A stretch of DNA of 64,000 nucleotides from Archaeoglobaceae archaeon (GTDB lineage Archaea; Halobacteriota; Archaeoglobi; Archaeoglobales; Archaeoglobaceae). The notes below the pieces were generated by a model. The model did no database searches and had not been told where the DNA came from. It saw only the letters and a list, made by a program, of their open reading frames with translations. Of this stretch, positions 1 through 64,000 are shown one piece after another. A program made the position numbers and the translations under genes. Where the stretch lies: NCBI GenBank assembly GCA_038893835.1, contig JAWAQR010000002.1, forward strand, positions 32,001 through 96,000, written 5' to 3'. Each line of letters opens with the position of its first letter. Position 1 is the stretch's first letter.

Positions 1-85
1 TCAGACCTAGGGGGCCTATTACTGGTCCTAAAGGAGGACCAGGTGTTGCTTGGCCACCTGTAACCAGAACCTCCACTTCCTTCAT
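1..85 (-). CDS. rpl11: 50S ribosomal protein L11 (5' part; runs off window)
   Basis: Manual translation from ATG at 85: [28 protein letters not shown] (L11 proline-rich PGPPLGP motif); follows spt5 as in the conserved archaeal cluster. Confidence 0.95.
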
Positions 86-87
86 CT

Positions 88-534
88 CTACACCTCCTTC
101 TTTTCTATAACTCTAACGTTTTCAGCTCTTACGGTAACCGGAATTGGAACTACTGCCTCGAGAAGCTCTATAGTTACTTCATTTTTGGTCGTATCAACCC
201 TTTTAACGACCCCTCTTTCCCCTTTAAATGGGCCTCCAACAACCTCTACCAAAAAGCCTTCTTTTATTTGCTCAACAGCCTTTTTAGGTGTTAGATAATG
301 CTTTATATCTTCAAATTTGACCTCCTTTTTTACAACTCCTTTAACGTGTGGAAGCCCCCTTATAGCTCTAACCACATCTTCGACGTTCTCCGCTTCCAAT
401 ATTACATAACCCTTTAGTTCTTTTGGAGCCAATATCGAGTAAACTTTCAATCCATACTTTTTAACAGTAAGCTCAACCAGGTTTGCAACAACTCTTTCCT
501 GATTTGCAGTTGTTTTAACAGCTATGTACTTCAT
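88..534 (-). CDS. spt5: Transcription elongation factor Spt5/NusG
   Basis: NGN domain ([16 protein letters not shown]) and KOW motif ([11 protein letters not shown]); true start is the ATG at 534 overlapping the secE stop (ATGA); the longer track ORF is an artefactual extension. Confidence 0.97.
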
Positions 535-716
535 TTGAGAGCACCCGGAAGTACTTCCATGAGTAAGTAAATCGTGAAGCCAACAAAACCTATTATGGTT
601 ATAACGATTAGCGCGACTTTGGCTGTCAGCAAAAACTCCTCCCGAGTAGGTTTTCGGGCCATTTTCAGCAAGTTGTAATATTCTTTGAACTTCTCCCTGA
701 CCTTCGTGATTTGCAT
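531..716 (-). CDS. secE: Protein translocase SecE/Sec61-gamma
   Basis: LKMARKPTREEF motif plus a single TM helix; between ftsZ and spt5; start placed at the ATG at 716. Confidence 0.95.
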   Translation of the reverse strand: MQITKVREKFKEYYNLLKMARKPTREEFLLTAKVALIVITIIGFVGFTIYLLMEVLPGALK

Positions 717-745
717 GCAACAAATCTTCAACCAGTTATTAAACT

Positions 746-1843
746 TTACTTTACGAAGTCAATTCCAAATTTCTGGGTTATCGGATATTTTCTACCAAAG
801 ATCTGAGGACTCTTAACACCAGTTATTATCACAAGAGTTCTTATAGTATTCTCAAGTTCTGGATCTATCATTGCACCCCAGATTATTCTGGCATCGGAAT
901 CCAGTTTCGTGTAAATTTCCTCAACGACACTCTCTGCCTCCTCAACAGTCATATCTGGTCCACCAGTCACATTTACAAGTGCTGCTTTCGCTCCTGATAT
1001 ATCCACATCAAGCAATGGGCTCTTTAGGGCTTTTCTAACCGATTCAAGTGCCTTATCCTCACCACTAGCCTCCCCCAATCCAATCATCGCAACCCCTCCC
1101 TTTTCCATTATCGTTTTTACATCCGCGAAATCCAGATTGATCAGTCCAGGCTTTGTTATTAACTCTGTTATACCTTTCACAGCCCTCATGAGTATCTCGT
1201 CAGCAACCTTAAATGCCAAATTCAAGGGATAATTCGGTACAACTTCTAGAAGTCTATCGTTGGGGATAACAATCACAGTATCCGTAACTTCCTTCAATCT
1301 CTCCAGCCCAGCTTCAGCATTTGACCTTCTAACAGCTCCTTCAGCTGTAAACGGGAAAGTAACGACTGCAATTGTTAAAGCTCCAGCCTCATGTGCAGCC
1401 TCAGCTACGACTGGGGCAGCACCAGTTCCAGTCCCGCCGCCAAGGCCACAGGTTACAAATACCATGTCACTACCTTCCACTATTTTCTTTATTTCCTCCT
1501 CACTCTCTCTAGCAGCCTCTTCCCCTATCTGGGGCAGACTTCCAGCTCCAAGACCTCTTGTCCTTCTCCTTCCAAGCAACACTCTCTTATGAGCCTTTGT
1601 GTAATAGAGATGTTGAACATCTGTATTCATCGCAATTAGCTCCGCTCCTTGAACTCCCTCCTCGTAAAGCCTTGTAATCGTATTGCAACCAGCTCCACCA
1701 ACACCTATGACCTTAATAATCGTTTTGAGTTCATGAAGCACTTGAGTTATCTCGTCTTCAACGTTTTCAGCGGGTTTACTTTCAAGTCTTTCCCTTTTTT
1801 CCCTTTCTGCTCTCAAAAGAGCTTCCTCAATAATGGATTTCAA
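746..1843 (-). CDS. ftsZ: Cell division protein FtsZ (FtsZ1 type)
   Basis: [17 protein letters not shown] tubulin signature, NLDFAD T7 loop. Confidence 0.98.
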
Positions 1844-1903
1844 ATCACATCCCCTCCCATTCGTTTTAGTTATGAATGCGAAATAGTATATAAATTCTTT
1901 CTC

Positions 1904-2842
1904 TCAACCTCCAAAACTTTCCCAACTTCTCTGAATTTCCCTGAATTTCTCCCTAGACATGCTATAAAATCTCTCTGCATCTTCAAATCTCTTCATTTCT
2001 CTGTACAAATCTCCAAGATGTCTCAAATTCGTCGCAACGAACTGAGAAAATGCATAGTCTAGTTTTTCAAGTTCTTTGAATATCTCGAGAGACTCTAAAA
2101 GCATTTTTTCTGCCATCTCGTATCTACCCATTCTCTTACAGAAAATTCCATAATTGCTGAGAAGGATTCCAAGCTCAAATTTACTGGATTTCTCTACTTT
2201 TACGATCTCTCTGAGCATTTTTTCTGCAGTCTGATAAAACTCTTCAGCTTTTTTGAATTCTCCAATTTTTGCATATATTTCTGCAGCTATCGAAAAACTC
2301 ATCACGGCATCTGAATCCTTTCTATCACCTGCTAGCTTTATAGCAGAATCTATTTTTTCCCTAGCCTCCGAATATCTTCCTAACTCGTAGTATAAGCTAG
2401 ATAAGTCATTGTAAACTCTAAGCAACTCTTCTTTATAATCCAGTTCTAGGCAGATTTTTTCAGCTTCTGTTAACATTCTTTCCGCTCTATCATTCATTTT
2501 CATCATGTTCAAAGCTTTTCCGGCTATTCGCATCATTTTTGGAGCAATCTTCATCATCTTGAGTTCTCTTGCAATTTTTATCGCGTTAACAGATGCTACG
2601 ATGCAGGAAACCAAAGATTGGCTATCGCTTTCTCTGGACAACAGCGTTGAGGAGTAGGTGAAGTGAATGAGGAGTGCAAGATTTTTCCATAAACCCTCCA
2701 GATTTTTTAAAATTTCGACGTTCGAAATCGATTTCTCTATTATTGGCTTTACTTCTTCCGGAGCTTCGGAGAGTAGAAGCTGAAAAGCTTCAAAAAACTT
2801 TTCTTCCAGTATCAGTTCTTCGATTTTTTCAATCGTGTTCAT
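1904..2842 (-). CDS. Tetratricopeptide repeat protein
   Basis: Repeated helical motifs such as YYELGRYSEA, YAKIGEFKKAEEFY, YREMKRFEDAERFY. Confidence 0.85.
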   Translation of the reverse strand: MNTIEKIEELILEEKFFEAFQLLLSEAPEEVKPIIEKSISNVEILKNLEGLWKNLALLIHFTYSSTLLSRESDSQSLVSCIVASVNAIKIARELKMMKIAPKMMRIAGKALNMMKMNDRAERMLTEAEKICLELDYKEELLRVYNDLSSLYYELGRYSEAREKIDSAIKLAGDRKDSDAVMSFSIAAEIYAKIGEFKKAEEFYQTAEKMLREIVKVEKSSKFELGILLSNYGIFCKRMGRYEMAEKMLLESLEIFKELEKLDYAFSQFVATNLRHLGDLYREMKRFEDAERFYSMSREKFREIQRSWESFGG

Positions 2843-3085
2843 AAAAAAATTCTAATTCGCATGTTAAAAAACTTTCTCAGCTGAAGGAAATGCTTAAATT
2901 TCTCCAACACTAAAAAAGTTATACCCTTGTTTAACATTGTAATAAAATAAATAAGTAATATTTATTATCGTTATTCCTCAGAGCAATTCGATATTTTCTC
3001 GACTTGCCAGTTTGGATATGCAAAACCTAGAGGGACAACTTTTATCGTTAGACTAAAATCTAAACAACACAATTAATAATTAACA

Positions 3086-3098
3086 AAAAATTTAAGTT
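3086..3098 (+). promoter_or_regulatory. Putative BRE/TATA promoter of phaE-phaC
   Basis: A-run followed by TTTAAG about 26 bp upstream of the ATG at 3122; spacing suggests a leaderless transcript. Confidence 0.45.
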
Positions 3099-3121
3099 TA
3101 CTAGAGCAAAACATATATTAT

Positions 3122-4000
3122 ATGTTGGAAGTTTACAAAAAGTTACCCAAAGAATCTTTTGAATTAATTCTAAGAAACTTTACTGTTAGGGAATATTTAA
3201 AAAATGCTTGGAATAAATTCCTTCTTTCTGGAAACTTAGAACCTTCAAGTCTTGAAAAAATCTTTGATGAACTCTTTAGATTCTTTCTTCGTCCATTTGA
3301 GCTAATAATTTTCAATGAAAAAATAGTTAGATCAATTTTTCCGATAGAAAAAATTCTAGTTGGTGAAGATGTTCTCTCCGCTTACACCGAATTCGTTGAA
3401 TCCTTTACTTCTCACATGAAGTTGACTTTCCAGCTTTTCTCTCAACCCTTCTTTGAGAGAATGCCTGTGGAGAATTTTATAGAAGAGTGGAAAAAGTTCT
3501 TCGATAAATTCGAGGTAAAACCTGTGATTCCATACGATCTACCCTTTGCTCTGCCAGAGAATGCAAAGAACTATCTTATCGACTGCATCTTGCATTGGAA
3601 AGAGTTTGTCATAGATTACGAAAAATACAGAGACTTACTCAGAAATTCCTACATGAAATCTGTTGAAAAGTTCTGCGAATTTTTGTCAAAATCCAAACCA
3701 AATAGTTTTGAAGAATTTAGAAACTCTTTCATGGATTTTATGGCAAAAGAATTCGATTCTTTGCTGATTTCAGAGGAATACCTGAAATTACAGCAAAAGC
3801 TCCTGGATGCCCTTTTTGACCATATCTACTGCCTTCGCAGATTCTTGGAGTTACTAATAGAGAACAATCCTGCTAGCCCATTTGCAACAGTATCGCAGAT
3901 CGATGAAGCTTACAAGCGGATCATGGATTTGAGGAGAAAAGTTTTGGAGCTTGAAAAAAGAATAGAATTGCTAGAGGGTAAGTATGCTCGAAAGGATTAA
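3122..4000 (+). CDS. phaE: Class III PHA synthase subunit PhaE-like protein
   Basis: All-helical; C-terminal PFATVSQIDEAYKRIMDLRRKVLELEKRIE resembles the PhaE box and coiled coil; overlaps the phaC start. Confidence 0.8.
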   Translation: MLEVYKKLPKESFELILRNFTVREYLKNAWNKFLLSGNLEPSSLEKIFDELFRFFLRPFELIIFNEKIVRSIFPIEKILVGEDVLSAYTEFVESFTSHMKLTFQLFSQPFFERMPVENFIEEWKKFFDKFEVKPVIPYDLPFALPENAKNYLIDCILHWKEFVIDYEKYRDLLRNSYMKSVEKFCEFLSKSKPNSFEEFRNSFMDFMAKEFDSLLISEEYLKLQQKLLDALFDHIYCLRRFLELLIENNPASPFATVSQIDEAYKRIMDLRRKVLELEKRIELLEGKYARKD

Positions 4001-4964
4001 AGATTTGGAAGTTAAGCCATGGAGCTGTGAGTTTGAAGTGGTCCATGAAGACTGGTTGTTCAAATTGCTCCACTTTAAGGGGGAGAGAAAGCATAGAACT
4101 CCTTTGTTGTTCGTTTACGCATTCATAAATCGCCCTTATATCCTCGATTTGCATGAAGATGTTAGCATAGTGAAAAAATTGGTCAAAGAGGGAATCGATG
4201 TATGGATGATCGACTGGGGATATCCGAAGAGGGCTGATAAGTTCTTTAGAATTTCGGATTACATAGATTACATAGATTTTTGCGTGGAGAAAATAAGAAG
4301 GGAAACAAAAAGCGACTCCATAACTCTCCATGGTTACTGTCTAGGTTCAACACTCTCAGTTATATACGCGAGCCTGTATCCTGAAAAGGTAAAGAATTTG
4401 GTGATTCAAACTCCGCCCATAAACTTCAATACCGAAAATACTTTAGCCATCTGGGCAAAGCACATAGATCCAAAGAAGATATCTAGAGCAGTTGGAAACG
4501 TGAGCGGTGAAATGTTGAATCTGGCATTTCTACTAATAGATCCAATTCGTCTCGTTTATGCAAAGTATCAAACTCTCTTGGACAATTTCGAAGATCCAAA
4601 GTTCTTAAGGGAATTCTTTTATATGGACTTCTGGATCTTTGACTCACCATCAATTCCAGGAAGCGTATTTGAGGAGTTCATAGAACGATGGTATCACAGG
4701 AACGAACTGATCGAAAATAGATATGATGTGAACGGGAGAAAGGTTGATTTGAACAACATAAAAATGCCAGTTCTAGCGCTTTATGCTGAAAAAGACCATA
4801 TAACTCCTCCGAGTTCAATCATTCCCTTCTTAGAAAAAATACCATCAAAGGATAAAAAGGTGCTTAGCGTTGATAAAGGACATATAGGCTTGACTGTGAG
4901 CAAGAGTTCGCATGCAAAATTGTGGAAAGAAGCGATAAAGTGGATAGTTGAGCACTCAGATTGA
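3984..4964 (+). CDS. phaC: Class III poly(R)-hydroxyalkanoate synthase subunit PhaC
   Basis: YAFINRPYILDL, IDWGYP, lipase box GYCLG (Cys119), AEKDHI (Asp271), KGHIGL (His300); 326 aa, class III size. Confidence 0.92.
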   Translation: MLERIKDLEVKPWSCEFEVVHEDWLFKLLHFKGERKHRTPLLFVYAFINRPYILDLHEDVSIVKKLVKEGIDVWMIDWGYPKRADKFFRISDYIDYIDFCVEKIRRETKSDSITLHGYCLGSTLSVIYASLYPEKVKNLVIQTPPINFNTENTLAIWAKHIDPKKISRAVGNVSGEMLNLAFLLIDPIRLVYAKYQTLLDNFEDPKFLREFFYMDFWIFDSPSIPGSVFEEFIERWYHRNELIENRYDVNGRKVDLNNIKMPVLALYAEKDHITPPSSIIPFLEKIPSKDKKVLSVDKGHIGLTVSKSSHAKLWKEAIKWIVEHSD

Positions 4965-6263
4965 TCTTAAATCCACAACTCTCCTTGCTTTTCCCATGGA
5001 TCTCTCTATTCTACCTTTTTCAACCAGCTCGACATTGGTTCTTAGCATTAGTTCCCTCTGCAATGCTTTTTGTATTTTCTCCTGCAATCTTTTCAAGTCT
5101 TCAAGCTCTCCTGTAAAGAACTCATCCCTTACCTCAACTCTTATAGTTATCTCATCCAGAGATCCTTTTCTAGTCAGCAATATCTGGAAGTTATCCCCCA
5201 CTTCAGGTATTTGCATCAAAACATGCTCTATCTGGCTTGGAAAAACGTTTACTCCACGAACTATGAGCATGTCATCGCTTCTCCCGAGAATTCTCATTAG
5301 TCTTGGATGTGTCCTTCCACAGGCACATTTTTCCGTTTCGATGATTGTTATGTCTCCCGTCCTATATCTCAATATCGGCATCGCTTCCTTAGTAAGGGGA
5401 GTTAACACGAGTTCTCCCCTTTCCCCTTCTCCAACTCTTTCCCCAGTCTCTGGGTCTATTATCTCGACGAAATAGTGATCGATCCAGATATGCAACCCCT
5501 GCTGCTCTTTACATTCAAAAGCAACTCCAGGTCCATTCATTTCGCTTAAACCATAGCTGTCATATGCCTTTATTCCAAAAGCATCCTCGAGCCTTTTTCT
5601 AGTATTCTCGCTCCAAGGTTCAGCACCAAAGCAACCAAATTTCAGCTTCAATTTATCCAGCAAACCCAGCTCTTCGGCAACTTCCTTAATGTGCAAAGCG
5701 TAGCTGGGTGTTGAATGAATCGCAGTTGTGCAGAAATCGACCATGTACTGTATTTGTCTTTCCGTATTTCCAACACCTGAAGGAATTGTTACAGCTCCAA
5801 TTTTCTCCGCTCCATACTGGAATCCCAGTCCTCCTGTGAAAAAGGCGTAATTCACTATGTTCTGGAAAACATCTCCCTTCCGAAGTCCTACCATGTAAAG
5901 ACATCTTGCAACCATATTTGCCCAAGTTTCTATGTCTTTGGCCGTATATCCTACAACTTTTGGCTTTCCAGAAGTGCCACTCGAGGTGTGTATCCTTACA
6001 ATCTCACTCTTTGGCACCGCAAACAATCCAAAAGGATAGTTTTCAGCGAAGTGTTCCTTTGTCGTGAAAGGTATTTTTTCAACGTCATCGAAGCTTTTTA
6101 TATCATCTGGAGTGACGTTTGCGGCTTTCATTCTTTTTTTAAAGAAAAAAACATTTTCATAAGCTCTCTTTATTGTTTGTTTTAATCTTTTAAACTGCAA
6201 CTCTTCAAGCTCTTCCTTTGGAAGACATTCTTCCCTATCCCAGAACTCCTCGCTCCATGGCAT
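4956..6263 (-). CDS. paaK: Phenylacetate-CoA ligase family protein (paralog 1)
   Basis: HTSSGTSGKP P-loop, GAEPW, YGLSE, RYRTGD, GRSDDM; substrate not determinable. Confidence 0.9.
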   Translation of the reverse strand: MPWSEEFWDREECLPKEELEELQFKRLKQTIKRAYENVFFFKKRMKAANVTPDDIKSFDDVEKIPFTTKEHFAENYPFGLFAVPKSEIVRIHTSSGTSGKPKVVGYTAKDIETWANMVARCLYMVGLRKGDVFQNIVNYAFFTGGLGFQYGAEKIGAVTIPSGVGNTERQIQYMVDFCTTAIHSTPSYALHIKEVAEELGLLDKLKLKFGCFGAEPWSENTRKRLEDAFGIKAYDSYGLSEMNGPGVAFECKEQQGLHIWIDHYFVEIIDPETGERVGEGERGELVLTPLTKEAMPILRYRTGDITIIETEKCACGRTHPRLMRILGRSDDMLIVRGVNVFPSQIEHVLMQIPEVGDNFQILLTRKGSLDEITIRVEVRDEFFTGELEDLKRLQEKIQKALQRELMLRTNVELVEKGRIERSMGKARRVVDLRSI

Positions 6264-6303
6264 ACTGTAACAAGCTCTTTGAGATGATAAAGATTCCCAA
6301 ATT

Positions 6304-7122
6304 CTAAAGGGGAAGCAGCTTTTTCAAATCGCTCGCAAAGATACCCGATTTATATCCATCCGGATTAATAAAAACTTTTTCAAATCCAATGGAAAGTAGG
6401 GAATCCTTTATGACTTCCTTAAATTCCATAACTTTCCAAATCTCATCCCTTTCAACTTCAACAACTGCAAGATTCTTGATAACTCTTACTCTCACGTTTC
6501 TAACCTTCGCAATTTTGATCACTAAATTCTCTGCTTTATCAATTCTTCTCAACATTTCTAAAGTTATTCTCATCTTAAACGGAATTCTAGTTGCTAAACA
6601 TGAAAGAGATGGACTGTTGTAAAAGGAAAAACCATAATCTTTCGCAATAGCTCTTATTTCCTCTTTTTTTATTCCAAAGCACGCCCATGGGCTAAAGGCT
6701 ATGCCAGAGTCTAGGACTGCTTTGTAGCCAGGTCTATGTTCCTGAAGATCGCTTCCATTTGTTCCTTCAAAGATCACTTCATAACCTTTTTCTTTTGCAA
6801 TTTCCGTCATTGCGCATATCATGGATTTTTTGCAGTAATAACATCTATTTTCTGAATTCTCTAAAAAATCCTTATTCTTAAATATATCAAATTCGAGAAA
6901 AACGTGTTTTAATCCAATTTCTTTTGCAACCTTTTTTGCATTCTCTATTTCCCTACTTGGAATATTTTCAGCTTTTATAGTTACAGCCAGTACATTTTCG
7001 ATCTCCTCTTTGCATATCGCTGCTAGAGTTGCGCTATCAACACCACCGCTAAAAGCAACAATTGCGTTGTTGAAATTTGAAAGAAAAGCTCTTAATTTTT
7101 CAAGTCTCTCTTTTAAGTCCAT
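6304..7122 (-). CDS. larE: ATP-dependent sulfur transferase, LarE family (PP-loop)
   Basis: SGGVDS PP-loop, RCYYCK, GTNGSD..RPG, SCLATRIP. Confidence 0.88.
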   Translation of the reverse strand: MDLKERLEKLRAFLSNFNNAIVAFSGGVDSATLAAICKEEIENVLAVTIKAENIPSREIENAKKVAKEIGLKHVFLEFDIFKNKDFLENSENRCYYCKKSMICAMTEIAKEKGYEVIFEGTNGSDLQEHRPGYKAVLDSGIAFSPWACFGIKKEEIRAIAKDYGFSFYNSPSLSCLATRIPFKMRITLEMLRRIDKAENLVIKIAKVRNVRVRVIKNLAVVEVERDEIWKVMEFKEVIKDSLLSIGFEKVFINPDGYKSGIFASDLKKLLPL

Positions 7123-7127
7123 GGAAA

Positions 7128-7319
7128 TTACTCGATCTGAATCTTTCTTATTTCCTTTTTCTCCTTTCTTTCTAATTCCTCTATTTTCTTTATTTGTGCA
7201 TCGATGAGACTTCTCAAGGCAATCAAGAACTCCTTATACGCTTTCAGCGTATGCTCCAAGAATTTTTCAGGAAAAACATCTTCTAAGCTTGGAACTGTGA
7301 TCCTTATATCTTTTGGCAT
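7128..7319 (-). CDS. Small amphipathic-helix protein with C-terminal IxI motif, coupled to the Get3/ArsA ATPase
   Basis: 63 aa; 4 bp from the upstream ATPase and 5 bp from larE; GGTGA RBS-like site upstream; ends IRKIQIE. Confidence 0.85.
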   Translation of the reverse strand: MPKDIRITVPSLEDVFPEKFLEHTLKAYKEFLIALRSLIDAQIKKIEELERKEKKEIRKIQIE

Positions 7320-7323
7320 ATCA

Positions 7324-8466
7324 TCACCTAAACCTTACTCGGATTTCGTTGTTATTAAAGCTTGCTCCAATTGTTTCCCTTAATCTAAGAACCTGTGGCA
7401 AGAATATCGTCCTTTTCCACTGTCCTGCAATGATGATAAGTTCTTCCCCTCTTCTATATATTTCTATATCCTCTTTTTTTAAAAATGGTACTTTTATCCT
7501 TAAAACATATTCATCTCCATTTTTTTCAACTTTCATGGGTCTCTCTGAGATCATCTTTTTGGTTGGATCAAAATCGAAGATCTTATCTGCTAGCTCGAAG
7601 AGTTTCTCTCCAACTATTTCGGATCGCTGGAAAGGTATCTGTATTATTGGGACTGGGAAAGATTGCTGTACCCTTTTGAGGTAATCTTCCTGCATCTTTA
7701 TCCAGTCAGAAAAGAAATCTCCTATGTCTTTTGGAAATACCTTGTTAACGATTACGCAATCCACGGTGTAGCCAAAGAGATTTAGATACGTAAAAGCTCT
7801 TTCAGACTCCTTTATAACCATCTTTTCTGGGTTCATGACAATTCTTATGGCAGCCTCATTTTCAAGGAGATCTTTTATCTTGCTTATCCTTACGTACATT
7901 TCTTGTATTTTATCCATTATCTCCTCACTCGGTAGAGGAATTTTGATCAAAGGCTCTGCAATTGGTTTTACTATTTTGAGCAATTTCTTTTCAATTCCAA
8001 AAAATCGATTCATATACCATTTGGCAACTTCCGGAACGCTGAGAAGGCGAAGAGTTTCTCCAGTCGGAGCACAGTCTAGGATTATTGTGTCGAAATTTCC
8101 CTTTTCGTAAAATTCCAACAAATTCAGAAGACTTGCAACTTCGTCGAATCCAGGTAAAATTGCCAGTTCTTCTGCTATGACATCTTCTATGCCTTGAGAT
8201 TTAAAGAAGAGGAGAAGATAGTCCTTTATAACTTCCCAGTGTTTCTTTAGCTCATATTCTACGTTGACTTCCATTCCGTAAAGTCTTTCGGCAATCTTTT
8301 TTGGCTCAGCACCAAGTTGGAATTGAAAGGAATCTGAAAGGCTATGTGCAGGGTCTGTTGAAATTATCAGCGTCTCATGTCCGAGATTTGCTGCCTTTAT
8401 TGCAGTCATTGCTGCAATCGTAGTTTTTCCAACTCCCCCTTTACCTGTGAATAGCAGGATGTTCAC
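7324..8466 (-). CDS. Get3/ArsA-family ATPase with C-terminal alpha-crystallin (HSP20-like) domain (Get3d architecture)
   Basis: GKGGVGKT, STDPAHSL, DCAPTG switch II, VNKV; C-terminal beta-rich YVLRIKVPF...ELIIIAGQWKRTIFLP...IRVRF; single ATPase domain, no CxxC. Confidence 0.92.
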   Translation of the reverse strand: MNILLFTGKGGVGKTTIAAMTAIKAANLGHETLIISTDPAHSLSDSFQFQLGAEPKKIAERLYGMEVNVEYELKKHWEVIKDYLLLFFKSQGIEDVIAEELAILPGFDEVASLLNLLEFYEKGNFDTIILDCAPTGETLRLLSVPEVAKWYMNRFFGIEKKLLKIVKPIAEPLIKIPLPSEEIMDKIQEMYVRISKIKDLLENEAAIRIVMNPEKMVIKESERAFTYLNLFGYTVDCVIVNKVFPKDIGDFFSDWIKMQEDYLKRVQQSFPVPIIQIPFQRSEIVGEKLFELADKIFDFDPTKKMISERPMKVEKNGDEYVLRIKVPFLKKEDIEIYRRGEELIIIAGQWKRTIFLPQVLRLRETIGASFNNNEIRVRFR

Positions 8467-8502
8467 AAAAACAAATCTTGTAAAATTTAAAAATCTTTGC
8501 AG

Positions 8503-8706
8503 TTATTCTTTCTTCTGCTGTTGTTTCCTCTTTATAACTTCTTCAAGCTTCTTTTCTAAAGGCTCCTGATGTGTGTAGGGGCAGATCAAATAATGCTCAA
8601 CAGCTTTTGCTATAGCATCTTTGGTTGCAACTTCACCGGTTTTCTTCTTCAACTCCTCTAAAACGTTTTCAGGCAATACAGTTTGTGCGTGGACGATCTT
8701 TACCAT
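8503..8706 (-). CDS. Small conserved archaeal protein (DUF5371-like, probable ribbon-helix-helix)
   Basis: KIVHAQTVLP..LEELKKKTGE..TKDAIAKAVEHYL pattern; GGGGTGA RBS upstream. Confidence 0.75.
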   Translation of the reverse strand: MVKIVHAQTVLPENVLEELKKKTGEVATKDAIAKAVEHYLICPYTHQEPLEKKLEEVIKRKQQQKKE

Positions 8707-8820
8707 CGATAATCACCCCCATTATAATTATCAACACAGCGTATATAAAGTTTTCTCATTATTATGATATCATACATTAACTTACATAAGGATTTTAAAG
8801 ACTTACACTCCAGTAGTCTC

Positions 8821-9582
8821 ATGATCCTTAAGGAAAGAAAGGACACTGTGCAACTTTTAATTTTGACAGAGCTGATGCTAAATCCCGAGTGTAATCAGAG
8901 AGATATAGCGAGAAAACTAAATCTAACACCCCAAGCAATTTCTGAATACTTCAAAGAACTAGTTGCTGAGGGCTTTCTAAGGGTTATCCATCGCGGATAT
9001 TACGAAGTAACCAAGAAAGGAGAGGACTGGTTGACAAAAAATCTACTCGATTTACACTTATTTACAGAGGAAATGCTGAAGAAGATATATTCAAAGACAA
9101 TCGTCGCGATTGCAGTTGGGGACATCGAAGAAAATTCCAGCGTAAAATACTGGTTTGAAGATGGATTCATTTTTGCAAAAAAGGAGGAAAATGGAAATGG
9201 AATAGCTCTAACTTCTGCAAAAGATGGAGAAGATGTGCTTTTGAAACCAACAGGTAGCTTTGAGGCGCCACAAAAAGGGGAAGTAATAGTTGCAAAAGTC
9301 CCCGATGTCGTTGAAGGGGGAAGCAGAAAGGCTAAGATAGAGATGCTCAGAGAGCTGATAAAGAGCAGACAGAGAAGCATAGTTGTTGCAATTGGTGTAG
9401 AAGCTCTTATTTCCTGCAGAAAGGCTGGAGTTGAACCGATCTTTTTTGGTGCAAAAGATGTATGTGTTGAAGCGGCGCATCATGGATGTGGAGTAATAGT
9501 TGTTTGCACAGAGAGCAGAACAAACGATCTCCTCAGAACCCTCATCGAAGAAGGATTGAAGTTTGAAGTCAAAGATTTTTGA
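8821..9582 (+). CDS. Winged-helix transcriptional regulator (COG1497-like)
   Basis: N-terminal QRDIARKLNLTPQAISEYFKELV HTH; C-terminal EAAHHG domain; start placed at the ATG at 8821. Confidence 0.8.
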   Translation: MILKERKDTVQLLILTELMLNPECNQRDIARKLNLTPQAISEYFKELVAEGFLRVIHRGYYEVTKKGEDWLTKNLLDLHLFTEEMLKKIYSKTIVAIAVGDIEENSSVKYWFEDGFIFAKKEENGNGIALTSAKDGEDVLLKPTGSFEAPQKGEVIVAKVPDVVEGGSRKAKIEMLRELIKSRQRSIVVAIGVEALISCRKAGVEPIFFGAKDVCVEAAHHGCGVIVVCTESRTNDLLRTLIEEGLKFEVKDF

Positions 9583-10186
9583 GAAATATTATGTTCCCTC
9601 TCCCCTTTTTAACCTTCTCAATTAAACCCCTTTTTTCCAAGTCCGCAATTATAAGACTCATTTTCGCCTCGCTAAAGCCAAGTCTTTTTCTTAGATCTTT
9701 CTGAGTTATTCTGCCACCATTTGCTTTTATCACATCTATTACAACTTTCAAATCTTCTGGTAAGATTTCCTCTTTCCTCTTTTTTAATTTATTTTTTTTC
9801 AGAAAGTAGATGGCAAGGATTCCAGAAAGACTGAGAATTGCAACGAAAAGGCTATGGTCCTCCTCTACCACTGGCATTTGAGGAACTTCTTCATAAAGCT
9901 TTAGTTCTGGGAATAAGATTAAATCGAAACGAACATTTCCTTCAACGCTAACGTTCTCTAAAGCGATTAAGTCTCCAATTTTTGCAAAAATCGTATAATT
10001 TCCTGGTTTTACTTCGAAATAATAGCTACCATTTAATGTAACCATTTTTTGCTCGACTCCATTTCTTATCGTCACTATCGCCTCAGTTGGCTCCAGAGTG
10101 TCCCAGCGATAAACTACCCCATATATCGAATCCGCAATTGCAGGGGAAGTAAGGAGAAGTAGAGATAGAAGGATCATCACCCTCAA
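9569..10186 (-). CDS. Membrane-anchored protein with exported beta domain and cytoplasmic wHTH (COG2512-like)
   Basis: Signal peptide, beta-rich domain, TM helix LFVAILSLSGILAIYFL, then ITQKDLRKRLGFSEAKMSLIIADLE...KKGRGN. Confidence 0.8.
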   Translation of the reverse strand: MRVMILLSLLLLTSPAIADSIYGVVYRWDTLEPTEAIVTIRNGVEQKMVTLNGSYYFEVKPGNYTIFAKIGDLIALENVSVEGNVRFDLILFPELKLYEEVPQMPVVEEDHSLFVAILSLSGILAIYFLKKNKLKKRKEEILPEDLKVVIDVIKANGGRITQKDLRKRLGFSEAKMSLIIADLEKRGLIEKVKKGRGNIIFLKNL

Positions 10187-10923
10187 ATGAGATCCCTCAC
10201 CTTGGGAATTGGTGGCAACATTCTTTTGTGTTCAGAGGCTTTTATTAGGTTCATAACTCTCTGAAACTTTTCATCTTTCCTTTCAATCCCTTTCTCAATC
10301 TCCTTCAGTATTTCATCCAGTTCATAGTAACTCATCCCAATCTCCTCCTCATCTGTTTGCCCAACGTAAAGTCCTGCGGTTGGCCTCTTCTTTATTATCC
10401 TCTCTGGTACGCCTAAATATCTCGCAAATTCAAAGATCTCTGTCTTATAAAGATCGCCGATTGGTTGAAAATCAACACCACCGTCACCAAATTTCGTGAA
10501 ATATCCAATCATGATCTCGCTTTTGTTTCCAGTTCCAGCTACGAGTCTGCGGAGCTTGTTTGCATAGAAATAGTTAATGATCATCCTTATCCTAGGTTTT
10601 AAATTTATAACAGCATTTTTATTTTCTCCAAGAATATCTAGGAATAATTTTACAATTGGACTTATCTCAATAATATTATATTCAATTCCAAGTTTTTTTG
10701 CCACAAGTAAAGCATCTTCAAGATCCTCCTTCATCGTTACCCCTTTTTCTGGCATGATATTTGCCAGAACTTTTTCCCTGCCGAGCGCTTTGGTACAGAG
10801 AAAAGCCACAACTGCACTGTCAATTCCACCGCTTAGACCAAGTACGACTCCAGTTGAATTGGATTTTTCAACTTGTTCGCGGATGAAGTTTGTAATTCTC
10901 TCTTCTATCGCTCTAAAGTTCAT
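10183..10923 (-). CDS. nadE: NH3-dependent NAD+ synthetase
   Basis: GLSGGIDS, NLKPRIRM, GTGNKSE, GYFTKFGDG, PTAGL, HKR. Confidence 0.97.
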   Translation of the reverse strand: MNFRAIEERITNFIREQVEKSNSTGVVLGLSGGIDSAVVAFLCTKALGREKVLANIMPEKGVTMKEDLEDALLVAKKLGIEYNIIEISPIVKLFLDILGENKNAVINLKPRIRMIINYFYANKLRRLVAGTGNKSEIMIGYFTKFGDGGVDFQPIGDLYKTEIFEFARYLGVPERIIKKRPTAGLYVGQTDEEEIGMSYYELDEILKEIEKGIERKDEKFQRVMNLIKASEHKRMLPPIPKVRDLI

Positions 10924-11046
10924 GAATTGAGCTCTCTTTGTGAAATTTAAGTTTTACTAGTAGCTGAATTACCAAATTATTTCATCAAGCTCTTTAGCAT
11001 TATTTACTCAACAGAAGATATTTATTTTCCGAGTATACTGATTTTT

Positions 11047-11118
11047 GCCCCCGTGGGGTAGCGGAGATCCTTGAGGCCTTCGGAGCCTCAGACCCGGGTT
11101 CGATTCCCGGCGGGGGCG
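11047..11118 (+). tRNA. tRNA-Arg(TCG)
   Basis: Acceptor GCCCCCG/CGGGGGC, anticodon arm GAGGC-CT-TCG-GA-GCCTC, GGTTCGATTCC T-arm; T-run downstream. Confidence 0.95.
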
Positions 11119-11280
11119 TTTTTGGCTTTTGCTTTCTAAAGCCTTTTTCTCTTATAAGAGGTGTTTACTATCAGACTTTGTTCTAATATTCGCTTTTGTG
11201 CTTGGCGATATCGTTGTGGGGCAAAAAGAAGAAATTCAGTCGTTAGTAGAAGCTGAGCTGGAAGCTCGGATACAGATCGT

Positions 11281-11426
11281 GGAATAAACTGGAAGGATTT
11301 CTTCTTCAGAAACCAAGCATTAAGTAGCCTTTCATTGCAAAAGCCATTGCAAGGTTAACAGTTACCGTGCTTTTCCCAACATCCCTTGCCACTTATCACC
11401 ACAATTTTAGGCTTAATTTTGCCCAT
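11281..11426 (-). pseudogene. Frameshifted, deleted relic of a Mrp/NBP35 (ApbC/MinD-like) P-loop ATPase
   Basis: MGKIKPKIVVISGKG|frameshift|VGKSTVTVNLAMAFAMKGY, then the fragments MLG and VSEEEILPV; no intact ORF. Confidence 0.8.
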
Positions 11427-11436
11427 CCACTTCTTG

Positions 11437-11703
11437 TTATCCTTCCTTCTCTCTCAGTTCTTTAATCCTTCTCTCCAATTCCTTAAGCTCTTCTTCGATG
11501 CTCTCCTTCTGGGCTTCAAGTTTCTTTCTGTATTCCTCCAATGCAGAAATTTCTTCTTTTGGTGAAGCACTTAAATTCCAAAAATGCCTTTTAATTAAAT
11601 ACCTGCAGAAGCATTTGCCATAATACCATCCTGGTCTCTCCCAAGGGGGAAGATGGCTAAAAGGTCCAAATCCCGGCCATTTTTTGATCCATCTTCGAGG
11701 CAT
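11437..11703 (-). CDS. DUF5320-like small protein
   Basis: WPGFGPFSHLPPWERPGW motif plus C-terminal coiled coil; AGGTGG RBS before the ATG at 11703. Confidence 0.75.
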   Translation of the reverse strand: MPRRWIKKWPGFGPFSHLPPWERPGWYYGKCFCRYLIKRHFWNLSASPKEEISALEEYRKKLEAQKESIEEELKELERRIKELREKEG

Positions 11704-11768
11704 AACACCACCTAATTTTGTGCTTATGCACAAATTTTTGGCAAGGCATATAAGCTTTACTTAAAGCA

Positions 11769-12104
11769 TTGTTCGTGTGGCAAAGAAGGCATAGATGTGG
11801 AAAGCGTGGTAGATGCCCAAAGCCTGTGATGCTCGACTCATTTCCAACAATTCAGGACCTCATACCCGCTCCGCTGGTGAATTCAGAACCAGTTTTTCTT
11901 GATCTTGCAGAATTTGAAGTTCTAAGACTGATCGAACTCGAGGATCTTTCTCAGGAAGAGGCTGGAAAAAGAATGGGCGTCTCAAGGGGTACAGTATGGA
12001 GACTGCTCAAAAGTGGTAGAAAAAAGCTCGTAAAAGCGTTGGTTGAAGGAAGACCTATAAAAATTGTCCACGGGAGCTTGGAGAATTCAGAAGAAAAATT
12101 TTGA
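11769..12104 (+). CDS. DUF134 (UPF0251) HTH protein
   Basis: GRCPKP..., EFEVLRLIELEDLSQEEAGKRMGVSRGTVWRLL..GRKKLVKALVEG. Confidence 0.88.
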   Translation: MFVWQRRHRCGKRGRCPKPVMLDSFPTIQDLIPAPLVNSEPVFLDLAEFEVLRLIELEDLSQEEAGKRMGVSRGTVWRLLKSGRKKLVKALVEGRPIKIVHGSLENSEEKF

Positions 12105-12332
12105 GAATCTAACATTTTTAGAAATACCTTATATGTTTCAAATTGACTTCTTTTATAATTAGACTACAAAACTTTTCGCCATTTTGGGAGTTATACAGTG
12201 GGTTTTGCAGTAGAATGAAGTTACAGTTTATGTTTTCAAGAATGGATTTATTGTAGACTGGTTCTTTGTAATTGCAATCCCCGAAAATTCTGTTGAGATG
12301 AAAGAGAAGTTAGAAGATGAGATCCCTTCAAT

Positions 12333-12470
12333 TTGCCAAGTATTGCTACACCTTCTGCGACCTCTTTTGCCTTAGCTCGGCTATTTAGCTTTACAACATT
12401 GACTTCAAACTTGGAAAGAAAGTGTTCAATTTCTTTTTTAGCATCGCTAAAGAATTTTATAAGTCAATCT
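12333..12470 (-). pseudogene. Possible C-terminal gene relic (DUF1464-like)
   Basis: Start-less frame IKFFSDAKKEIEHFLSKFEVNVVKLNSRAKAKEVAEGVAILG, preceded by RLT in another frame; family resemblance from memory only. Confidence 0.35.
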
Positions 12471-12478
12471 CCAAAATC

Positions 12479-13654
12479 TCAGCGAAGTTCGTCCCATTTC
12501 CTTTTTCTTCTAAACTTCAATCCCAAGAAAATAACTGCTATTGCCACAATTACTGCTCCAATTATGGCAAAGTGTTGGAGAGATAAACTTGGAATTGGGA
12601 TCCACAAACTCCGGAGTTTTTCTGCTTCAGAGTTGAGTAAGGATATGAAGTTTGTGAGCTTTGTGATCAAAGAAGTAGAGTTTACCTCTATCTTCCTCAA
12701 AGTCTCTATCGCTTTTGTAAACTCTTTCCTATCCATTAAGGATTCAACGCTCCTCATCAAATCCTTAAGGGCGCTGAATTCATTTTCAAGCGTTTTTTGC
12801 TCAATTGCGAGCTGCGTATAGTTGCTGTGAGTCTTAAGTTTTTCAAGCAAAACAGAAGAATTCATGAGCATTTTTTGGATTTCAGAAAGCTTTAAATTCA
12901 CTTTAGAGTATAGATCTTCTGCAATCTTTTTGTTTGTCAAATCTACGAGTTGATTTAATGAATTGTTCGCATCTAAAAGCTTCGCATTTGCATCTAAGAA
13001 CCTTTTAGCTATTAAATATGATTCTGCGGAATCTATTGTTCTTTTGACATTGTTAAAATCTTCCTCGTTGTAAAGGTTTTCAGCCCTTAGTTTTTGCTCC
13101 AACTCGCTCAGCTTCGCCCTTAAGGACTTTATGTCGTTCTTAAACGCATTTTCGTTTGCGACACAGATCTTTAATTCTGGAAGGGCATCTCTTTCACAAT
13201 CTTCGCAGCTCGCCTTAATGGCAGTGAAGTTGCAAAGCCTAACGCTACAAATCGGAACTATTGCAGTGAGATTTGCAGATATCTTTGCAATTCCCTTTAC
13301 TTCTCCCCCAATTGCAAAATACTTAGCTTCGATTGAGACTTCTTTACCACTCTTTTCCTCATCCCATACTCCGCCTTGATAATAATCGACAGCAAGTCTC
13401 CATAAAGCATCGTTTAGATCAGTTTTAAAATAATAAGACCTTGCATTAGCTTCTTCTCCACCTAAAAGAGGTCTGTAGGCAGAAGATTTTGGTAAAATTT
13501 CGTATTTTATGCTTATTTTTTCTCCACCTGTGAAACATTCCTCCTTTGGAGATATCTCGTATTCGACGGTAAAATGCTGACTCGACAAAGTTTCCAAAGC
13601 TAGGGATGGGAAAGTTAGGAGTACTAGAGCTGCTAACACTGCAACAGACCGCAT
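12479..13654 (-). CDS. Exported, C-terminally membrane-anchored coiled-coil protein
   Basis: Signal peptide, Cys-containing beta domain, long heptad region, C-terminal TM helix followed by RRKRK. Confidence 0.8.
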   Translation of the reverse strand: MRSVAVLAALVLLTFPSLALETLSSQHFTVEYEISPKEECFTGGEKISIKYEILPKSSAYRPLLGGEEANARSYYFKTDLNDALWRLAVDYYQGGVWDEEKSGKEVSIEAKYFAIGGEVKGIAKISANLTAIVPICSVRLCNFTAIKASCEDCERDALPELKICVANENAFKNDIKSLRAKLSELEQKLRAENLYNEEDFNNVKRTIDSAESYLIAKRFLDANAKLLDANNSLNQLVDLTNKKIAEDLYSKVNLKLSEIQKMLMNSSVLLEKLKTHSNYTQLAIEQKTLENEFSALKDLMRSVESLMDRKEFTKAIETLRKIEVNSTSLITKLTNFISLLNSEAEKLRSLWIPIPSLSLQHFAIIGAVIVAIAVIFLGLKFRRKRKWDELR

Positions 13655-13782
13655 ATTACGTTTTTTTCAACAGGAAATTTAAAATTTTCCAATGATCTTT
13701 CATAACATCAAGTCTTAATTCCAAGCGTTTCAGGCTGTGAATTTCAAGAGAATTTTTAAATTCCGAAATCCGATTTCGTGCC

Positions 13783-15363
13783 ATGAAAGTATTAGTAGCA
13801 GAACAGATCAGCGAAAGCGCGATAGAATTTATGAAAAGTAATGGACTTGAAGTTGATGTAAAACTAGGAATGAAAAAAAGTGATCTTCTAAATGTTATTC
13901 AAGATTACGATGCATTGATTGTAAGAAGTCAGTTAAAGGTAGATAAGGAGGTAATTGAAAAAGGAAAAAGACTCAAGATAATTGCAAGGGCTGGAGTAGG
14001 TGTAGATAACATCGATGTCGATGCAGCAACGCAGCGTGGGATTGTTGTGATCAACGCACCAGGTGGAAACACGGTTTCGACTGCAGAGCATGCAATAGCC
14101 TTAATGTTCGCAGTTGCCCGTAAAATACCACAGGCCTATCTTTCGATGAGAGGGGGTAAATGGGAGAGAAAAAAATTTGAGGGTATAGAATTAAGGGGAA
14201 AAACTGTTGGAATCATAGGTCTTGGAAGGGTTGGTTATGAGGTTGCGAAACGTTGTAAGGCTCTAGATATGAACGTGATAGCCTTTGATCCATATATCCC
14301 AGCTGAGAGAGCTCAAAAGATTGGTGTTAAACTTGTCGACTTGGATACGCTTTTGCGAGAATCGGATATAATCACAGTCCATGTCCCTAAGACAAAAGAA
14401 ACGGTCGGTCTAATAGGAAAGAGGGAAATAGAACTCATGAAGAATGGAGTAATCATAATAAACACAGCCAGAGGGGGAATAGTGAGTGAGGATGCGCTGA
14501 TAGAGGGATTGAGGAGTGGAAAGATATTTGGAGTTGGTTTAGACGTTTACGAAGTTGAACCGCCCAACTTTGAAAGTCCGCTTTTCAAATTCGAAAACGT
14601 CATAACAACCCCACACATTGCAGCTTCAACGAGAGAAGCACAGGAGAGTGTTGGAAGAATAATTGCAGAAGATATAGTCAATTTTGCAAAGGGGTTGCCT
14701 GCAAAGAATGCCATAAACCTACCGCCTATAGAGCCTTCAGAATTCGAATTCTTAATGCCTTACGCAATTCTCGCAGAAAAAATGGGTAAAATAGCCAGCG
14801 CTAGACTTGGTGGAGTTATAAGGAGAGTAAAAATGATTTTTAGCGGAAAAATAGCTGAAAAGAATACTGAATTCATCGTAAGATCGCTTTTAAAGGGATT
14901 GCTTGAAAGAACTCTGGGAATGGGTATAAACTTAGTATCGGCAAGAAGTATAGCTGAGGAAAGAGGAATAAAAGTTGAAATTTCGCTTGGCAAAAGCGAG
15001 TATTATGAAAGTTTGTTGGAAGTTGAGGTTGAGACTGAAAAAGGAAAGATTTACTTCGCTGGGACTTGTTTTGGGAAGGAATACAGACTTCTGAAAATAG
15101 ATGTCTATCATGTCAATTTCATTCCAAAAGGGCATTACATAATATCCCTGCACGAAGACAAGCCAGGAGTCATAGGGAGAGTTGGAACTTTATTTGGTAA
15201 GAACAACATAAACATCGCCGGAATGATAGTAGGTAGAAGTGGTGACAAGCCTGGAGGGGTGCAGTTAATGCTCCTACTCGTCGATGATCCTCCAAGTGAA
15301 GAAGTGCTGAGAGAAATGACAAGGCTGGATGGCATCATAGATGCAACCTATGTCGAGCTGTGA
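13783..15363 (+). CDS. serA: D-3-phosphoglycerate dehydrogenase
   Basis: RAGVGVDNID, GLGRVG, NTARGG, TPHIAAST, C-terminal ACT domain (DKPGVIG). Confidence 0.97.
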   Translation: MKVLVAEQISESAIEFMKSNGLEVDVKLGMKKSDLLNVIQDYDALIVRSQLKVDKEVIEKGKRLKIIARAGVGVDNIDVDAATQRGIVVINAPGGNTVSTAEHAIALMFAVARKIPQAYLSMRGGKWERKKFEGIELRGKTVGIIGLGRVGYEVAKRCKALDMNVIAFDPYIPAERAQKIGVKLVDLDTLLRESDIITVHVPKTKETVGLIGKREIELMKNGVIIINTARGGIVSEDALIEGLRSGKIFGVGLDVYEVEPPNFESPLFKFENVITTPHIAASTREAQESVGRIIAEDIVNFAKGLPAKNAINLPPIEPSEFEFLMPYAILAEKMGKIASARLGGVIRRVKMIFSGKIAEKNTEFIVRSLLKGLLERTLGMGINLVSARSIAEERGIKVEISLGKSEYYESLLEVEVETEKGKIYFAGTCFGKEYRLLKIDVYHVNFIPKGHYIISLHEDKPGVIGRVGTLFGKNNINIAGMIVGRSGDKPGGVQLMLLLVDDPPSEEVLREMTRLDGIIDATYVEL

Positions 15364-15364
15364 A

Positions 15365-15985
15365 ATGTACAAAGCAGAGCTCCACGTTCATTCGAATTTC
15401 AGCGATGGAAGGGATAGTGTAAGAAAATTGCTTGAAGAGGCTTTGAGAAAAAGGATCGAACTGATTTCAATAACGGACCACAACACGATTCAAGGATCGC
15501 TCGAAGCCATGGACATCGTGATCGAGGAAAAAATACCCATTGTGGTCATACCTGGGATAGAAGTGTCAACTTCTACAGGTCATCTGCTCGTGTTCGGGCT
15601 AGTTAAAGATATAGAGCCTGGGCTTTCTATGAGGGAAACGTGTGGAATTGCGAAATCCCTTGATTGCATAACTGCGTTAGCTCATCCATTTGACATCTTT
15701 CGTAAAGGGAGTTTAAAGATTGAAGATTTTAAGATCGTCGATTGCGTCGAGGTTTTCAATGCGAAGAGCTATTTTAATTTCCTTGCAAAAAGATATGCAG
15801 AGAAATTTGGAAAAAGAGGCATTGGTGGAAGCGATGCGCATGCAGCAAATCAGATAGGTTTAGTCGTGAATTACCTTGAAATTCCCGAAAAAAATGCAAT
15901 TCTTAAAGCTTTCTTTGATGGAAGAAAGCAGAGAATCAGGGAAAGAGTGATTTCTCTACTATCTCGGATAAATCCAAAACCTTGA
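15365..15985 (+). CDS. PHP-domain metal-dependent phosphoesterase
   Basis: ELHVHS..SDG, ITDHN, GIEVS, AHP, GGSDAH. Confidence 0.92.
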   Translation: MYKAELHVHSNFSDGRDSVRKLLEEALRKRIELISITDHNTIQGSLEAMDIVIEEKIPIVVIPGIEVSTSTGHLLVFGLVKDIEPGLSMRETCGIAKSLDCITALAHPFDIFRKGSLKIEDFKIVDCVEVFNAKSYFNFLAKRYAEKFGKRGIGGSDAHAANQIGLVVNYLEIPEKNAILKAFFDGRKQRIRERVISLLSRINPKP

Positions 15986-16994
15986 TCCTACCTCCACCAG
16001 TTCTGGAAAAGTTATACTCGCAGAATGGACAGGAAGTTATAACAACATTCGTTCCCGTCGAAAGGATTTCTCTTATTCTTTCTTCACAGATCGCAATTGA
16101 GATGTCCTTGAACTGACTCCTCAAACCCCCTCCTGCCCCACAACACAGAGAGAATTCTCTATTTCTTTCCATCTCGATCAGTTTTATCCCAACTTTTCTT
16201 ATGACTTTCCTCGGTTCCTCATAAATTCCCATATGTCTCCCTAGATGACATGGGTCGTGATAAGTTGCGATAAGATCTAATTTTCCCTCCACGAGCTCTG
16301 CAAAGACTGAAGAAATATGTTTGACTTCGAAATTGAACTCGTAACCTAGTTCTCTGGCAAATATGGGATAATCCTTAGAAATCGTCTTATAGCAACCAGG
16401 ACAGGAAGTTATTATCTCCTCTATTCCAGCCTTTTCCCAGACATGAATGTTCTTTTTGAAAAGATATCTTCCAACATCCCTTTGTCCAGTCCTCAAAAAT
16501 AGTGAACCGCAGCAGAATTCTGAAGAGCCGAGAATGGTGAATTCCACTCCTAGCTTTCTCAAAGCATTTGCAGAAGCTTTTGCTATGTTTTGAAGCTTAT
16601 AACTCGCAGTACATCCAGCGAAGTAAAGGATTTTAGATTTTTTAACTTTAAAATCTAGCCATTCAGCTCTTTTCTCTGGATTGCCACCGTATGGATTATA
16701 ATCCCTTAAAGTCATATCTCTAAGCTTCTTGTGAATCGGCAAAGGTGCAAATTTTCTTTCCACCAGTTCTTCTCTCTTTTTTTCCCAAAATTCTGTGAGA
16801 CGAAGATTTACTGGGCAAATAATTTCGCATAAACCACATATACTGCACTTAAAGAAATCTTTAACCATTCTAGCATCTATTTTCACATTTTTATTGAAAA
16901 TAGATATTTTTCCTCTTGGCGATACAGATTCAATTTTTTCAACTCTGAAAACCGGACAAATGTTACAGAGACCGCATTTTATGCATTCAGCCAT
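15936..16994 (-). CDS. Fe-S oxidoreductase with 2x[4Fe-4S] and two CCG domains (GlpC/HdrD-like)
   Basis: CIKCGLCNICP, CSICGLCEIICP, FAGC, CCG, YHDPCHL, CCGAGGG, SCPFC. Confidence 0.9.
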   Translation of the reverse strand: MAECIKCGLCNICPVFRVEKIESVSPRGKISIFNKNVKIDARMVKDFFKCSICGLCEIICPVNLRLTEFWEKKREELVERKFAPLPIHKKLRDMTLRDYNPYGGNPEKRAEWLDFKVKKSKILYFAGCTASYKLQNIAKASANALRKLGVEFTILGSSEFCCGSLFLRTGQRDVGRYLFKKNIHVWEKAGIEEIITSCPGCYKTISKDYPIFARELGYEFNFEVKHISSVFAELVEGKLDLIATYHDPCHLGRHMGIYEEPRKVIRKVGIKLIEMERNREFSLCCGAGGGLRSQFKDISIAICEERIREILSTGTNVVITSCPFCEYNFSRTGGGRIKVLDLSEIVEKSLFP

Positions 16995-18214
16995 AAAAAT
17001 CTCTCTAAAATGGAAATTGTGATAGAGAACGCATTCCAGCCAATTTTCCCTGGATTTAAAAGGTTCTTTGGATCAACTCTCCTCTTATATCTCCTTAATT
17101 CTTCGTCACATTTGTGTGAAAAAAACATTCCTTTAGCGTAAACTTCCCCACCCAGCTTTTCGGCAATCTTGACGAGCTTTAGAGCTTTCAGCATATTCCC
17201 ATAACTGGCGCTGAAAGTGGAAATGAAGACGACACAATCTCGAGTGAACACAGCTTCAACACCTTCTGAAATATTTCTAGCATAGTTAAAGAATTCTTCT
17301 GCCTTCTCATACGGAACACATGTTTCTGAGAATATTTTCTTTTTTCTTTCAACAATTTTAAGCGGAGTAAGTCTTTTTCTCCACAATTCCTCTCCCATTT
17401 CATTGTTCTCACCATTTTCTGAACAGATTAGAAGAGTATCTCCAAGCTTGTATCCCTCAAGTCTTAGGTACTTTGAATCCTTAAAGCTTGCATGATATGC
17501 GTTTTTGATTTTTGAAATAGCTTCCTTAAAACTACTCTCTATCGCCAAACTAGAGATTTCAGAGTTTTTTCTAAGCTTTATACAAGCCTTTGTGATCAAG
17601 CCAGTAGCGCCAGAGGCTCCAACGTAGTACTTTAACTCATCTCCCTTAACGATCTTTACACCCTCAAAATCCACAACTTCTAACCATTCAACGTTATCCT
17701 TTATACCCCCATACCTCAAACTTCCAATCCCAAATCCACCCTGCGCAATCCAGCCACCAACAGTTGAGACTAACGCACTAGTTGGATAAATTCGAAGTGC
17801 TTCCCCTCTTTTTCTCGCCTCTCTTTCTATATCTATCCAAATTGCCCCGCTTTCCGCAATCACCTTGCCATCCTGAAATTCGAATCTTGACATTTTTTTA
17901 AAGTCGACGATTACGCAGCTTTTAAGAGGAACGCTTCCACCGTAAGCAGAAGTTGCCGAGCCCCTAGGGACCAGCGGTATTTCATATCTCTCACAAAGTT
18001 TAAGTATCTGCAAGAGATCTTCGACAGAACTTGGCTGCACGACGATTACAGGTTTTTTTATGAAGCTTGAAAATAACTTCGGAATGAAAGAAAAATCATA
18101 GCAATAAATCTTTAAAATTTCCGGGTGATCCTCAACCTTCCCTAGCTTCGAGAAGATTTCTCTAAATCCCACAAGTTTTGTAGTCTTAACATTAAATAAC
18201 TTTTTGCATAACAA
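16979..18214 (-). CDS. FAD-binding oxidoreductase (GlcD/Dld-like)
   Basis: PRGSATSAYGG, PTS..STVGGWI, G.GSLRYG, GATGLIT, DPKNLLNPGK; start uncertain. Confidence 0.88.
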   Translation of the reverse strand: MLCKKLFNVKTTKLVGFREIFSKLGKVEDHPEILKIYCYDFSFIPKLFSSFIKKPVIVVQPSSVEDLLQILKLCERYEIPLVPRGSATSAYGGSVPLKSCVIVDFKKMSRFEFQDGKVIAESGAIWIDIEREARKRGEALRIYPTSALVSTVGGWIAQGGFGIGSLRYGGIKDNVEWLEVVDFEGVKIVKGDELKYYVGASGATGLITKACIKLRKNSEISSLAIESSFKEAISKIKNAYHASFKDSKYLRLEGYKLGDTLLICSENGENNEMGEELWRKRLTPLKIVERKKKIFSETCVPYEKAEEFFNYARNISEGVEAVFTRDCVVFISTFSASYGNMLKALKLVKIAEKLGGEVYAKGMFFSHKCDEELRRYKRRVDPKNLLNPGKIGWNAFSITISILERFLWLNA

Positions 18215-18304
18215 TAAAAAATTAAAAAAGTTTATTAACTATTAACAAAATCGTCTAAATGACACAAACGAAAAATTTATATTGCTACTTTGAAACTAAC
18301 TGAC

Positions 18305-19096
18305 ATGATAGGGAAAAGGATTAGATTGGAAAGGATAATAGACAGGAATACCAAGCATACAGTCATCGTTCCCATGGACCATGGAGTCTCGATGGGGCCA
18401 ATAGAAGGGTTACAGAACTTGACAAAAACGATAAACGCCGTAGCAGAAGGAGGGGCAAATGCAGTAGTTGTTCATAAAGGAATCGTTGCTTATGGGCATC
18501 GAGGTTATGGGAAAGATATTGGCTTAATAATACACCTAAGCGCATCTACGATGCTTTCGCCGGATCCGAATGAAAAGGTTTTAGTTTGCACAGTTGAGGA
18601 AGCGATAAAACTTGGAGCAGATGGTGTCAGCATACACGTAAACATAGGGAGCAAAACAGAGGCTGAGCAATTAAAAATGCTTGGAGAAATATCGAGAATT
18701 TGCGCTGATTGGGGAATGCCCCTTCTTGCAATGATGTATCCAAGGGGGGAAAAGATAAACCAGTTTGATCCAAAAGCAGTGGCTCTTGCTGCCAGAGTTG
18801 GTGCGGAGCTTGGGGCAGATATAGTTAAAACGAACTTCACTGGAGATGTGGAGAGTTTCAAAAAAGTAGTTGAAGGTTGTCCAGTTCCAATAGTTATCGC
18901 TGGAGGTCCAAAGATGGGAAGTAGCGAAGAGTTGCTGCAAATGGTCAGAATGGCCATGGATGCTGGAGCCAAAGGTGTTGCCATTGGAAGAAATATATTC
19001 CAGGCAGATAACCCGACAAAGATGACCAGAGCTATAGCGATGATAGTTCACGAAAATGCAGATGTAAAGACAGCCTTGGAGTATCTGCGAAGCTAA
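18305..19096 (+). CDS. aroA': 2-amino-3,7-dideoxy-D-threo-hept-6-ulosonate synthase (DhnA-type aldolase)
   Basis: [46 protein letters not shown]. Confidence 0.88.
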
Positions 19097-19827
19097 TCTA
19101 TCTCCTCAATTTTTAACCTCCACAGAGAATTGATTTTAGTCGCAAACTTTGGATTTTTGAACCTGGATATCAACTTAAAATCCCTGGGATAACCGATGAA
19201 TGGATCAACTGTGAGTTTCTCAGGATTTACAACCCATACCTTTGCTTTTGCCATTTTAAAGTTTTCAGAGTGAATCTTGAAGAACTTGATGAACTCATCT
19301 GGTTTCTCTTCAATTTTCACGGCAACAACGTATTCTCCATCAAAGCTTGAAGATAAATTAATATGCATATCCACATCTTCAAAGGCATAACGGATTGTCG
19401 AAAAGAAGACTGCATAGCGATTTTTATCTGAATATATTCTCAAAAAATGCCCCTCTTTATCGTAACCTTCAAAGAATTTGTCTACTGAAGCCATCATCGC
19501 ATCTAGTTTGCTTAAAAAGTTTTTTGCATGGATGTACTCCTCATAAGCCTTGATGAAATCCTCTTTTGTTGGAGCTACGGTGTGTAAGTGGTAGAAGCTT
19601 ATTCCATTTATCTCAACCTTTTCTGAAAAGTGTAAACTCTTCAAAGTTATTGGGCAATCTAGAAAACTGCAAACAACTTCTTTCAAATCATTTTCACTGA
19701 AATATATAGCTTTTAGCCCCAAAGCTTTCAAAGCAGAGCGAATCGCTTTTACTTTTAACTCCTCCTCAGTCACAACCACTTTGTTGGAAAGAGATTCTGA
19801 GAGTTTTTCGATCACTTCTACTTCCAC
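19093..19827 (-). CDS. Hypothetical protein
   Basis: 244-aa ORF with host-like composition; family not recognised. Confidence 0.75.
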
Positions 19828-19875
19828 AGATCTTGTAAGGCTAAAGCTTTTAATATTTTTCTCTACACTTTTTTT

Positions 19876-20811
19876 ATGCGAGTAAGAACCGGTTCACGAA
19901 TTCACATAACTCTCATAGACATGAACGCAAGCATTGGAAGAGTCGACGGTGGTGTAGGTATTGCTTTGGATGAGCCAAAGATTGAAATAAAGGCCTTTAG
20001 GAGTGATAAAGTCGTTGTTAAAGGTGATTCCGAAAATTTTGAAAGATTTTATACAGTTGCCAATAAAATGAAAAATTTTTTTGGAAAAGGAATCGAAATC
20101 GAAATTCTTTCCGATTACAAAGCACATGTGGGTCTTGGAAGTGGAACTCAAATAGCTTTAGCTGTTGGTAAAGCCTATTCAGAAATTTACAACCTTGGAT
20201 TGAGTGTCAGGAAGATTGCTGAGCTCCTCAACAGAGGTGGAACCTCTGGAATTGGCGTATCAGCTTTTGAATATGGTGGATTTTTGGTCGATGGAGGACA
20301 TTCTTGGAAAGAGAAGGGGAGTTTTTTACCATCTTCTTTCAGCAAAGCTAAACCTGCACCGCTTATTTCTAGATTGGAGTTTCCAGACTGGAAAATTGTG
20401 GTTGCAATACCAAGGTTAAGCGGCGCATATGGTGTTGGAGAACTTGAACTGTTTAAAAAATCCTGCCCCGTGCCAATTGAAGAGGTAAGAGAGCTCTGCC
20501 ATATAATACTCATGAAACTGCTTCCATCTGTAGTCGAGAGTGATCTTGACTCTTTTCTTAGCGCAATTAGAAGGATACAGCAAATAGGTTTTAAAAAGGC
20601 TGAAGTTGAAAGATATGGGAGAATAATAAAGGATTTACTGGATTTACTACCTTTCGGAATGAGCTCAACTGGTCCAAGCGTTTATACTGTAACGGACAGC
20701 GATGCTAGAAAAATGGCAGTTGAGGTGGAAAATTACTTCAGCGAGAGAGGGATAGATTGTGAAGTGATAATAACAAAAGCTAGAAATAGGGGTGCAGAAG
20801 TTGAAGTATAA
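19876..20811 (+). CDS. mptG: Beta-ribofuranosylaminobenzene 5'-phosphate (RFAP) synthase, methanopterin biosynthesis
   Basis: SRIHITLID, GRVDGG, HVGLGSGTQ, RGGTSGIG, DGGH, MSSTGP (GHMP fold). Confidence 0.93.
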   Translation: MRVRTGSRIHITLIDMNASIGRVDGGVGIALDEPKIEIKAFRSDKVVVKGDSENFERFYTVANKMKNFFGKGIEIEILSDYKAHVGLGSGTQIALAVGKAYSEIYNLGLSVRKIAELLNRGGTSGIGVSAFEYGGFLVDGGHSWKEKGSFLPSSFSKAKPAPLISRLEFPDWKIVVAIPRLSGAYGVGELELFKKSCPVPIEEVRELCHIILMKLLPSVVESDLDSFLSAIRRIQQIGFKKAEVERYGRIIKDLLDLLPFGMSSTGPSVYTVTDSDARKMAVEVENYFSERGIDCEVIITKARNRGAEVEV

Positions 20812-21571
20812 TCTATGGTTCGGAACACTTGAAAAAGATTTAAAGATCTCCGAAAACTTTGAGAGTAGTTTTCTTTCTGCAGTAAATCATTCACCTTTAC
20901 CCTTCAATCTTTCAGAATTCGGAATGAAGTTACTTGGAAAGAATTATTACCGAATTCTAAGAAAGGTTGCGATCGAAATCGCTGAAAAGAGAATCAAAGA
21001 GGAATTGGGGAGTGATGAAAAATACGTGATAGCATTGGTAAAAGCGCTGGATGGAGTTGAGGAGGCCATAAACATCGTAAAAGAGAAAAGGGATGATTTA
21101 AAAGATATAAGAGATACCATACTCGGAAACTTTGAAGATGCAATTAAAGAACTCGAAAAGCTCAGGGATGAGATAGAAAAGGAAATAAATGCTACTATGC
21201 ATAAAATAGCGCCAAATTTAACTGAGATAGCAGGATATAAAATAGGTGCGAAGCTCATCGAAAAATTCGGAAGCTTAAAGAAATTGGCTTTTTCCAATGC
21301 GAATAAAATCCAGATTGCTGGGGCTGAAAAAAGTTTATACAAAGCTCTTACAAGGATAAAAAAAGGAAAAGAAGCTAAAATACCGAAGCATGGTATAATA
21401 TTCCTACACAGCTTTGTTAGGAGTTTACCGAAGAAGAAAAGAGGGAAGATGGCAAGATTTTTGGCTTCTAAAATATCCATAGCTTCAAAAATAGACTACT
21501 TCAGAGGTGAACTCGAAGAAGGTTTATTCGAATCTTTAAAAAGGAAGTTTGAGGAGTTGAGGAGGAAATGA
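20801..21571 (+). CDS. nop5: Box C/D sRNP protein Nop5 (Nop56/58)
   Basis: APNL, IQIAGAEKSL, PKHGIIF, RGKMARFLA; short Archaeoglobus-type N-terminus KYNLWFG; start (TTG 20801 or GTG 20792) uncertain. Confidence 0.95.
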   Translation: MKYNLWFGTLEKDLKISENFESSFLSAVNHSPLPFNLSEFGMKLLGKNYYRILRKVAIEIAEKRIKEELGSDEKYVIALVKALDGVEEAINIVKEKRDDLKDIRDTILGNFEDAIKELEKLRDEIEKEINATMHKIAPNLTEIAGYKIGAKLIEKFGSLKKLAFSNANKIQIAGAEKSLYKALTRIKKGKEAKIPKHGIIFLHSFVRSLPKKKRGKMARFLASKISIASKIDYFRGELEEGLFESLKRKFEELRRK

Positions 21572-22200
21572 GGAACGTAAAAATAATAAACGGTGTTCCG
21601 GCTACTAAGAGTAAATATGGGAGCCATTATGGTGAGAGAATATTCTTTCTGGGAAATGAAAAGTTCAGAGAATGGGTACCTTGGAGGAGTAAACTATCTG
21701 CATTAATCCTAAAAGGCTATGAAATCGACTTCAGAGGGGATGAAAAAATTCTCTACCTTGGTGCAGCAAGTGGGACAACTTTAAGTCATTTAGCAGACAT
21801 AGTGGATGAGGGGATAATATATGCTGTTGAGTACTCAGCGAAGCCTTTCATAAAGTTACTCGAGCTCGCAAAGGAAAGAGATAACATTATACCTCTTTTC
21901 TTCGATGCAAGCAAACCTTGGCTGTATAGCGGAATCGTGGAAAAGGTTGATTTCATATACCAAGACATAGCTCAAAAGAATCAGATTGAGATTCTAAAAA
22001 CAAATGCTGATTTCTTCTTAAAAGATAACGGTATGTTTTTGATCATGATAAAGGCTAAAAGCATAGATTCGACTGCCGAGAGTGGAGAAATTTTCTCTCT
22101 CATAACCCAGAAAATTTCTAAGGATTTTTCAATTCTTGAAAAAGGTTCTCTAGAACCATATCATAAAGACCATATGTTCGTACTTGGGGTGAAGATATGA
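21568..22200 (+). CDS. flpA: Fibrillarin 2'-O-methyltransferase
   Basis: REW.P.RSKL, LYLGAASGTT.SH, YQDIAQ, LEPYHKDH. Confidence 0.97.
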   Translation: MRNVKIINGVPATKSKYGSHYGERIFFLGNEKFREWVPWRSKLSALILKGYEIDFRGDEKILYLGAASGTTLSHLADIVDEGIIYAVEYSAKPFIKLLELAKERDNIIPLFFDASKPWLYSGIVEKVDFIYQDIAQKNQIEILKTNADFFLKDNGMFLIMIKAKSIDSTAESGEIFSLITQKISKDFSILEKGSLEPYHKDHMFVLGVKI

Positions 22201-22478
22201 GATTCAGAATAGTTAGGATCGAGTTGAAGGAAGAAGATGTTCTTGTTTTTATGAAAAGAGTAGATAAAACAATACCGCAAAGAATACCGCAGAGAGTGGA
22301 AATAGAGAGACCAGAACAGATAATAGAATTCGGCTTACAGCTGGGAATGAATTTAGCGAAAAGATTTGAAGACATCTTTGGAGTTGATGCCTTCGTTACG
22401 TTAAAATACGATGAGTATATCACGAAGGAGCTGAAAGTTGGAGATTTCGTTGACATAGAAATAAAGGAGGTGGAATGA
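22197..22478 (+). CDS. Small hypothetical protein (weak arcadin-1-like C-terminal pattern)
   Basis: ATGA overlaps at both ends; C-terminal LKYDEYITKELKVGDFVDIEI. Confidence 0.7.
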   Translation: MRFRIVRIELKEEDVLVFMKRVDKTIPQRIPQRVEIERPEQIIEFGLQLGMNLAKRFEDIFGVDAFVTLKYDEYITKELKVGDFVDIEIKEVE

Positions 22479-23773
22479 TGTTCTGGAACCCGAGCATTGA
22501 AAGGATGCCTGTGGCAGATTTGAAGGAAATACAGGAAAAGAAGCTGAGAGCACTCGTCAACAACGTTTATCAATATTCTCCGTTCTATAGAAGGAAGTTC
22601 AAAGAGCTGGGCATAGATCCCTCCCAGATAAGGAGCCTCGAAGACCTTCCAAAACTTCCTTTTACGAGAAAACAGGATTTGAGAGATAATTATCCCTTTG
22701 GAATGTTCGCGGTGCCAGTGTCACAGATAGTTAGGTTTCACGCTTCTAGCGGGACTACTGGAAAACCAACTCTGGTTGGATACACGGAAAACGACATAAG
22801 AGTTTGGGTTGAAAGTCTGTGCAGAGGACTGGTTAGCTGTGGAGTTACTCATGAAGATATAGTTCAAATAGCATACGGCTATGGCCTCTTCACCGGCGGA
22901 CTCGGTTTCCATTATGCTGTCGAAAAAATCGGAGCCACAGCTTTGCCAATATCAACTGGAAACACTGCAAGACAGATTGAACTTATGAAAGATCTAGGTG
23001 TAACTGTAATAGCATGCACACCATCTTACATGCTCTACATGTCAGAATACGCAGAGAAAATGGGAACTAGCTTAAAGGATACAAAGCTGAGAATCGGAAT
23101 TTTTGGTGCAGAACCTTGGAGCGAAGAAACTAGGAAAAGAATTGAATTAAAAACAGGATTAACTGCCTATGACGTCTATGGAACTTCAGAACTAAGTGGC
23201 CCTCTTTTCACAGAATGCGTCGAAAGAAATGGGCTCCATGTATGGGCAGATCATTTTCTGATAGAGGCAATAGATCCGAAGACCGGTGAGAACGTTGGAG
23301 AAGGAGAAAAAGGGGAACTGGTGGTAACTACGCTGAGCAAAGAAGCGATGCCTCTAATAAGATGGAGAACTGGAGATATAACGATAATAGAGACTGAAAA
23401 GTGTAATTGTGGTAGAACTCACCCAAGAATAATGAGAATTCTCGGGAGAAGCGATGACATGCTCATAGTTCGCGGAGTAAACGTTTTTCCAAGCCAGATA
23501 GAGCATGTTTTGATGCAAATTCCAGAGCTTGGAGAACATTACATGATAATACTAGACAGAGTAGAGAATCTGGATGAAATGACGATTCAGGTTGAACTAA
23601 GCGAAAGAGTTTCAGTGGATAAGCCAGCAGATATACTGAATCTAAAAAAGAGGGTTGAGGAAAAGCTTAAGAGTGTTCTGGGAGTACATGCAAAAGTTGA
23701 AATCGTAAATCCTGGAACTCTTCAAAGATTTGAAGGTAAAGCGAAAAGGGTTATAGATAAGAGAAAGATATGA
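22475..23773 (+). CDS. paaK: Phenylacetate-CoA ligase family protein (paralog 2)
   Basis: HASSGTTGKP, GAEPW, YGTSE, RWRTGD, GRSDDM, GKAKRVID. Confidence 0.92.
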   Translation: MMFWNPSIERMPVADLKEIQEKKLRALVNNVYQYSPFYRRKFKELGIDPSQIRSLEDLPKLPFTRKQDLRDNYPFGMFAVPVSQIVRFHASSGTTGKPTLVGYTENDIRVWVESLCRGLVSCGVTHEDIVQIAYGYGLFTGGLGFHYAVEKIGATALPISTGNTARQIELMKDLGVTVIACTPSYMLYMSEYAEKMGTSLKDTKLRIGIFGAEPWSEETRKRIELKTGLTAYDVYGTSELSGPLFTECVERNGLHVWADHFLIEAIDPKTGENVGEGEKGELVVTTLSKEAMPLIRWRTGDITIIETEKCNCGRTHPRIMRILGRSDDMLIVRGVNVFPSQIEHVLMQIPELGEHYMIILDRVENLDEMTIQVELSERVSVDKPADILNLKKRVEEKLKSVLGVHAKVEIVNPGTLQRFEGKAKRVIDKRKI

Positions 23774-23774
23774 G

Positions 23775-24197
23775 GTGATACTTGTGATAAAACAAATTTC
23801 TGTGTTCGTGGAAAACAAGCCTGGAAGACTTGCTTCTGTAACTGGGGTCCTATTTGAAAAGGGAATAAATCTCAGAGCATTTATGATTGCGGATGCTGGA
23901 GACTTTGGGATAATCAGAATGGTTGTGGACAGGACTGATGACGCTTACAAAGCTCTAAAGGATGCCGGATTTACAGTTGCAATCAACGATGTCTTGGCAG
24001 TTGAAGTTGAGGATAAGCCGGGGGAATTGTATAAAATAGCGAAAGCCTTAGGAGATGAGGGTGTAAACATTGAATACGTTTACGCTTTTACCTCGGAAAA
24101 ACATAAGGCACTCATAATATTCCGCGTCGATGATTTGGAGAGAGCGAGAGAAATACTAGAGAGAATAGGTGTACTTTTCAAAGGGAGAATTGACTAG
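23775..24197 (+). CDS. Tandem ACT-domain protein
   Basis: QISVFVENKPGRL, DKPGEL, NIEYVYAF; usual neighbour of paaK. Confidence 0.92.
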   Translation: MILVIKQISVFVENKPGRLASVTGVLFEKGINLRAFMIADAGDFGIIRMVVDRTDDAYKALKDAGFTVAINDVLAVEVEDKPGELYKIAKALGDEGVNIEYVYAFTSEKHKALIIFRVDDLERAREILERIGVLFKGRID

Positions 24198-24234
24198 TTT
24201 TGACAGAAAAATTTTATAAGCTAGAGATCAAAAA

Positions 24235-24576
24235 ATGAGCATGCTTTCAATCAATCCAACTCTGGTTGTTAGAGACAAACCCTATAGCAAGGAGGAATTG
24301 ATGGAAGCTCTGCGCTTGGCAATATCTGCTGAGCTGGATGCAATTAGCCTTTACGAGCAGATGGCAAGATTTAGTCCAGATGAGAACTGCAAAAAGATAT
24401 TTCTGGATGTTGCAAGGGAAGAAAAAGCACATGTTGGCGAGTTCTTAGCACTTCTTCTGACCATGGATTCGGAACAAGTAAGTGAGCTAAAAAGCGGTTT
24501 TCGAGAAGTGGAGGAGAAAACTGGGATAAAGACTGCTCTGGATGGAGGAGATCAAAGATTCACGAAAAGGGAGTAA
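24235..24576 (+). CDS. Encapsulin-type ferritin-like protein (Flp/EncFtn, rubrerythrin-like) domain
   Basis: MLSINPTLVVRDKPYSKEELMEALRLAISAELDAISLYEQ...REEKAHVGEF; closely resembles the N-terminal cargo domain of the Pyrococcus furiosus Flp-encapsulin fusion as recalled. Confidence 0.9.
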   Translation: MSMLSINPTLVVRDKPYSKEELMEALRLAISAELDAISLYEQMARFSPDENCKKIFLDVAREEKAHVGEFLALLLTMDSEQVSELKSGFREVEEKTGIKTALDGGDQRFTKRE

Positions 24577-24719
24577 AATGGTCGTAGAAATTTTAAAGGA
24601 CATTTTCACAGGTGGAATCATAGTTACGCCATCGATTGAGGAAAAAGTCATCGTTTTTTGCCAACACACCAAGTGCTGCTGACATAGTAGTTGGATAGGA
24701 GCTGGTAGTGCTCGAGTGA
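24555..24719 (+). pseudogene. Relic of encapsulin (family 1) shell C-terminus
   Basis: KIHEK|fs|SKMVVEILKDIFTGGIIVTPSIEEKVIVF|fs|ANTPSAADIVVG*ELVVLE*; two frameshifts, a stop and large deletions. Confidence 0.82.
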
Positions 24720-25033
24720 TGGATCGCATAAACTTCGATGCGGAATTCATTCCACTTATTTTAACTGGAGAAAAGAGGACAACGATAAGAAAAGGGATCA
24801 GAAGTTATCCTGTTGGAAAAGTTGTAGAATTAACGGTTGAAAACAAACCCTTCGCGATGGCTAAAGTTAAAAAAGTAGTTGTGAAGAGAGTTTCAGAGCT
24901 GAGTGATGAAGATGCTAGATCCGATGGTTTTTCAAGTAAGGAAGAACTTTTGAACGCTTTAAAAAGAATTTATGGAGAGATACTAGATTCTGAGTTCGTT
25001 ACAATCGTGCATTTTGAAGTTTTGCAGCCTTAA
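24719..25033 (+). CDS. ASCH domain protein
   Basis: ILTGEKRTTIR, DARSDGF, L.RIY. Confidence 0.9.
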   Translation: MDRINFDAEFIPLILTGEKRTTIRKGIRSYPVGKVVELTVENKPFAMAKVKKVVVKRVSELSDEDARSDGFSSKEELLNALKRIYGEILDSEFVTIVHFEVLQP

Positions 25034-25085
25034 AATCTTTGATCGACAATAAAACTTTAAAAAAATACACACCATTCTTAAAGCG

Positions 25086-26369
25086 ATGCGAATAAGAGTT
25101 GAGTTTCACGATCTGGACAAAAGTTTGAAGAACTTTGTCCTCGAAGGGGTGTGTTCACAAATAACTTATTCTCTTATTACTGTAACTATCATAAGCTCAT
25201 ATCTCGCAACGACCAAAATTCCCCCTTTTTTGCTCAGCGTTCTGATATCGATTCCTCACACTACAACTGTTGCACAGATAATTTCGGCGAAGTTTGTAGA
25301 GAAAAGAAATAGGAAAAAGATATCGATCTATGTTAGTTTAATAGCCAAAATAACCCTTATAGGAATAGCAGTGAACTCCTTTTTTGGAGGAGATTACGAA
25401 GTTCTATTCTTCGCAATTCTTTACCTTATCTTCAACATTTGCGAAGACGTCTACACAGTTACTTGGAGTTCTTGGTCACGGGATTTGATTTCTGGAGGTA
25501 AAAGGGGGGAAATTTTTTCCAAAAGATCAGCTTATGGTAGAATTTTTGCCATTTTTGCAATATTGCCACAGATATTCGTTTTTGATCGAATGGATAAAAC
25601 CGGTTTCTCCGTCCTATTCCTAACTTCTGCCCTTATAGGCCTTATAGGAGTCTATTTTTTGAGGAACGTCGAGAATGTCAGATCGAGTAGAATAAGCGAG
25701 ATAAGGTTGATAGAACCAATGAGGAACATCAATTTCCTGAAACTAATTTTTTCCGTCTCCATATTCCTGTTCGCCATAAGCTCTGCTAGAACTTTTTTTA
25801 CAGTCTTTTTAATCAATTGTCTGCAGTATTCCCTTTCAACAGTCCTTTTTCTAGCTTTCTTAGCCCATCTCAGCTCCATATACTCCTTCCGTATTTCAGG
25901 CATTTTTTCAGACAATCTTGGAAATAAGCCCCTCTTTACCCTATCTTTTCTGACCTTTTCAATTTCAGCAATCCTTTTTGCATTTTCAACACAGAAATCT
26001 TTTTGGATTCTCGCAATCGCATATATTCTTCACGGCTTCTACACTTCCGCCCCAACAATTGCTCTAACAAATGCAATAGCAGACTTGACTTATAAGAAGT
26101 ATTCTGCACCATATTACGCTTTGAGTAACTGGTTACAGGACACTTTTTCAGCCATTGGCTGCGTCTTTGCGGGAATTTTAGTCTCTTCCCTTTACGAGAG
26201 TGGAGATATTGCTTTTCGAGTTCTCTTCATTTTTTCCGCTATTCTTTCTCTTCTTTCATTCTTCACAATAAGACTCTACGATGAATATGCGCCATCGCAA
26301 TGGAATGCAATGTTAAAGATGCCAAAGTTAATAATTCAGGACATTGCAAGGATTTTTAGAATTGGCTAA
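25086..26369 (+). CDS. MFS transporter
   Basis: About 12 hydrophobic helices; GIFSDNLGNK motif A-like. Confidence 0.88.
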   Translation: MRIRVEFHDLDKSLKNFVLEGVCSQITYSLITVTIISSYLATTKIPPFLLSVLISIPHTTTVAQIISAKFVEKRNRKKISIYVSLIAKITLIGIAVNSFFGGDYEVLFFAILYLIFNICEDVYTVTWSSWSRDLISGGKRGEIFSKRSAYGRIFAIFAILPQIFVFDRMDKTGFSVLFLTSALIGLIGVYFLRNVENVRSSRISEIRLIEPMRNINFLKLIFSVSIFLFAISSARTFFTVFLINCLQYSLSTVLFLAFLAHLSSIYSFRISGIFSDNLGNKPLFTLSFLTFSISAILFAFSTQKSFWILAIAYILHGFYTSAPTIALTNAIADLTYKKYSAPYYALSNWLQDTFSAIGCVFAGILVSSLYESGDIAFRVLFIFSAILSLLSFFTIRLYDEYAPSQWNAMLKMPKLIIQDIARIFRIG

Positions 26370-26406
26370 GGATTTAAATCAAAACCGAAATCCCTGCAAA
26401 TCTTCT

Positions 26407-26685
26407 TTACCACTTCTGAAGGATGTCATCAACTTCATCCGCAAAATCCTCTTCCCCTAACCTTGCAGACGTATGCACCAAGATAAGCTCTATTAGCTCC
26501 TGCAAGAAGCATTAAGGGAAGAGAGTGTATGTTCAAACAAAATCCTAGTTCCGCAAAGGTGTTCCGTTCACTGGTTGAAATCCGGAAATGGAGCAGTGTT
26601 TTAAATATCCTCCTTCAAGCGTAACCCTGCCCATCCCACAATCCTTTATAAAATCAACAGCTTTACAGAACTCCTCCAAGTTCAT
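26407..26685 (-). pseudogene. Deleted relic of a BioB/HydE/ThiH-like (BATS-domain) radical SAM gene
   Basis: MNLEEFCKAVDFIKDCGMGRVTLEGG fused in frame to ...GFQPVNGTPLRN*, then MLLAGANRAYLG in another frame; CxxxCxxC motif absent. Confidence 0.65.
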
Positions 26686-26772
26686 AAAACTCCAAATTTC
26701 CACTTTCAATCATGGAATTCGTTATTTCCGGATGAACCTTTATATCAGATGGTATTCCGAAAAGTGTTGAAG

Positions 26773-26904
26773 TTAAATCCCTAGAACAGTTATTTTGAGA
26801 ATTCTCTCAACTTCTTTCGCTTTATCTTTACCCAACCTTTTTTCAAGAATTTCAATAATTTTATTTTTATTTCTAACAATTTCTTTAAGTGTCTCTTCTA
26901 TCAT
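26773..26904 (-). CDS. 43-aa ORF (small protein or truncated 5' end of the adjacent relic)
   Basis: MIEETLKEIVRNKNKIIEILEKRLGKDKAKEVERILKITVLGI; GAGG upstream of the ATG. Confidence 0.4.
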   Translation of the reverse strand: MIEETLKEIVRNKNKIIEILEKRLGKDKAKEVERILKITVLGI

Positions 26905-26988
26905 CTCGCCTCAATTGAAAAGAAGGGATATAAAATCTTCTCAAAAGCTTTAGAAATCTAAAAATGTCCAAAATAATCCTACAATAAA

Positions 26989-27061
26989 AGCCGCCGGCGG
27001 GATTCGAACCCGCGACCTGGTGATTACAAGTCACCCGCTCTGCCAGCTGAGCCACGGCGGC
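26989..27061 (-). tRNA. tRNA-Thr(TGT)
   Basis: Reverse complement GCCGCCG...GGTGA-CT-TGT-AA-TCACC...GGTTCGAATCC...CGGCGGCT. Confidence 0.96.
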
Positions 27062-27132
27062 GTTTAAGCATCGTATCTTTTTAGTTTATTAAACTTTTTG
27101 CCTTGAATCGAGCGAAAGATTTTTATGCTCAA

Positions 27133-27150
27133 ATTTAGGTTAACCTAAAT
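27133..27150. promoter_or_regulatory. DtxR/IdeR-family metalloregulator operator
   Basis: Perfect palindrome ATTTAGGTTAACCTAAAT between the TATA-like TTTTAT (~27121) and the feoA ATG; core resembles the TTAGGTTAGcCTAA DtxR box. Confidence 0.8.
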
Positions 27151-27370
27151 GATGATTTCTATGGACTTAGCTCGTGGAAAAGTCAGGATAATAGAGATAA
27201 GAGGTGGTAGAGGATTTGTAAGAAGGCTCATCGATATGGGTCTAGCTCCGGGACAAGTTGTCGAAGTTATATCAAACGGCCCACCAGTTGTTGTAAAGGT
27301 GAGAGACTCCGAGATAGCCATTGGAAAAGGAGTTGCTAAAAAAGTTTTTGTAGAGGAAGTAAATGTATAA
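27149..27370 (+). CDS. feoA: Ferrous iron transport protein A
   Basis: RRLIDMGLAPG, IAIGKGVAKK. Confidence 0.95.
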   Translation: MMISMDLARGKVRIIEIRGGRGFVRRLIDMGLAPGQVVEVISNGPPVVVKVRDSEIAIGKGVAKKVFVEEVNV

Positions 27371-29342
27371 GATTTTCCTGATTTCTCAACCGAATTCAGG
27401 AAAAACTACTCTCTTCAACAAGCTAACCAGTCAGCAATGTTACGTTGCAAACTGGCCTGGAAAGACTGTGGAAGTTTTCCAAGCAAAAATAGAACATCAT
27501 GGAAAAGAGATTTTGGTAGTTGATTTACCGGGAATAAACAGTTTTAAAACTCTAAGTAAAGAGGAGGAGATAACAAAGGAGTACATATTCAAAGGTAAGG
27601 ATGGTGTCGCGGTTATTGTCGTGAATGGGAATGCTCTTTTCAAATCCCTATACTTCGCAATACAAGTGCTAGAGTTGAAAAGCGAAGCTGTCGTTGTCAT
27701 AAACAAGGCAGATTTTCTGGAAAAGAGCGGAATACATGTAAATGTCGAAATTCTTGCTAAACATCTTGGAGTCGACGTAATCCTTATCAGCGCCCTTCGC
27801 GGAATTGGCTTAAACCAGCTCATAGATCGATGTCTCGACGTTTTAGAAGGGAGAAAGAAGAATTCAAAATTAAAGATAAATTACGGAAGCTTAGAGCCTT
27901 TTATTGAAAAAGCTGAAAAAATTGTGGGAGATAGGGGTAGTGCCATAAAGGCGCTGGAAGGGGATGAGTTCATTCTCACAAGACTGCAAGAGGAAGAAAG
28001 GAGAGAAATAGAGAATATTGCTAGAGAGATCTCAGAGATTTATGGTAATCCTGAAGAGATAATCGCAATGCATCGATTTAGGTTTGTGGAAGAGCTAATT
28101 AGTTCTTCTATCAAAGAAGTAAAAATTTCAAAGGTCTCTTTTGGTAAAAAGTTAGATGAAATATTTTTCAGCAATTTTGGTCCAATTTTGGCAATTCTAA
28201 TTCTCTTCTTCGCAATTTTTTCCTCCTTTTCAATAAACACAGGATTTCCGCTGAATTTGCTGATGAGGTCTATTGGTAATGAAGGGTTCGCTGAAACTAT
28301 TGAAAGTTATAGCATTGTGGGGATCATTTCCAGAATCTTCGATTCCATTTCGGAATTTCTCAATGAGAATTTACCGGATTCCATGTGGAAAAGTTTATTG
28401 ATAGATGGAATAATTCCCGGAGTTGGTGTGATCGCATCCTTCTTCCCCCTGATTTTGATTTTGAACCTCCTCATGTCCTTCATAGAAGATAGCGGTTTAA
28501 TGTCTAGACTTGCTGTAACAATGGACCGTCTCTTTGCAAATTTTGGTTTGACAGGTAAATCCTTTTTCCCTTTTTGCATAAATTTAGCCTGTAACGTTCC
28601 CGGAGTTATGGCTTCAAGAATACTAGAAACTGACTCCGAAAGACTTAGAGTTGCCATATCTTCTCCCTTCGTGCTATGTCAGGCGAGATTGCTTGTAATA
28701 ATTCTTTTCACAGCTTTCTTTTTTGCTTCTCCCCTTCTCCAGAGTGTAGTAGTGATCTTCATTTACCTACTCTCCGCACTACTATTCCTTTTTTTCGCCG
28801 CAATTTACAGAGAAATATTCAAGAAGGAGAAATCAGAATTGTTGATAGAACTGCCACCATATCATTTTCCAAGCCTTAGAGTGAGCTGGTGGATAACCTG
28901 GACTAGGAGCAAGGCTTTTATATTTAAAGTTGGAAAGATAATACTTCTGTTCTCAATTTTCATATGGTTTTTAAACTCTTTTGGACTGACAGTCTTCCTC
29001 GGAAAATTGATCGCAAAAGCATTTTCTCCAATCGGAATTGAAAGTTCCGAGCTCGGTTTTGCTTTGCTAGTAGGTTTTATAGCGAAGGAAATGATAATAT
29101 CTTCTCTAGCCATATCTTTTGGAACTTCCAACATCTTTGAAATCCTCTCACAACTCGGATTGTCAATGGCACAGGCTTTTGCGCTGATAATCTTTATTTC
29201 CTTTTACACACCATGCATAGCAACTCTAGCTGCAATCTATTACGAAATTAGAAACTTGAAAATTCTCCTGATTTCCATAGTTTTCCAGCTCCTCTTTGCA
29301 TATTTCCTGACAATAGTAACTTATACGATTCTAACGCTTTAG
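27363..29342 (+). CDS. feoB: Ferrous iron transport protein B
   Basis: PNSGKTT, ANWPGKTVE, DLPG, NKAD, ISA G-motifs; EDSG..SR, ELPPY, YTPC membrane domain. Confidence 0.96.
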   Translation: MYKIFLISQPNSGKTTLFNKLTSQQCYVANWPGKTVEVFQAKIEHHGKEILVVDLPGINSFKTLSKEEEITKEYIFKGKDGVAVIVVNGNALFKSLYFAIQVLELKSEAVVVINKADFLEKSGIHVNVEILAKHLGVDVILISALRGIGLNQLIDRCLDVLEGRKKNSKLKINYGSLEPFIEKAEKIVGDRGSAIKALEGDEFILTRLQEEERREIENIAREISEIYGNPEEIIAMHRFRFVEELISSSIKEVKISKVSFGKKLDEIFFSNFGPILAILILFFAIFSSFSINTGFPLNLLMRSIGNEGFAETIESYSIVGIISRIFDSISEFLNENLPDSMWKSLLIDGIIPGVGVIASFFPLILILNLLMSFIEDSGLMSRLAVTMDRLFANFGLTGKSFFPFCINLACNVPGVMASRILETDSERLRVAISSPFVLCQARLLVIILFTAFFFASPLLQSVVVIFIYLLSALLFLFFAAIYREIFKKEKSELLIELPPYHFPSLRVSWWITWTRSKAFIFKVGKIILLFSIFIWFLNSFGLTVFLGKLIAKAFSPIGIESSELGFALLVGFIAKEMIISSLAISFGTSNIFEILSQLGLSMAQAFALIIFISFYTPCIATLAAIYYEIRNLKILLISIVFQLLFAYFLTIVTYTILTL

Positions 29343-29935
29343 AAATCCGATAGCGTTTTTTGTCTTTTCTTTATCAGAGAACCTATCTTCCTGAAATTCT
29401 CCACATACTCATCTCTGAGCTGTGGTCTGTAAAGAACTGCTGCTGGATGATAAAGAGGGATTATTTTAACTTTTTTCTCCCAAGCGTCTATCTCAAAGAT
29501 TTTCCCTTGTAGCTTTGTGATCGAAGTAAACTGGAGCCCAAATGTCCTGAATATGAATTCCGTCGAATATCTTCCAAGACATATTATAATATTTGGTTTT
29601 ATAATTTCTAGTTGTCTCAAAAGATATTCGCCACATGCCTCTATTTCCTCTGGCAATGGATCTCGATTGTTGGGCGGTCTGCATTTTAAAACATTGGATA
29701 TGAAAACCTCATCCCTCCTAAGACCGATCGCATTTATCATTTCAGAAAGCAATTTTCCAGCACTTCCGACAAATGGTTCCCCCCTTATGTCTTCCTCCCT
29801 TCCAGGAGCTTCTCCGATGAATACTATCTCAGCTTTCTCATTTCCACTACCGACGACATATCTCGTCTTCGTTTTATGCAGTTCACACTTTTTGCACTGT
29901 AGTATTTCTTGTGCTACTTCTTCCAGAGTTTCCAT
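29339..29935 (-). CDS. udg: Family 4 uracil-DNA glycosylase
   Basis: CKKC, GEAPG, PFVG, KCRPPNNR, YHPAA. Confidence 0.96.
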   Translation of the reverse strand: METLEEVAQEILQCKKCELHKTKTRYVVGSGNEKAEIVFIGEAPGREEDIRGEPFVGSAGKLLSEMINAIGLRRDEVFISNVLKCRPPNNRDPLPEEIEACGEYLLRQLEIIKPNIIICLGRYSTEFIFRTFGLQFTSITKLQGKIFEIDAWEKKVKIIPLYHPAAVLYRPQLRDEYVENFRKIGSLIKKRQKTLSDF

Positions 29936-30012
29936 GCCTAAAATTCTGCAACAATTTTAAATTTTCGATGTGATGGCGAAAAATTTTTTACAATCTCTGC
30001 AACTTTCGAGAG

Positions 30013-30891
30013 ATGTTAAAGTTGAGAGTGTTGAAGCCATTCGATCCATGGAAATCCAAACTCTGTACCTGTGGAAGTAAATTGTCCTTTAATCCATACA
30101 CTGGCTGCTCACACAGATGTGATTATTGTTATGCAACCTATATTCCAAGATTTTGGGAAGTTAGGGAGAAAAAAGATCTTCTACACAAATTAGAAAAAGA
30201 TCTCGCAGAAATTGGGGATAAGGAGATAATATCGATGTCAAACAGCTCCGATCCATATCCAGTAGTGGAGAAGGAAAAGGAGATTACGAGAAAAAGTTTG
30301 AAATTGTTCAAAGAGTATAACGCTAGACTTTTGATAATAACGAAGAGCGATATAATCTTAAGAGATCTAGACCTGTTATCGGAAATAGATTGTGTTGTCT
30401 GTTTAACAATAACTGGCTGTGATAGGCTCGAAAAGTTTGCTCCGTCAACGGAAAGAAGGATTGAGGTCTTCAAAGAACTAAGCGAGGTATTGCCAACAGT
30501 TTTAAGATTTGATCCAATAATCCCTTTCCTGAACGATTCAAAGCTTGAAATCATCGAGATTTGCAATCCAGAGCATGTGGTTACTTCAACACTTAAACTG
30601 AGATTTGATTCGTACAGAAGGATAACCCAAACAATACCTCAGCTAAAAGAAGTGCTGAAAATGCTATATTTCGAGAAAGGGGAAAAAATTGGCAATTATT
30701 ATTACTTAAATAGGGAGCTAAGAATTCAGCTGCTGAGAAGAGTGGAGAATTTTTGTGAATCTTTAGGGATAAGTTGTGGATTTTGTAGAGAAGGAATAAA
30801 TTTCAAAGCCAAGAGCTGTGACGGGAGACATTTGAGCAGTAGTTTTAAAAATACGAGCAAGAGTTGTATCGGGGGATGGAATGTTGTCTAA
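30013..30891 (+). CDS. Radical SAM protein (SplB-like)
   Basis: FDPW..LCTC, NPYTGCSHRCDYCY, SNSSDPYP, ITKS. Confidence 0.9.
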   Translation: MLKLRVLKPFDPWKSKLCTCGSKLSFNPYTGCSHRCDYCYATYIPRFWEVREKKDLLHKLEKDLAEIGDKEIISMSNSSDPYPVVEKEKEITRKSLKLFKEYNARLLIITKSDIILRDLDLLSEIDCVVCLTITGCDRLEKFAPSTERRIEVFKELSEVLPTVLRFDPIIPFLNDSKLEIIEICNPEHVVTSTLKLRFDSYRRITQTIPQLKEVLKMLYFEKGEKIGNYYYLNRELRIQLLRRVENFCESLGISCGFCREGINFKAKSCDGRHLSSSFKNTSKSCIGGWNVV

Positions 30892-31333
30892 ACTGTTTCT
30901 CCACGAGAGAGCTGTAGCAATACTCCTAGCAATCCTTTCATATGAGGAGAAAGGAGAAAGAATTTATCCCCTTCAGATTTCAAATCTCCTGAAATCACCC
31001 TACAGTTATGTTTCCAAAGTTCTTAACGAGTTTGAAAAAAATTGCATAATAGAGAGCAAGCTAGAGGGGAGAACTAGAGCTATAAAGCTTACAAAACACG
31101 GAAAAAAGATTGCGACGGCTTTAAAGGAAGTAAAGAAACTACTGGATAGGGATATAATTGCAGAAACTAAGCTCGAATTCCTAAAGAAAATTTTTGAAAA
31201 TGGACAAAAAGATTTCTATTCCCTTGCACCAATCTTGGCGGAGCTGGAATTACTCATGAACGCTACGAAGGATGAATACGTGATTGAAGAAATAAAGAAT
31301 TTGAAAAGGAGATTGGAGGAAGTGATATGCTGA
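30881..31333 (+). CDS. Winged-helix (MarR-like) DNA-binding protein
   Basis: YSYVSKVLNEFEK...EGRTRAIKLTKHGKKIA. Confidence 0.8.
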   Translation: MLSKLFLHERAVAILLAILSYEEKGERIYPLQISNLLKSPYSYVSKVLNEFEKNCIIESKLEGRTRAIKLTKHGKKIATALKEVKKLLDRDIIAETKLEFLKKIFENGQKDFYSLAPILAELELLMNATKDEYVIEEIKNLKRRLEEVIC

Positions 31334-32520
31334 AGGAGATAGAGCGTAAAAAAAATGAAATGGTTCAGCTTCTTTCAAAGCTGATAGAAATAAAGGCTAT
31401 TTCTCCAGATTTTGGTGGAGAAGGGGAAGAGAAAAAGGCTGAAGTTCTGATGAATTACCTAGATGAATTCGACTACGTTGAGAGATTTGATGCAATCGAT
31501 GAAAGAGTTGGAAAAAGGCCAAACATTGTTGCAAAAATAAAAGGGGCTGTAGACAGAACTATATGGATTGTTTCTCACCTGGACGTCGTCCCTGCTGGGG
31601 ATGAAAAGCTTTGGAAATCTCCCCCATTCAAAGCTGTTTTTGAAGGTGGTAGAATTTACGGAAGAGGTAGCGAGGACAATGGACAGGGAATAGTTTCATC
31701 TCTCTTTGCTGGAAAGGCAATAATAGAGTCTGGATTAAAACCAAAGTACAACTTTGGTCTTGTATTTGTTTCAGATGAGGAAAGTGGAAGTAATTTTGGA
31801 ATAAAACACCTGCTGAAGAAAGATGTTTTTTCGAAGAACGATATGTTTGTAGTCCCTGATGTTGGTTCACAAAAAGGGGATGCCATAGAAATCGCGGAAA
31901 AGAGCATTCTTTGGTTAAAGTTTGAAATTTACGGAAAGCAGACACATGCAAGTACGCCTGTGATGAACGCTTCGAGAAGGGCGATGAAGTTCATTTTGGA
32001 TCTGGATGAAAAACTTCATACGAAGTTCAATGCAAGAGATGAGCTTTTTAATCCACCTTACTCAACATTTGAGCCCACAAAGAGGGAAAAGAACGTTGAT
32101 AACATAAATACGATTCCTGGAATCGATATAAGTTACATGGATTGTCGCATATTGCCGGAGTATAGGCTTGAAGACGTAATCGATTATATAGAGAGCGTTA
32201 AGAAATTCCACGAGATCAGAGACAACGAAAAGATAAATGTAGAAGTGATTCACAGCTTTAGCTCTCCAAAGACTCCTGAAAATTCTGAGATTGCTTTGAG
32301 ACTTTCAAAAACCATAGAGATGATTAGGGGTATAAAAACCAGGTTCATAGGGATTGGAGGAAATACCTGCGCCTCTTTCCTTAGACATGCTGGTTTCAAA
32401 GAAACCGTTGCCTGGTGCACTGCAGATGGGACTGCGCATAAGCCAAACGAGTACTGTGTTGTAGACAACATGGTGGAGGATGCAAAGGTTTTCTTCATGC
32501 TGTTCTTTGATCCAAAATGA
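31327..32520 (+). CDS. M20 metallopeptidase (DapE/ArgE-like)
   Basis: SHLDVVP, GRGSEDNG, DEE, NINTIPG, AHKPNEY. Confidence 0.93.
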   Translation: MLKEIERKKNEMVQLLSKLIEIKAISPDFGGEGEEKKAEVLMNYLDEFDYVERFDAIDERVGKRPNIVAKIKGAVDRTIWIVSHLDVVPAGDEKLWKSPPFKAVFEGGRIYGRGSEDNGQGIVSSLFAGKAIIESGLKPKYNFGLVFVSDEESGSNFGIKHLLKKDVFSKNDMFVVPDVGSQKGDAIEIAEKSILWLKFEIYGKQTHASTPVMNASRRAMKFILDLDEKLHTKFNARDELFNPPYSTFEPTKREKNVDNINTIPGIDISYMDCRILPEYRLEDVIDYIESVKKFHEIRDNEKINVEVIHSFSSPKTPENSEIALRLSKTIEMIRGIKTRFIGIGGNTCASFLRHAGFKETVAWCTADGTAHKPNEYCVVDNMVEDAKVFFMLFFDPK

Positions 32521-32560
32521 TCTCACAATCTTTATAAGTCCAAAGCCCCATTCAATTCAA

Positions 32561-32635
32561 GGGCCCGTGGCTCAGCCAGGATAGAGCGACGGCCTTCTAA
32601 GCCGTAGATCGCGGGTTCAAATCCCGCCGGGTCCG
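32561..32635 (+). tRNA. tRNA-Arg(TCT)
   Basis: GGGCCCG/CGGGTCC acceptor, ACGGC-CT-TCT-AA-GCCGT, GGTTCAAATCC; TTTATAA box upstream, T-run downstream. Confidence 0.96.
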
Positions 32636-32804
32636 CTTTTTACTTAGTATTTGGGTTTGTTTCAACCAGAAACTTCTGAACTTTATTTCTGGAGTCTAGA
32701 GTATCAAAATCAAAAGTTCCTTTAACGTTGGGCATTCATTGCTCTCAAATGAAAAACTCAGAAAGATTTATATATTTTTATGCTTGAAAAATAATGGTGA
32801 TTGT

Positions 32805-33329
32805 ATGGCGCTTAGTGAAAGAATTCTTAAAGAGCTGAACGTTCAGCTGAACAGGGAGATTTACTCAGCCTATCTATATCTTTCAATGGCAGCATATTTC
32901 GAATCCATAGGTCTCAAAGGTTTTGCAAACTGGATGAAGGTACAATGGCAGGAAGAACTGATGCATGCGATGAAGTTCTTTGAATACATCACAAACCGAG
33001 GAGGAAGGGTTGAGTTATATTCAATCGAAGAGCCGCCAAAAGATTGGAAATCCCCTCTCCACGTTTTTGAATTTGCATTGGAGCATGAAAAAAATGTCAC
33101 TAAGAGAATTTCAAACCTAGTGGAGCTGGCGATTGATGAGAAGGATCATGCAACATTCAACATGCTCCAGTGGTTCGTTAATGAGCAGATTGAAGAGGAA
33201 AAGAGTTTTGAAGAAATCGTTTCCAAACTGAAGTTAGCTGGTGAAGATACGAGGGCCTTGCTTTTCCTAGATGTAGAATTTGGAAAAAGGAGAATGAGGG
33301 TAGAAAATGAACCTCCAAGCACTGTATAA
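32805..33329 (+). CDS. ftn: Ferritin (non-heme, Ftn)
   Basis: LNVQLNREIYSAYLY, EELMHAMK, EHEK, QWFVNEQIEEE ferroxidase ligands; GGTGA RBS before the ATG at 32805. Confidence 0.96.
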   Translation: MALSERILKELNVQLNREIYSAYLYLSMAAYFESIGLKGFANWMKVQWQEELMHAMKFFEYITNRGGRVELYSIEEPPKDWKSPLHVFEFALEHEKNVTKRISNLVELAIDEKDHATFNMLQWFVNEQIEEEKSFEEIVSKLKLAGEDTRALLFLDVEFGKRRMRVENEPPSTV

Positions 33330-33813
33330 GATTAGCTATGGTCTATACATAGTTTCATCCGTGAAAAACGGTAAATTTGCTGGACAGATAGCGAATACTG
33401 TTTTTCAAGTTACTTCTGAACCTCCAAAAATAGCTGTATGTTTGAACAAGAAGAACACCACTCACGAATTCGTAAAAGATTCAAAAGTTTTTTCTGTAAG
33501 CATTCTTGAGAAAGATACTCCCCTACAGTTAATAGGAAGATTTGGTTTCAGGAGTAGCAAGGATTTCAACAAGTTTGAGGGTTTAAACTTAAGAATTGGA
33601 AAAACTGGAGCCCCAATTGTGTTGGATCATTCAGTCGCCTTTTTGGAGGCTAGAGTTGTGAATGATTTCGACGTTGGAAGTCATACACTATTCATCGGAG
33701 AGCTCGTGGATGCGGAAATTCTCAAGGATGCGGAACTTATGACTTATGAGTATTACCACTTTGTGAAAAAGGGAAAGGCTCCAAAAACAGCAACTGTCTA
33801 TCTGGAGAAATGA
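33307..33813 (+). CDS. Flavin reductase-like protein (flavoredoxin / high-molecular-weight rubredoxin N-terminal type)
   Basis: KISYGLYIV, QVTSEPP, FGFRS, GSHTLFIG, GKAPKTA. Confidence 0.9.
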   Translation: MNLQALYKISYGLYIVSSVKNGKFAGQIANTVFQVTSEPPKIAVCLNKKNTTHEFVKDSKVFSVSILEKDTPLQLIGRFGFRSSKDFNKFEGLNLRIGKTGAPIVLDHSVAFLEARVVNDFDVGSHTLFIGELVDAEILKDAELMTYEYYHFVKKGKAPKTATVYLEK

Positions 33814-33970
33814 AGGCTGAAGAGATTCTAAGAAAAGCCCTATAATTGGAAATGAAAGCGATTGAAACCTATAGCATGATAAAAAAAGATGCTTCTCCCG
33901 AAATAGTCGACATCTTAGATCATCTCATGCAGGAGAGGGAGAATATATAAAGACTTTGGCATTCTTTTAA
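33810..33970 (+). pseudogene. Relic of a short rubrerythrin/ferritin-like gene
   Basis: ATGA overlap with the upstream stop; MKAEEILRKAL*LEMKAIETYSMIKKDASPEIVDILDHLMQERE with an in-frame TAA and a broken EExxH region. Confidence 0.7.
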
Positions 33971-34476
33971 CCGGTAAATAGCCTTCCCAAATTTTTAAAG
34001 AGTGGTATGCGACTGAAACAAATTATATAACAATTGCGGCGGCTGTTAAAGTGGGTCTTTCTGTTCATTTCAAACTCCCTTCTTTTCCATTTCGATTTTG
34101 TTTGAATTCTCCTAGTTATCTCCTCTATATTTCCCGAAGACAAATTTTTTATCTTCAACAGGTTTTTCTGTTGGAATCACGAACACGAGTGATTTATACT
34201 TACCAACAATTATATCACCTTCTGAAAATACCTCAGTATAATCAAAGGCCATGAAAACATCAAAATCAAAAATTTTATTATGAATCTTATATATTTTATT
34301 TTTATAAGATAAATTTTGAATTAATTTTATCCCCTAATTACTTTGCTTTATCATTTTTATATATAGAATTTTTTTCCAGAAATAAAATTCCACAGCCTTC
34401 AAAACGAAAATCGAGCAATCCAGAAAAGCGGGAATTCAACGATAGCCTTTTATACATCTCCAATCCTCGAAAAAAA

Positions 34477-34549
34477 TGGGCTCGGCCGGATTCGAACCGG
34501 CGATCTCCGCCGTGTAAGGGCGGTGTCATAACCGCTAGACCACGAGCCC
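34477..34549 (-). tRNA. tRNA-Val(TAC)
   Basis: Reverse complement GGGCTCG...CCGCC-CT-TAC-AC-GGCGG...GGTTCGAATCC...CGAGCCCA. Confidence 0.96.
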
Positions 34550-34573
34550 TAAAAAATTGTTGAGGCTGGAAAT

Positions 34574-35341
34574 TTAAGTATTTTGTTTCAAAGCCTTGAC
34601 AACTTCTACTATTTTTGGCAATATCTCTCCCGCCTTTCCATAAATCCTAATGTCAAAGATGTGATCTGCAACCGTTGGTTCGGCATTTATCAATATCATT
34701 TTCGCCCCACAGCTCTTTGCAATATATGGCAGCTCTGCAGCTGGATAAACGACAAGACTTGAACCCACAACAATGAATACGTCTGCCATTCTCGACTCCT
34801 CAATAGCCTGCTCTAAAACATCTTTGGGCAGCGGTTCTCCAAATAAAACTACTCTCGGTTTTACATAAAGGCTCCCACATACTTTACATCTAGGAATTTC
34901 TCTCTTCTCAAAGTTTTCAATGAAGTCTCCCCAATCGTATTCCTTTCCACAGTCGAGGCAATCGATCTTTGCAGTACTACCGTGAAGCTCTAGAACCTTC
35001 TTACTTCCTGCTTTCTGATGTAGCATGTCGATGTTTTGTGTAATAACAGCTTTAACTATCCCCATTTTTTCCAACTCTGCAATTGCATAATGTGCTGGAT
35101 TTGGTTCAGCAAATAGCTTACTTCTGAGTTCAAAAGAGAATTCCCAAAAAGCCCTTGGATTCCTTCTAAATCCCCAGATCGAGGCAACTTCTTCCGGATC
35201 ATACTTTTTCCAAAGACCATCTTCTCCACGAAAAGTCGGTATTCCACTTTCAGCAGATACTCCTGCACCGGTAAAAACTACCGCATACTTGGCACCCGCA
35301 ATAATCCTCCCCGCCTCTTCTATTCTGTCCCTTTCAATCAT
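34574..35341 (-). CDS. cobB: NAD-dependent protein deacylase (Sir2)
   Basis: TGAGVSAESGIPTFRG, ITQNID.LH, ELHG, two CxxC, VGSSLVVYPAA. Confidence 0.96.
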   Translation of the reverse strand: MIERDRIEEAGRIIAGAKYAVVFTGAGVSAESGIPTFRGEDGLWKKYDPEEVASIWGFRRNPRAFWEFSFELRSKLFAEPNPAHYAIAELEKMGIVKAVITQNIDMLHQKAGSKKVLELHGSTAKIDCLDCGKEYDWGDFIENFEKREIPRCKVCGSLYVKPRVVLFGEPLPKDVLEQAIEESRMADVFIVVGSSLVVYPAAELPYIAKSCGAKMILINAEPTVADHIFDIRIYGKAGEILPKIVEVVKALKQNT

Positions 35342-35377
35342 AATCCGATTTGGATAACCATTTTAAAAATCTTTATC

Positions 35378-35998
35378 CTATATTTTTTTCAGCTCCACTA
35401 TCATCTCGTTCAAATTTAAGGTTGCAAATCTCCCCCAAGCAACTGGTCCAGGATTTATGACGAATACTTTCCCTCTGTAAACACCAAAAGACTCATGCAC
35501 ATGTCCTGTAATCGCAATATCGAAATTTTCAATTTTCTTAGCAATTTCCTCGCTTCCTACGTTTAAACCATGCTTTGTCTTATCTAGAATTCCCTTCGCC
35601 GGTGAATGCGAAAGGAGAATGTTTAAAGTTGAATAATTGAATTTTTTAAAAATTTCTGCAAAATAATTCTCCGGGTATTCTGAAGGGGTGTTGAACGGAG
35701 TTTGCAGAGATCCTCCTATTCCATGAAGTGTAAAATCTCCAATTTTTATACTTCTTCCATGAACAAATTCTATGCTTTCCAGCTCTAGCTCCAAGATTTC
35801 TTCATAATCACAATTTCCGTGAACCGCATAGCATTCTAAGCCCTCCGAGGATAGAATCCTATCTATTAAAAGTGCATCGCTAATTTTGAAATCCGTTAGA
35901 TCTCCTGAGATCAGTAAAAGATCGAAGCTCTCCTTTTTAATAATAGCCTTTAATTTTTCCACCTCTGAATGAATGTCAGATGCTATCAATAGCTTCAT
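35378..35998 (-). CDS. Calcineurin-like metallophosphoesterase
   Basis: SDIH, SGDLT, HGNCD, LSHSP, GHVHE; start at ATG 35998 overlapping the upstream stop. Confidence 0.92.
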   Translation of the reverse strand: MKLLIASDIHSEVEKLKAIIKKESFDLLLISGDLTDFKISDALLIDRILSSEGLECYAVHGNCDYEEILELELESIEFVHGRSIKIGDFTLHGIGGSLQTPFNTPSEYPENYFAEIFKKFNYSTLNILLSHSPAKGILDKTKHGLNVGSEEIAKKIENFDIAITGHVHESFGVYRGKVFVINPGPVAWGRFATLNLNEMIVELKKI

Positions 35999-37215
35999 AT
36001 CACAAAGACATCTCCATTCTTTGGAGCGAAAGCATCTATTCCCACATTCTCCCTTATCCATGAAGCAAATTCATCGCACTTTTCTCCATGGACTGTAAAA
36101 ACTATCTCAACACCTTTGTCCGCAGATGCTCTTACAAATTCTTTAAGTTGCGAATCGTCTGCATGAGCTGAGAAATCGTATTGTTCAACCTTCATTTTGA
36201 GCTTTACAATCCTAGTTCCCAGATTTATCATTCCAAGTTTCAAAGCCATATCACCGTTCGTTCCCTCAACTTGATACCCTGTGATGATCAGTTTCGATTT
36301 CGGATCATTGTAGACTCTTGAAAGGTAGAACAAAGCGGGACCCCCATTAAGCATACCAGCGGTGGTTACAATTACTGAAGGTTCTTTCAACACATCCTCC
36401 CTTTTCTTCCACTCAACCCATATGGCATTTTTATAAGCCCTTCTAAGAGCCTTTGGATCCCTTATATAATCCGGATATCTTTCCAGTATCTTGAAGACTT
36501 CCCTACCCATTCCGTCAACGTATGGAGTTATACCATGACTTTCGAGAATCATAAGAACTTCCTGAGTCCTTCCAACTGCAAAAGCAGGAATGATTGCATG
36601 ACCCTTATTTTCCAAAGTCTCAATCACACTCTCGACGAATTTTTTCTCAAGCTCCTTCCTATCTGGATGTTCAACGCTATAATACGTGCTTTCAATGATT
36701 AAAATATCTGCCTCAGGTAAATCTTTCTGGGCACCTTCAAGCAGACGTGTATCTTCAAGTTTTAGATCTCCCGAATATAGAATTCTTAGATCGTTTTCTA
36801 GGCATATCATCGCACTTCCAGGCACATGTCCGGCGTTCAAAAACTCGACCTCGAACTTGTCAACTTTAAACTTCTCGTTATAATCCACTATAACGCAATT
36901 ACTTTCAAACTGCCTAATCTCTTTCTTCGAAAATGGAGGCGGCTGCATGACGTTTATTGAATCATAAAGGAGAAGTCTACCAATATCTACCGAAGGCGGC
37001 GTTAAATATATCTTTGGATCATAATCCATTAGACTCGGCACGAAGCCGAGATGGTCGAGATGGGCATGAGATACAAGAATTGCCTTTGGCGAGAAATCCA
37101 TTGGAAATTCAGGAGGAGAAGAGGGTTTGATTCCATAGTCTAATATGATCGAATCTACCGCCACCGCTGATCTACCAACTTCCCCGCATCCTCCAAGGAA
37201 CTTTATCGTAGACAC
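35995..37215 (-). CDS. MBL/beta-CASP ribonuclease (aCPSF-family)
   Basis: GGCGEVGRS, SHAHLDH, AGHVPGS, YSGD, ESTY, FAVGRTQE, FSAHAD, VHGE. Confidence 0.93.
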   Translation of the reverse strand: MSTIKFLGGCGEVGRSAVAVDSIILDYGIKPSSPPEFPMDFSPKAILVSHAHLDHLGFVPSLMDYDPKIYLTPPSVDIGRLLLYDSINVMQPPPFSKKEIRQFESNCVIVDYNEKFKVDKFEVEFLNAGHVPGSAMICLENDLRILYSGDLKLEDTRLLEGAQKDLPEADILIIESTYYSVEHPDRKELEKKFVESVIETLENKGHAIIPAFAVGRTQEVLMILESHGITPYVDGMGREVFKILERYPDYIRDPKALRRAYKNAIWVEWKKREDVLKEPSVIVTTAGMLNGGPALFYLSRVYNDPKSKLIITGYQVEGTNGDMALKLGMINLGTRIVKLKMKVEQYDFSAHADDSQLKEFVRASADKGVEIVFTVHGEKCDEFASWIRENVGIDAFAPKNGDVFVI

Positions 37216-37302
37216 CTTTAAAATTAAAATGCTTTTGAAATATATCTCTTTCGGAGAATTTGGGAAATCTTAAGCAATTATAAAAAGTTATTAAACAAAC
37301 GA

Positions 37303-37437
37303 TGGGGTCGGTGGGATTTGAACCCACGACTTGCGGGTCTCTTCGGTCAGAGCTCCAACGGGTCATCACAATTCAGCAGACCCACAACTCATCACACCAC
37401 TGGAGCCCGCCGCGCTTCCTGGCTACGCCACGACCCC
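37303..37437 (-). tRNA. tRNA-Trp(CCA) with ~61-nt intron at the canonical 37/38 position
   Basis: 5' exon 37437-37400 (GGGGTCG...GCGGG-CT-CCA-G); 3' exon 37338-37303 (A-CCCGC...GGTTCAAATCC...CGACCCCA). Confidence 0.95.
37339..37399 (-). ncRNA. Intron-encoded box C/D guide RNA of pre-tRNA-Trp
   Basis: Intron reads C (GTGATGA) - guide TGTGGGTCT - D' (CTGA) - C' (TGATGA) - guide TTGGAGC - D (CTGA); guides are complementary to the host anticodon arm. Confidence 0.9.
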
Positions 37438-37564
37438 TTGCTTTCTATAACTTCTCAGTAAATATAACTGTTTTGGTCATCATTAAGCAAAATAATTCAA
37501 TCGATCATTAATGTTTGTTGTGAAGCGAAAGAGATTTAAATCTTTTCAAACTTCGTTCTTATAA

Positions 37565-37639
37565 GCTCCGGTGGTGTAGCCCGGTCAAACATTCGGGCCT
37601 TTCGAGCCCGCGCCCCGGGTTCAAATCCCGGCCGGAGCA
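37565..37639 (+). tRNA. tRNA-Glu(TTC)
   Basis: GCTCCGG/CCGGAGC acceptor, CGGGC-CT-TTC-GA-GCCCG, GGTTCAAATCC; TTTAAA box upstream. Confidence 0.96.
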
Positions 37640-37665
37640 CTTTTAAATTTCTGCTGTGCATTTTT

Positions 37666-38226
37666 TTAGATTTTATTTTCATTTACTATAAAATTACAAA
37701 CTCTCTCTGTTAGCAAATCGAATTTTCCAAAATAAAAGTGATCTGTATCCAGAATCGCAAAATCTTTCGGATCTTTTGCCTTTAAGAATAACAAGAATCC
37801 ATCGGAAAGGGATATGAATTGATCTCTCTTCGCAATAACGAAAAGCTTTGGCACTTCTGAGTCCTTAAAACTTATCGACCCAATGGAAGGTAATGGAGAA
37901 ATGAAGACTGCAGAATTGCATAGATTTGCAACGTTTGATGCGACGACACTTCCAAAGGAGTAACCCACTATTGTAACTGTGGAATGCATGGATTTGAGAA
38001 AATCTATACAAATCTTCGCATCTTCTATTTCCCCAATCCCCTCTCTATAGCCCCTATAATCGAAGATCATCGTTGAAAATCCGAGAGAGTTCAACCTTCT
38101 CGCTATCCTCACAAGTCTTTCATCGAACCTACAACCACCCATCAGTGGATGTGGTGGGCAGAGAAGAACGGCCTTTTCCCCTACTGGATCATAAGTAGCC
38201 TTTATCTTCTGAATCTCAATATCCAT
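37666..38226 (-). CDS. Alpha/beta hydrolase (COG2945-like)
   Basis: PHPLMGG, FDYRG, GYSFG nucleophile elbow, D and DHFY. Confidence 0.88.
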   Translation of the reverse strand: MDIEIQKIKATYDPVGEKAVLLCPPHPLMGGCRFDERLVRIARRLNSLGFSTMIFDYRGYREGIGEIEDAKICIDFLKSMHSTVTIVGYSFGSVVASNVANLCNSAVFISPLPSIGSISFKDSEVPKLFVIAKRDQFISLSDGFLLFLKAKDPKDFAILDTDHFYFGKFDLLTERVCNFIVNENKI

Positions 38227-39118
38227 ATTTTTCCCTTATCATTTCAATTGCTTCCTTTGCCGATTCGGAAAGATTTACGTCCATAAGATAGTTTTCCAAT
38301 AAGTTCAAGTCTTCCTTTTCCCCAACTATGCCTAACATCATTATTGCATCCTCCTTTATTCGCCTATCTTCATGCTCGAGCAGCCTTATTATCTTTTCTT
38401 TTGCTTTTCTGCTTATCTTTTTTCCATTCTTTTGCAAGTTTTCTATCAAAGCCATCGCACCAAGGCGAACAAAGAAGTTTTCATGCGCTATTAATTCAAC
38501 TATCGTCTCTGTTTTGTCAACGAGTATTTTTAAATCATCAATCTCTCCCCTCTCTAGTTTGTGAACCATATATTCATAATAATCTCCTTCCAGTCCCAAT
38601 TTTATCAATCTTTCCAGTCCCCTTTCATTGAGTGCCCCTCTAAAAACCATCTTATCCACAAAAACCGTAGGGACTCCCTGAACTCCAGCTTTCTCAGCCG
38701 TTTCAGGGAAAATGGTAACATCGACAACATGATGCTCTAAACCGAGTTTTAAGGCGATCCTGTTCATAGAATCCAATAAAAACTTACAGTTCGGACATAT
38801 GGGTGAAACAAAGGTTATAACTTTTGCTCTCTTTTCTTCTAATTTTTTATCAAACTCTAAAGCCATCTTGATTGCGAGTAAGAACGATTCGAGCTCCGAA
38901 TACTGTGGAATAGCATGAAAGAATAAGTTATAACCCTTTAATTCGATTGCAGGTAAATTCATTTCTTTTTCAAATTCCGTTTCGAATTCGTAATCAACTG
39001 GAATTATTTCGCTCAATCTTTTTACAAATTCCAGCATTTTTTGATCTCCATAAACTTTTAGATGAATTTTTCTTGACAAATTTCCTATCGCTCTTTTTAC
39101 AATTTTTTCTGTTAGCAT
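38216..39118 (-). CDS. Thioredoxin-fold protein with C-terminal HEAT repeats
   Basis: SPICPNC, GVQGVP cis-Pro loop; HEAT-like LLEHEDRRIKEDAIMMLG. Confidence 0.82.
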   Translation of the reverse strand: MLTEKIVKRAIGNLSRKIHLKVYGDQKMLEFVKRLSEIIPVDYEFETEFEKEMNLPAIELKGYNLFFHAIPQYSELESFLLAIKMALEFDKKLEEKRAKVITFVSPICPNCKFLLDSMNRIALKLGLEHHVVDVTIFPETAEKAGVQGVPTVFVDKMVFRGALNERGLERLIKLGLEGDYYEYMVHKLERGEIDDLKILVDKTETIVELIAHENFFVRLGAMALIENLQKNGKKISRKAKEKIIRLLEHEDRRIKEDAIMMLGIVGEKEDLNLLENYLMDVNLSESAKEAIEMIREKYGY

Positions 39119-39168
39119 CGTAAAAAGATTGAGGGGTAAATTTTTTAAGTTTTTTGCAAAGACTAAAT

Positions 39169-41241
39169 ATGATCAGCTGCCCAGAACTCTGGACAGAGTT
39201 CTTTGAGAAATATTATGCTGAGGAGTTGAACAAATTAGCATTTCGTATCAAAGAGGGAGGTGATAAAAGATCGATTTATGTCAATTTTACCCGGGATTTA
39301 CTTGTTTTTCAAGAAGGCAGACTCGGGGAGGAGTTGATCGAAAATCCCGACATAGTTCTAGCACATGCAGAGCAAGGCCTTGCAAGAGCGACGAACATTT
39401 ACGGAGTTCCATTGGAAGGTTGTAAAACTAGAATATTTTCACTCCCAGCAACCAGAAAGATGCTCATAAGGAATCTGAGAAGTGTCCATATTTCAAAGCT
39501 AGTTGCAATCGAAGGAATTGTTAGAAAAGTAACTGAAGTTCGTCCAAGGGTAGTTTCTGCTGCCTTTAAATGTCTTGATTGCGGTTCCATTTCTTACGTT
39601 CCCCAAGATGAGTCTTTGCTGAGATATCCATACCAGTGTACTTGTGGGGGGAAGAAATTCGTTTTTTTACCAGAAAACAGCGTGTCTGTAGATAGTCAAA
39701 GAGTTAGAATTCAGGAATATCCCGAAAACCTTCGCGGTGGAGAGCAGCCACAGAGTATAGATGTAATACTCGAGGGAGATATATCGGGAACAGTAAATCC
39801 TGGAGATAGAGTTATAATCAACGGGATCGTAAGAGCTAAGCCAAGGGGAGTTCATCAGAGAAAATTAACACACCTAGACTTGTTCATCGAAGGAAATTCG
39901 GTAGAAATAGTTCAGCAGGAATATGAAGAGTTCGAGATAACGGAAAAGGATAAGGAAAAAATAATAGCGCTTGCAAAAAGTGAAGACATATATGAAAGGA
40001 TTGTAAAAACGATTGCCCCGTCGATATATGGATATGAGGATGTAAAACTTGCGATAGCGTTACAGCTATTTGGAGGAGTTCCGAAGAAGCTTCCGGATGG
40101 AACAGAAATAAGGGGAGATATACACATTTTACTCGTTGGCGATCCCGGTGTTGCGAAATCTCAACTTTTGCGATACGTGCACAGAATTGCTCCGAGAAGT
40201 ATATACACTACTGGGAAAGGGACAACAACCGCTGGTCTTACTGCTGCTGCTGTAAGAGATGAAGTGGATGGTAGATGGACACTTGAAGCTGGGGCATTAG
40301 TTCTTGCAGATAAAGGTATAGCGCTTGTCGATGAAATAGACAAAATGAGGAAAGAGGATCGTTCAGCACTACATGAAGCCCTTGAACAGCAAACGATTAG
40401 CGTTGCAAAAGCTGGAATAAATGCAATATTAAAGGCAAGATGTGCGCTTTTAGCTGCAGCAAATCCAAAGTATGGAAGATTTGATCGCTACTCATCAATT
40501 GCAGAGCAAATCGAGCTTTCTCCAACTCTCCTATCCAGATTCGATCTGATATTTGTTTTAACAGATGAACCAAACATTGAGAGAGATAAAAAGCTGGCAG
40601 AGCATATTCTAAACATTCACCAACTTGGGGAGGTTCTTGAAAGATCTAAATCCATAAGTGAAGATGTAAAACAAAAAACTGAAAAAATAGAGCCTGCAAT
40701 TGATCCAGATCTCTTAAGGAAGTACATAGCATATGCCAAAAACTTTTACCCAGTTTTAAGTGAGGAGGCGAAAAGAAGGATTGAAGAATATTACATTTCA
40801 CTCAGAGCAAAGGCAAAGGAGAATTCACCGATACCGATAACTGCAAGACAACTTGAGAGTATTGTAAGATTAGCAGAGGCTTCTGCGAGGATAAGATTGA
40901 GCGAAGTCGTGACAGCTGAGGATGTGGAGAGGGTTATAAAGATCATGGAAAAGAGTCTTGCCCAGATTGCAATAGATCCTGAAACAGGAGAACTCGACAT
41001 AGACTTCGCTTTCTCCGGAACTTCGAAGAGGCAAAGAGATAGGATATGGATTATGAAAAAGATAATCGAGGAGCTAGAAGAGATGAATGAATTCGGAGCC
41101 CCTGAGGAAGAGATTATCAAAAGAGCTAAAAGCAATGGAATTGAGGAAGAGAGAGCGAGAGAAATCATTTCGAAGCTGAAGATAAATGGAGAGATATTTT
41201 CACCAAAGTTCGGATTCTATAGAATTGTCAGAAAAAGGTAA
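39169..41241 (+). CDS. mcm: Replicative helicase MCM
   Basis: C4 zinc finger, [34 protein letters not shown]; no intein. Confidence 0.98.
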
Positions 41242-41260
41242 AATATAAAAGATGTGAGGA

Positions 41261-41953
41261 GTGGAGATTATGAGAGTATTTAAAACTGGAATCGTTCCAC
41301 TCGACGTTCAGCTCGGCGGTGGAATACCGGGAGGAGCTGTGGTTGTAATACTCGAAGAGCCAGGCGCTGGAGGAGATGTTTTTTCTTATTACTTTGCAGT
41401 AGAGGGAGCAAATGCTGGAGAAAATGTTCTATACATTTCAACAGACGATGCGACGAAGGAAGTTAAGAGATATCTTGGGCTTTACTTTCCAAAGTATCAG
41501 AACTTCACGATTATCAGCTTGAAGGATAGAGAAGAGCTGGATGCAAAAGGTTATTTAAAAAAGACTATGCATGACATTCTTAGCGGTGTTAAAACGATAA
41601 TAAGGAATGAGAAATTCGATAGAGTTGTGTTGAACAATTTGACTTTCTTCTTCTCCCACTACTCCCCTGAAGATGTTGGTTCGCTGATCGAGTTCTTCCT
41701 GAACGATGCAAGAGAAAAAGAGTCAGCTTACCTACTGCTAATGACAAAGGGTATGTTTGAGGAGAGAGTTGAAACGATGGTGAAACATCTGTGCGATGGA
41801 GTTATAGAACTCTCTTTAAGAGAAGTTGATAATGAAATTCAGAGAAGGCTAAAATTCATAAAGTTCAAAGGTATAATCGTTCCAAGAGTTGTGATGAGAT
41901 ACGATTTGACCGAAAAGGGCATTAAAATGGAATCAATGATAAGAGTGTTATGA
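41261..41953 (+). CDS. KaiC/RAD55-like RecA-fold protein with degenerate Walker motifs
   Basis: KTGI..LD..LGGGIP, EEPGAGGD (no Walker A Lys), DGVIEL, IKFKG. Confidence 0.85.
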   Translation: MEIMRVFKTGIVPLDVQLGGGIPGGAVVVILEEPGAGGDVFSYYFAVEGANAGENVLYISTDDATKEVKRYLGLYFPKYQNFTIISLKDREELDAKGYLKKTMHDILSGVKTIIRNEKFDRVVLNNLTFFFSHYSPEDVGSLIEFFLNDAREKESAYLLLMTKGMFEERVETMVKHLCDGVIELSLREVDNEIQRRLKFIKFKGIIVPRVVMRYDLTEKGIKMESMIRVL

Positions 41954-42375
41954 GAGTGACATATGGAGTTGGGAAAATAAACTTTGGAGAATTTGCATGC
42001 TTCATAGATCCAAAGTTTGTCGTAGATTTGTTTACTGTTGAATTTGCAGCAAAAAAAGCTTTGAAAAATTGGGAAGCAGGTAAAAGGATTTCAAAAAGTC
42101 TTGCAATGGAGATTCTCCTTTACTTCTCGGCAACCAGACAAATCGAGATCGCAAAAAAGGTGACCGCAAAGGATAAAGCAGTAGCTGTTGTATTAGATGA
42201 AGAAGAATTTTCCAAAATAGAGTTTAAAGAGCTGGAATTTGTCCCAGAATATGACTTAAAGGCTGTAATGGAATTGTATGATATAACAGAGGAAGAGTTA
42301 AGAATAGTAGGCATAAAAAAGTTACCCTTGCTTGTGAGGGAGAGAATTGCACTATTTTCCTTACTTGGTGAGTGA
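41950..42375 (+). CDS. cgi121: KEOPS complex subunit Cgi121
   Basis: SKSLAMEILLYFSATRQI, YDIT..EL, LVRERIAL. Confidence 0.9.
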   Translation: MRVTYGVGKINFGEFACFIDPKFVVDLFTVEFAAKKALKNWEAGKRISKSLAMEILLYFSATRQIEIAKKVTAKDKAVAVVLDEEEFSKIEFKELEFVPEYDLKAVMELYDITEEELRIVGIKKLPLLVRERIALFSLLGE

Positions 42376-43206
42376 ATGAAGGGTAAAGCTTACGCCGCTG
42401 GAACTGTGCTTAACGCTCTAGCAACTGGAATTGGTTGCGCCTTTGGAATTGAGCTCTTTCTTAAGTTGAAGATTAAACCCGACGACGAAAATGTTCTAAT
42501 TGTTAACGGTACCGAAAGAAAATCTGATTTAATTGAAAAGATTTTATCAGGGTTAAATGAAAGAGCCTGTGTCATAGTAAAGTCTGAAATTCCAGAAAAG
42601 AGTGGGTTAGGTAGCAGCAGTGCTTTTTTAAACGCTTTGCTGATTGCGATCTATAAGAAAAAAAGGGATGAACTGATCGCATCAAAATTACTAAAGTTAA
42701 ACGCAGAAATCTCGCTAGAAGTTAAAATTAGCTACACAGGCGCTTTTGACGATGCTTCCGCATCTCTACTTGGAGGTCTCGTAATCTCTGATAACTACAG
42801 AAGGGGTTTAAAGGAATGGATCATTTTAAGAGGTTATGCTGCGATTCTTCTTCCGGAATTTAAGAGGGGAAATGTGGATTGGGAAAAAATAAAGAGAGAG
42901 AATTACAGACTTAAGAACGTTGAGTTGAAGTTAAAGAGACATGAATTTCGCGAAGTAATGAGAGAAAATACCAGATTTTACTGCGAGATGATTGGATATC
43001 CGTTAGAAATTGCTGAAAGATTATGGAAAGAGAATATATGCTGTGGATTGTCTGGAAATGGTCCATCTTTTGTTGCAATTGGCAATAAAAATGAGATGAA
43101 CATAGCAAAGGAGATCTGGGGAGAATACGGTAAAGTAATTGTTAAAAAAATTCCAGAAAAGCCAGTAGATGAATTGGTAATAGACAGAGAGTTGTTTTTG
43201 GAATAA
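42376..43206 (+). CDS. aroK: Archaeal shikimate kinase (GHMP)
   Basis: NALATG.G.AFGI, SEIP..SGLGSSSA, TGAFDDASAS, LSGNGPS. Confidence 0.93.
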   Translation: MKGKAYAAGTVLNALATGIGCAFGIELFLKLKIKPDDENVLIVNGTERKSDLIEKILSGLNERACVIVKSEIPEKSGLGSSSAFLNALLIAIYKKKRDELIASKLLKLNAEISLEVKISYTGAFDDASASLLGGLVISDNYRRGLKEWIILRGYAAILLPEFKRGNVDWEKIKRENYRLKNVELKLKRHEFREVMRENTRFYCEMIGYPLEIAERLWKENICCGLSGNGPSFVAIGNKNEMNIAKEIWGEYGKVIVKKIPEKPVDELVIDRELFLE

Positions 43207-43232
43207 TTTACTTTTTCATCTTTGTGAGTTTC

Positions 43233-44159
43233 TCATCTCTCAAAACCCTTCTCAACATTGGATTGTTCATCAGAGCTAAACTCATGCGCTAGTCCAATTA
43301 AATCCGATATTTTAACACCGTTAATTCTCAAAAAAGCTAAGAGACTTTCCTTTAAGCTGTAAAAGATCCTCTTACTGTAAAAAATCGCTGATCCTATTTC
43401 AACAGCAGTAGAACCTGCAAGAATGAATTCCAAAACGTCTTCAAAACTCGTTATTCCACCGCAACCTATTATCGGAATTTCCAGAACTTTATAAAGATCA
43501 TAAACACACTTTAAAGCAATTGGCTTTATCGCATGACCGCTAACTCCTCCATAAACGTTACTCAACACAGGTTTTTTCGAGATTATATCTATCTTCATTC
43601 CCGGAAGTGTGTTGGAGATCGTTATCCCATCCACCCCAGCTTTCTCGAGTTCCTTGGCCAGCTTTATATAATCGTGCATGGCAGATAGTTTTGCAAAAAC
43701 AGGTTTATCCGTGACATCTTTTACAGCATTTACTATAGCGCTCGATAATTCCAAATCTTTACCTATTTCCATCCCAGCTCCCTTAACGTGAGGACAGCTC
43801 AGGTTCAGCTCAAAACCATCTGCAAAGTCGAAGATTTCAACCAACTTTACGAATTCCGCTTCATTCTTACCATAAAGGCTAACTATCAAAGGAGATAGAA
43901 AGTTAAAATTCTTAAGCTCCCTTGCAAAATCTTCCGCAGATGGTGAAGCTAAGCCAATAGCATTGATCAATCCACATCTCCAATTTAAAACAGTTGGATT
44001 TCTATATCCATGTCTCTCCTCCAGACCTACTGATTTCGTTACAACTGCTCCTACTTCCTCAGAAATTTCGTTAAGCGATGAACAAGAGCTTCCAAGAACT
44101 CCACTGGCTAAGATCAATGGATTTTTTAATTTCATACCGCAGAGTTCAACTTCGAGCAT
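43233..44159 (-). CDS. pyrD: Dihydroorotate dehydrogenase, family 1B catalytic subunit
   Basis: NPLILASG, VTKS, NAIGL, ELNLSCPH, AKLS, SNT, GGVSG, GCGGI. Confidence 0.95.
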   Translation of the reverse strand: MLEVELCGMKLKNPLILASGVLGSSCSSLNEISEEVGAVVTKSVGLEERHGYRNPTVLNWRCGLINAIGLASPSAEDFARELKNFNFLSPLIVSLYGKNEAEFVKLVEIFDFADGFELNLSCPHVKGAGMEIGKDLELSSAIVNAVKDVTDKPVFAKLSAMHDYIKLAKELEKAGVDGITISNTLPGMKIDIISKKPVLSNVYGGVSGHAIKPIALKCVYDLYKVLEIPIIGCGGITSFEDVLEFILAGSTAVEIGSAIFYSKRIFYSLKESLLAFLRINGVKISDLIGLAHEFSSDEQSNVEKGFER

Positions 44160-44178
44160 AGAAAAAGTAGATAAAAAA

Positions 44179-44703
44179 TTATAAATTTTCCGCTACATTT
44201 TCGAATTTGTAAATCCCAGCATAGCCACGTGTTTTCGAGCAAAGTTTGAGAAATATCAACTGTATAATCCTAGCGTTTTTCTTCAACCAAATTCCTTCAG
44301 GATTATGGACGACTATTAGAACTTCGCTCCTCCCTTCATATCCAGCATCCCAAACTGCAGTTTCCACGCTAACACCGCATCGTAGTAAAGTGCTTCTAGG
44401 CTTTGCAATCGCAATTAAATCATTTCCCAGTCTCAAAATCTCGTTTAGCACCGCTTTATAAACACCCTGCGGAAGGTGAATCCAATCCTCGAACTTTAAC
44501 TCCTCAGTCTCTGAAATTATCCTTTCTTCGTTGCTGAAATCAACCTTTCCCGCAGATTTCAACATTTTAATGCTTCGCAAAGTGCAGTCAAAGCCATTTG
44601 GTTGTAGCTGAGTTTCTAAATCGATGTAATCGCTTATCAATCCATCCTTTATTCTCTCCCTTATTTCATCCGCAGCTAGGACACACAGCTCAAGTCTTAG
44701 CAA
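44179..44703 (-). CDS. dUTPase / dCTP deaminase family
   Basis: QLQPNGFD, PRSTLLRCG, AVWDAGYEG, RIIQL; start uncertain. Confidence 0.9.
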   Translation of the reverse strand: MLRLELCVLAADEIRERIKDGLISDYIDLETQLQPNGFDCTLRSIKMLKSAGKVDFSNEERIISETEELKFEDWIHLPQGVYKAVLNEILRLGNDLIAIAKPRSTLLRCGVSVETAVWDAGYEGRSEVLIVVHNPEGIWLKKNARIIQLIFLKLCSKTRGYAGIYKFENVAENL

Positions 44704-45304
44704 TAGCTAATAAGCTTTTTATGCTTTCCAACTGCATGTTCATCGAGTAAATTGTAAAGGCGAGATAGATGATGATTGGGATCGATGATACCATTGCAGC
44801 CTTCTTCAAGCTCAACTCTCTCGCATTCTTGACTGCAAATACCCAGTAAACGTATATCCAGAGATTTGTGGCAATCGAAAAAATCGTCAAAGAAATTAAA
44901 TTTTCAAAAGTAGTAGATCTGAATAGCTCGATTGTTAAATAAGTACCAATTGGGCTGAGTAAAATTGAAGGAATAAAGCTAAAAGCTGTGAATTTCATCA
45001 AATTAGAGAAACTACCTTTTCCACCAAATATTGCTGAAAGGACGTGAAGAATTGCAGTCATCAAAATCCAAACCAAAAAAGCTCCAACAAAAGCGCTTAA
45101 AGAACCTGTAAAGCTGAGAAAAGAGAGAATTAACTCCGCATCTTTACCAAAAATAGATCTTAAATTTTCGCTAAGAACTTGTAGCGAAATGTTTGCAGAA
45201 ACTGCTGAGATTATTGCGTACAGTAAGACTACTGCAATAGGTAGCCTGAATCCCATTCCTTTTTTCCTCGCAAAGAACTTGTCTGGATTTAGCAGAACAT
45301 CCAT
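44690..45304 (-). CDS. Yip1-family membrane protein
   Basis: LLNPDKFF start, five TM helices, FGGKGSF, KNARELS. Confidence 0.85.
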   Translation of the reverse strand: MDVLLNPDKFFARKKGMGFRLPIAVVLLYAIISAVSANISLQVLSENLRSIFGKDAELILSFLSFTGSLSAFVGAFLVWILMTAILHVLSAIFGGKGSFSNLMKFTAFSFIPSILLSPIGTYLTIELFRSTTFENLISLTIFSIATNLWIYVYWVFAVKNARELSLKKAAMVSSIPIIIYLAFTIYSMNMQLESIKSLLAIAKT

Positions 45305-45372
45305 ATGTCAGGTATAGAAAATTATATAAAAACCTTTCGAATGGTTTTTAAACTTTGGTCAGAAAAATCGAT

Positions 45373-46134
45373 ATGAAAGTTGCAACTTTCAACGTGAACT
45401 CAATAAACTCGCGGCTTCATATAGTGATTCCATGGTTGAAGGAGAACAAGCCCGATTTTCTATGTATCCAGGAGACAAAGACCGAAGATAGAAAATTTCC
45501 TTCAGCAGACTTTCACAGAATCGGATATCAAGTTATCTTTCGTGGTAAAAAGGGACAGAGTGGAGTTGCAATTGCATCGCTGAGAGAGGCTGAGAAAATA
45601 AACTTTGGACTCGCTGGTAGGGATGAGGATAGACTCATATTTGCGGAATTCGGTGACCTGAAGCTCATAAATGTTTATGTTCCCCAAGGTTATAGAATAG
45701 ACAGTGAAAAATACAGTTACAAGCTCCAATGGCTTGAAAAGCTTTATGAATGGCTGAAGGGCTTTGATTTAAGGGAAAAAATTTTGATATGCGGAGACAT
45801 GAACGTTGCTCCTGAGCCAATAGATGTTCATAGCCCAGAAAAGCTAAAAAATCATGTTTGCTTCCATGAAGATGCTAGAAAGGCATATAAGAGAATTCTT
45901 GAACTCGGATTCGTCGATTTGCTGAGAAAAATGCACCCCAATGAAAGGATATACACTTTCTACGACTATCGCGTAAAAAATGCGATAGAGAAAGGTTTGG
46001 GCTGGAGGGTTGATGCGATCCTCGCAAGTCCTGTGCTTGCAGAGAAGTGCATTCGCTGTGATGTTGATCTGAAGCCAAGAATTGCTGAGAAGCCTTCAGA
46101 TCACCTTCCAGTAGTAGCTGAATTTCTAGATTAG
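45373..46134 (+). CDS. xth: Exodeoxyribonuclease III
   Basis: ATFNVNS, QETK, NVYVP, GDMN, GWRVD, SDHLP. Confidence 0.96.
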   Translation: MKVATFNVNSINSRLHIVIPWLKENKPDFLCIQETKTEDRKFPSADFHRIGYQVIFRGKKGQSGVAIASLREAEKINFGLAGRDEDRLIFAEFGDLKLINVYVPQGYRIDSEKYSYKLQWLEKLYEWLKGFDLREKILICGDMNVAPEPIDVHSPEKLKNHVCFHEDARKAYKRILELGFVDLLRKMHPNERIYTFYDYRVKNAIEKGLGWRVDAILASPVLAEKCIRCDVDLKPRIAEKPSDHLPVVAEFLD

Positions 46135-47273
46135 ACTTCTTTTCCAACTATAATCCCATCCTCATTTCTCACAACTTCAAATTTCACAATCTCTCCAACC
46201 TTTTTATCCGTTATAACTGCAACACTTCTATTTTTAGCAACACAAAGCATCTCACCAAACATTCTCCCTTCAGCGACTATTCTTCCATGACAAATCTCTC
46301 CCTTCCTAAAGGGGTTCTCTATTGAGGGTCTTTTCTCTATTCCAAAATCCTCTGGTTTCAGCACAAGCTTTATTCCATATTCCTTTTCAAGAGTTCTAAG
46401 CCTCTGATAGAATTCCTTAAAGGAAATGCTCTTTCCAACCTTTCTTCCAAAGCGATATGGGATGTATTTCTGAATTCCCAGTGGGGGATATTTCTTCCCA
46501 GCACCTATTTCCAAGGCAAATTCGATTATCTTCGGGATTTCCTCATCATTATAGCCTGGAACCCAAACGGGAGCTATAAGGAGATCTATCTTACTGTTCG
46601 CTATCATTTCTGCAATTTCTAGAACTTTTTTCAATGGATAGGCACCATAAAGCATTTTTGCCTTCTCCTTAGAAATTGCACTAATTGAGAGATTTATTCT
46701 GCTCATCTTCCCTTCCAGTGCAGAGATTCTTTCCTCATTTAGCGGTATTCCGTTTGTCTGCATCGAAATAATTGAAACGTTCTTCATTCTTGAAACTTGC
46801 TCGACGAAGTATTCCAGATAAGGATAGAGAGCTGGTTCTCCCTGAGCGTCCAAATGCACCTCCACTCCTTCCCCCTTAAATTCCACAATCTTACCTAACT
46901 CCTCCAGCATGTAATCGGGGTCGACTATGTAATCCGTTTTTCTCGTCCTACTTTTCCTCCCCTCATCGACGCTACAAAAGATACAGTTCAAATTGCACCC
47001 AGTAATACATCTAACCTGTAGAAGATTTGTTCCCCGATCTATTATTCCAAACGCTGAATGACCTAGCAAGGGAATTCCGCTTTCCTTAGTTACAAAAACG
47101 AGTTCTCTACCTGTAACGCGATTCAAAATTCTCTTATTTTCATAGTTAGAAATAATATATTCACGACTATATTTTTTGCTCAACTTTTCAAAATCTTGCT
47201 TTGGAATCCTTATCTCGATTATATTTCTCAGTATGAAGACCTTCTCATTCTTATCTTCCTTTTCCTCCAACAT
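46131..47273 (-). CDS. Radical SAM protein with C-terminal TRAM-like domain (COG2100-like)
   Basis: FGIIDRGTN, GCNLNCIFCSVD, QGEP, MQTNG. Confidence 0.9.
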   Translation of the reverse strand: MLEEKEDKNEKVFILRNIIEIRIPKQDFEKLSKKYSREYIISNYENKRILNRVTGRELVFVTKESGIPLLGHSAFGIIDRGTNLLQVRCITGCNLNCIFCSVDEGRKSRTRKTDYIVDPDYMLEELGKIVEFKGEGVEVHLDAQGEPALYPYLEYFVEQVSRMKNVSIISMQTNGIPLNEERISALEGKMSRINLSISAISKEKAKMLYGAYPLKKVLEIAEMIANSKIDLLIAPVWVPGYNDEEIPKIIEFALEIGAGKKYPPLGIQKYIPYRFGRKVGKSISFKEFYQRLRTLEKEYGIKLVLKPEDFGIEKRPSIENPFRKGEICHGRIVAEGRMFGEMLCVAKNRSVAVITDKKVGEIVKFEVVRNEDGIIVGKEV

Positions 47274-47496
47274 TCTTTATCTCTTTAATCGCCTTTTCTC
47301 CCTTCTCAGTTAACTTGTATACGTTTCCCTCTTTCAAAATCAAACCTTCGTTCATCAACTCTTCTAAGAGTGCTTTTGCTGTATTAACCGGAATCCTCGT
47401 CTTCTTCGAAATTTCTTCAATACCTTGCTCTTTTTTTGCAATCATCTCGATCAATTTGAGTTTATTTGGATTCGTTGCAAGAGATCCCGATTTCAT
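47251..47496 (-). CDS. Small winged-helix DNA-binding protein
   Basis: EEISKKTRIP...LEELMNEGLI...YKLTEKG. Confidence 0.8.
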   Translation of the reverse strand: MKSGSLATNPNKLKLIEMIAKKEQGIEEISKKTRIPVNTAKALLEELMNEGLILKEGNVYKLTEKGEKAIKEIKNVGGKGR

Positions 47497-47542
47497 AGTA
47501 AAAGATTGCTCCCAAAACTATTAAACATTTGCCCTACAATCA

Positions 47543-48547
47543 TCAAATTCCCCTTCCCTTTATCTCAATTTCCATTCTTTCCTCATCCAATTTAACAGCA
47601 TCACCAAGAAAGCTGTTTATTACGTATACATTACTCCGCTGATGCATTGTTATCTTGGTTGTCGTATACTTAGTCACACCTCTAGCTATTGCCGAGAAGA
47701 CCATGATCTGATCTGCAAGATGAGAGTCGAATAAACCTCTGCTTGAAAATTCATCGTAAAAGTTCTTTCCAGCTTCCATACCAACTTCTTCCGCTCTCTT
47801 ACCCTTTTCTCCTAACGCACTACCACCTTTATAACCGCACCATATTGTAATTCCACTACCAGTAGATGTGCCTTTCAAAACTTCCAAAGATATTTCAGCC
47901 TCCAATCCTTTTTCCTTCAAAAACTTCAATGCAGCCTCTTTTTGTCTTTGTGCAACATGATCTGGCAGATTTTGACAATGACTTATTCCATAAATTCTGC
48001 AATCCTTTTTTTCAAATTGTTTTCCGGACAACCTGGATGGAAAGATTTCAACCAATATCCTTCCTCCTCCCCTTGGATAATAGCCTCTATTCTTTAGCTG
48101 CAAAGAAACCCTGCAATCCAGTTCCTCCATCGCTTTAAGAGTTACATTTTTGAAATAATCCACTGTAGGGGCCCATGCCACATCTGTTCCTCCTATAATT
48201 TCAAGCTTCGACGGTCTTTCAGCGATTAAAAGAGGGGGAAGAATCGTTTGAAGGATCAACGTAACACTTCCAGCTGTACCTATATCTATCTTATATTCTC
48301 CCCCCTTCACAGTTTTTGGCTTAAAAACAACCCTCGTAGATCCCAGTTTTAACCCTTCTACTTCAGCGTCGCTTATCAGCTTTGCAGCTTCAATTCCCTT
48401 CAAATGCTGTGCTGCCAGTCCAGGATTTGGACGATTTGCCCTTATTTTCGTTATTTCCATTGCTTCTCCAGTTATGCACGATAGGGCTATCGCCGTTCTC
48501 AATATCTGTCCCCCTCCTTCACCAAAGCTACCATCGATTCTTATCAT
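47543..48547 (-). CDS. rtcA: RNA 3'-terminal phosphate cyclase
   Basis: DGSFGEGGGQILR, PGLAAQH, GGTDV, RGYYPRGGG, HLADQ. Confidence 0.96.
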   Translation of the reverse strand: MIRIDGSFGEGGGQILRTAIALSCITGEAMEITKIRANRPNPGLAAQHLKGIEAAKLISDAEVEGLKLGSTRVVFKPKTVKGGEYKIDIGTAGSVTLILQTILPPLLIAERPSKLEIIGGTDVAWAPTVDYFKNVTLKAMEELDCRVSLQLKNRGYYPRGGGRILVEIFPSRLSGKQFEKKDCRIYGISHCQNLPDHVAQRQKEAALKFLKEKGLEAEISLEVLKGTSTGSGITIWCGYKGGSALGEKGKRAEEVGMEAGKNFYDEFSSRGLFDSHLADQIMVFSAIARGVTKYTTTKITMHQRSNVYVINSFLGDAVKLDEERMEIEIKGRGI

Positions 48548-48595
48548 GCTGATCAGTTTTCAATGGGTTTAAAAACTCTTGAGAGGCTTTAGTTC

Positions 48596-48904
48596 ATGAG
48601 AGAATACAAGTTCAAACGCGGATATGAGCCAAAGATTGAAAGACTTGAGGAAATGTTGAAAAAACACTTTGGTAATTTTGAAAAAATCGATGATTTCTAC
48701 GTAGTAAAAAACTTCGGTGGAATTGAGGAAATGAAGGCGAAGATAAACGGTAAAGTTCTGTTGGTGGAGACAAAAACGAGGATTGTCGATGATGAAACAG
48801 CAGTCATGACTTTGAAGACTTACAATAAGTTCTTAGAAGAACTCACAGGCTATACTGCAAAAGAGAGACAGAAAATGCTCAGAAAGGAAGTAGAATCGAT
48901 ATGA
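48596..48904 (+). CDS. Conserved archaeal protein (DUF5611-like)
   Basis: MREY..KRG, YNKFLEELTGYTAKER. Confidence 0.8.
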   Translation: MREYKFKRGYEPKIERLEEMLKKHFGNFEKIDDFYVVKNFGGIEEMKAKINGKVLLVETKTRIVDDETAVMTLKTYNKFLEELTGYTAKERQKMLRKEVESI

Positions 48905-49833
48905 GATCACTTCTATTATCATTTCTGACCTTGTTTCTAGTTTGCTGCACAGGAGTTGAGATTGGAAAAATGAGCAAAGAAGAGTACTGTCAGAAAACAT
49001 GGAAATTTGATCTAGAATGCGCGTTAAACCACACTCTTTCAGATGAGGAAGTTCAGAAAATCTCTGAACTTGCAGAAAAACTTAAAGGAGAGAATTGCAA
49101 ACAGACTGCTTGGAATGCTCTGAAGTGGGTAGAAGAGAATTTGAAGTACGATTATTACAAAGCTTCCCTTCCTCCACCAACGATTATCACTAAGGGGAGA
49201 GAAGTAACTGTATTAAATCCGGAAAGGATTTATCAGACTCCGGAAGAAACGATGATGCTTAGAAAAGGGATATGCGGAGATTTTGCAATTTTAACAACAG
49301 CGATTTTGATTAGAAACGGTTGTAATGCATACGTCCTTTTCGTGGATTTTATCGACTACGAAATCGATCACTTAGCTTCAGCAGTTCTGCTCGACAAAAT
49401 ATACGTTCTCGACCAAAAACTCCCTCCCATGGATCTGGGAAGCTATTACAACAAGTGGTTGAGAGAGGGAAAGAGGATTGGGGGCATCGTAATTTACGAG
49501 AGGGATAAAAAGTTGATGAGTTTTAACGAGAGTGAAATCATGGCTCAGAATTATAAGTTTACAAAAAGAGATCTCGAAGAGTTAAAAAATTTGCTGATTG
49601 AAAAGTTAAAGAGAGAACTCGCCTATGGAGAATTTTACTACAGAGAAAAGCTTATTATAACCATGTTTTTCGACGGATTGGCTGACTATTATACTCCTAT
49701 GTTCAGCGAAGAAATCGCGGAGATGATCAAGGAAAGATTGCTGGAAAAAATAGAAAAAAAGTGGAAAGGATTTAGCCTTGAACTTGAAGTCAGCTGGCCA
49801 GACATCGTTCTAAAACTATCTCTCACCAACTGA
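48901..49833 (+). CDS. Exported transglutaminase-like cysteine protease
   Basis: Signal/lipobox-like N-terminus; GICGDFA, DHLA, VLDQ (Cys-His-Asp). Confidence 0.85.
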   Translation: MRSLLLSFLTLFLVCCTGVEIGKMSKEEYCQKTWKFDLECALNHTLSDEEVQKISELAEKLKGENCKQTAWNALKWVEENLKYDYYKASLPPPTIITKGREVTVLNPERIYQTPEETMMLRKGICGDFAILTTAILIRNGCNAYVLFVDFIDYEIDHLASAVLLDKIYVLDQKLPPMDLGSYYNKWLREGKRIGGIVIYERDKKLMSFNESEIMAQNYKFTKRDLEELKNLLIEKLKRELAYGEFYYREKLIITMFFDGLADYYTPMFSEEIAEMIKERLLEKIEKKWKGFSLELEVSWPDIVLKLSLTN

Positions 49834-50715
49834 GTCAAGAAGGTAGCAAAAGAGAATTGGCAACGCTATGGTTGCATCGCAATAAACTGTGACTGTTTTT
49901 GCGTCTTTTTTCAGCTTTGCCCAGCTCTTCGCTTCCTCAAGCGTAGCTCCGCTCAGTCCGCCAAACTGTGGGGAATCAGTGGTTATCTGAATCGCATAAT
50001 CAAAACCCCTCGATAAAAGCATCGCTTGTAGAGCGAAATTTTTTGGCACACCTCCTCCAATTATAACGATACCCATACCTCTTTTTTGCGAACATAGTTC
50101 TAAAATTTTTTCTAAATCTTTCTTATAGTCTAAAAAGAGCTTTTTTCCATAGAGCATCAAGTGAAGCCCAGCGATTGAATCGTGAAAGGTCGGACAGAAA
50201 ATTGGAATCTTTTTATCAAAAGCTATTTTTAAAAATGAGTTCTGAAGTCTTTTGCCTATCTCCCAAACCAGCTCATAACTTGAAATATTTCCGGAAAGCT
50301 CTCTAAAAACAGCTGAAAGAAACTCCTCAACTGCAATAAAAGCTGAAGTTGGAACAAATACATCATAAATCCTGTTCAAATCCTTATCTGCCAATTCAGA
50401 GTCGTTAACGTTTTCAGAACCAATTTCATGACTATATCCGAGAGTTTCACAGATCTCATGAACCAAGTTAGCTCCAGTGATCACAAGAGAATCCGCAAAT
50501 TTCAGCCTTAGAATTTCAGCGATCACTTTCCGCATCCCAGCTGGAACCATAGCACCAGCAATGGTTAGGAAGATGAATGCATCCTCTTCAATCATTCTTC
50601 TCCATAACCTTCCAGCTTCTCCAATTCTTCTTGCATTAAAAGCGGAAAATAGAAAGGCTTCAACCAATTCCGAAACTCTCATATCCTTCTTTATCCTCAA
50701 CGGCTCCACTTTCAT
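49816..50715 (-). CDS. dys: Deoxyhypusine synthase
   Basis: GAMVPAGMR, TGAN, NRIYDV, GGGVPKN, GGLSGAT..EAKSWAK, DATI. Confidence 0.93.
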   Translation of the reverse strand: MKVEPLRIKKDMRVSELVEAFLFSAFNARRIGEAGRLWRRMIEEDAFIFLTIAGAMVPAGMRKVIAEILRLKFADSLVITGANLVHEICETLGYSHEIGSENVNDSELADKDLNRIYDVFVPTSAFIAVEEFLSAVFRELSGNISSYELVWEIGKRLQNSFLKIAFDKKIPIFCPTFHDSIAGLHLMLYGKKLFLDYKKDLEKILELCSQKRGMGIVIIGGGVPKNFALQAMLLSRGFDYAIQITTDSPQFGGLSGATLEEAKSWAKLKKDAKTVTVYCDATIALPILFCYLLDSVGER

Positions 50716-50784
50716 GCAAATCCAACGTCATTTAAGTTTAAAAAGTTTCAAAAAACATATATATCAGCTGTCATATTTTTATTG

Positions 50785-51489
50785 ATGCTTGTTCTCGTAA
50801 GTCCGAAAAATCTTGAGGAAGCAATAGAAGCCATCGAGGGAGGGGCGGATATAATAGATGTCAAAAACCCTGCAGAAGGCTCACTTGGGGCAAATTTTCC
50901 TTGGGTTATAAGAGAGGTTGCAAAGATTGCGAAAAAATTTGGAAAAAAGGTCAGTGCAACAACTGGAGACATGCCATATAAACCTGGGACTGCAAGTTTA
51001 GCTGCCCTAGGAGCTGCGATGGCAGGGGCGGATTATGTGAAGGTTGGACTTCATGGAATAAGGAATGAAAAGGAGGCTGAAGATGTTATAAAAGCTGTGG
51101 TTAAAGCTGTAAAAGATTTCGATTCAGAGAAAAAAGTTGTGATCGCAGGTTATGGAGATTTCTACAGAATAAATGCCATAGATCCCCTGAAAATTCCACC
51201 AATAGCAAGCTCATGTGGTGCAGATGTTGTGATGGTCGATACTGCGATAAAGGACGGAACTTCGATCTTCGACCACATGCAATTGGAAAATCTGCAAAAA
51301 TTCGTCAAATTAGCCAGAGATTCCAATCTAATCTGCGCAATTGCAGGAAATCTAAAATGGAATCACGTGGATGTACTTAAAAAGTTGTCCCCTGATATAA
51401 TAGGCGTTAGATCTGTCGTTTGCGAAGCTGGAAGGGATTCGAGAATAAGGAGAGAACTAGTCAGAAAACTCAAGGAACTTGTTTCTTAA
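50785..51489 (+). CDS. mfnB: (5-formylfuran-3-yl)methyl phosphate synthase, methanofuran biosynthesis
   Basis: DIIDVKNPAEGSLGANFPW, SATTGD, YVKVGL, MVDTAIKDG. Confidence 0.95.
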   Translation: MLVLVSPKNLEEAIEAIEGGADIIDVKNPAEGSLGANFPWVIREVAKIAKKFGKKVSATTGDMPYKPGTASLAALGAAMAGADYVKVGLHGIRNEKEAEDVIKAVVKAVKDFDSEKKVVIAGYGDFYRINAIDPLKIPPIASSCGADVVMVDTAIKDGTSIFDHMQLENLQKFVKLARDSNLICAIAGNLKWNHVDVLKKLSPDIIGVRSVVCEAGRDSRIRRELVRKLKELVS

Positions 51490-52666
51490 TTGCAGAACAT
51501 AAATTCAGCAACTCTTTTTCTCCATCTATTGGTCCTTTTGCAATCAAAACGTCCCCCGCAAAAATCTTTGTATTTGCAGTTGGCCTAGTAATCCATTCTC
51601 CTCTCCTCTTTATTGCAATAACGTGCATTCCCGTGTTTGTCTCAACTTTTGCTTCCCCAAGAGTTTTTCCCTCAAGAGTTGAGTTTTCACAAACCGTGAC
51701 AATAGTCAAAACTTCATTAGTCTTCCTCATAGCCTCCTTGAATATCGATGGTAGCTCCATTTTCTTCAAAAGAACTTCCGCTATCTCTCTTGCACCATCC
51801 GCGATCTGTTCAGCACTATGGGCGAGCTCAAGTATGGGGATCAAGGTTGATGGATCCTCAAATTTTTTACTGGCAAGCAGTATGTTTTTTTCAACCTCAA
51901 ACTTAAGATTGTCCACCAAGCTTTCCAAGTACACAACCTCCAACGCAACATCCTCGTTTCCATATATTAGTGAAGAATACGCTAAGTCCACGGCAAGTTC
52001 GGAGAGATTTTTCATCTCTACAAGCACATCCACTGCTTTGTCAAGTTCAGGTATTTCAAGCTCCAAAGCCGTCTCCAGCTCCCTTCTTTCACCAAGAACG
52101 AATTCATAAACCTTCGGAGCCATGTTTGGATCTCCTCTTACGAATATCGTATCTCCCTTCAAAATTTTCGTATTTTTGTTCACATCAAATATCCACTCCA
52201 GATCCCTTCTTATGGCTATGACTCTCATTCCGGTTACTTTCTGGAACTTCAGCTCTCCTAAAGTTTTGCCCGAAATTTGTGAGTACTCTGGCACAACCAG
52301 CTTCAATATCGTTTCTTCCGAGTGGCTTAAAATCAGCTTTATTATATCCTTTTCAAGTTTGTAATTTCTGAGAACGAGGGTTGCCTTATCACCAGCCGCG
52401 CTGCTCATTTTCTGGCTGGCATTGGCTATCTGTAAAATTGCAGCTATTCTCCTAGCATCCTCAACTCTTCTAACGGAAAGAGTTGCAAGAGTTCTTATTT
52501 CATTTAAAAGCTCATAGAACTTTGCTTCAAGCTCTAAAACTTCTTCAGCTATGTCCTCTGCATCGTAAAGGACAGAGGAATAAGCTAAATCTATTATCAA
52601 CTCTGTAACATTTCTTATTTCGATCAGTAAGTCCTTAACTGTCTTAGGCATTTCATAACCTTTCAA
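51470..52666 (-). CDS. Tandem PhoU + TrkA-C (RCK-C) domain protein
   Basis: Two repeats of EMKNLSELAVDLAYSS-like helices followed by TGM.VIAI.R RCK-C domains. Confidence 0.88.
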   Translation of the reverse strand: MKGYEMPKTVKDLLIEIRNVTELIIDLAYSSVLYDAEDIAEEVLELEAKFYELLNEIRTLATLSVRRVEDARRIAAILQIANASQKMSSAAGDKATLVLRNYKLEKDIIKLILSHSEETILKLVVPEYSQISGKTLGELKFQKVTGMRVIAIRRDLEWIFDVNKNTKILKGDTIFVRGDPNMAPKVYEFVLGERRELETALELEIPELDKAVDVLVEMKNLSELAVDLAYSSLIYGNEDVALEVVYLESLVDNLKFEVEKNILLASKKFEDPSTLIPILELAHSAEQIADGAREIAEVLLKKMELPSIFKEAMRKTNEVLTIVTVCENSTLEGKTLGEAKVETNTGMHVIAIKRRGEWITRPTANTKIFAGDVLIAKGPIDGEKELLNLCSAIKKQVP

Positions 52667-52726
52667 GCATATAACATAAAAAACTTTTCCACTAGACTAT
52701 TTATATCGAAAAACAGAAGGTAGATT

Positions 52727-52906
52727 ATGTGCGAATCAAAGGTTATTTCAAGGGGAGAAATTCTGTTTGAAGACATAGTTCAGGTGAAGGTTGAAAGTGA
52801 TAGATTGCTTTTTTTCGACATTTTAGGAAACAGGCGTGAAATAAAGGGAAAAATATTAGAAGTTGATCTGCTTGGACATAAGATAACTGTGGAGGTGTTT
52901 CAATGA
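52727..52906 (+). CDS. CooT-family small (nickel-binding) protein, below the ORF track cutoff
   Basis: MCESKVISRGEILFEDIVQVKVESDRLLFFDILGNRREIKGKILEVDLLGHKITVEVFQ (59 aa; MCE, DILG, D...H pattern); ATGA overlap with gap. Confidence 0.85.
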   Translation: MCESKVISRGEILFEDIVQVKVESDRLLFFDILGNRREIKGKILEVDLLGHKITVEVFQ

Positions 52907-53910
52907 TAAGGGTAGCGATAAACGGTTATGGAACAATAGGTAAAAGAGTTGCAGATGCCGTAGCCTTACAGGATGATATGAAAGTCGTAGGAGTGACAAA
53001 AACCAAGCCCGATTTTGAGGCAAGGCTTGCAAAGAGAAAATTTGATCTATACGTAGCAAAACCCGAAAACGTTGAACTTTTTGAAAAGGCAGGAATAGAG
53101 ATAAGTGGAACAGTAGAAGATCTCATAAAGAAGGTCGATATCATCATAGACGCCAGTCCTGACAAAGTTGGAGCGGAAAATAAGAAGATTTATGAAAAAT
53201 TCGGAGTTAGGGCAATATTTCAGGGTGGTGAGAAAAAAGAGGTTGCAGAGGTTTCCTTCAATGCAATAGCAAACTATGATGATGCTATTGGTAAAAGATA
53301 TGTTAGAGTTGTGAGCTGTAACACGACTGCACTTACCAGAACTATCTATCAGCTGAAAAAAAACTTCAAAATAGGTAGGATTAGAGCTACAATTCTAAGA
53401 AGAATTGCAGATCCAAAGGAAGATAAAAAGGGTTTGACAAATGCAATCGTTCCAGATCCAGTATCTTTGCCGTCGCACCATGCAATGGATGTAAAAACAG
53501 TTCTTCCGGATGTCGACATCGTAACAACTGCGTTCAAACTTCCAACAACGCTGATGCATGTTCATTCCTTGGCCATAGAGCTCAAGGAGAAGGTAACAAG
53601 AGAAGATGTCATCTCTGCCTTGGAAAAAGAGCCAAGAATTCTACTACTATCAGCAGAAGATGGATTCACATCGACTGCAAAAATAATAGAATATGCAAGA
53701 GAGTTGAGAATGAGATATGATCTATATGAGAACGTTATATGGCTAGAATCTATAGCGATAGACGGATATGATCTATTTCTAACCCAAGCAGTGCATCAGG
53801 AGGCAATAGTGATCCCGGAGAACGTGGACGCGATTAGAGCAATCTTTGGAATTCCAAAAATGGAAAGCATAAATAAAACAAATAAAACACTTAAAATAGG
53901 ATATTTATAA
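52903..53910 (+). CDS. gap: Archaeal type II glyceraldehyde-3-phosphate dehydrogenase
   Basis: NGYGTIGKRVADA, FQGGEK, VVSCNTT, PSHH, HQEAIVIPEN. Confidence 0.97.
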   Translation: MIRVAINGYGTIGKRVADAVALQDDMKVVGVTKTKPDFEARLAKRKFDLYVAKPENVELFEKAGIEISGTVEDLIKKVDIIIDASPDKVGAENKKIYEKFGVRAIFQGGEKKEVAEVSFNAIANYDDAIGKRYVRVVSCNTTALTRTIYQLKKNFKIGRIRATILRRIADPKEDKKGLTNAIVPDPVSLPSHHAMDVKTVLPDVDIVTTAFKLPTTLMHVHSLAIELKEKVTREDVISALEKEPRILLLSAEDGFTSTAKIIEYARELRMRYDLYENVIWLESIAIDGYDLFLTQAVHQEAIVIPENVDAIRAIFGIPKMESINKTNKTLKIGYL

Positions 53911-53925
53911 TTTTTGGTGAAAAAT

Positions 53926-54396
53926 ATGGGAGGGGAAGTCAATAAGATAGTTACCCTTTGTGGAAAAAGTTGGGCCAAGATAGGAGCGGAATTCATATTC
54001 CTTGGCGGAAAACCTGAGTGTGAGAACTGCAAGATTAAAAAGACTTGCTTAAAACTGCGTGAAGGTGCAAAGTATAAGATAGTTGGGCTTAGAGATGGAA
54101 CAGTACAAGAATGTCAACTTCATGAAGACGGTGTTGTAGCGGTGGAAGTGATTGAACTCCCAATAATAGCGCTCGTTGAGTCAACGCTAACAGAGGGTGT
54201 CAAGTTTAGATATCAGGAGAGAAAATGCGGACATTATGAGTGCAGTATGTACAATCTATGCCATCCAGTTGAATTAAAGGATGGAGAGATTGTTATAGTT
54301 GAAAAGGTTATAGGAGAATCACCGGAAAAATGCGCTCTAGGATATAACTTTGTAGTCGTAGAATTAAAAAGAGAAGAAGTTCAAAGTTCAGCGTAA
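53926..54396 (+). CDS. UPF0179 family protein
   Basis: CENCKIKKTC, C.LH.DGV..VEV, second Cys cluster. Confidence 0.85.
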   Translation: MGGEVNKIVTLCGKSWAKIGAEFIFLGGKPECENCKIKKTCLKLREGAKYKIVGLRDGTVQECQLHEDGVVAVEVIELPIIALVESTLTEGVKFRYQERKCGHYECSMYNLCHPVELKDGEIVIVEKVIGESPEKCALGYNFVVVELKREEVQSSA

Positions 54397-55011
54397 AAGT
54401 GGCTTTAAAATCACCGCTTTCGGAACTTTCAATCTAAACTCCTCAGGATTTGCCTCTGTCCTTGGAATTGCTCCATAGTGCATTGGAATGTAAACTTTCG
54501 CCTTTATATCCCAAGCAGCCTCGACTGCTTCCTTTACATTCATCGTATAAGTGCCCCCGATTGGCAAAAGAGCTATATCTACTTCTAAACCCTTCATTTC
54601 TGGAATTCTATCTGTATCACCGGCATGGTATATCTTTACCCCATCCATCTCAACGATGTAGCCGACACCACCCTTTTTGTGAAATGGTTTATCCACATTG
54701 TAAGCGGGGAAAGTTTTTATTTTAACGCCGCTTACAACCCTTTCCTCTCCCTCAGCAAGAGAACAACTTTCAAAACCCTCAACTATGCAGCCTTTTGGAG
54801 TTACAACCACAGTATCGCTCTTTGAAAGTCTTTTTATAGACTTTATATCCAAATGGTCAAAGTGATCGTGTGTCACCAAAATCAAATCCGCTTTTTCAAG
54901 CCCTTCCGGCACTTCATATGGATCTATGTACAACACCTTCGAGCCCTTTATTTTGAAGCCAGCGTGCTTTAAATAAGTTATTTCTAAGTTTTCATACTTT
55001 AATGTGTTCAT
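54388..55011 (-). CDS. MBL-fold metallo-hydrolase
   Basis: IDPY, THDHFDH, YHAGDT, LPIGG, IPMHYG. Confidence 0.92.
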   Translation of the reverse strand: MNTLKYENLEITYLKHAGFKIKGSKVLYIDPYEVPEGLEKADLILVTHDHFDHLDIKSIKRLSKSDTVVVTPKGCIVEGFESCSLAEGEERVVSGVKIKTFPAYNVDKPFHKKGGVGYIVEMDGVKIYHAGDTDRIPEMKGLEVDIALLPIGGTYTMNVKEAVEAAWDIKAKVYIPMHYGAIPRTEANPEEFRLKVPKAVILKPLLR

Positions 55012-55093
55012 ATAAAAAATTACTTTCAAGCATTAAAAATCTTTTGTTGAATTGAAGGGAAAAGTGTATATATAAGAAATAGGATTCAAAGGT

Positions 55094-56743
55094 GTGAAAG
55101 AAATAATAATGAAGCACGTTGCAATTAATTCCGCTAAATTCGGGAAAGCTGATGAGAAAGCAGTTCTTGGGAAAGTTATCGCCGAAAATCCTGAACTGAA
55201 GGCAAAGATCAGGGAAATCATACCGCTGATCAGGGAATGTATATTGGAGTTCGAATCCATGAGTGAGGAAGATAGAAAGGCTATAATTAGTAAATATTCA
55301 TTTGAAAAGAAAAGTGTTGAAAAAGAGTTAATCCTTCCACCGCTTCCAAAGGCTGAGAAGGGAAAGGTAGTGATGCGTTTTGCACCAAATCCAAATGGTC
55401 CACCAACACTTGGATCTGCGAGAGGAATAATAATAAATGGGGAATACTGCAAAATGTATGATGGTAAATACATTATAAGATTCGATGATACGGATCCAAA
55501 GACAAAAAGGCCAATGTTGGAAGCTTATGATTGGTATCTCGAAGACATAGAATGGCTTGGATATGAGCCAGATGAGGTGATTTATGCGTCAAAAAGAATT
55601 CCTATTTATTATGAATATGCCAAAAAGTTGATCGAGATCGGAAAAGCTTACGCATGTTTCTGTAACAAGGAGGAGTTTAAGAAATATAGAGACAGCGGAA
55701 TTCCATGTGTGCACAGAGAGAGTGAGGTCGAGAAAAATCTTGAAATATGGGAAGGGATGCTTGAAGGCAGATACGATGAGGGTGAAGTTGTGCTAAGGAT
55801 AAAGACAGACTTGTCACACAAAGATCCAGCCGTTAGAGACTGGGTTGCTTTTAGAATAATCTACACACCACACCCACTCGTTGGAGATTCTTACATCGTT
55901 TATCCAACTCTAGATTTTGAGTCTGCAATCGAGGATTTTCTCTGCAAAACAACCCATATCCTTCGTGGCAAGGATTTGAGGGATTCGGAGCTGAGACAAA
56001 GATATATCTACAATTACATGGGCTGGGAATACCCTGTGACAATGCACTGGGGTAGAGTAAACGTGGTCGAATTTGGAAAACTTTCAACTTCTCTTATAAA
56101 GAAAGAAATCGAGTCCGGAAAATACGAGGGCTGGGATGATCCAAGGTTACCAACTATTAGAGCTTTAAGAAGACGAGGAATATCGGCAGAGGCAATAAGA
56201 AAGTTCTTCATATCTTTAGGACTAAGTGAAAGTGATGTGAACATAAGTCTAAAGAATCTATATGCCGAGAATAGAAAAATCATAGATCCGAATGCAAACA
56301 GATACTTCTTCGTCGCAAATCCCGTGGAGATAGAAATAGAAGGTTTACCGAATGAACCTCTCGTAGAGATTCCACTAAATCCGAAAAAAAATGAAAAGAG
56401 AGTGTTAAAAGGAGAAAGATTTGTTTATGTTTCATTAGAAGATTTTGAAAAATTTAAAGGGGAAAATGTAAGGCTAAAAGATTTCTGTAATGTGATTCTA
56501 GAGAAAAAAGCAAAATTCGTCAGCTTTGAACTATTGGGGGCAAAGAAGGGAAAAAATATAATCCACTGGTTGCCGAAGAGTTCTGCGGTGAAGTGCAAAG
56601 TTCTTGGAGAGAAGGTATGGGAGGGTCTAGCTGAGAAGGGGATTGAGAAGGAGGTTGGAAAAGTTGTTCAATTCGAGAGATTCGGATTTTGCAGGATTGA
56701 AAGAGCTAATGGGGAAGTTGTTGCCATATACACACATGACTGA
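55094..56743 (+). CDS. gltX: Glutamate-tRNA ligase
   Basis: RFAPNPNGP, RFDDTDP, THILRGKD, LSTS, WDDPRLPT, QFERFGF. Confidence 0.97.
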   Translation: MKEIIMKHVAINSAKFGKADEKAVLGKVIAENPELKAKIREIIPLIRECILEFESMSEEDRKAIISKYSFEKKSVEKELILPPLPKAEKGKVVMRFAPNPNGPPTLGSARGIIINGEYCKMYDGKYIIRFDDTDPKTKRPMLEAYDWYLEDIEWLGYEPDEVIYASKRIPIYYEYAKKLIEIGKAYACFCNKEEFKKYRDSGIPCVHRESEVEKNLEIWEGMLEGRYDEGEVVLRIKTDLSHKDPAVRDWVAFRIIYTPHPLVGDSYIVYPTLDFESAIEDFLCKTTHILRGKDLRDSELRQRYIYNYMGWEYPVTMHWGRVNVVEFGKLSTSLIKKEIESGKYEGWDDPRLPTIRALRRRGISAEAIRKFFISLGLSESDVNISLKNLYAENRKIIDPNANRYFFVANPVEIEIEGLPNEPLVEIPLNPKKNEKRVLKGERFVYVSLEDFEKFKGENVRLKDFCNVILEKKAKFVSFELLGAKKGKNIIHWLPKSSAVKCKVLGEKVWEGLAEKGIEKEVGKVVQFERFGFCRIERANGEVVAIYTHD

Positions 56744-56836
56744 TTTCAGGGTAAATCTTTTATGTTGTAGCATCTACAAACGAAAGATTAATATAACTCC
56801 ACATGGTTGAGCGAAAAAAAGAAGGAGGGATCGGAG

Positions 56837-57106
56837 ATGGCAGAGAATGCGGTATTTGTTGGGAATAAACCTGTGATGAATTACGTTTTGGCCGTGTTGA
56901 CTCAGTTCAATAGCGGAGCGACTGAGGTTTCAATAAAAGCGCGTGGTAAGGCGATAAGCAGAGCTGTGGATGTTGCGGAGATAGTCAGAAAACGCTTTCT
57001 GCCAGATGTTGACGTTAAAGATATAAAGATCTCGACAGAACAGGTTACCGGTGAACAAGGGACCGCAAACGTCTCTGCTATTGAAATAGTCCTGCAGAGG
57101 AAGTAA
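56837..57106 (+). CDS. albA: DNA/RNA-binding protein Alba
   Basis: [35 protein letters not shown]. Confidence 0.97.
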
Positions 57107-57134
57107 TTATTTTTATTATTATATTTATTTAATA

Positions 57135-57557
57135 ATGATTTTTGAGGTCCGCGCTTTTGGGCATCCCAACATAACTGCCAAACATCCCTCCACAGTTGAG
57201 GTTACGAAAGATCCTGAAATTTCTAAGAGAGCTGATTGTGTAATAGGGGTTAAGGCAGATAAAAGTATCTCCGATTTGCCTAAGGAAGTGAAGGAAGAGT
57301 TAAAAAAGAATGTTAAAGTGGAGGTTGAACTTCTCCTACCAGAATATGGGATAAAAGATTGTCTAATAGGTTTTGGAAGTGAAAAGTTGATCCTGAATCA
57401 CGAAAGAGATATTGTGATCAGAAAAAGCACGTTCATATGTGGAAGAACGCTGCTAATCTCGGCAAACAAGTCTGCTAAAGATATAAGGAGGGAGATGGCC
57501 GAGCTTTTAAAAGATAGAAAAACTGAATTGGTTTTACTTTTTAAGATTGAAGATTAA
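57135..57557 (+). CDS. DUF371 family protein
   Basis: GHPNITAKHPST.E.TKD, DCVIGV, VIRKS, ANKSA. Confidence 0.88.
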   Translation: MIFEVRAFGHPNITAKHPSTVEVTKDPEISKRADCVIGVKADKSISDLPKEVKEELKKNVKVEVELLLPEYGIKDCLIGFGSEKLILNHERDIVIRKSTFICGRTLLISANKSAKDIRREMAELLKDRKTELVLLFKIED

Positions 57558-58952
57558 AAATGTTGCCAGAGATGCTAGCAATCCAGGAACGACTGGATAC
57601 GTGAAGTAAACTCTGTAGAAGTAGATTTGCCAAATTATACAAACAGCTACGGCTACGATCATCGAAGATATAACTGCACCCTTTCTTATATTCCCAGCAT
57701 AAAGCGTCGCGATTAGCGGAATTAAAAAGGCAGAAGTTATGACGGAAAAGCTTACTCCAACTATTTCAACTATGATTCCCGGTGGGCTAATCGCAAAAGC
57801 TACTGGAATTAAGGCAAAAACTACTACAGCCAACCTAGTTAGCTTTAGTGCCTTTGAGTCATCTATTCTTCTCAAGTTTTGAAGTAAATCTCTGACTAGA
57901 GCAGTTGCGGAAACGTGGACCAAGGAATTTATCGTCGACATTGCAGCAGCGATTATGGCTGTTAGAAGTAACGCGTTTACCCCTAATGGGAGCATCTTCA
58001 TCGCCATGTAAGGCACAACTTTGTCCGCATCTTTTAAAAATGTGGAGATTTCCTCCTTAGGTATAACAAGCCAGCCAAATGGGCCTATGCTAAATACGCA
58101 GATTGCAAATATTCCAACAATTGCAGGTGTTAGGATCATGCCATATGCAAGAACTCGCTGATCTTTTGCGGCCACAAATCTTATCACCAACTGTGGACTT
58201 GAGAGCTGGGCAATGCTTATGGCAAATGTTAGGCTGAGGACAAAGGGGATGATCATACCAGCATTCATTACTGGTGTTGGACCCATTTTTCCAATTTCAA
58301 AGACTTCAGGCTTTACAACCCTAAGCTTTGCTATCGCTTCAAGTCCACCAAAGGAGTAAAGAATAGAAAGGAAAAGGACTATGGCTCCTATGAACATAAT
58401 AGCTCCCTGGATTATATCAGTGGTCACAACGGCTCTAAAACCACCTATGGCCGTATAAATCGTCACTATAATTGCAGTTATCAGTAAAGCATCGAGATAA
58501 CTTATGGACAACATCGTCTGAAGAAGAATTCCTGCCCCTTTGTAAATCGAAACCATGTAGAATTCAAAGAAGAAAAGTATTACAAGAGCACAGATTATCT
58601 GAACGTCTTTTCCAAACTTTCTACCAAAGATTTCCGGAATTGTCATCGCTCCCTGTTCATCGGCGATTCTCTTCAATGGGGGTGCTATTAAGAGCCATGC
58701 GAGAATTGCAAATAGAATGTGGAAGAAGATTAAAAAAGCGGACCATTGAAAGCCTAAAATGAATCCCGTTCCTCCGCCACCGAGGAAGGCTGCAGTGCTG
58801 AAATATGTTGCAAAGAAAGAAAAGCTAACGGCTAATGGACCAAGTTTTTTTCCGGCGATGTAAAATTCCGGAAGGTTTCTAGTCCTTCGATACTCGTAAA
58901 TACCAATGAGAACCATTAAAATCAAATATGCAACAAAAGTTTCGAGGATCAT
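57534..58952 (-). CDS. Sodium:solute symporter (SSS family)
   Basis: About 13 TM helices; YTAIGGFRAVVTTD, AAAMST. Confidence 0.93.
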   Translation of the reverse strand: MILETFVAYLILMVLIGIYEYRRTRNLPEFYIAGKKLGPLAVSFSFFATYFSTAAFLGGGGTGFILGFQWSAFLIFFHILFAILAWLLIAPPLKRIADEQGAMTIPEIFGRKFGKDVQIICALVILFFFEFYMVSIYKGAGILLQTMLSISYLDALLITAIIVTIYTAIGGFRAVVTTDIIQGAIMFIGAIVLFLSILYSFGGLEAIAKLRVVKPEVFEIGKMGPTPVMNAGMIIPFVLSLTFAISIAQLSSPQLVIRFVAAKDQRVLAYGMILTPAIVGIFAICVFSIGPFGWLVIPKEEISTFLKDADKVVPYMAMKMLPLGVNALLLTAIIAAAMSTINSLVHVSATALVRDLLQNLRRIDDSKALKLTRLAVVVFALIPVAFAISPPGIIVEIVGVSFSVITSAFLIPLIATLYAGNIRKGAVISSMIVAVAVCIIWQIYFYRVYFTYPVVPGLLASLATFLIFNLKK

Positions 58953-59035
58953 AGCTTTCTCGCCTTTCTAAATGCCACTATTGTACCAACAAAAATCAAA
59001 AATATCGAAGTTCCGTAAACGAGTTCCAATATCAT
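58949..59035 (-). CDS. 28-aa single-TM protein, probable small partner of the SSS transporter
   Basis: MILELVYGTSIFLIFVGTIVAFRKARKL; ATGA overlaps with both neighbours. Confidence 0.75.
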   Translation of the reverse strand: MILELVYGTSIFLIFVGTIVAFRKARKL

Positions 59036-60237
59036 ATTCTTATCAACCTCCTAGCCTTACCTTCAAACCTTTCAAGCTGACCTTTTGAAACGGAAATAAG
59101 TTCAGGATTTATTCCTATGAATTCTCTTATATCCCTAGCAATACGTGGGAGCAATGAGGGATCTCCTTCAAAGAAAATTTTGACTTCAGAACCAACTTCG
59201 ATCTTATACTGAGTGATCCCGTATCTTGCAAGGATGCTTTCGACATCACTCGGATAGAACTTCACCCCACTATGAATTATCATATCATCTGTCCTTCCCT
59301 TGATTCTTTTCAGCGTTATGTGCTCTATTCCACATTCGCACCGCTCTTTTGAAACGATTTCTGACACTTCTCCACTTCTATATCTTATCAACGGCATAGC
59401 TTCCCTGTTTATCGCAGTATAAACGATTTCTCCCTCCTCGCCCTCTTCAAGCACTTCTCCAGTCTCAGGATCGACGACTTCGATTATGTAATTATCCTCC
59501 CACATGTGCAATCCTTTACGAAGAGGACACTCAAAGCCAACAGTTCCAACTCCCCCCATCTCAGTTAAGCCAGGAATGTCGAAAGTTACGGCTTCAAAAG
59601 TTTCCTCGATTCTCTTTCGCATCTCATCGCTCCATGGCTCTGCTCCTAAGAGCATTTTTTCAATTGGCAACTCTGAAGGCTTATAGCCAAGTTCCTCCGC
59701 AACTTCAGCAATTCTTAAAGGATAACTTGCGGTAGCACAGAGTACGGTTGTGCCAAAATCGAGCATGAAGCGAATCTGATTCCTAGTGTTACCAGGACCT
59801 ATTGGAATTACAAAGGCGTTGATCGCATCTGCTGCAAAGTGAAAGCCAAAACCACCATTCCACAATCCAAAAGCAGGAGTTATTTGTATGACGTCTTTTG
59901 AGGTTATTCCGGCAATTTGAAAGGCTCTCAGCATCATCTCTCTCCATTGATAAACGTCTTTCCTCGTATAAGGAACTATCACCGGCTGTCCAGTAGTGCC
60001 ACCACTCATCTGGATGCGAACGATTCTTTCCTTGGGCACGCAACTCATCTTCAATGGATATGCGTTGCGCAAATCCTGTTTAGTTGTGAATGGGAGCTTT
60101 GATAAGTTATCTGGTGTTATTCTATCGATGTTTATACCCTCAAATTTTCTTCTATAAAATTCACAATTCTGATAGACGTATCTCAACGTGTACCTTAGCC
60201 TTTTTCGCTTTATTTCCTCAATTTCCTCCCTTTTCAT
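59032..60237 (-). CDS. paaK: Phenylacetate-CoA ligase family protein (paralog 3, divergent)
   Basis: QMSGGTTGQP, GAEPW, PGLTE, RYRSGE, GRTDDM; start placed at the ATG at 60237. Confidence 0.88.
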   Translation of the reverse strand: MKREEIEEIKRKRLRYTLRYVYQNCEFYRRKFEGINIDRITPDNLSKLPFTTKQDLRNAYPLKMSCVPKERIVRIQMSGGTTGQPVIVPYTRKDVYQWREMMLRAFQIAGITSKDVIQITPAFGLWNGGFGFHFAADAINAFVIPIGPGNTRNQIRFMLDFGTTVLCATASYPLRIAEVAEELGYKPSELPIEKMLLGAEPWSDEMRKRIEETFEAVTFDIPGLTEMGGVGTVGFECPLRKGLHMWEDNYIIEVVDPETGEVLEEGEEGEIVYTAINREAMPLIRYRSGEVSEIVSKERCECGIEHITLKRIKGRTDDMIIHSGVKFYPSDVESILARYGITQYKIEVGSEVKIFFEGDPSLLPRIARDIREFIGINPELISVSKGQLERFEGKARRLIRI

Positions 60238-60371
60238 GTAAATTCCATCACTCACGTAGAAAAAGTATATGCTCACTATATAAGCTTTTACCTTTTTATG
60301 TGGCCTATGACTCAATGTGTAACATGATTTTTGTGCAAAGGATCTTATACATGTTCAGCAAGTCCATCATA

Positions 60372-61823
60372 ATGCTATGGACCGAAAAATATCGTCCCGA
60401 AAATCTAAATGAAGTTGTGGCTGATAAAGAGATAATTGCAAAGGTATTAGATTGGGCAAAAAGATGGCAAAAAGAAAGCTGGAAACCACTTTTACTGGCA
60501 GGTCCACCAGGAGTCGGTAAAACATCTCTAGCACTCGCTCTTGCCAATACCATGAAATGGGAAACTGTAGAGCTAAATGCAAGCGATCAGAGAAATTGGG
60601 AAGTAATAGATAAAATAATAGGTGAGGGTGCATTTAGTGAAACTATAAGCGATGAAGGTGAATTCCTTTCTTCAAGCGGAGGAAGGTTGAAGCTGATAAT
60701 ACTTGATGAAGTAGACAACATCCATAAGAAAGAGGATGTCGGCGGAGAAGCGGCTTTGATCAGGATAATTAAAAAGAAGCCAAGACAGCCAATAATTCTC
60801 ATAGCCAACGACCCATACGAGCTTTCCCAAGAACTTAGATCTCTCTGCGAATTTATTGAGTTTCGGAGAGTTCCAAAAACGCAGATTGTGAAACTTTTAC
60901 AAAAAATATGCTTAAAGGAGGGAATAGAGTGTGAAAAAGAAGTTCTAGAAAAGATTGCAGAAAATGCAGGGGGTGATTTGAGGGCTGCAATAAACGATCT
61001 GCAAGCAATTGCGGAAGGGAAAAAAAAGATAACGCTCGAAGACTTTGTAATTGGAAAAAGAACTCAGGAAATAGATATTTTCAAACTACTTCAGAGAATA
61101 TTCAAAACAAACTACTCCGCTTATTCCGACGCCATGCTGCTTGACGAGGCACCGGAAGATTTAATACAATGGATAGAAGAGAATCTTCCACTTGAATATC
61201 AGAAGATGGATTTGGTTAGGGGGTACATGGTTTTATCCAGGGCCGATATTTTCCTAGGAAGAGTTCGAAGAAGGCAGGCTTACAGGCTTTGGAAATATGC
61301 GACATTCCTGATGACAGATGGTATTCAAAAAATAAGAGAGGAGAAGAGGGCTGGATTCACACACTACAGGCGTCCACAAACGTGGCAGTATCTCTTCCAA
61401 ACGAAAAAGAGTAGAGAGATAAGGGACAACGTTTTAAAAAAGATCTCCAACTACTCTCATCTCTCAACTAGGAAAGCGAAAAACGAGATGCTTCCAACGA
61501 TTGCATTTTTACTCCAAAATCTAGACATTGAAAGGAGTGCAAAAATTGCCGCTTTTTACGATTTCAGCAAAGAAGATTTGAACTTCTTGGTTGGTGAAAA
61601 CAGGGCAAAAGAGATCATGGATTTCATAGAGAAAAATAGAATTCATAGAGTCGATGAGACCTGGATTTCAGCCAAAGCTTTAACCACTGAAAGTGAGAGA
61701 GAAGTTGAGGAAGAAAGAATAGAGGAAAAGGATGTAAAGAAGACTGAAGAAGCTGGCAAAAAGAGGGGGAGAAAGAAAAAAGAAGTGGAGACAAAAAGTT
61801 TAACTCTCGAGGACTTCTTCTAA
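60372..61823 (+). CDS. rfcL: Replication factor C large subunit
   Basis: WTEKYRP, GPPGVGKT, ELNASD.R, LDEVD, GDLRAAINDL, C-terminal PIP-like TLEDFF. Confidence 0.97.
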   Translation: MLWTEKYRPENLNEVVADKEIIAKVLDWAKRWQKESWKPLLLAGPPGVGKTSLALALANTMKWETVELNASDQRNWEVIDKIIGEGAFSETISDEGEFLSSSGGRLKLIILDEVDNIHKKEDVGGEAALIRIIKKKPRQPIILIANDPYELSQELRSLCEFIEFRRVPKTQIVKLLQKICLKEGIECEKEVLEKIAENAGGDLRAAINDLQAIAEGKKKITLEDFVIGKRTQEIDIFKLLQRIFKTNYSAYSDAMLLDEAPEDLIQWIEENLPLEYQKMDLVRGYMVLSRADIFLGRVRRRQAYRLWKYATFLMTDGIQKIREEKRAGFTHYRRPQTWQYLFQTKKSREIRDNVLKKISNYSHLSTRKAKNEMLPTIAFLLQNLDIERSAKIAAFYDFSKEDLNFLVGENRAKEIMDFIEKNRIHRVDETWISAKALTTESEREVEEERIEEKDVKKTEEAGKKRGRKKKEVETKSLTLEDFF

Positions 61824-61825
61824 TC

Positions 61826-62077
61826 ATGGTGTTCGAACTCGAAGAATTGCTTATAGAGAAGAGAACGCTGGAGGAAAAGATAGTTGAAGAGATAGCTAAA
61901 AAGACTGGAAAAAGCATTCAAGAAGTATTTTCAATGATAAGCGAAAGACAGGAGAGAATGGAAAACCTCGTCAGCTTCGAGATTGTTGCCCTTATAGTGG
62001 CGAAAGAAGTTGGTTTAAACATCTCTGAATACCTTCCCATAGTTGAAAAGAAAGTTTTCGATGAAGTTTCTGACTGA
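61826..62077 (+). CDS. DUF2240-like small protein
   Basis: EKIVEEIAKKTGKS..EV....LVSFEIVALIVAKEVG. Confidence 0.7.
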   Translation: MVFELEELLIEKRTLEEKIVEEIAKKTGKSIQEVFSMISERQERMENLVSFEIVALIVAKEVGLNISEYLPIVEKKVFDEVSD

Positions 62078-62717
62078 CGCAATTGCTGTGGGAAGGAAGG
62101 TTATAATAGCAGACTTGCATTTTGGTTTAGTATCATTTTACGACAGAGAATTACTCGAAAAAGTTGTTAAACTCGCAGAGAAATTTCAAACTATCATAGT
62201 AGCTGGAGATTTCAGGCATCTGGGTAAAAAGAGTCCAGTCAAGGAATTCATTGAAAAGATATCCGAAATTTCGGAATTGCTGATCGTTCGTGGAAACCAC
62301 GATGCTGGTATAAGTGGTTACAAAGCTGTTAAGATTGGAAAGTACAGCGTATTTCATGGTCATTCGATTCCCGGAAACGAGTTCTTTGAATCGAAAAATC
62401 TCATCTTCGCACATGCGCATCCCTCTATTTTCATCCCATCTGAAGTTGGCGGATTTAAGGAGAGGGTTTTTTTGGTTGGAGAAATAGAAGTTATGGGTGA
62501 AAAGAAAAGAGTTGTTGTTCTTCCAGCCTTCAATGAGCTCTGTTCATCAACACCGGTGAATTTAGAGAAACCTGCTGGATTCATGTTCAGGAGATACAAT
62601 TACCATAATTGGGATGCGATTATGCCAGATGGAACTTTTTTAAGCTTACGTAGTATTTTAAAGGCTCAAAAAGGTGTTGAACTTGAAGGGGGTTCTGATC
62701 GCGATAGAGGGTATTGA
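62061..62717 (+). CDS. Metallophosphoesterase (ICC-like)
   Basis: ADLHFG, AGD, RGNHD, FHGH, HAHP, LPAFN. Confidence 0.9.
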   Translation: MKFLTDAIAVGRKVIIADLHFGLVSFYDRELLEKVVKLAEKFQTIIVAGDFRHLGKKSPVKEFIEKISEISELLIVRGNHDAGISGYKAVKIGKYSVFHGHSIPGNEFFESKNLIFAHAHPSIFIPSEVGGFKERVFLVGEIEVMGEKKRVVVLPAFNELCSSTPVNLEKPAGFMFRRYNYHNWDAIMPDGTFLSLRSILKAQKGVELEGGSDRDRGY

Positions 62718-63300
62718 TGGAGCTGGTAAAACTACTATTGCAACCCATCTTCTAAAATTCCTTCAGGACAAGGGATATGAATGCGTTGTCTTCAAAGAGC
62801 CGTCGAACAGCGTATATGGAGAAATTCTGAGGAGTTTAAAGGAGAACTTGGATCCAGAAGAGGAACTAAAACTCTTCCTGCTCGACAGAAAAGTGGATGT
62901 GGAGGAGAGAATTAAACCAGCTCTCGAAAAGGGGAAAATTGTAATAATGGACAGGTATTACTATTCGAACATAGCTTATCAGTCTGCAAGGGGAATAAAT
63001 GCGGAAGAAATAAGAAAGATGAACGAAGAGATTGCGCCAAAACCTGATCTCGTAATACTTCTAGATTTAAGCCCAGAAAAGGCGATGGAGAGAATAAAGA
63101 GCAGAGGAAGGTCTACGGTTTTTGAGAGAAAGGAATATCTGGAGAAGGTAAGAAAGAAGTTTCTCGAGATTTCAGATGATAGGACTCTGATCGTGAATGC
63201 CGAAAGAGATCTTGAAGTTGTAAAGAGAGAAGTTGAGAGTGCAGTCATGAAATTGCTTGAAGAGAAGAGTAAAAAAAGATGTTTTGATCGATCTTTTTAA
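62674..63300 (+). CDS. tmk: Thymidylate kinase
   Basis: IEGIDGAGKTT, KEP, DRYYYS..AYQ, PDLVILLD. Confidence 0.96.
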   Translation: MLNLKGVLIAIEGIDGAGKTTIATHLLKFLQDKGYECVVFKEPSNSVYGEILRSLKENLDPEEELKLFLLDRKVDVEERIKPALEKGKIVIMDRYYYSNIAYQSARGINAEEIRKMNEEIAPKPDLVILLDLSPEKAMERIKSRGRSTVFERKEYLEKVRKKFLEISDDRTLIVNAERDLEVVKREVESAVMKLLEEKSKKRCFDRSF

Positions 63301-63354
63301 GAAGTTTTGAACAAGCATCAAAACCTCTTTCAGAACTGATTTAAAGAACAAAAA

Positions 63355-63428
63355 CGGGCTCGGCGGGATTTGAACCCGCGACCGACGGGTTAAAAGCCCG
63401 TCGCTCTACCTGGCTGAGCTACGAGCCC
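63355..63428 (-). tRNA. tRNA-Lys(TTT)
   Basis: Reverse complement GGGCTCG...ACGGG-CT-TTT-AA-CCCGT...GGTTCAAATCC...CGAGCCCG. Confidence 0.96.
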
Positions 63429-63557
63429 TCAAGATAACAAAGGGTGAAGATTTAAATTCTTTTCGAGTCATTTAGATTGCCCTACCTTAGCTTAGCAAAA
63501 TGAATGCTCAAAAAGCTTGAACTGTAAAGCTTTTACGCCATGCAAAAAAGGGATTTC

Positions 63558-64000
63558 ATGCAGAGGATAACTGATGAGGAGATCAGGAAGAATTTGGAGA
63601 AAGTTGATTTCAAAATAGCCGTGATGAGCGGTAAAGGTGGGGTTGGAAAATCGACGATTTCAGCCTTACTTGCCCTGCATTACGTGAAAAAGGGAGGAAA
63701 AAAAGTGGGTATATTCGATGCAGATTTCCTAGGTCCAAGCATTCCAAAACTTTTTTCACTCGAAAAGGAAAGATTGGCTTTTGTAGGCGGAAAAATAGAA
63801 CCAGTTTTAACGACGAGATACGGTATAAAGGTAATATCAATCCAGTTTCTTCTCCCTTCTCCAGACACTCCAGTAATATGGAGGGGTCCGTTGATAACTG
63901 GGATGATAAGGGAACTGATCGGAAGGGCAAACTGGGACGAGCTCGACTACCTCATCATCGACTTACCTCCTGGAACTGGGGACGCGCCACTAACAATTCT
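63558..64000 (+). CDS. mrp: Mrp/NBP35 iron-sulfur cluster carrier ATPase (3' truncated by window)
   Basis: MQRITDEEI...IAVMSGKGGVGKST...DADFLGPSIP...PVIWRGP...LDYLIIDLPPGTGD; alternative in-frame ATG at 63540. Confidence 0.95.
   Translation, partial: MQRITDEEIRKNLEKVDFKIAVMSGKGGVGKSTISALLALHYVKKGGKKVGIFDADFLGPSIPKLFSLEKERLAFVGGKIEPVLTTRYGIKVISIQFLLPSPDTPVIWRGPLITGMIRELIGRANWDELDYLIIDLPPGTGDAPLTI

What the first reader, a model, noticed from the sequence alone, without database searches (positions are those of the whole stretch)
3122..8706. Candidate archaeal storage-granule system: phaE-phaC converging on a Get3d-type ATPase plus amphipathic IxI-tailed small protein operon
Seen: phaE-phaC (+) meets, with overlapping 3' ends, a minus-strand run of DUF5371-like gene, Get3/ArsA ATPase with an alpha-crystallin domain, a 63-aa amphipathic protein, larE and an acyl-CoA ligase. 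The gaps around the small gene are only 4 and 5 bp. Established: Get3-family ATPases chaperone hydrophobic helices; ArsA+HSP20 (Get3d) proteins are best known from phototrophs; PHA granules are coated by small amphipathic phasins; no recognisable phasin gene sits beside phaEC here. Inference: the small protein is a phasin-like granule coat protein delivered or remodelled by the ATPase, and the adjacent CoA ligase could supply acyl-CoA precursors. The linkage could equally be chance adjacency, since the two units are separately transcribed.
Basis: partly seen in the sequence, partly recalled or inferred. Interest (0 to 1): 0.85.

Follow-up and report, generated by a model that had tools for sequence, protein, structure and literature searches.

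The report
Get3-like chaperone ATPase with small partner
The genes are real, but the ATPase and its 63-residue neighbour form a widespread two-gene chaperone module that only happens to sit beside the polyester-storage genes here, and its tail copies the docking motif of small heat-shock proteins.

Summary
The storage-granule reading fails its own refutation test. Among 96 Archaeoglobi genomes, 64 carry the full ATPase with its alpha-crystallin domain (aCD). Only 18 of those 64 have phaC, against 16 of the 32 without the ATPase. Only 2 of those 18 (this genome and G089) have the two loci linked. As a positive control, a phaR/phaP-like gene tracks phaC in 32 of 34 phaC-positive and 0 of 62 phaC-negative genomes. 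This genome's copy lies on another contig.

What is real is the ATPase-to-small-gene pair. The two are adjacent in 52 of 64 Archaeoglobi. The pair recurs in records titled Aminicenantes, Eubacteriales, Dehalococcoidia, Thermoplasmata, Desulfobacterota-type and Armatimonadota. The small protein belongs to the uncharacterised Pfam family PF27253 (AF_1253). Its C-terminal I-x-I-E end matches the tails of the same genomes' canonical small heat-shock proteins, and the ATPase's aCD lacks such a tail. Having the tail tracks having the ATPase.

Best reading: a tail-docked adaptor or regulator of an aCD-bearing Get3-like chaperone. Binding is inferred, not shown.

The parts
7324..8466 (-). Get3/ArsA-fold ATPase (380 aa) with a C-terminal alpha-crystallin domain. 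It is the only Get3-like gene in this genome.
   Evidence: PF02374 1.2e-90 and PF17886 4.6e-21. Only one strong match in the genome's own 1.17 Mb. Intact P-loop, switch I and switch II, and no CXXC. AF2 model pLDDT 85.4, pTM 0.84. By Foldseek the ATPase core is nearest to archaeal Get3 3zq6/3ug6, and the only full-length matches are NosGet3d 8egk and AtGet3d 8elf.
7330..7518 (-). Alpha-crystallin domain of the ATPase (residues 317-379). It ends right after strand beta9 with no C-terminal extension.
   Evidence: PF17886 covers residues 317-379. BLASTP against the genome's own sHSP gives E 5e-6, with a 20-residue gap at the beta6-loop position, and the alignment stops before the sHSP's tail. Strand pattern from the AF2 model.
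7128..7319 (-). 63-aa protein of Pfam family PF27253 (AF_1253): a short N-terminal strand-like segment, one long amphipathic helix and a flexible C-terminus.
   Evidence: Precomputed PF27253 annotation, family name from the Atlas, no hit in local Pfam or NCBIfam. 499 cluster representatives at E<=1e-3. AF2 gives a helix over residues 18-57.
7131..7142 (-). C-terminal I-Q-I-E tail (an I-x-I-x-COOH motif) of the small protein.
   Evidence: 112 of the 150 top family representatives end in [IVLM]x[IVLM]x, against 226 of 4643 other mechanical ORFs, or 4.9%. The canonical sHSPs of the same genomes end the same way.
8503..8706 (-). DUF5371 gene upstream of the ATPase. It is a local neighbour, not part of the widespread module.
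   Evidence: PF17341 1.1e-32. Found upstream of the ATPase in G089 and G084, but BLAST did not find it in the other neighbourhoods examined.
6304..7122 (-). larE (PP-loop sulfur transferase), 5 bp downstream of the small gene. Specific to this genome's arrangement.
   Evidence: TIGR00268 1.8e-74. Absent from the otherwise identical G089 arrangement.
4956..6263 (-). PaaK-type aryl-acetate/phenylacetate-CoA ligase, convergent with phaC.
   Evidence: TIGR02155 1.2e-157. The phaE-phaC >< paaK arrangement is conserved in G081, G084 and G079, where the ATPase pair lies on other contigs. paaK sits beside the ATPase in G090 and L149 with no phaC hit within those loci; G090's phaC is on another contig.
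3122..4964 (+). phaE-phaC, a class III PHA synthase operon. A separate unit from the ATPase module.
   Evidence: Distribution across genomes.
8764..9582 (+). Winged-helix / DUF7839 regulator, divergent from the DUF5371 gene.
   Evidence: PF25211 2.2e-27 and HTH_24 2e-11. Conserved in the same place in G089.

Best explanation
Two unrelated units abut here by local rearrangement.

(1) phaE-phaC, with a convergent PaaK-type ligase, is the genus-level PHA synthase locus.

(2) The ATPase and the 63-aa gene are a self-contained two-gene module found across archaea and bacteria. The ATPase is a catalytically intact Get3-like chaperone whose C-terminal alpha-crystallin domain (aCD) lacks the beta6 loop and has no C-terminal extension of its own. 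The small protein is one coiled-coil-prone helix ending in a flexible [K/R]-K-I-x-I/V-E-COOH tail, the same format as the C-terminal anchoring motif of the organism's canonical small heat-shock proteins.

Inferred mechanism: the tail docks in trans into the beta4/beta8 groove of the ATPase's aCD, as sHSP tails do in neighbouring aCDs. That would make the small protein an adaptor or regulatory subunit. Through its helix it could bridge ATPase dimers, recruit another component, or gate the ATP-driven holdase cycle.

Shown: the gene anatomy, the conserved pairing, the tail-to-ATPase association and the likeness of the tail to sHSP tails. Inferred: the physical docking and what follows from it. 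The module has no demonstrable connection to PHA granules.
For: Pairing. In 96 Archaeoglobi genomes the full ATPase+aCD occurs in 64, and all 64 also carry the small-protein family. The small gene lies directly downstream on the same strand in 52 of the 64 (my cross-tabulation). Three same-genus genomes with divergent ATPases (G076, G079, G080), three genomes of phylum family f6 and one of f28, with ATPases 33-42% identical, keep the same order.

A pattern scan of species-representative genomes returned 120 loci, all with a family member. An ATPase+aCD gene sits directly upstream in 54 of 69 tail-bearing cases that had room to show one. The figure is 2 of 37 for cases scored tail-less, and both of those two ORFs are cut by the locus end. 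Thirty-nine of the 57 pairs are in records titled Aminicenantes, Eubacteriales/Clostridiales, Dehalococcoidia/Chloroflexota, Thermoplasmata, Deltaproteobacteria/Desulfaltia, Armatimonadota or simply bacterium.

Unlinked cases. Five of 5 Chloroflexota genomes with a tail-bearing orphan have a 392-428-aa ORF with a strong ArsA_HSP20 hit elsewhere. Zero of 5 with a tail-less form have one.

Tail. 112 of 150 family representatives end in the motif, against a 4.9% background. The tail is low-confidence and unstructured in the AF2 model. Nine canonical sHSPs from five Archaeoglobi genomes, this one included, end in ...K-I-K-I/V-E...I-P-L-E...V-Q-I-E or ...I-K-I-E. The ATPase aCD aligns to the genome's own sHSP but lacks the beta6 loop and the tail.

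No PHA link: plus the positive control.
Against: Genus g2 keeps a tail-bearing small protein in 10 of 11 genomes. Yet no g2 genome has a full-length ATPase+aCD match (0 of 11), and in 5 of 5 checked the only ArsA_HSP20 hits are sHSP-sized ORFs. So the tail does not strictly need this ATPase and may also, or instead, serve canonical sHSPs.

The pair is unlinked in 12 of 64 Archaeoglobi, including all 7 ATPase-bearing genomes of genus g4. It is also unlinked in 15 of 69 tail-bearing pattern loci.

In the published Get3d structures the aCD packs on the Get3 dimer interface, and no aCD oligomers were seen (PMC10248533, section read). I could not establish whether the groove is free.

Related genomes are not independent. 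No experiment or accepted model shows contact.
Confidence: 0.55

Rival explanations
1. The small protein regulates, or is held by, the ATPase through its amphipathic helix. The helix would lie in the hydrophobic client groove or at the dimer interface, like a plug, a Get4-like brake or a MinE/ParG-like activator. On this reading the tail is secondary or serves another partner.
For: The helix core (H...A.KE.LLA.RSLID) is the most widely conserved part of the family. It has 3-4 spacing of hydrophobic residues and a moment of about 0.45. Small partner proteins commonly control deviant-Walker-A ATPases (recalled general knowledge: MinD-MinE, ParA-ParG, Get3-Get4).
Against: The same helix core is present in tail-less relatives that never sit beside the ATPase (35 of 35 complete tail-less cases). 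Those relatives also occur in genomes lacking the ATPase (0 of 5). In Archaeoglobi they pair with a HEAT-repeat protein instead. So the helix alone does not specify the ATPase; the tail does. There is no transmembrane-grade hydrophobicity.
Confidence: 0.2
2. The small protein is a general adaptor for canonical small heat-shock proteins. It is merely co-transcribed with the ATPase as part of a stress regulon and makes no direct contact with it.
For: The tail is identical in format to sHSP tails. Genus g2 retains it with only canonical sHSPs present. Orphan tail-bearing copies sit beside unrelated genes: GNAT, SurE/RpiA.
Against: Canonical sHSP-sized aCD proteins were found in all 15 genomes checked. 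Among the 10 Chloroflexota genomes, though, the tail tracked the ATPase+aCD (5 of 5 against 0 of 5). Gene gaps of 4-15 bp or overlaps recur across phyla, which argues for co-translation of a complex.
Confidence: 0.12
3. One reading: the small protein is a phasin-like PHA-granule coat protein that the ATPase delivers or remodels, with the CoA ligase feeding the synthase.
For: Physical adjacency to phaEC in this genome and in G089. The protein is a small amphipathic helix, as phasins are. No phasin family hit beside phaEC.
Against: 46 of 64 ATPase-bearing Archaeoglobi lack phaC, and only 2 of the 18 with both are linked. Within the genus, phaEC >< paaK persists without the pair in G081, G084 and G079. 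None of the 39 pairs in records titled as something other than Archaeoglobi or 'uncultured archaeon' had a phaC within its locus. A phaR/phaP-like pair tracks phaC in 32 of 34 against 0 of 62 genomes and is present in this genome on contig 21. The ligase is PaaK-type.
Confidence: 0.04

Closest known systems
Get3d (NosGet3d All4481, PDB 3igf/8egk; Arabidopsis Get3d, 8elf)
   Same: A single Get3 domain followed by a C-terminal alpha-crystallin domain, with no CXXC zinc motif. These are the only solved structures that align over the full length of the model (391-409 columns, TMq 0.60-0.70). The aCD lacks the beta6 loop (PMC10248533, section read; here).
   Different: Only 22-23% identical. NCBIfam NosAFP scores 166 bits against a 325 cut-off. 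The nucleotide site here is intact, whereas it is degenerate in At/NosGet3d (PMC10248533, section read; alignment). The host is a non-phototrophic archaeon. No partner protein is reported for Get3d in the passages I read.
Archaeal Get3/TRC40 (M. thermautotrophicus 3zq6, M. jannaschii 3ug6) and the aCD-bearing archaeal 'Group 11' of Bodensohn et al. 2019 (PMC6593721)
   Same: The ATPase core is closest to these (phmmer about 1e-45; Foldseek 32-33% identity). Group 11 is tabulated as a single domain with a hydrophobic groove, no CxC or CxxC motif, and an aCD present (Table 1 text seen).
   Different: The solved archaeal Get3 proteins have no aCD. The 2019 survey gives no function and mentions no conserved neighbour gene (passages and section 9 read). 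Its supplementary sequence lists were not available to me.
C-terminal I-x-I/V anchoring motif of small heat-shock proteins, and IPV-motif co-chaperones such as BAG3 (both recalled, from no call)
   Same: A short I/V-x-I/V motif on a flexible end. The canonical sHSPs of these very genomes end in the same K-I-x-I/V-E-COOH format.
   Different: Here the motif is on a separate 63-aa protein encoded after an aCD that lacks its own tail. Docking into the beta4/beta8 groove is inferred, not shown.
Haloarchaeal phaR-phaP (AbrB-type regulator plus phasin) beside phaEC
   Same: This is the known archaeal solution for a granule coat (PMC10948481, passages read). Archaeoglobi have an AbrB-domain gene followed by a 106-121-aa gene, often beside phaEC with a MaoC dehydratase.
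   Different: That pair, not the ATPase/small-protein pair, co-occurs with phaC. Its homology to haloarchaeal PhaP was not tested here.

Membership tests
Get3d sensu Barlow et al. 2023 / NCBIfam NF050088 NosAFP | C-terminal alpha-crystallin domain on a single Get3 domain | tested here: met
   PF17886 4.6e-21 over residues 317-379. Full-length structural alignment only to 8egk and 8elf.
Get3d sensu Barlow et al. 2023 / NCBIfam NF050088 NosAFP | No CXXC zinc-binding motif | tested here: met
   The sequence has two isolated cysteines and no CXXC.
Get3d sensu Barlow et al. 2023 / NCBIfam NF050088 NosAFP | Scores as a member of the equivalog, or falls within the Get3d clade | tested here: not met
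   NF050088 scores 166 bits against a 325 cut-off. phmmer gives 5e-26 to 3igf against about 1e-45 to archaeal Get3. No tree with reference Get3d sequences was built.
Archaeal aCD-bearing Get3 ('Group 11', PMC6593721) | Archaeal, single domain, aCD present, CxC and CxxC absent, TRC40-insert/hydrophobic groove present | tested here: inconclusive
   The first four features are met. The groove region (residues about 144-204) is helical but low-confidence in the model, and its hydrophobic character was not analysed.
Pfam PF27253 (AF_1253 family) | Match to the family model | tested here: met
   Precomputed PF27253 on the query and all 7 relatives. The nearest Atlas clusters carry PF27253 AF_1253. 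The model is absent from the local Pfam copy.
Phasins (PHA granule coat proteins) | Match to a phasin family | tested here: not met
   No Pfam or NCBIfam hit at E<=0.01.
Phasins (PHA granule coat proteins) | Co-occurrence and linkage with PHA synthase | tested here: not met
   phaC is present in 18 of 64 ATPase-bearing genomes against 16 of 32 others, with linkage in 2 of 18. The control gene scores 32 of 34 against 0 of 62.
Phasins (PHA granule coat proteins) | Binding to PHA granules | not testable with these tools
   Needs localisation experiments or granule proteomics.
sHSP-type C-terminal IxI anchoring motif | An I/V-x-I/V motif on a flexible C-terminal end, conserved across the family | tested here: met
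   Same format as the canonical sHSP tails of the same genomes.
sHSP-type C-terminal IxI anchoring motif | The motif occupies the beta4/beta8 groove of an alpha-crystallin domain | not testable with these tools
   Needs a binding assay or a structure.
Class III PHA synthase PhaEC | PhaC with a lipase-box cysteine, plus an adjacent PhaE | tested here: met
   TIGR01836 3.6e-101 (338.6 bits, cut-off 365.3). PF09712 on the upstream gene scores 26.9 bits against a 25.7 cut-off. G-Y-C-L-G box present. The two genes overlap by 17 nt.

The most novel reading that the evidence does not exclude
PF27253 tail-bearing proteins are the missing trans-acting 'C-terminal arm' of the alpha-crystallin domain in aCD-bearing Get3-like ATPases across at least seven prokaryotic lineages. 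The aCD lost its own tail and beta6 loop, and a separately encoded coiled-coil protein now supplies the I-x-I anchor. That would couple assembly of a small-heat-shock-like scaffold to an ATP-driven Get3 clamp. It would be the first dedicated partner for this ATPase class. It would also give a direct handle on what the aCD does, possibly extending to Get3d of phototrophs and chloroplasts.
Probability: 0.35. Interest if true: 0.75.

Novelty: new variant of a known kind. Interest (0 to 1): 0.55.

Why it matters
Get3-like ATPases with an alpha-crystallin domain have been catalogued since 2012-2019 and solved structurally in 2023. In the passages I read, both surveys state that the role of the aCD is unclear and name no partners (PMC10248533 and PMC6593721). 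A conserved, co-encoded small protein carrying a small-heat-shock-type docking tail turns that open question into a simple binding experiment. It also assigns a first functional context to an uncharacterised Pfam family with hundreds of sequence clusters.

For the original claim, the result is a clean negative. The apparent storage-granule operon is synteny noise, and the profiling points to a better phasin candidate elsewhere in the genome.

Tried and rejected
Complex prediction: two ATPase copies plus two small-protein copies, each with my own alignments. ipSAE was 0.24 and 0.26, under the 0.32 mark, so controls were not folded and the verdict was 'no answer'. I draw nothing from it either way.

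Fused forms: a search for longer proteins containing the small-protein profile found none among 8000 candidates. The tool itself calls this weak evidence.

Family look-up: PF27253 is not in the local Pfam library, so I could not scan control genomes or read the family description.

RNA evidence: one sediment metatranscriptome (X7) has short contigs, about 90-96% alike, over 7003-7162, 7177-7341 and 8232-8623. They come from an RNA library, but as contigs of a relative they do not prove transcription or a single transcript. X11 laid nothing. Parts without cover are not interpreted.

Literature. Searches for AF_1253/AF1253/PF27253/ArsA_HSP20/PF17886 found only the Get3d paper and one unrelated nematode heat-shock paper for the last two terms, and nothing relevant for the first three. 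Searches on Get3d plus alpha-crystallin and on Get3/archaea/sHSP/ArsA/tail-anchored gave no paper describing a small partner gene. The library lacks most subscription journals, and supplements were closed.

Considered and dropped:
- A tail-anchored client, because there is no hydrophobic segment.
- DUF5371 or larE as module parts, because they are not conserved beyond the nearest relatives.
- A mirror-tree co-evolution test, not run because shared phylogeny alone would give a high correlation.

Not done: a phylogeny with reference Get3d sequences; a search for the partner next to cyanobacterial, Chlorobi or plant Get3d; a homology test of the 106-aa phaC-linked gene against haloarchaeal PhaP.

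Full report
OBSERVATION.
- phaE, 3122-4000(+).
- phaC, 3984-4964(+), overlapping phaE by 17 nt. TIGR01836 gives 3.6e-101, and a G-Y-C-L-G lipase box is present.
- A convergent minus-strand run whose first gene overlaps the phaC stop by 9 nt: a PaaK-type CoA ligase (4956-6263; TIGR02155 1.2e-157), larE (6304-7122; TIGR00268 1.8e-74), a 63-aa ORF (7128-7319), a Get3/ArsA ATPase with an ArsA_HSP20 alpha-crystallin domain (7324-8466; PF02374 1.2e-90 and PF17886 4.6e-21) and a DUF5371 gene (8503-8706; 1.1e-32).

The gaps flanking the small gene are 5 and 4 bp. The small protein ends in I-Q-I-E. The window is contig 2 of a 1.17-Mb, 97%-complete genome. Close protein relatives carry names from Archaeoglobaceae MAGs.

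IS THE PAIR TIED TO phaEC?
- The full-length ATPase with its aCD is present in 64. Five more genomes of the same genus have a 35-38%-identical version, and five others have only an ArsA-like hit without the aCD.
- An orthologous phaC (E<1e-100) is present in 34.
- Cross-tabulating the two tables by hand, phaC occurs in 18 of the 64 ATPase-bearing genomes and in 16 of the 32 others.
- Whole genera (g4, g5, g13, g14, g17, g18) have the ATPase and no phaC match.
- Of the 18 genomes with both, only this one and G089 have them within 10 kb. In one closed genome they are about 1 Mb apart, and in the rest they are on different contigs.

Neighbourhoods explain the local picture. G089 has regulator - DUF5371 - ATPase - small gene - paaK >< phaC - phaE, without larE. 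G081, G084 and G079 keep phaE-phaC >< paaK but have the ATPase pair on other contigs. G090 keeps paaK-ATPase-small gene but has phaEC on another contig. That is ordinary synteny decay on both sides of paaK, not a conserved system.

POSITIVE CONTROL AND A BETTER PHASIN CANDIDATE. In other genera phaEC is flanked by several recurring genes:
- A MaoC-like dehydratase.
- An 85-93-aa AbrB-domain protein.
- An immediately following 106-121-aa protein with no family hit.
- A methyltransferase.
- A phaC paralogue.

The AbrB gene followed by a small gene mirrors the haloarchaeal phaR-phaP operon. In Haloferax mediterranei, PhaP is the granule phasin and PhaR homologues carry an AbrB-like domain (PMC10948481, passages read).

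The 106-aa gene is found in 32 of 96 genomes. That is 32 of the 34 phaC-positive ones, and the two misses have phaC at a contig edge. It is in 0 of the 62 phaC-negative ones. So profiling at this scale can detect a true PHA partner, and the ATPase pair is not one. This genome's copy lies on contig 21 next to the AbrB-type gene.

THE PAIR IS A WIDESPREAD MODULE. All 64 ATPase-bearing Archaeoglobi have at least one hit to the small-protein profile. In 52 of 64 the hit lies directly downstream on the same strand, usually 7-50 bp away or overlapping. The 12 exceptions are all 7 ATPase-bearing genomes of genus g4, plus G066, G067, G033, G093 and G057. Flanking genes differ from genus to genus.

Very divergent ATPases keep the same arrangement: the 33-42%-identical ones in three same-genus genomes (G076, G079, G080), three genomes of family f6 and one of f28. 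There the small proteins are barely recognisable apart from the core helix and the tail.

The small protein carries the precomputed Pfam family PF27253, which the Atlas names AF_1253. A profile search of 1.84 billion cluster representatives gave 499 hits at E<=1e-3.

All 120 contain a family member. In 57 loci an ATPase covering the whole profile, aCD included, sits directly upstream. Thirty-nine of those are in records titled Aminicenantes (10), Eubacteriales/Clostridiales (10), Dehalococcoidia (4), other Chloroflexota (5), Thermoplasmata/-ota (5), Deltaproteobacteria/Desulfaltia (2), Armatimonadota (1) or unclassified bacteria (2). Among the 120 loci, phaC appears only in L140, which is the G089 contig.

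THE TAIL GOES WITH THE ATPase.
- Of the 150 best representatives, 112 end in [IVLM]-x-[IVLM]-x-COOH. The figure for other mechanical ORFs in the same loci is 226 of 4643, or 4.9%.
- I dropped 13 of the 120 loci with under 1.3 kb of upstream sequence and one with masked residues. Of the rest, 54 of 69 tail-bearing genes have the ATPase upstream. For genes scored tail-less it is 2 of 37, and both of those ORFs run off the locus end, so their tails are simply unseen.
- Five of 5 Chloroflexota genomes whose tail-bearing gene is an orphan have a 392-428-aa ORF with a strong ArsA_HSP20 match elsewhere.
- Zero of 5 Chloroflexota genomes with a tail-less form have one. They show only 147-179-aa, sHSP-sized weak hits.
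- Within Archaeoglobi, tail-less paralogues have a different motif in place of the ...SLID... segment. In 3 of 3 cases scanned they are followed by a 150-aa HEAT/PBS-lyase-repeat protein. Two more loci have a 150-151-aa gene in the same place that I did not scan.

The counter-example is genus g2. Ten of 11 genomes keep a tail-bearing copy, beside a GNAT acetyltransferase. None has the ATPase+aCD, and in 5 of 5 checked the only aCD proteins are sHSP-sized.

WHY THE TAIL LOOKS LIKE A DOCKING MOTIF. Nine canonical sHSP genes from five Archaeoglobi genomes, this one included, end in ...K-K-I-I-P-L-E...G-K-K-I-K-I/V-E...K-A-V-Q-I-E or ...K-E-I-K-I-E. This is the same basic-I-x-I/V-E-COOH format as the small protein's tail. 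In sHSPs this is the C-terminal anchoring motif that binds the beta4/beta8 groove of a neighbouring aCD (established knowledge, recalled, not from a call).

The ATPase's aCD aligns to the genome's own sHSP at E 5e-6, with a 20-residue gap at the beta6-loop position. The protein stops right after beta9, so it has no tail of its own.

AF2 models the small protein as a single helix (residues 18-57) with a low-confidence last six residues. That is what one expects of a short linear motif on a flexible end.

WHAT THE ATPase IS. It is the only Get3-like gene in this genome. It keeps the deviant Walker A, switch I and switch II motifs and has no CXXC.
- By sequence it is closer to archaeal Get3/TRC40 and algal ArsA1 (about 1e-45) than to NosGet3d (5e-26) or AtGet3d (3.8e-13).
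- The model (pLDDT 85.4) matches 3zq6 and 3ug6 best over the ATPase core. Only 8egk, 3igf and 8elf align over the full length including the aCD.
- The NCBIfam NosAFP model scores 166 bits against a cut-off of 325.

It therefore shares the Get3d architecture but is not a member of that equivalog. It fits the archaeal aCD-bearing 'Group 11' tabulated by Bodensohn et al. 2019, who also note aCD-bearing homologues with intact nucleotide sites in non-phototrophic bacteria and suggest a general chaperone role (PMC6593721; passages and section 9 read). Barlow et al. 2023 call the aCD's role unclear and note that Get3d would need new partners if it targets tail-anchored proteins (PMC10248533; passages and sections 4 and 8 read).

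MECHANISM AND RIVALS. Best-supported reading, at about 0.55: the small protein is an adaptor or regulatory subunit that docks by its sHSP-type tail onto the ATPase's tail-less aCD. Its helix then bridges, recruits or gates.
- Shown: the anatomy, the conserved pairing, the tail-to-ATPase association and the likeness of the tail to sHSP tails.
- Inferred: the contact, the site of contact and the effect.

Rivals:
- Control or occupancy through the helix, about 0.2. This is weakened because the same helix occurs without the ATPase whenever the tail is absent.
- A general sHSP adaptor that is merely co-transcribed, about 0.12. This is favoured by genus g2.
- The phasin reading, about 0.04.

NOVELTY AND LIMITS. 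I found no paper on PF27253/AF_1253 or on a conserved partner of aCD-bearing Get3 homologues. The library is incomplete and supplements were closed.

All comparative counts involve related genomes and are not independent. The pattern scan is a biased, truncated sample. Adjacency counts for Archaeoglobi are my own hand cross-tabulation. No direct evidence of binding exists.

Noticed in passing
Outside the window: G000 contig 21, 19206-19749 (loci L205/L206); L199:4682-5264; L200:7655-8225: An AbrB-domain gene directly followed by a 106-121-aa gene with no family hit, often beside phaEC together with a MaoC dehydratase. The small gene is present in 32 of 34 phaC-positive and 0 of 62 phaC-negative Archaeoglobi genomes. 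It is a candidate archaeal phaR/phaP (regulator plus phasin) pair. The tool counted one in-frame TAG inside the match to this genome's AbrB-type gene, which I did not look into.
   Followed up: partly
Outside the window: G000 contig 7, 21310-22218; L199:6387-7499: A second PhaC-like alpha/beta hydrolase, 35-39% identical to phaC, with PhaC_N and a weak PHB_depo_C hit. It is present in most phaC-positive genomes and sits next to phaEC in several genera, but is unlinked in this genome.
   Followed up: partly
L037:6041-6663, L039:5475-6103, L041:2341-3005 (also L040, L046): Tail-less paralogues of the small protein are consistently followed by a gene for a protein of about 150 aa with HEAT/PBS-lyase repeats. 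This is a second partner type for the same helix core.
   Followed up: partly
L033:6007-6823; L036:6055-7674: Tail-bearing orphan copies of the small gene sit beside a GNAT acetyltransferase (genus g2, which lacks the ATPase) or in front of surE and rpiA (genus g4, where the ATPase is elsewhere).
   Followed up: partly
window 4948-4964 and L197, L198, L204: The convergent, overlapping phaC >< paaK arrangement is conserved in at least five genomes of the genus. A PaaK-type ligase next to a PHA synthase is unexplained and could simply be inherited synteny.
   Followed up: partly
window 1904-2842 compared with L197:4469-5929, L198:8539-9999, L204:4352-5803: Three relatives have a 483-486-aa histidine kinase directly upstream of phaE. 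In the window a TPR-repeat protein occupies that position, next to ftsZ.
   Followed up: no
window 8503-8706 and 8764-9582: The DUF5371 gene and a divergent winged-helix/DUF7839 regulator flank the ATPase only in the closest relatives (G089; DUF5371 also in G084). The beginning of DUF5371 looks like a ribbon-helix-helix DNA-binding motif, but that is my impression and was not tested.
   Followed up: no
window 7003-7341 and 8232-8623: Contigs from one sediment metatranscriptome library (X7), about 90-96% alike, cover the larE/small-gene junction, most of the small gene and the DUF5371/ATPase junction. This is a weak hint that a relative's locus is transcribed.
   Followed up: partly
L118:7002-7998; L085:697-2230; L115:938-2519: In some Chloroflexia- and Thermoplasmata-titled records the small-gene ORF overlaps the end of the ATPase gene by 67-300 nt in another frame. 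This could reflect long upstream starts, real overlap or frameshifts.
   Followed up: no

Follow-up and report, generated by a model that had tools for sequence, protein, structure and literature searches.

A 63-residue AF_1253-family protein with an sHSP-type C-terminal tail as the probable partner of a crystallin-bearing Get3-like ATPase in an Archaeoglobaceae archaeon

The stretch of DNA analysed here (64,000 nucleotides of contig JAWAQR010000002.1, positions 32,001 to 96,000 of the forward strand; hereafter "the window", whose numbering is used throughout) encodes an ArsA/Get3-family ATPase with a C-terminal alpha-crystallin-like domain and, directly after it, a protein of 63 amino acids that ends like a small heat-shock protein (sHSP). 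There is good support for regarding this small protein as a dedicated partner that carries an anchor tail of the sHSP type: the pairing is conserved, the tail is linked to adjacency, and the tail matches those of the genome's own sHSPs. The small protein is very likely to work together with the ATPase as its functional partner. By analogy with known sHSP interactions, its tail may dock on the ATPase's crystallin domain, a proposal to which we assign nearly, though not quite, an even chance.

Both genes lie on the reverse strand. The ATPase gene occupies positions 7324–8466 (a 380-aa ORF with a GTG start and a TGA stop), and the gene for the small protein, identified from its ORF and a precomputed PF27253 annotation, occupies 7128–7319 including its stop codon; it starts 4 bases downstream of the ATPase gene. 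The junction (7320–7329), read directly from the sequence, contains a Shine-Dalgarno-like AGGTGA that is formed by the last ATPase codons, AGG and the stop TGA, and that stands about 4–5 bases ahead of the ATG of the small gene. From this layout, we infer that translation of the two genes is coupled. At loci carrying the pair, no third conserved gene was constant across lineages. A DUF5371 gene lies upstream of the pair in close relatives only, and the remaining neighbours are lineage-specific.

Judged by profile scores and by its predicted fold, the larger protein is a member of the TRC40/GET3/ArsA ATPase family. PF02374 (ArsA_ATPase) covers residues 1–295 (7582–8466) with an E-value of 1.2e-90 and 304.3 bits against a cut-off of 24.3, and TIGR00345 (TRC40/GET3/ArsA) scores 261.5 bits (cut-off, 135). 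The deviant Walker A P-loop, GKGGVGKT (residues 8–15), is intact, and its positions T7, G8, K9, G10, G11, G13 and K14 do not vary among 39 homologs. The protein is not an arsenical pump ArsA as defined by TIGR04291 (94 bits vs. a cut-off of 650), having a single ATPase domain rather than two, and it falls below the cut-off of the Get3d/NosAFP equivalog NF050088 (166 bits vs. 325). Foldseek searches with the AlphaFold2 (AF2) model (pLDDT 86.8) returned 3zq6 (E = 9e-24) and 8egk (E = 1.8e-22); the probability was 1.00 for 3zq6, 3ug6 and many other Get3 chains, pointing to a Get3 fold.

The alpha-crystallin-like domain spans residues 311–379 (7330–7536) and has seven strands according to DSSP on the model (311–316, 319–325, 334–339, 342–347, 350–355, 365–371 and 374–379). 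PF17886 (ArsA_HSP20) matches residues 317–379 over its full profile (1–63 of 63; E = 4.6e-21; 74.6 bits vs. 22.5). Strand 334–339 (IEIYRR; 7450–7467) is labelled beta4 from its place in the strand order, on the model of the sHSP numbering, and strand 365–371 (TIGASFN; 7354–7374) is labelled beta8 by our own assignment; A368 in the latter is invariant in the 39 homologs. The domain closes at NNEIRVRFR, leaving one residue before the stop codon. The original prediction that the ATPase lacks a C-terminal extension therefore describes this protein correctly, but it does not hold as a rule: many partnered homologs carry 2–23 extra residues, although none of those examined has an IxI of its own. Such a motif was present in one of 19 partnerless ATPases (L179, ending LALE). 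The extension was also considered as a feature separating partnered from partnerless ATPases and was rejected, the bacterial medians being 7 and 9 residues. When the crystallin region of the ATPase was used as the query, nothing beyond 11 close relatives came back.

The small protein, MPKDIRITVPSLEDVFPEKFLEHTLKAYKEFLIALRSLIDAQIKKIEELERKEKKEIRKIQIE (ORF 7128–7319(-)), has near its N-terminus an alternating hydrophobic segment, IRITVP (residues 5–10; 7290–7307), whose pattern [IV]x[IV]x[IV]P is shared by many subfamilies, though not by all. A core helix, delimited by family conservation and AF2, occupies residues 18–47 (7179–7268) and carries the motif P-x-E-x3-H-x3-A-x-[KR]-E-x-L-L-A-x-R-S-L-I-D. 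A charged linker comes next (ELERKEKKEI, residues 48–57; 7149–7178), whose length and sequence differ among family members, and the protein ends in the tail RKIQIE (residues 58–63; 7131–7148), which the family's tail logo identifies as an sHSP-type [KR]-[IV]-x-[IV]-E. The ORF and the AF2 model thus bear out the predicted order of central helix, charged linker and terminal IxI tail. In the model of the small protein alone, there is one helix (residues 18–62), with a pLDDT of 95–98 in the core and 63 at the tail; the helix runs on through the tail, at low confidence there. When the protein was searched for an alpha-crystallin domain of its own (PF00011), no Pfam or NCBIfam match was found, and the prediction is a single helix. 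In 42 diverse family members, H23 and E30 are invariant, and L32, A34 and D40 are conserved in at least 90%. Across the family, 18–31 residues (median, 23) separate the core D and the C-terminus. We also considered a tail paired intramolecularly with the IRITVP strand. This arrangement was rejected: the tail is kept in subfamilies without the strand (L019, L020 and f12), a paralog (L015) has the strand without the tail, and AF2 produced no hairpin.

The PF27253 annotation comes precomputed for the identical protein and for seven relatives, and the atlas cluster containing it is named the AF_1253 family. A family profile search gathered 487 cluster representatives at E ≤ 1e-3. Among the best 150 of these 487, 113 end in [ILV]x[ILV]x, and 11 further representatives have the motif followed by at most four residues. 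The logo of the 113 tails is dominated by K (79) or R (17) at position -5, I (82) or V (29) at -4, V (71) or I (36) at -2, and E (70) at -1. Conservation of the terminal IxI in homologs, fixed beforehand as the test of the idea, held at ATPase identities of only about 30–34%. In alignment A2, the motif is present in all but one of 16 sequences. The same ending is rare in this genome. C-terminal [ILV]x[ILV]E occurs in 5 of 1702 ORFs of at least 100 aa and in 12 of 4584 ORFs of 40–99 aa, a background of about 0.3%; when a preceding K or R is included, the only one of the 1702 longer ORFs with this ending is an sHSP. The genome's own two sHSPs end in GSGKKIKIE and EKKIIPLE. We reject chance as the source of the tail motif. 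Fused, longer forms of the small protein were absent from 8000 scored candidates, which is weak evidence.

The gene pair is not peculiar to the window. Among the window's relatives, a small ORF directly follows the ArsA-crystallin gene at 16 of 20 loci, with ATPase identities down to 33%, and the pair has been found repeatedly among archaea as well as in at least three groups of bacteria. A search with alignment A5 yielded 35 bacterial loci, a set biased toward one subgroup because the search pattern was derived from it; of the 19 small ORFs with a tail at these loci, 18 lie after an ArsA that aligns through the crystallin domain, and no ArsA lies within 4 kb of any of the 16 tail-less, two-helix relatives. 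A second sample, drawn from one bacterial phylum, contained 23 tail-bearing ORFs, 18 of which adjoin an ArsA-crystallin gene; one further adjoining ORF ends in SIPLEDA, and four two-helix, tail-less forms come from genomes without an ArsA-crystallin match. All of these counts, and those that follow, overstate the statistical weight because related genomes are not independent. In the pooled census of 72 unique small ORFs, 40 were scored by script as tailed and adjacent (with three more, L019, L095 and L036, added by inspection), 12 as tailed and not adjacent, one as lying at a contig edge, none as tail-less and adjacent, and 16 as tail-less and not adjacent.

Several comparisons extend these counts. 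As a negative control, we inspected 14 ArsA/Get3 genes without a crystallin domain, and none had a tailed ORF downstream. Across the 28 genomes of the family f1, which includes that of the window, 21 have both genes, five the small gene only, none the ArsA-crystallin gene only, and two neither. No ArsA-crystallin gene was found in any of four genomes with tail-less forms. In several genera (g22, G021 and G025), the two genes stand apart. In the archaeal family f12, an ORF of 98–111 aa follows all nine ArsA-crystallin genes with visible downstream DNA; these ORFs end in KVKVE, VTVE or VSVE, and the family profile fails on them. The tail thus outlasts the helix, because the f12 ORFs keep the former though profile detection fails. 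L167 and L168 likewise have a helix that has diverged past profile detection and a retained tail. Taken together, the presence of the tail tracks the crystallin-bearing ATPase, either adjacent or in the same genome. The prediction of a dedicated partner is upheld by this pattern: the small protein is a conserved neighbour of crystallin-bearing ArsA/Get3, with no tail-less form adjacent (0/16) and no such neighbour at domain-less ArsA genes (0/14).

Does the tail act on the crystallin domain itself? In the rival account that survives best, the small protein is still the partner of the ATPase, but its helix binds the ATPase and its tail serves another purpose, namely adding a strand to the ATPase domain, self-association, or contact with a third component. 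We consider this account unlikely, although it must be taken seriously. The helix core, with H23, E30, L32, A34 and D40, is the most conserved stretch in most AF_1253 subfamilies, as the account would lead one to expect. Structure prediction also leaves room for it. Predicted together, the ATPase dimer and two molecules of the small protein gave ipSAE values of 0.37, 0.38 and 0.34, the best control being 0.00. In calibration, 58 of 80 solved complexes passed this ipSAE mark, as did 2 of 110 mismatched pairs; the passes at 0.60 or under comprised only 7 of the 80 solved complexes, together with both mismatches. The runs have at least 62% of their contacts in common, but the pLDDT of the partner is 51–54, no interface was returned, and the result was graded as weak support. 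Finally, 18 of 20 ArsA-crystallin loci sampled in the bacterial phylum, from genomes without a family match, have no adjacent tailed ORF, from which it follows that the crystallin domain is not always in need of this partner. Against the account stand the observations that the tail, not the helix, tracks ArsA-crystallin, that f12, L167 and L168 keep the tail after the helix has diverged, that no tailed ORF follows the ArsA genes in which the domain is absent (0/14), and that the tail matches the sHSP anchor motif.

A second rival would have the tail dock on the cell's ordinary sHSPs, either alone or in addition; like BAG3, the small protein would then serve as an adaptor, linking sHSP oligomers to the ATPase. 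The tail is indeed indistinguishable from the genome's own sHSP tails, and BAG3 offers a precedent, as presented in the available text of PMC6212398. Moreover, the four genomes of genus g6 (G024, G168, G174 and G192, all 99% complete) have no ArsA-crystallin gene by profile or PF02374, and they retain a well conserved tailed protein, with the endings KKIEIE, KKIEVE and KKVEIE; G013 is similar. However, tailed forms are for the most part restricted to genomes that have ArsA-crystallin, whereas sHSPs are, to our knowledge, near-universal; tail-less forms occur where ArsA-crystallin is missing; and the small gene is in tight operon coupling with that of the ATPase. We regard sHSP docking as improbable.

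It had also been predicted that the amphipathic helix enters the client groove of Get3, which would make the small protein a client. Get3 grooves do bind helices, and this helix is amphipathic (helical moment, 1.25). However, the highest 18-residue Kyte-Doolittle mean in the small protein is 0.57, far below that of a transmembrane segment; its C-terminus is charged, and by the same scale it lacks the C-terminal transmembrane segment of a tail-anchored client. The invariant polar residues and the small residues A27 and A34, at i and i+7, suggest a specific interface instead, and no computed result places the helix in the groove. With a segment that is not TMD-like and with the polar H23, E30 and D40 conserved, this part of the original prediction finds no support, and a client role is very doubtful. 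That the adjacency and the tail are coincidental, the small ORF being an unrelated or spurious gene, is scarcely credible: nothing beyond the non-adjacent cases speaks for it, and the 487 family representatives, the recurrence of the pair in archaea and at least three bacterial groups, and the low background rate of the tail all speak against it.

We return to the proposed docking of the tail on the ATPase's crystallin domain. The two genes would form a two-component unit composed of a Get3/TRC40-like ATPase and a 63-aa AF_1253 adaptor in which a flexible charged linker joins a conserved helix to a terminal [KR]-[IV]-x-[IV]-E motif of the sHSP type. The crystallin domain of the ATPase lacks the anchor tail of true sHSPs, and the small protein would supply one in trans. 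The tail may line the edge groove between beta4 and beta8 as an additional strand, in the manner of the IxI tails in sHSP oligomers and of the IPV motifs of BAG3 on HSPB. Once docked, it would tether the helix near the ATPase dimer, a role befitting a regulator or adaptor rather than a membrane-protein-like client. The complex prediction lends this model weak support. Several results weigh against a strict version of it: genus g6 keeps the tailed protein although no ArsA-crystallin gene was found there, the two genes are separated in several genera, most of the ArsA-crystallin loci sampled from bacterial genomes without a family match stand without a tailed neighbour, the predicted complex came without an interface, and the lone small protein is modelled, at low confidence, with its helix extending into the tail. 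The packing of the crystallin domain on the dimer in Get3d (PMC10248533) also counts on that side. We propose, more tentatively, the general form of this idea: in archaea and many bacteria, crystallin-bearing Get3-like ATPases could have their missing partners in the AF_1253 proteins, with the IxI plugging into the beta4/beta8 groove and the domain acting as a docking socket for an adaptor or regulator supplied in trans.

If this proposal is true, the ATPase's crystallin domain would be a socket for an IxI-tailed partner, and an uncharacterised Pfam family that comprises hundreds of sequence clusters would receive its first function. A prokaryotic, non-sHSP protein would be using the IxI-groove interaction otherwise known from BAG3, making the pair a prokaryotic counterpart of BAG3-HSPB or Get4-Get3, and the finding may point to partners of the chloroplast and cyanobacterial Get3d proteins. 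Our literature search on AF_1253 and on Get3/crystallin neighbours, with subscription journals outside its scope, found no paper on the pair. The small protein is annotated to Pfam PF27253 (AF_1253), a family that is itself uncharacterised.

How does this pair compare with known systems? The ATPase domain is closest to archaeal Get3/TRC40 from M. thermautotrophicus (3zq6; phmmer E = 5e-45) and M. jannaschii (3ug6; 9e-45), but those solved archaeal Get3 proteins have no crystallin domain. The full architecture resembles that of Get3d (NosGet3d, 3igf/8egk; AtGet3d, 8elf): in both, a Get3/ArsA fold is followed at the C-terminus by an alpha-crystallin domain of seven strands that is free of oligomerisation features, and Foldseek aligned our model to 8egk with a TMq of 0.70 over 392 columns. 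The solved structures of Get3d show this domain packed against the Get3 dimer, at the Get4 site, as far as the available text of PMC10248533 describes it; the same text and that of PMC6593721 call the role of the domain unclear and its partners not known. Unlike Get3d, the present ATPase is only 22–23% identical to those proteins and has an intact P-loop, whereas the accessible portion of PMC10248533 describes an incomplete active site, a lineage of photosynthetic bacteria and plants, and no small partner. Group 11 in Table 1 of Farkas et al. 2019 comprises 21 archaeal sequences that combine a hydrophobic groove with an alpha-crystallin domain, and no partner gene is mentioned in the available text (PMC6593721).

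The tail itself compares with two established anchors. In sHSPs, the C-terminal IXI is bound in the beta4/beta8 groove of an adjacent crystallin domain (established, according to the text seen of PMC3638399). Like the anchor of MjHSP16.5, for example, the tail described here closes a flexible C-terminal extension with a basic residue followed by I/V-x-I/V; unlike it, the motif resides on a protein without a crystallin domain, and the presumed receiving domain is, from the sequence, fused to an ATPase. The IPV motifs of BAG3 bind the beta4-beta8 groove of HSPB proteins in trans, as reported in the part of PMC6212398 available. The small protein would be like BAG3 in being a non-sHSP protein that presumably supplies an IxI-type motif in trans, but BAG3 is eukaryotic, large and multi-domain, has no sequence kinship with the small protein, and carries its motifs internally.

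The ATPase gene occupies positions 7324-8466 of the window on the minus strand (an ORF of 380 aa), and the gene for the small protein (63 aa) lies on the same strand at 7128-7319, a spacing of four bases; the last ATPase codons, AGG TGA, form a ribosome-binding-like AGGTGA just 5′ of the small gene's ATG. Residues 1-295 of the ATPase match ArsA_ATPase (PF02374, E 1.2e-90); residues 317-379 cover ArsA_HSP20 over its entire length (PF17886, E 4.6e-21, profile positions 1-63 of 63). The protein passed the TRC40/GET3/ArsA subfamily model (261.5 bits vs. a cut-off of 135); it failed the equivalog models for the arsenical pump (94 vs. 650) and for NosAFP/Get3d (166 vs. 325). It is the only full-length ArsA/Get3 homolog in the window's genome, which is 97% complete. 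A confident AlphaFold2 model (39-homolog alignment; pLDDT 86.8, pTM 0.85) placed seven strands within residues 311-379, the final one at 374-379. The crystallin domain thus ends at its last strand, as originally predicted. We assigned strand 334-339 as the putative beta4 and 365-371 as beta8, our own labelling by order in the domain. In Foldseek searches, the ATPase part was nearest to archaeal Get3/TRC40 (3zq6, E 9e-24).

The gene 37 bases upstream of the ATPase, at 8503-8706 (minus strand), encodes 67 aa that match DUF5371 (E 1.1e-32); this position is kept in close relatives only (nine hits, eight besides the locus itself, several being one place counted more than once). At 3122-4964 on the plus strand, a class III PhaC gene that scored just below the TIGR01836 cut-off (338.6 vs. 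365.3 bits) overlaps with a gene resembling PhaE (weak match to PF09712, E 3.7e-6).

The family to which the small protein belongs is genuine and widely distributed. A precomputed annotation assigns this very protein and seven relatives to Pfam PF27253, named AF_1253 and uncharacterised in the protein atlas, and a profile built on 16 homologs matched 487 cluster representatives out of 1.84 billion at E<=1e-3. Among the members with a name are proteins of Archaeoglobaceae, Methanomassiliicoccales, Geothermarchaeota, Thermodesulfobacteriota, Dehalococcoidia, Anaerolineae, Aminicenantes and further groups. They share the signature P-x-E-x3-H-x3-A-x-[KR]-E-x-L-L-A-x-R-S-L-I-D, followed by a variable charged linker and the tail. 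The expectation that the terminal IxI would be conserved among homologs was borne out: [ILV]x[ILV]x forms the C-terminus in 113 of the top 150 representatives, and in 11 more the motif is followed by at most four residues. Among the 113, position -5 is K in 79 and R in 17, position -4 is I in 82 and V in 29, position -2 is V in 71 and I in 36, and position -1 is E in 70. Some Archaeoglobaceae have a second, tail-less paralog (L015; P0015, P0025, P0027) that keeps an N-terminal IKIKIP and has no adjoining ArsA gene.

Such endings are rare in the window's genome: 5 of 1702 long ORFs and 12 of 4584 short ones, roughly 0.3%, close with [ILV]x[ILV]E. The genome's two ordinary sHSPs end in GSGKKIKIE and EKKIIPLE, and the former is the only one of the 1702 long ORFs with the stricter ending [KR][ILV]x[ILV]E. 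Judged by its residues, the tail of the small protein is the local sHSP anchor motif. A 94-aa ORF at another place in the genome (G000:C6:40042-40326, minus strand) has a likewise tail-like C-terminus, ELKEVKVE.

The company that the tail keeps was then counted. Among relatives of the window's genome, a small ORF lies directly 3′ of an ArsA-crystallin gene (an ArsA/Get3 ATPase bearing the domain) at 16 of 20 loci, the 16 including a second, paralogous pair type (only ~34% identical, tail LKVE). The 35 bacterial loci held 19 tailed small ORFs, 18 of them placed after an ArsA whose alignment runs through the crystallin domain; for the one exception (L050), an ArsA-crystallin gene sits at another place in the genome. 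The other 16 loci hold a tail-less two-helix subtype, with ArsA within 4 kb in none, and four genomes with this subtype have no ArsA or only ArsA lacking the domain. When all small ORFs were pooled, the 72 unique ones comprised 43 tailed and adjacent (40 by script, three by inspection), 12 tailed and non-adjacent, one at a contig edge, and 16 tail-less, none of them adjacent. In the archaeal family f12, the AF_1253 profile made one weak match in 23 genomes; in all nine cases where the DNA downstream of an ArsA-crystallin gene is visible, that gene overlaps a following ORF of 98-111 aa whose helix has diverged and whose ending is KVKVE, VTVE or VSVE. The control set, 14 ArsA/Get3 genes of the same phylum that lack the domain, had no tailed neighbour, one of them (L122) having hardly any downstream DNA. 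In a second sample from a bacterial phylum (the only tallies that the unpublished genome G261 enters), 23 of the 30 best small-protein loci had the tail, 18 of the 23 lying next to ArsA-crystallin; another ORF so placed ended in SIPLEDA, and the genomes of four two-helix forms gave no ArsA-crystallin match. Across these samples, the tail tracks the crystallin-bearing ATPase.

The pairing is not strictly one-to-one. Among 28 genomes of archaeal family f1, none has ArsA-crystallin without the small protein, and in five the small protein occurs alone. Genus g6 accounts for four of the five, each genome being 99% complete and the tails reading KKIEIE, KKIEVE or KKVEIE; a PF02374 search of one (G024) returned short P-loop matches only. 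For genus g22, G021 and G025, both genes are present and apart. Many genomes of the bacterial phylum have ArsA-crystallin genes and no AF_1253 family match, and an adjacent tailed ORF occurs at 2 of 20 ArsA-crystallin loci from bacterial genomes of this kind (L167, TRIEIE; L168, LRIDIE). An AF_1253 partner is therefore absent from some crystallin-bearing ArsA. From these counts, tailed AF_1253 proteins nearly always accompany crystallin-bearing ArsA, and the converse is not general. None of the partnered ArsA-crystallin proteins examined has an IxI of its own, with or without a short extension. One of 19 partnerless bacterial proteins (L179, G259:C2) ends in GPAEGLALE, possibly an IxI-like tail of its own and the only such case.

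Other neighbourhoods vary by lineage. The tail-less subtype in Anaerolineae is convergent to an ABC1/UbiB-type kinase at three of four loci (L044, L046, L048, about 3900-6000); at the fourth (L051), the neighbours are a thiolase and a DUF4010 protein. In two genomes (L112/L126, L113/L127), separate HSP20-like genes with no IxI tail come after an ArsA/Get3 gene that lacks the crystallin domain, and beyond them lie gas-vesicle genes (GvpK, GvpL/GvpF). In f12 (L100-L109), a family-2 glycosyltransferase lies 5′ of the pair (by Pfam in L100, by similar N-termini in the others), and L101, L108 and L109 have a tandem second ArsA-crystallin copy, which in L109 looks broken into pieces. A CDP-alcohol phosphatidyltransferase lies 3′ of the pair in Aminicenantes-like and related bacteria (L037, L052, L056), two of these loci also having myo-inositol-1-phosphate synthase nearby.

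The gene arrangements and tails strongly suggest that the small protein is a partner of the ATPase. Where would it bind? The original prediction had the tail docking in trans on the crystallin domain and the helix entering the Get3 client groove. The latter was not borne out: the helix does not resemble a transmembrane segment (best 18-residue Kyte-Doolittle mean 0.57), and its invariant positions include polar and small residues of the kind typical of a specific interface. Alone, the small protein was modelled as a single helix spanning 18-62, the confidence sinking to 63 in the final residues. A single complex prediction (an ATPase dimer with two copies of the small protein, from our own alignments) scored 0.37, 0.38 and 0.34 vs. 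0.00 for the best control, with partner pLDDT of 51-54 and at least 62% of contacts common to the runs. The prediction tool rated this as weak support and returned no interface. Of 80 solved complexes, 58 reached the mark, as did 2 of 110 mismatched pairs; passes at <=0.60 comprised only seven of the solved complexes and both mismatches. We infer from the comparative data and by analogy that the tail may dock on the crystallin domain.

Crystallin-bearing Get3 homologs are already known, including the archaeal "Group 11" (Table 1 of PMC6593721), and passages of PMC10248533 call the role of the domain unclear and its partners unknown. Searches of the accessible literature, which took in neither paper's supplements nor the text of the Pfam entry, found nothing published that links AF_1253 with such homologs. 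The interaction proposed between the AF_1253 tail and the ATPase domain would be of a known kind: as PMC3638399 describes, the IXI motif of sHSP C-terminal extensions binds a neighbouring crystallin domain in its beta4/beta8 edge groove, and IXI deletion abolished MjHSP16.5 oligomerisation. Nostoc Get3d (8egk) matches the full-length ATPase, crystallin domain included (Foldseek TMq 0.70, 392 columns, 23% identity), and in the solved Get3d, according to PMC10248533, the domain sits at the Get4 site of the Get3 dimer. Like the small protein, BAG3 is a non-sHSP protein with an IxI-type motif, and its IPV motifs bind that same beta4/beta8 groove (PMC6212398).
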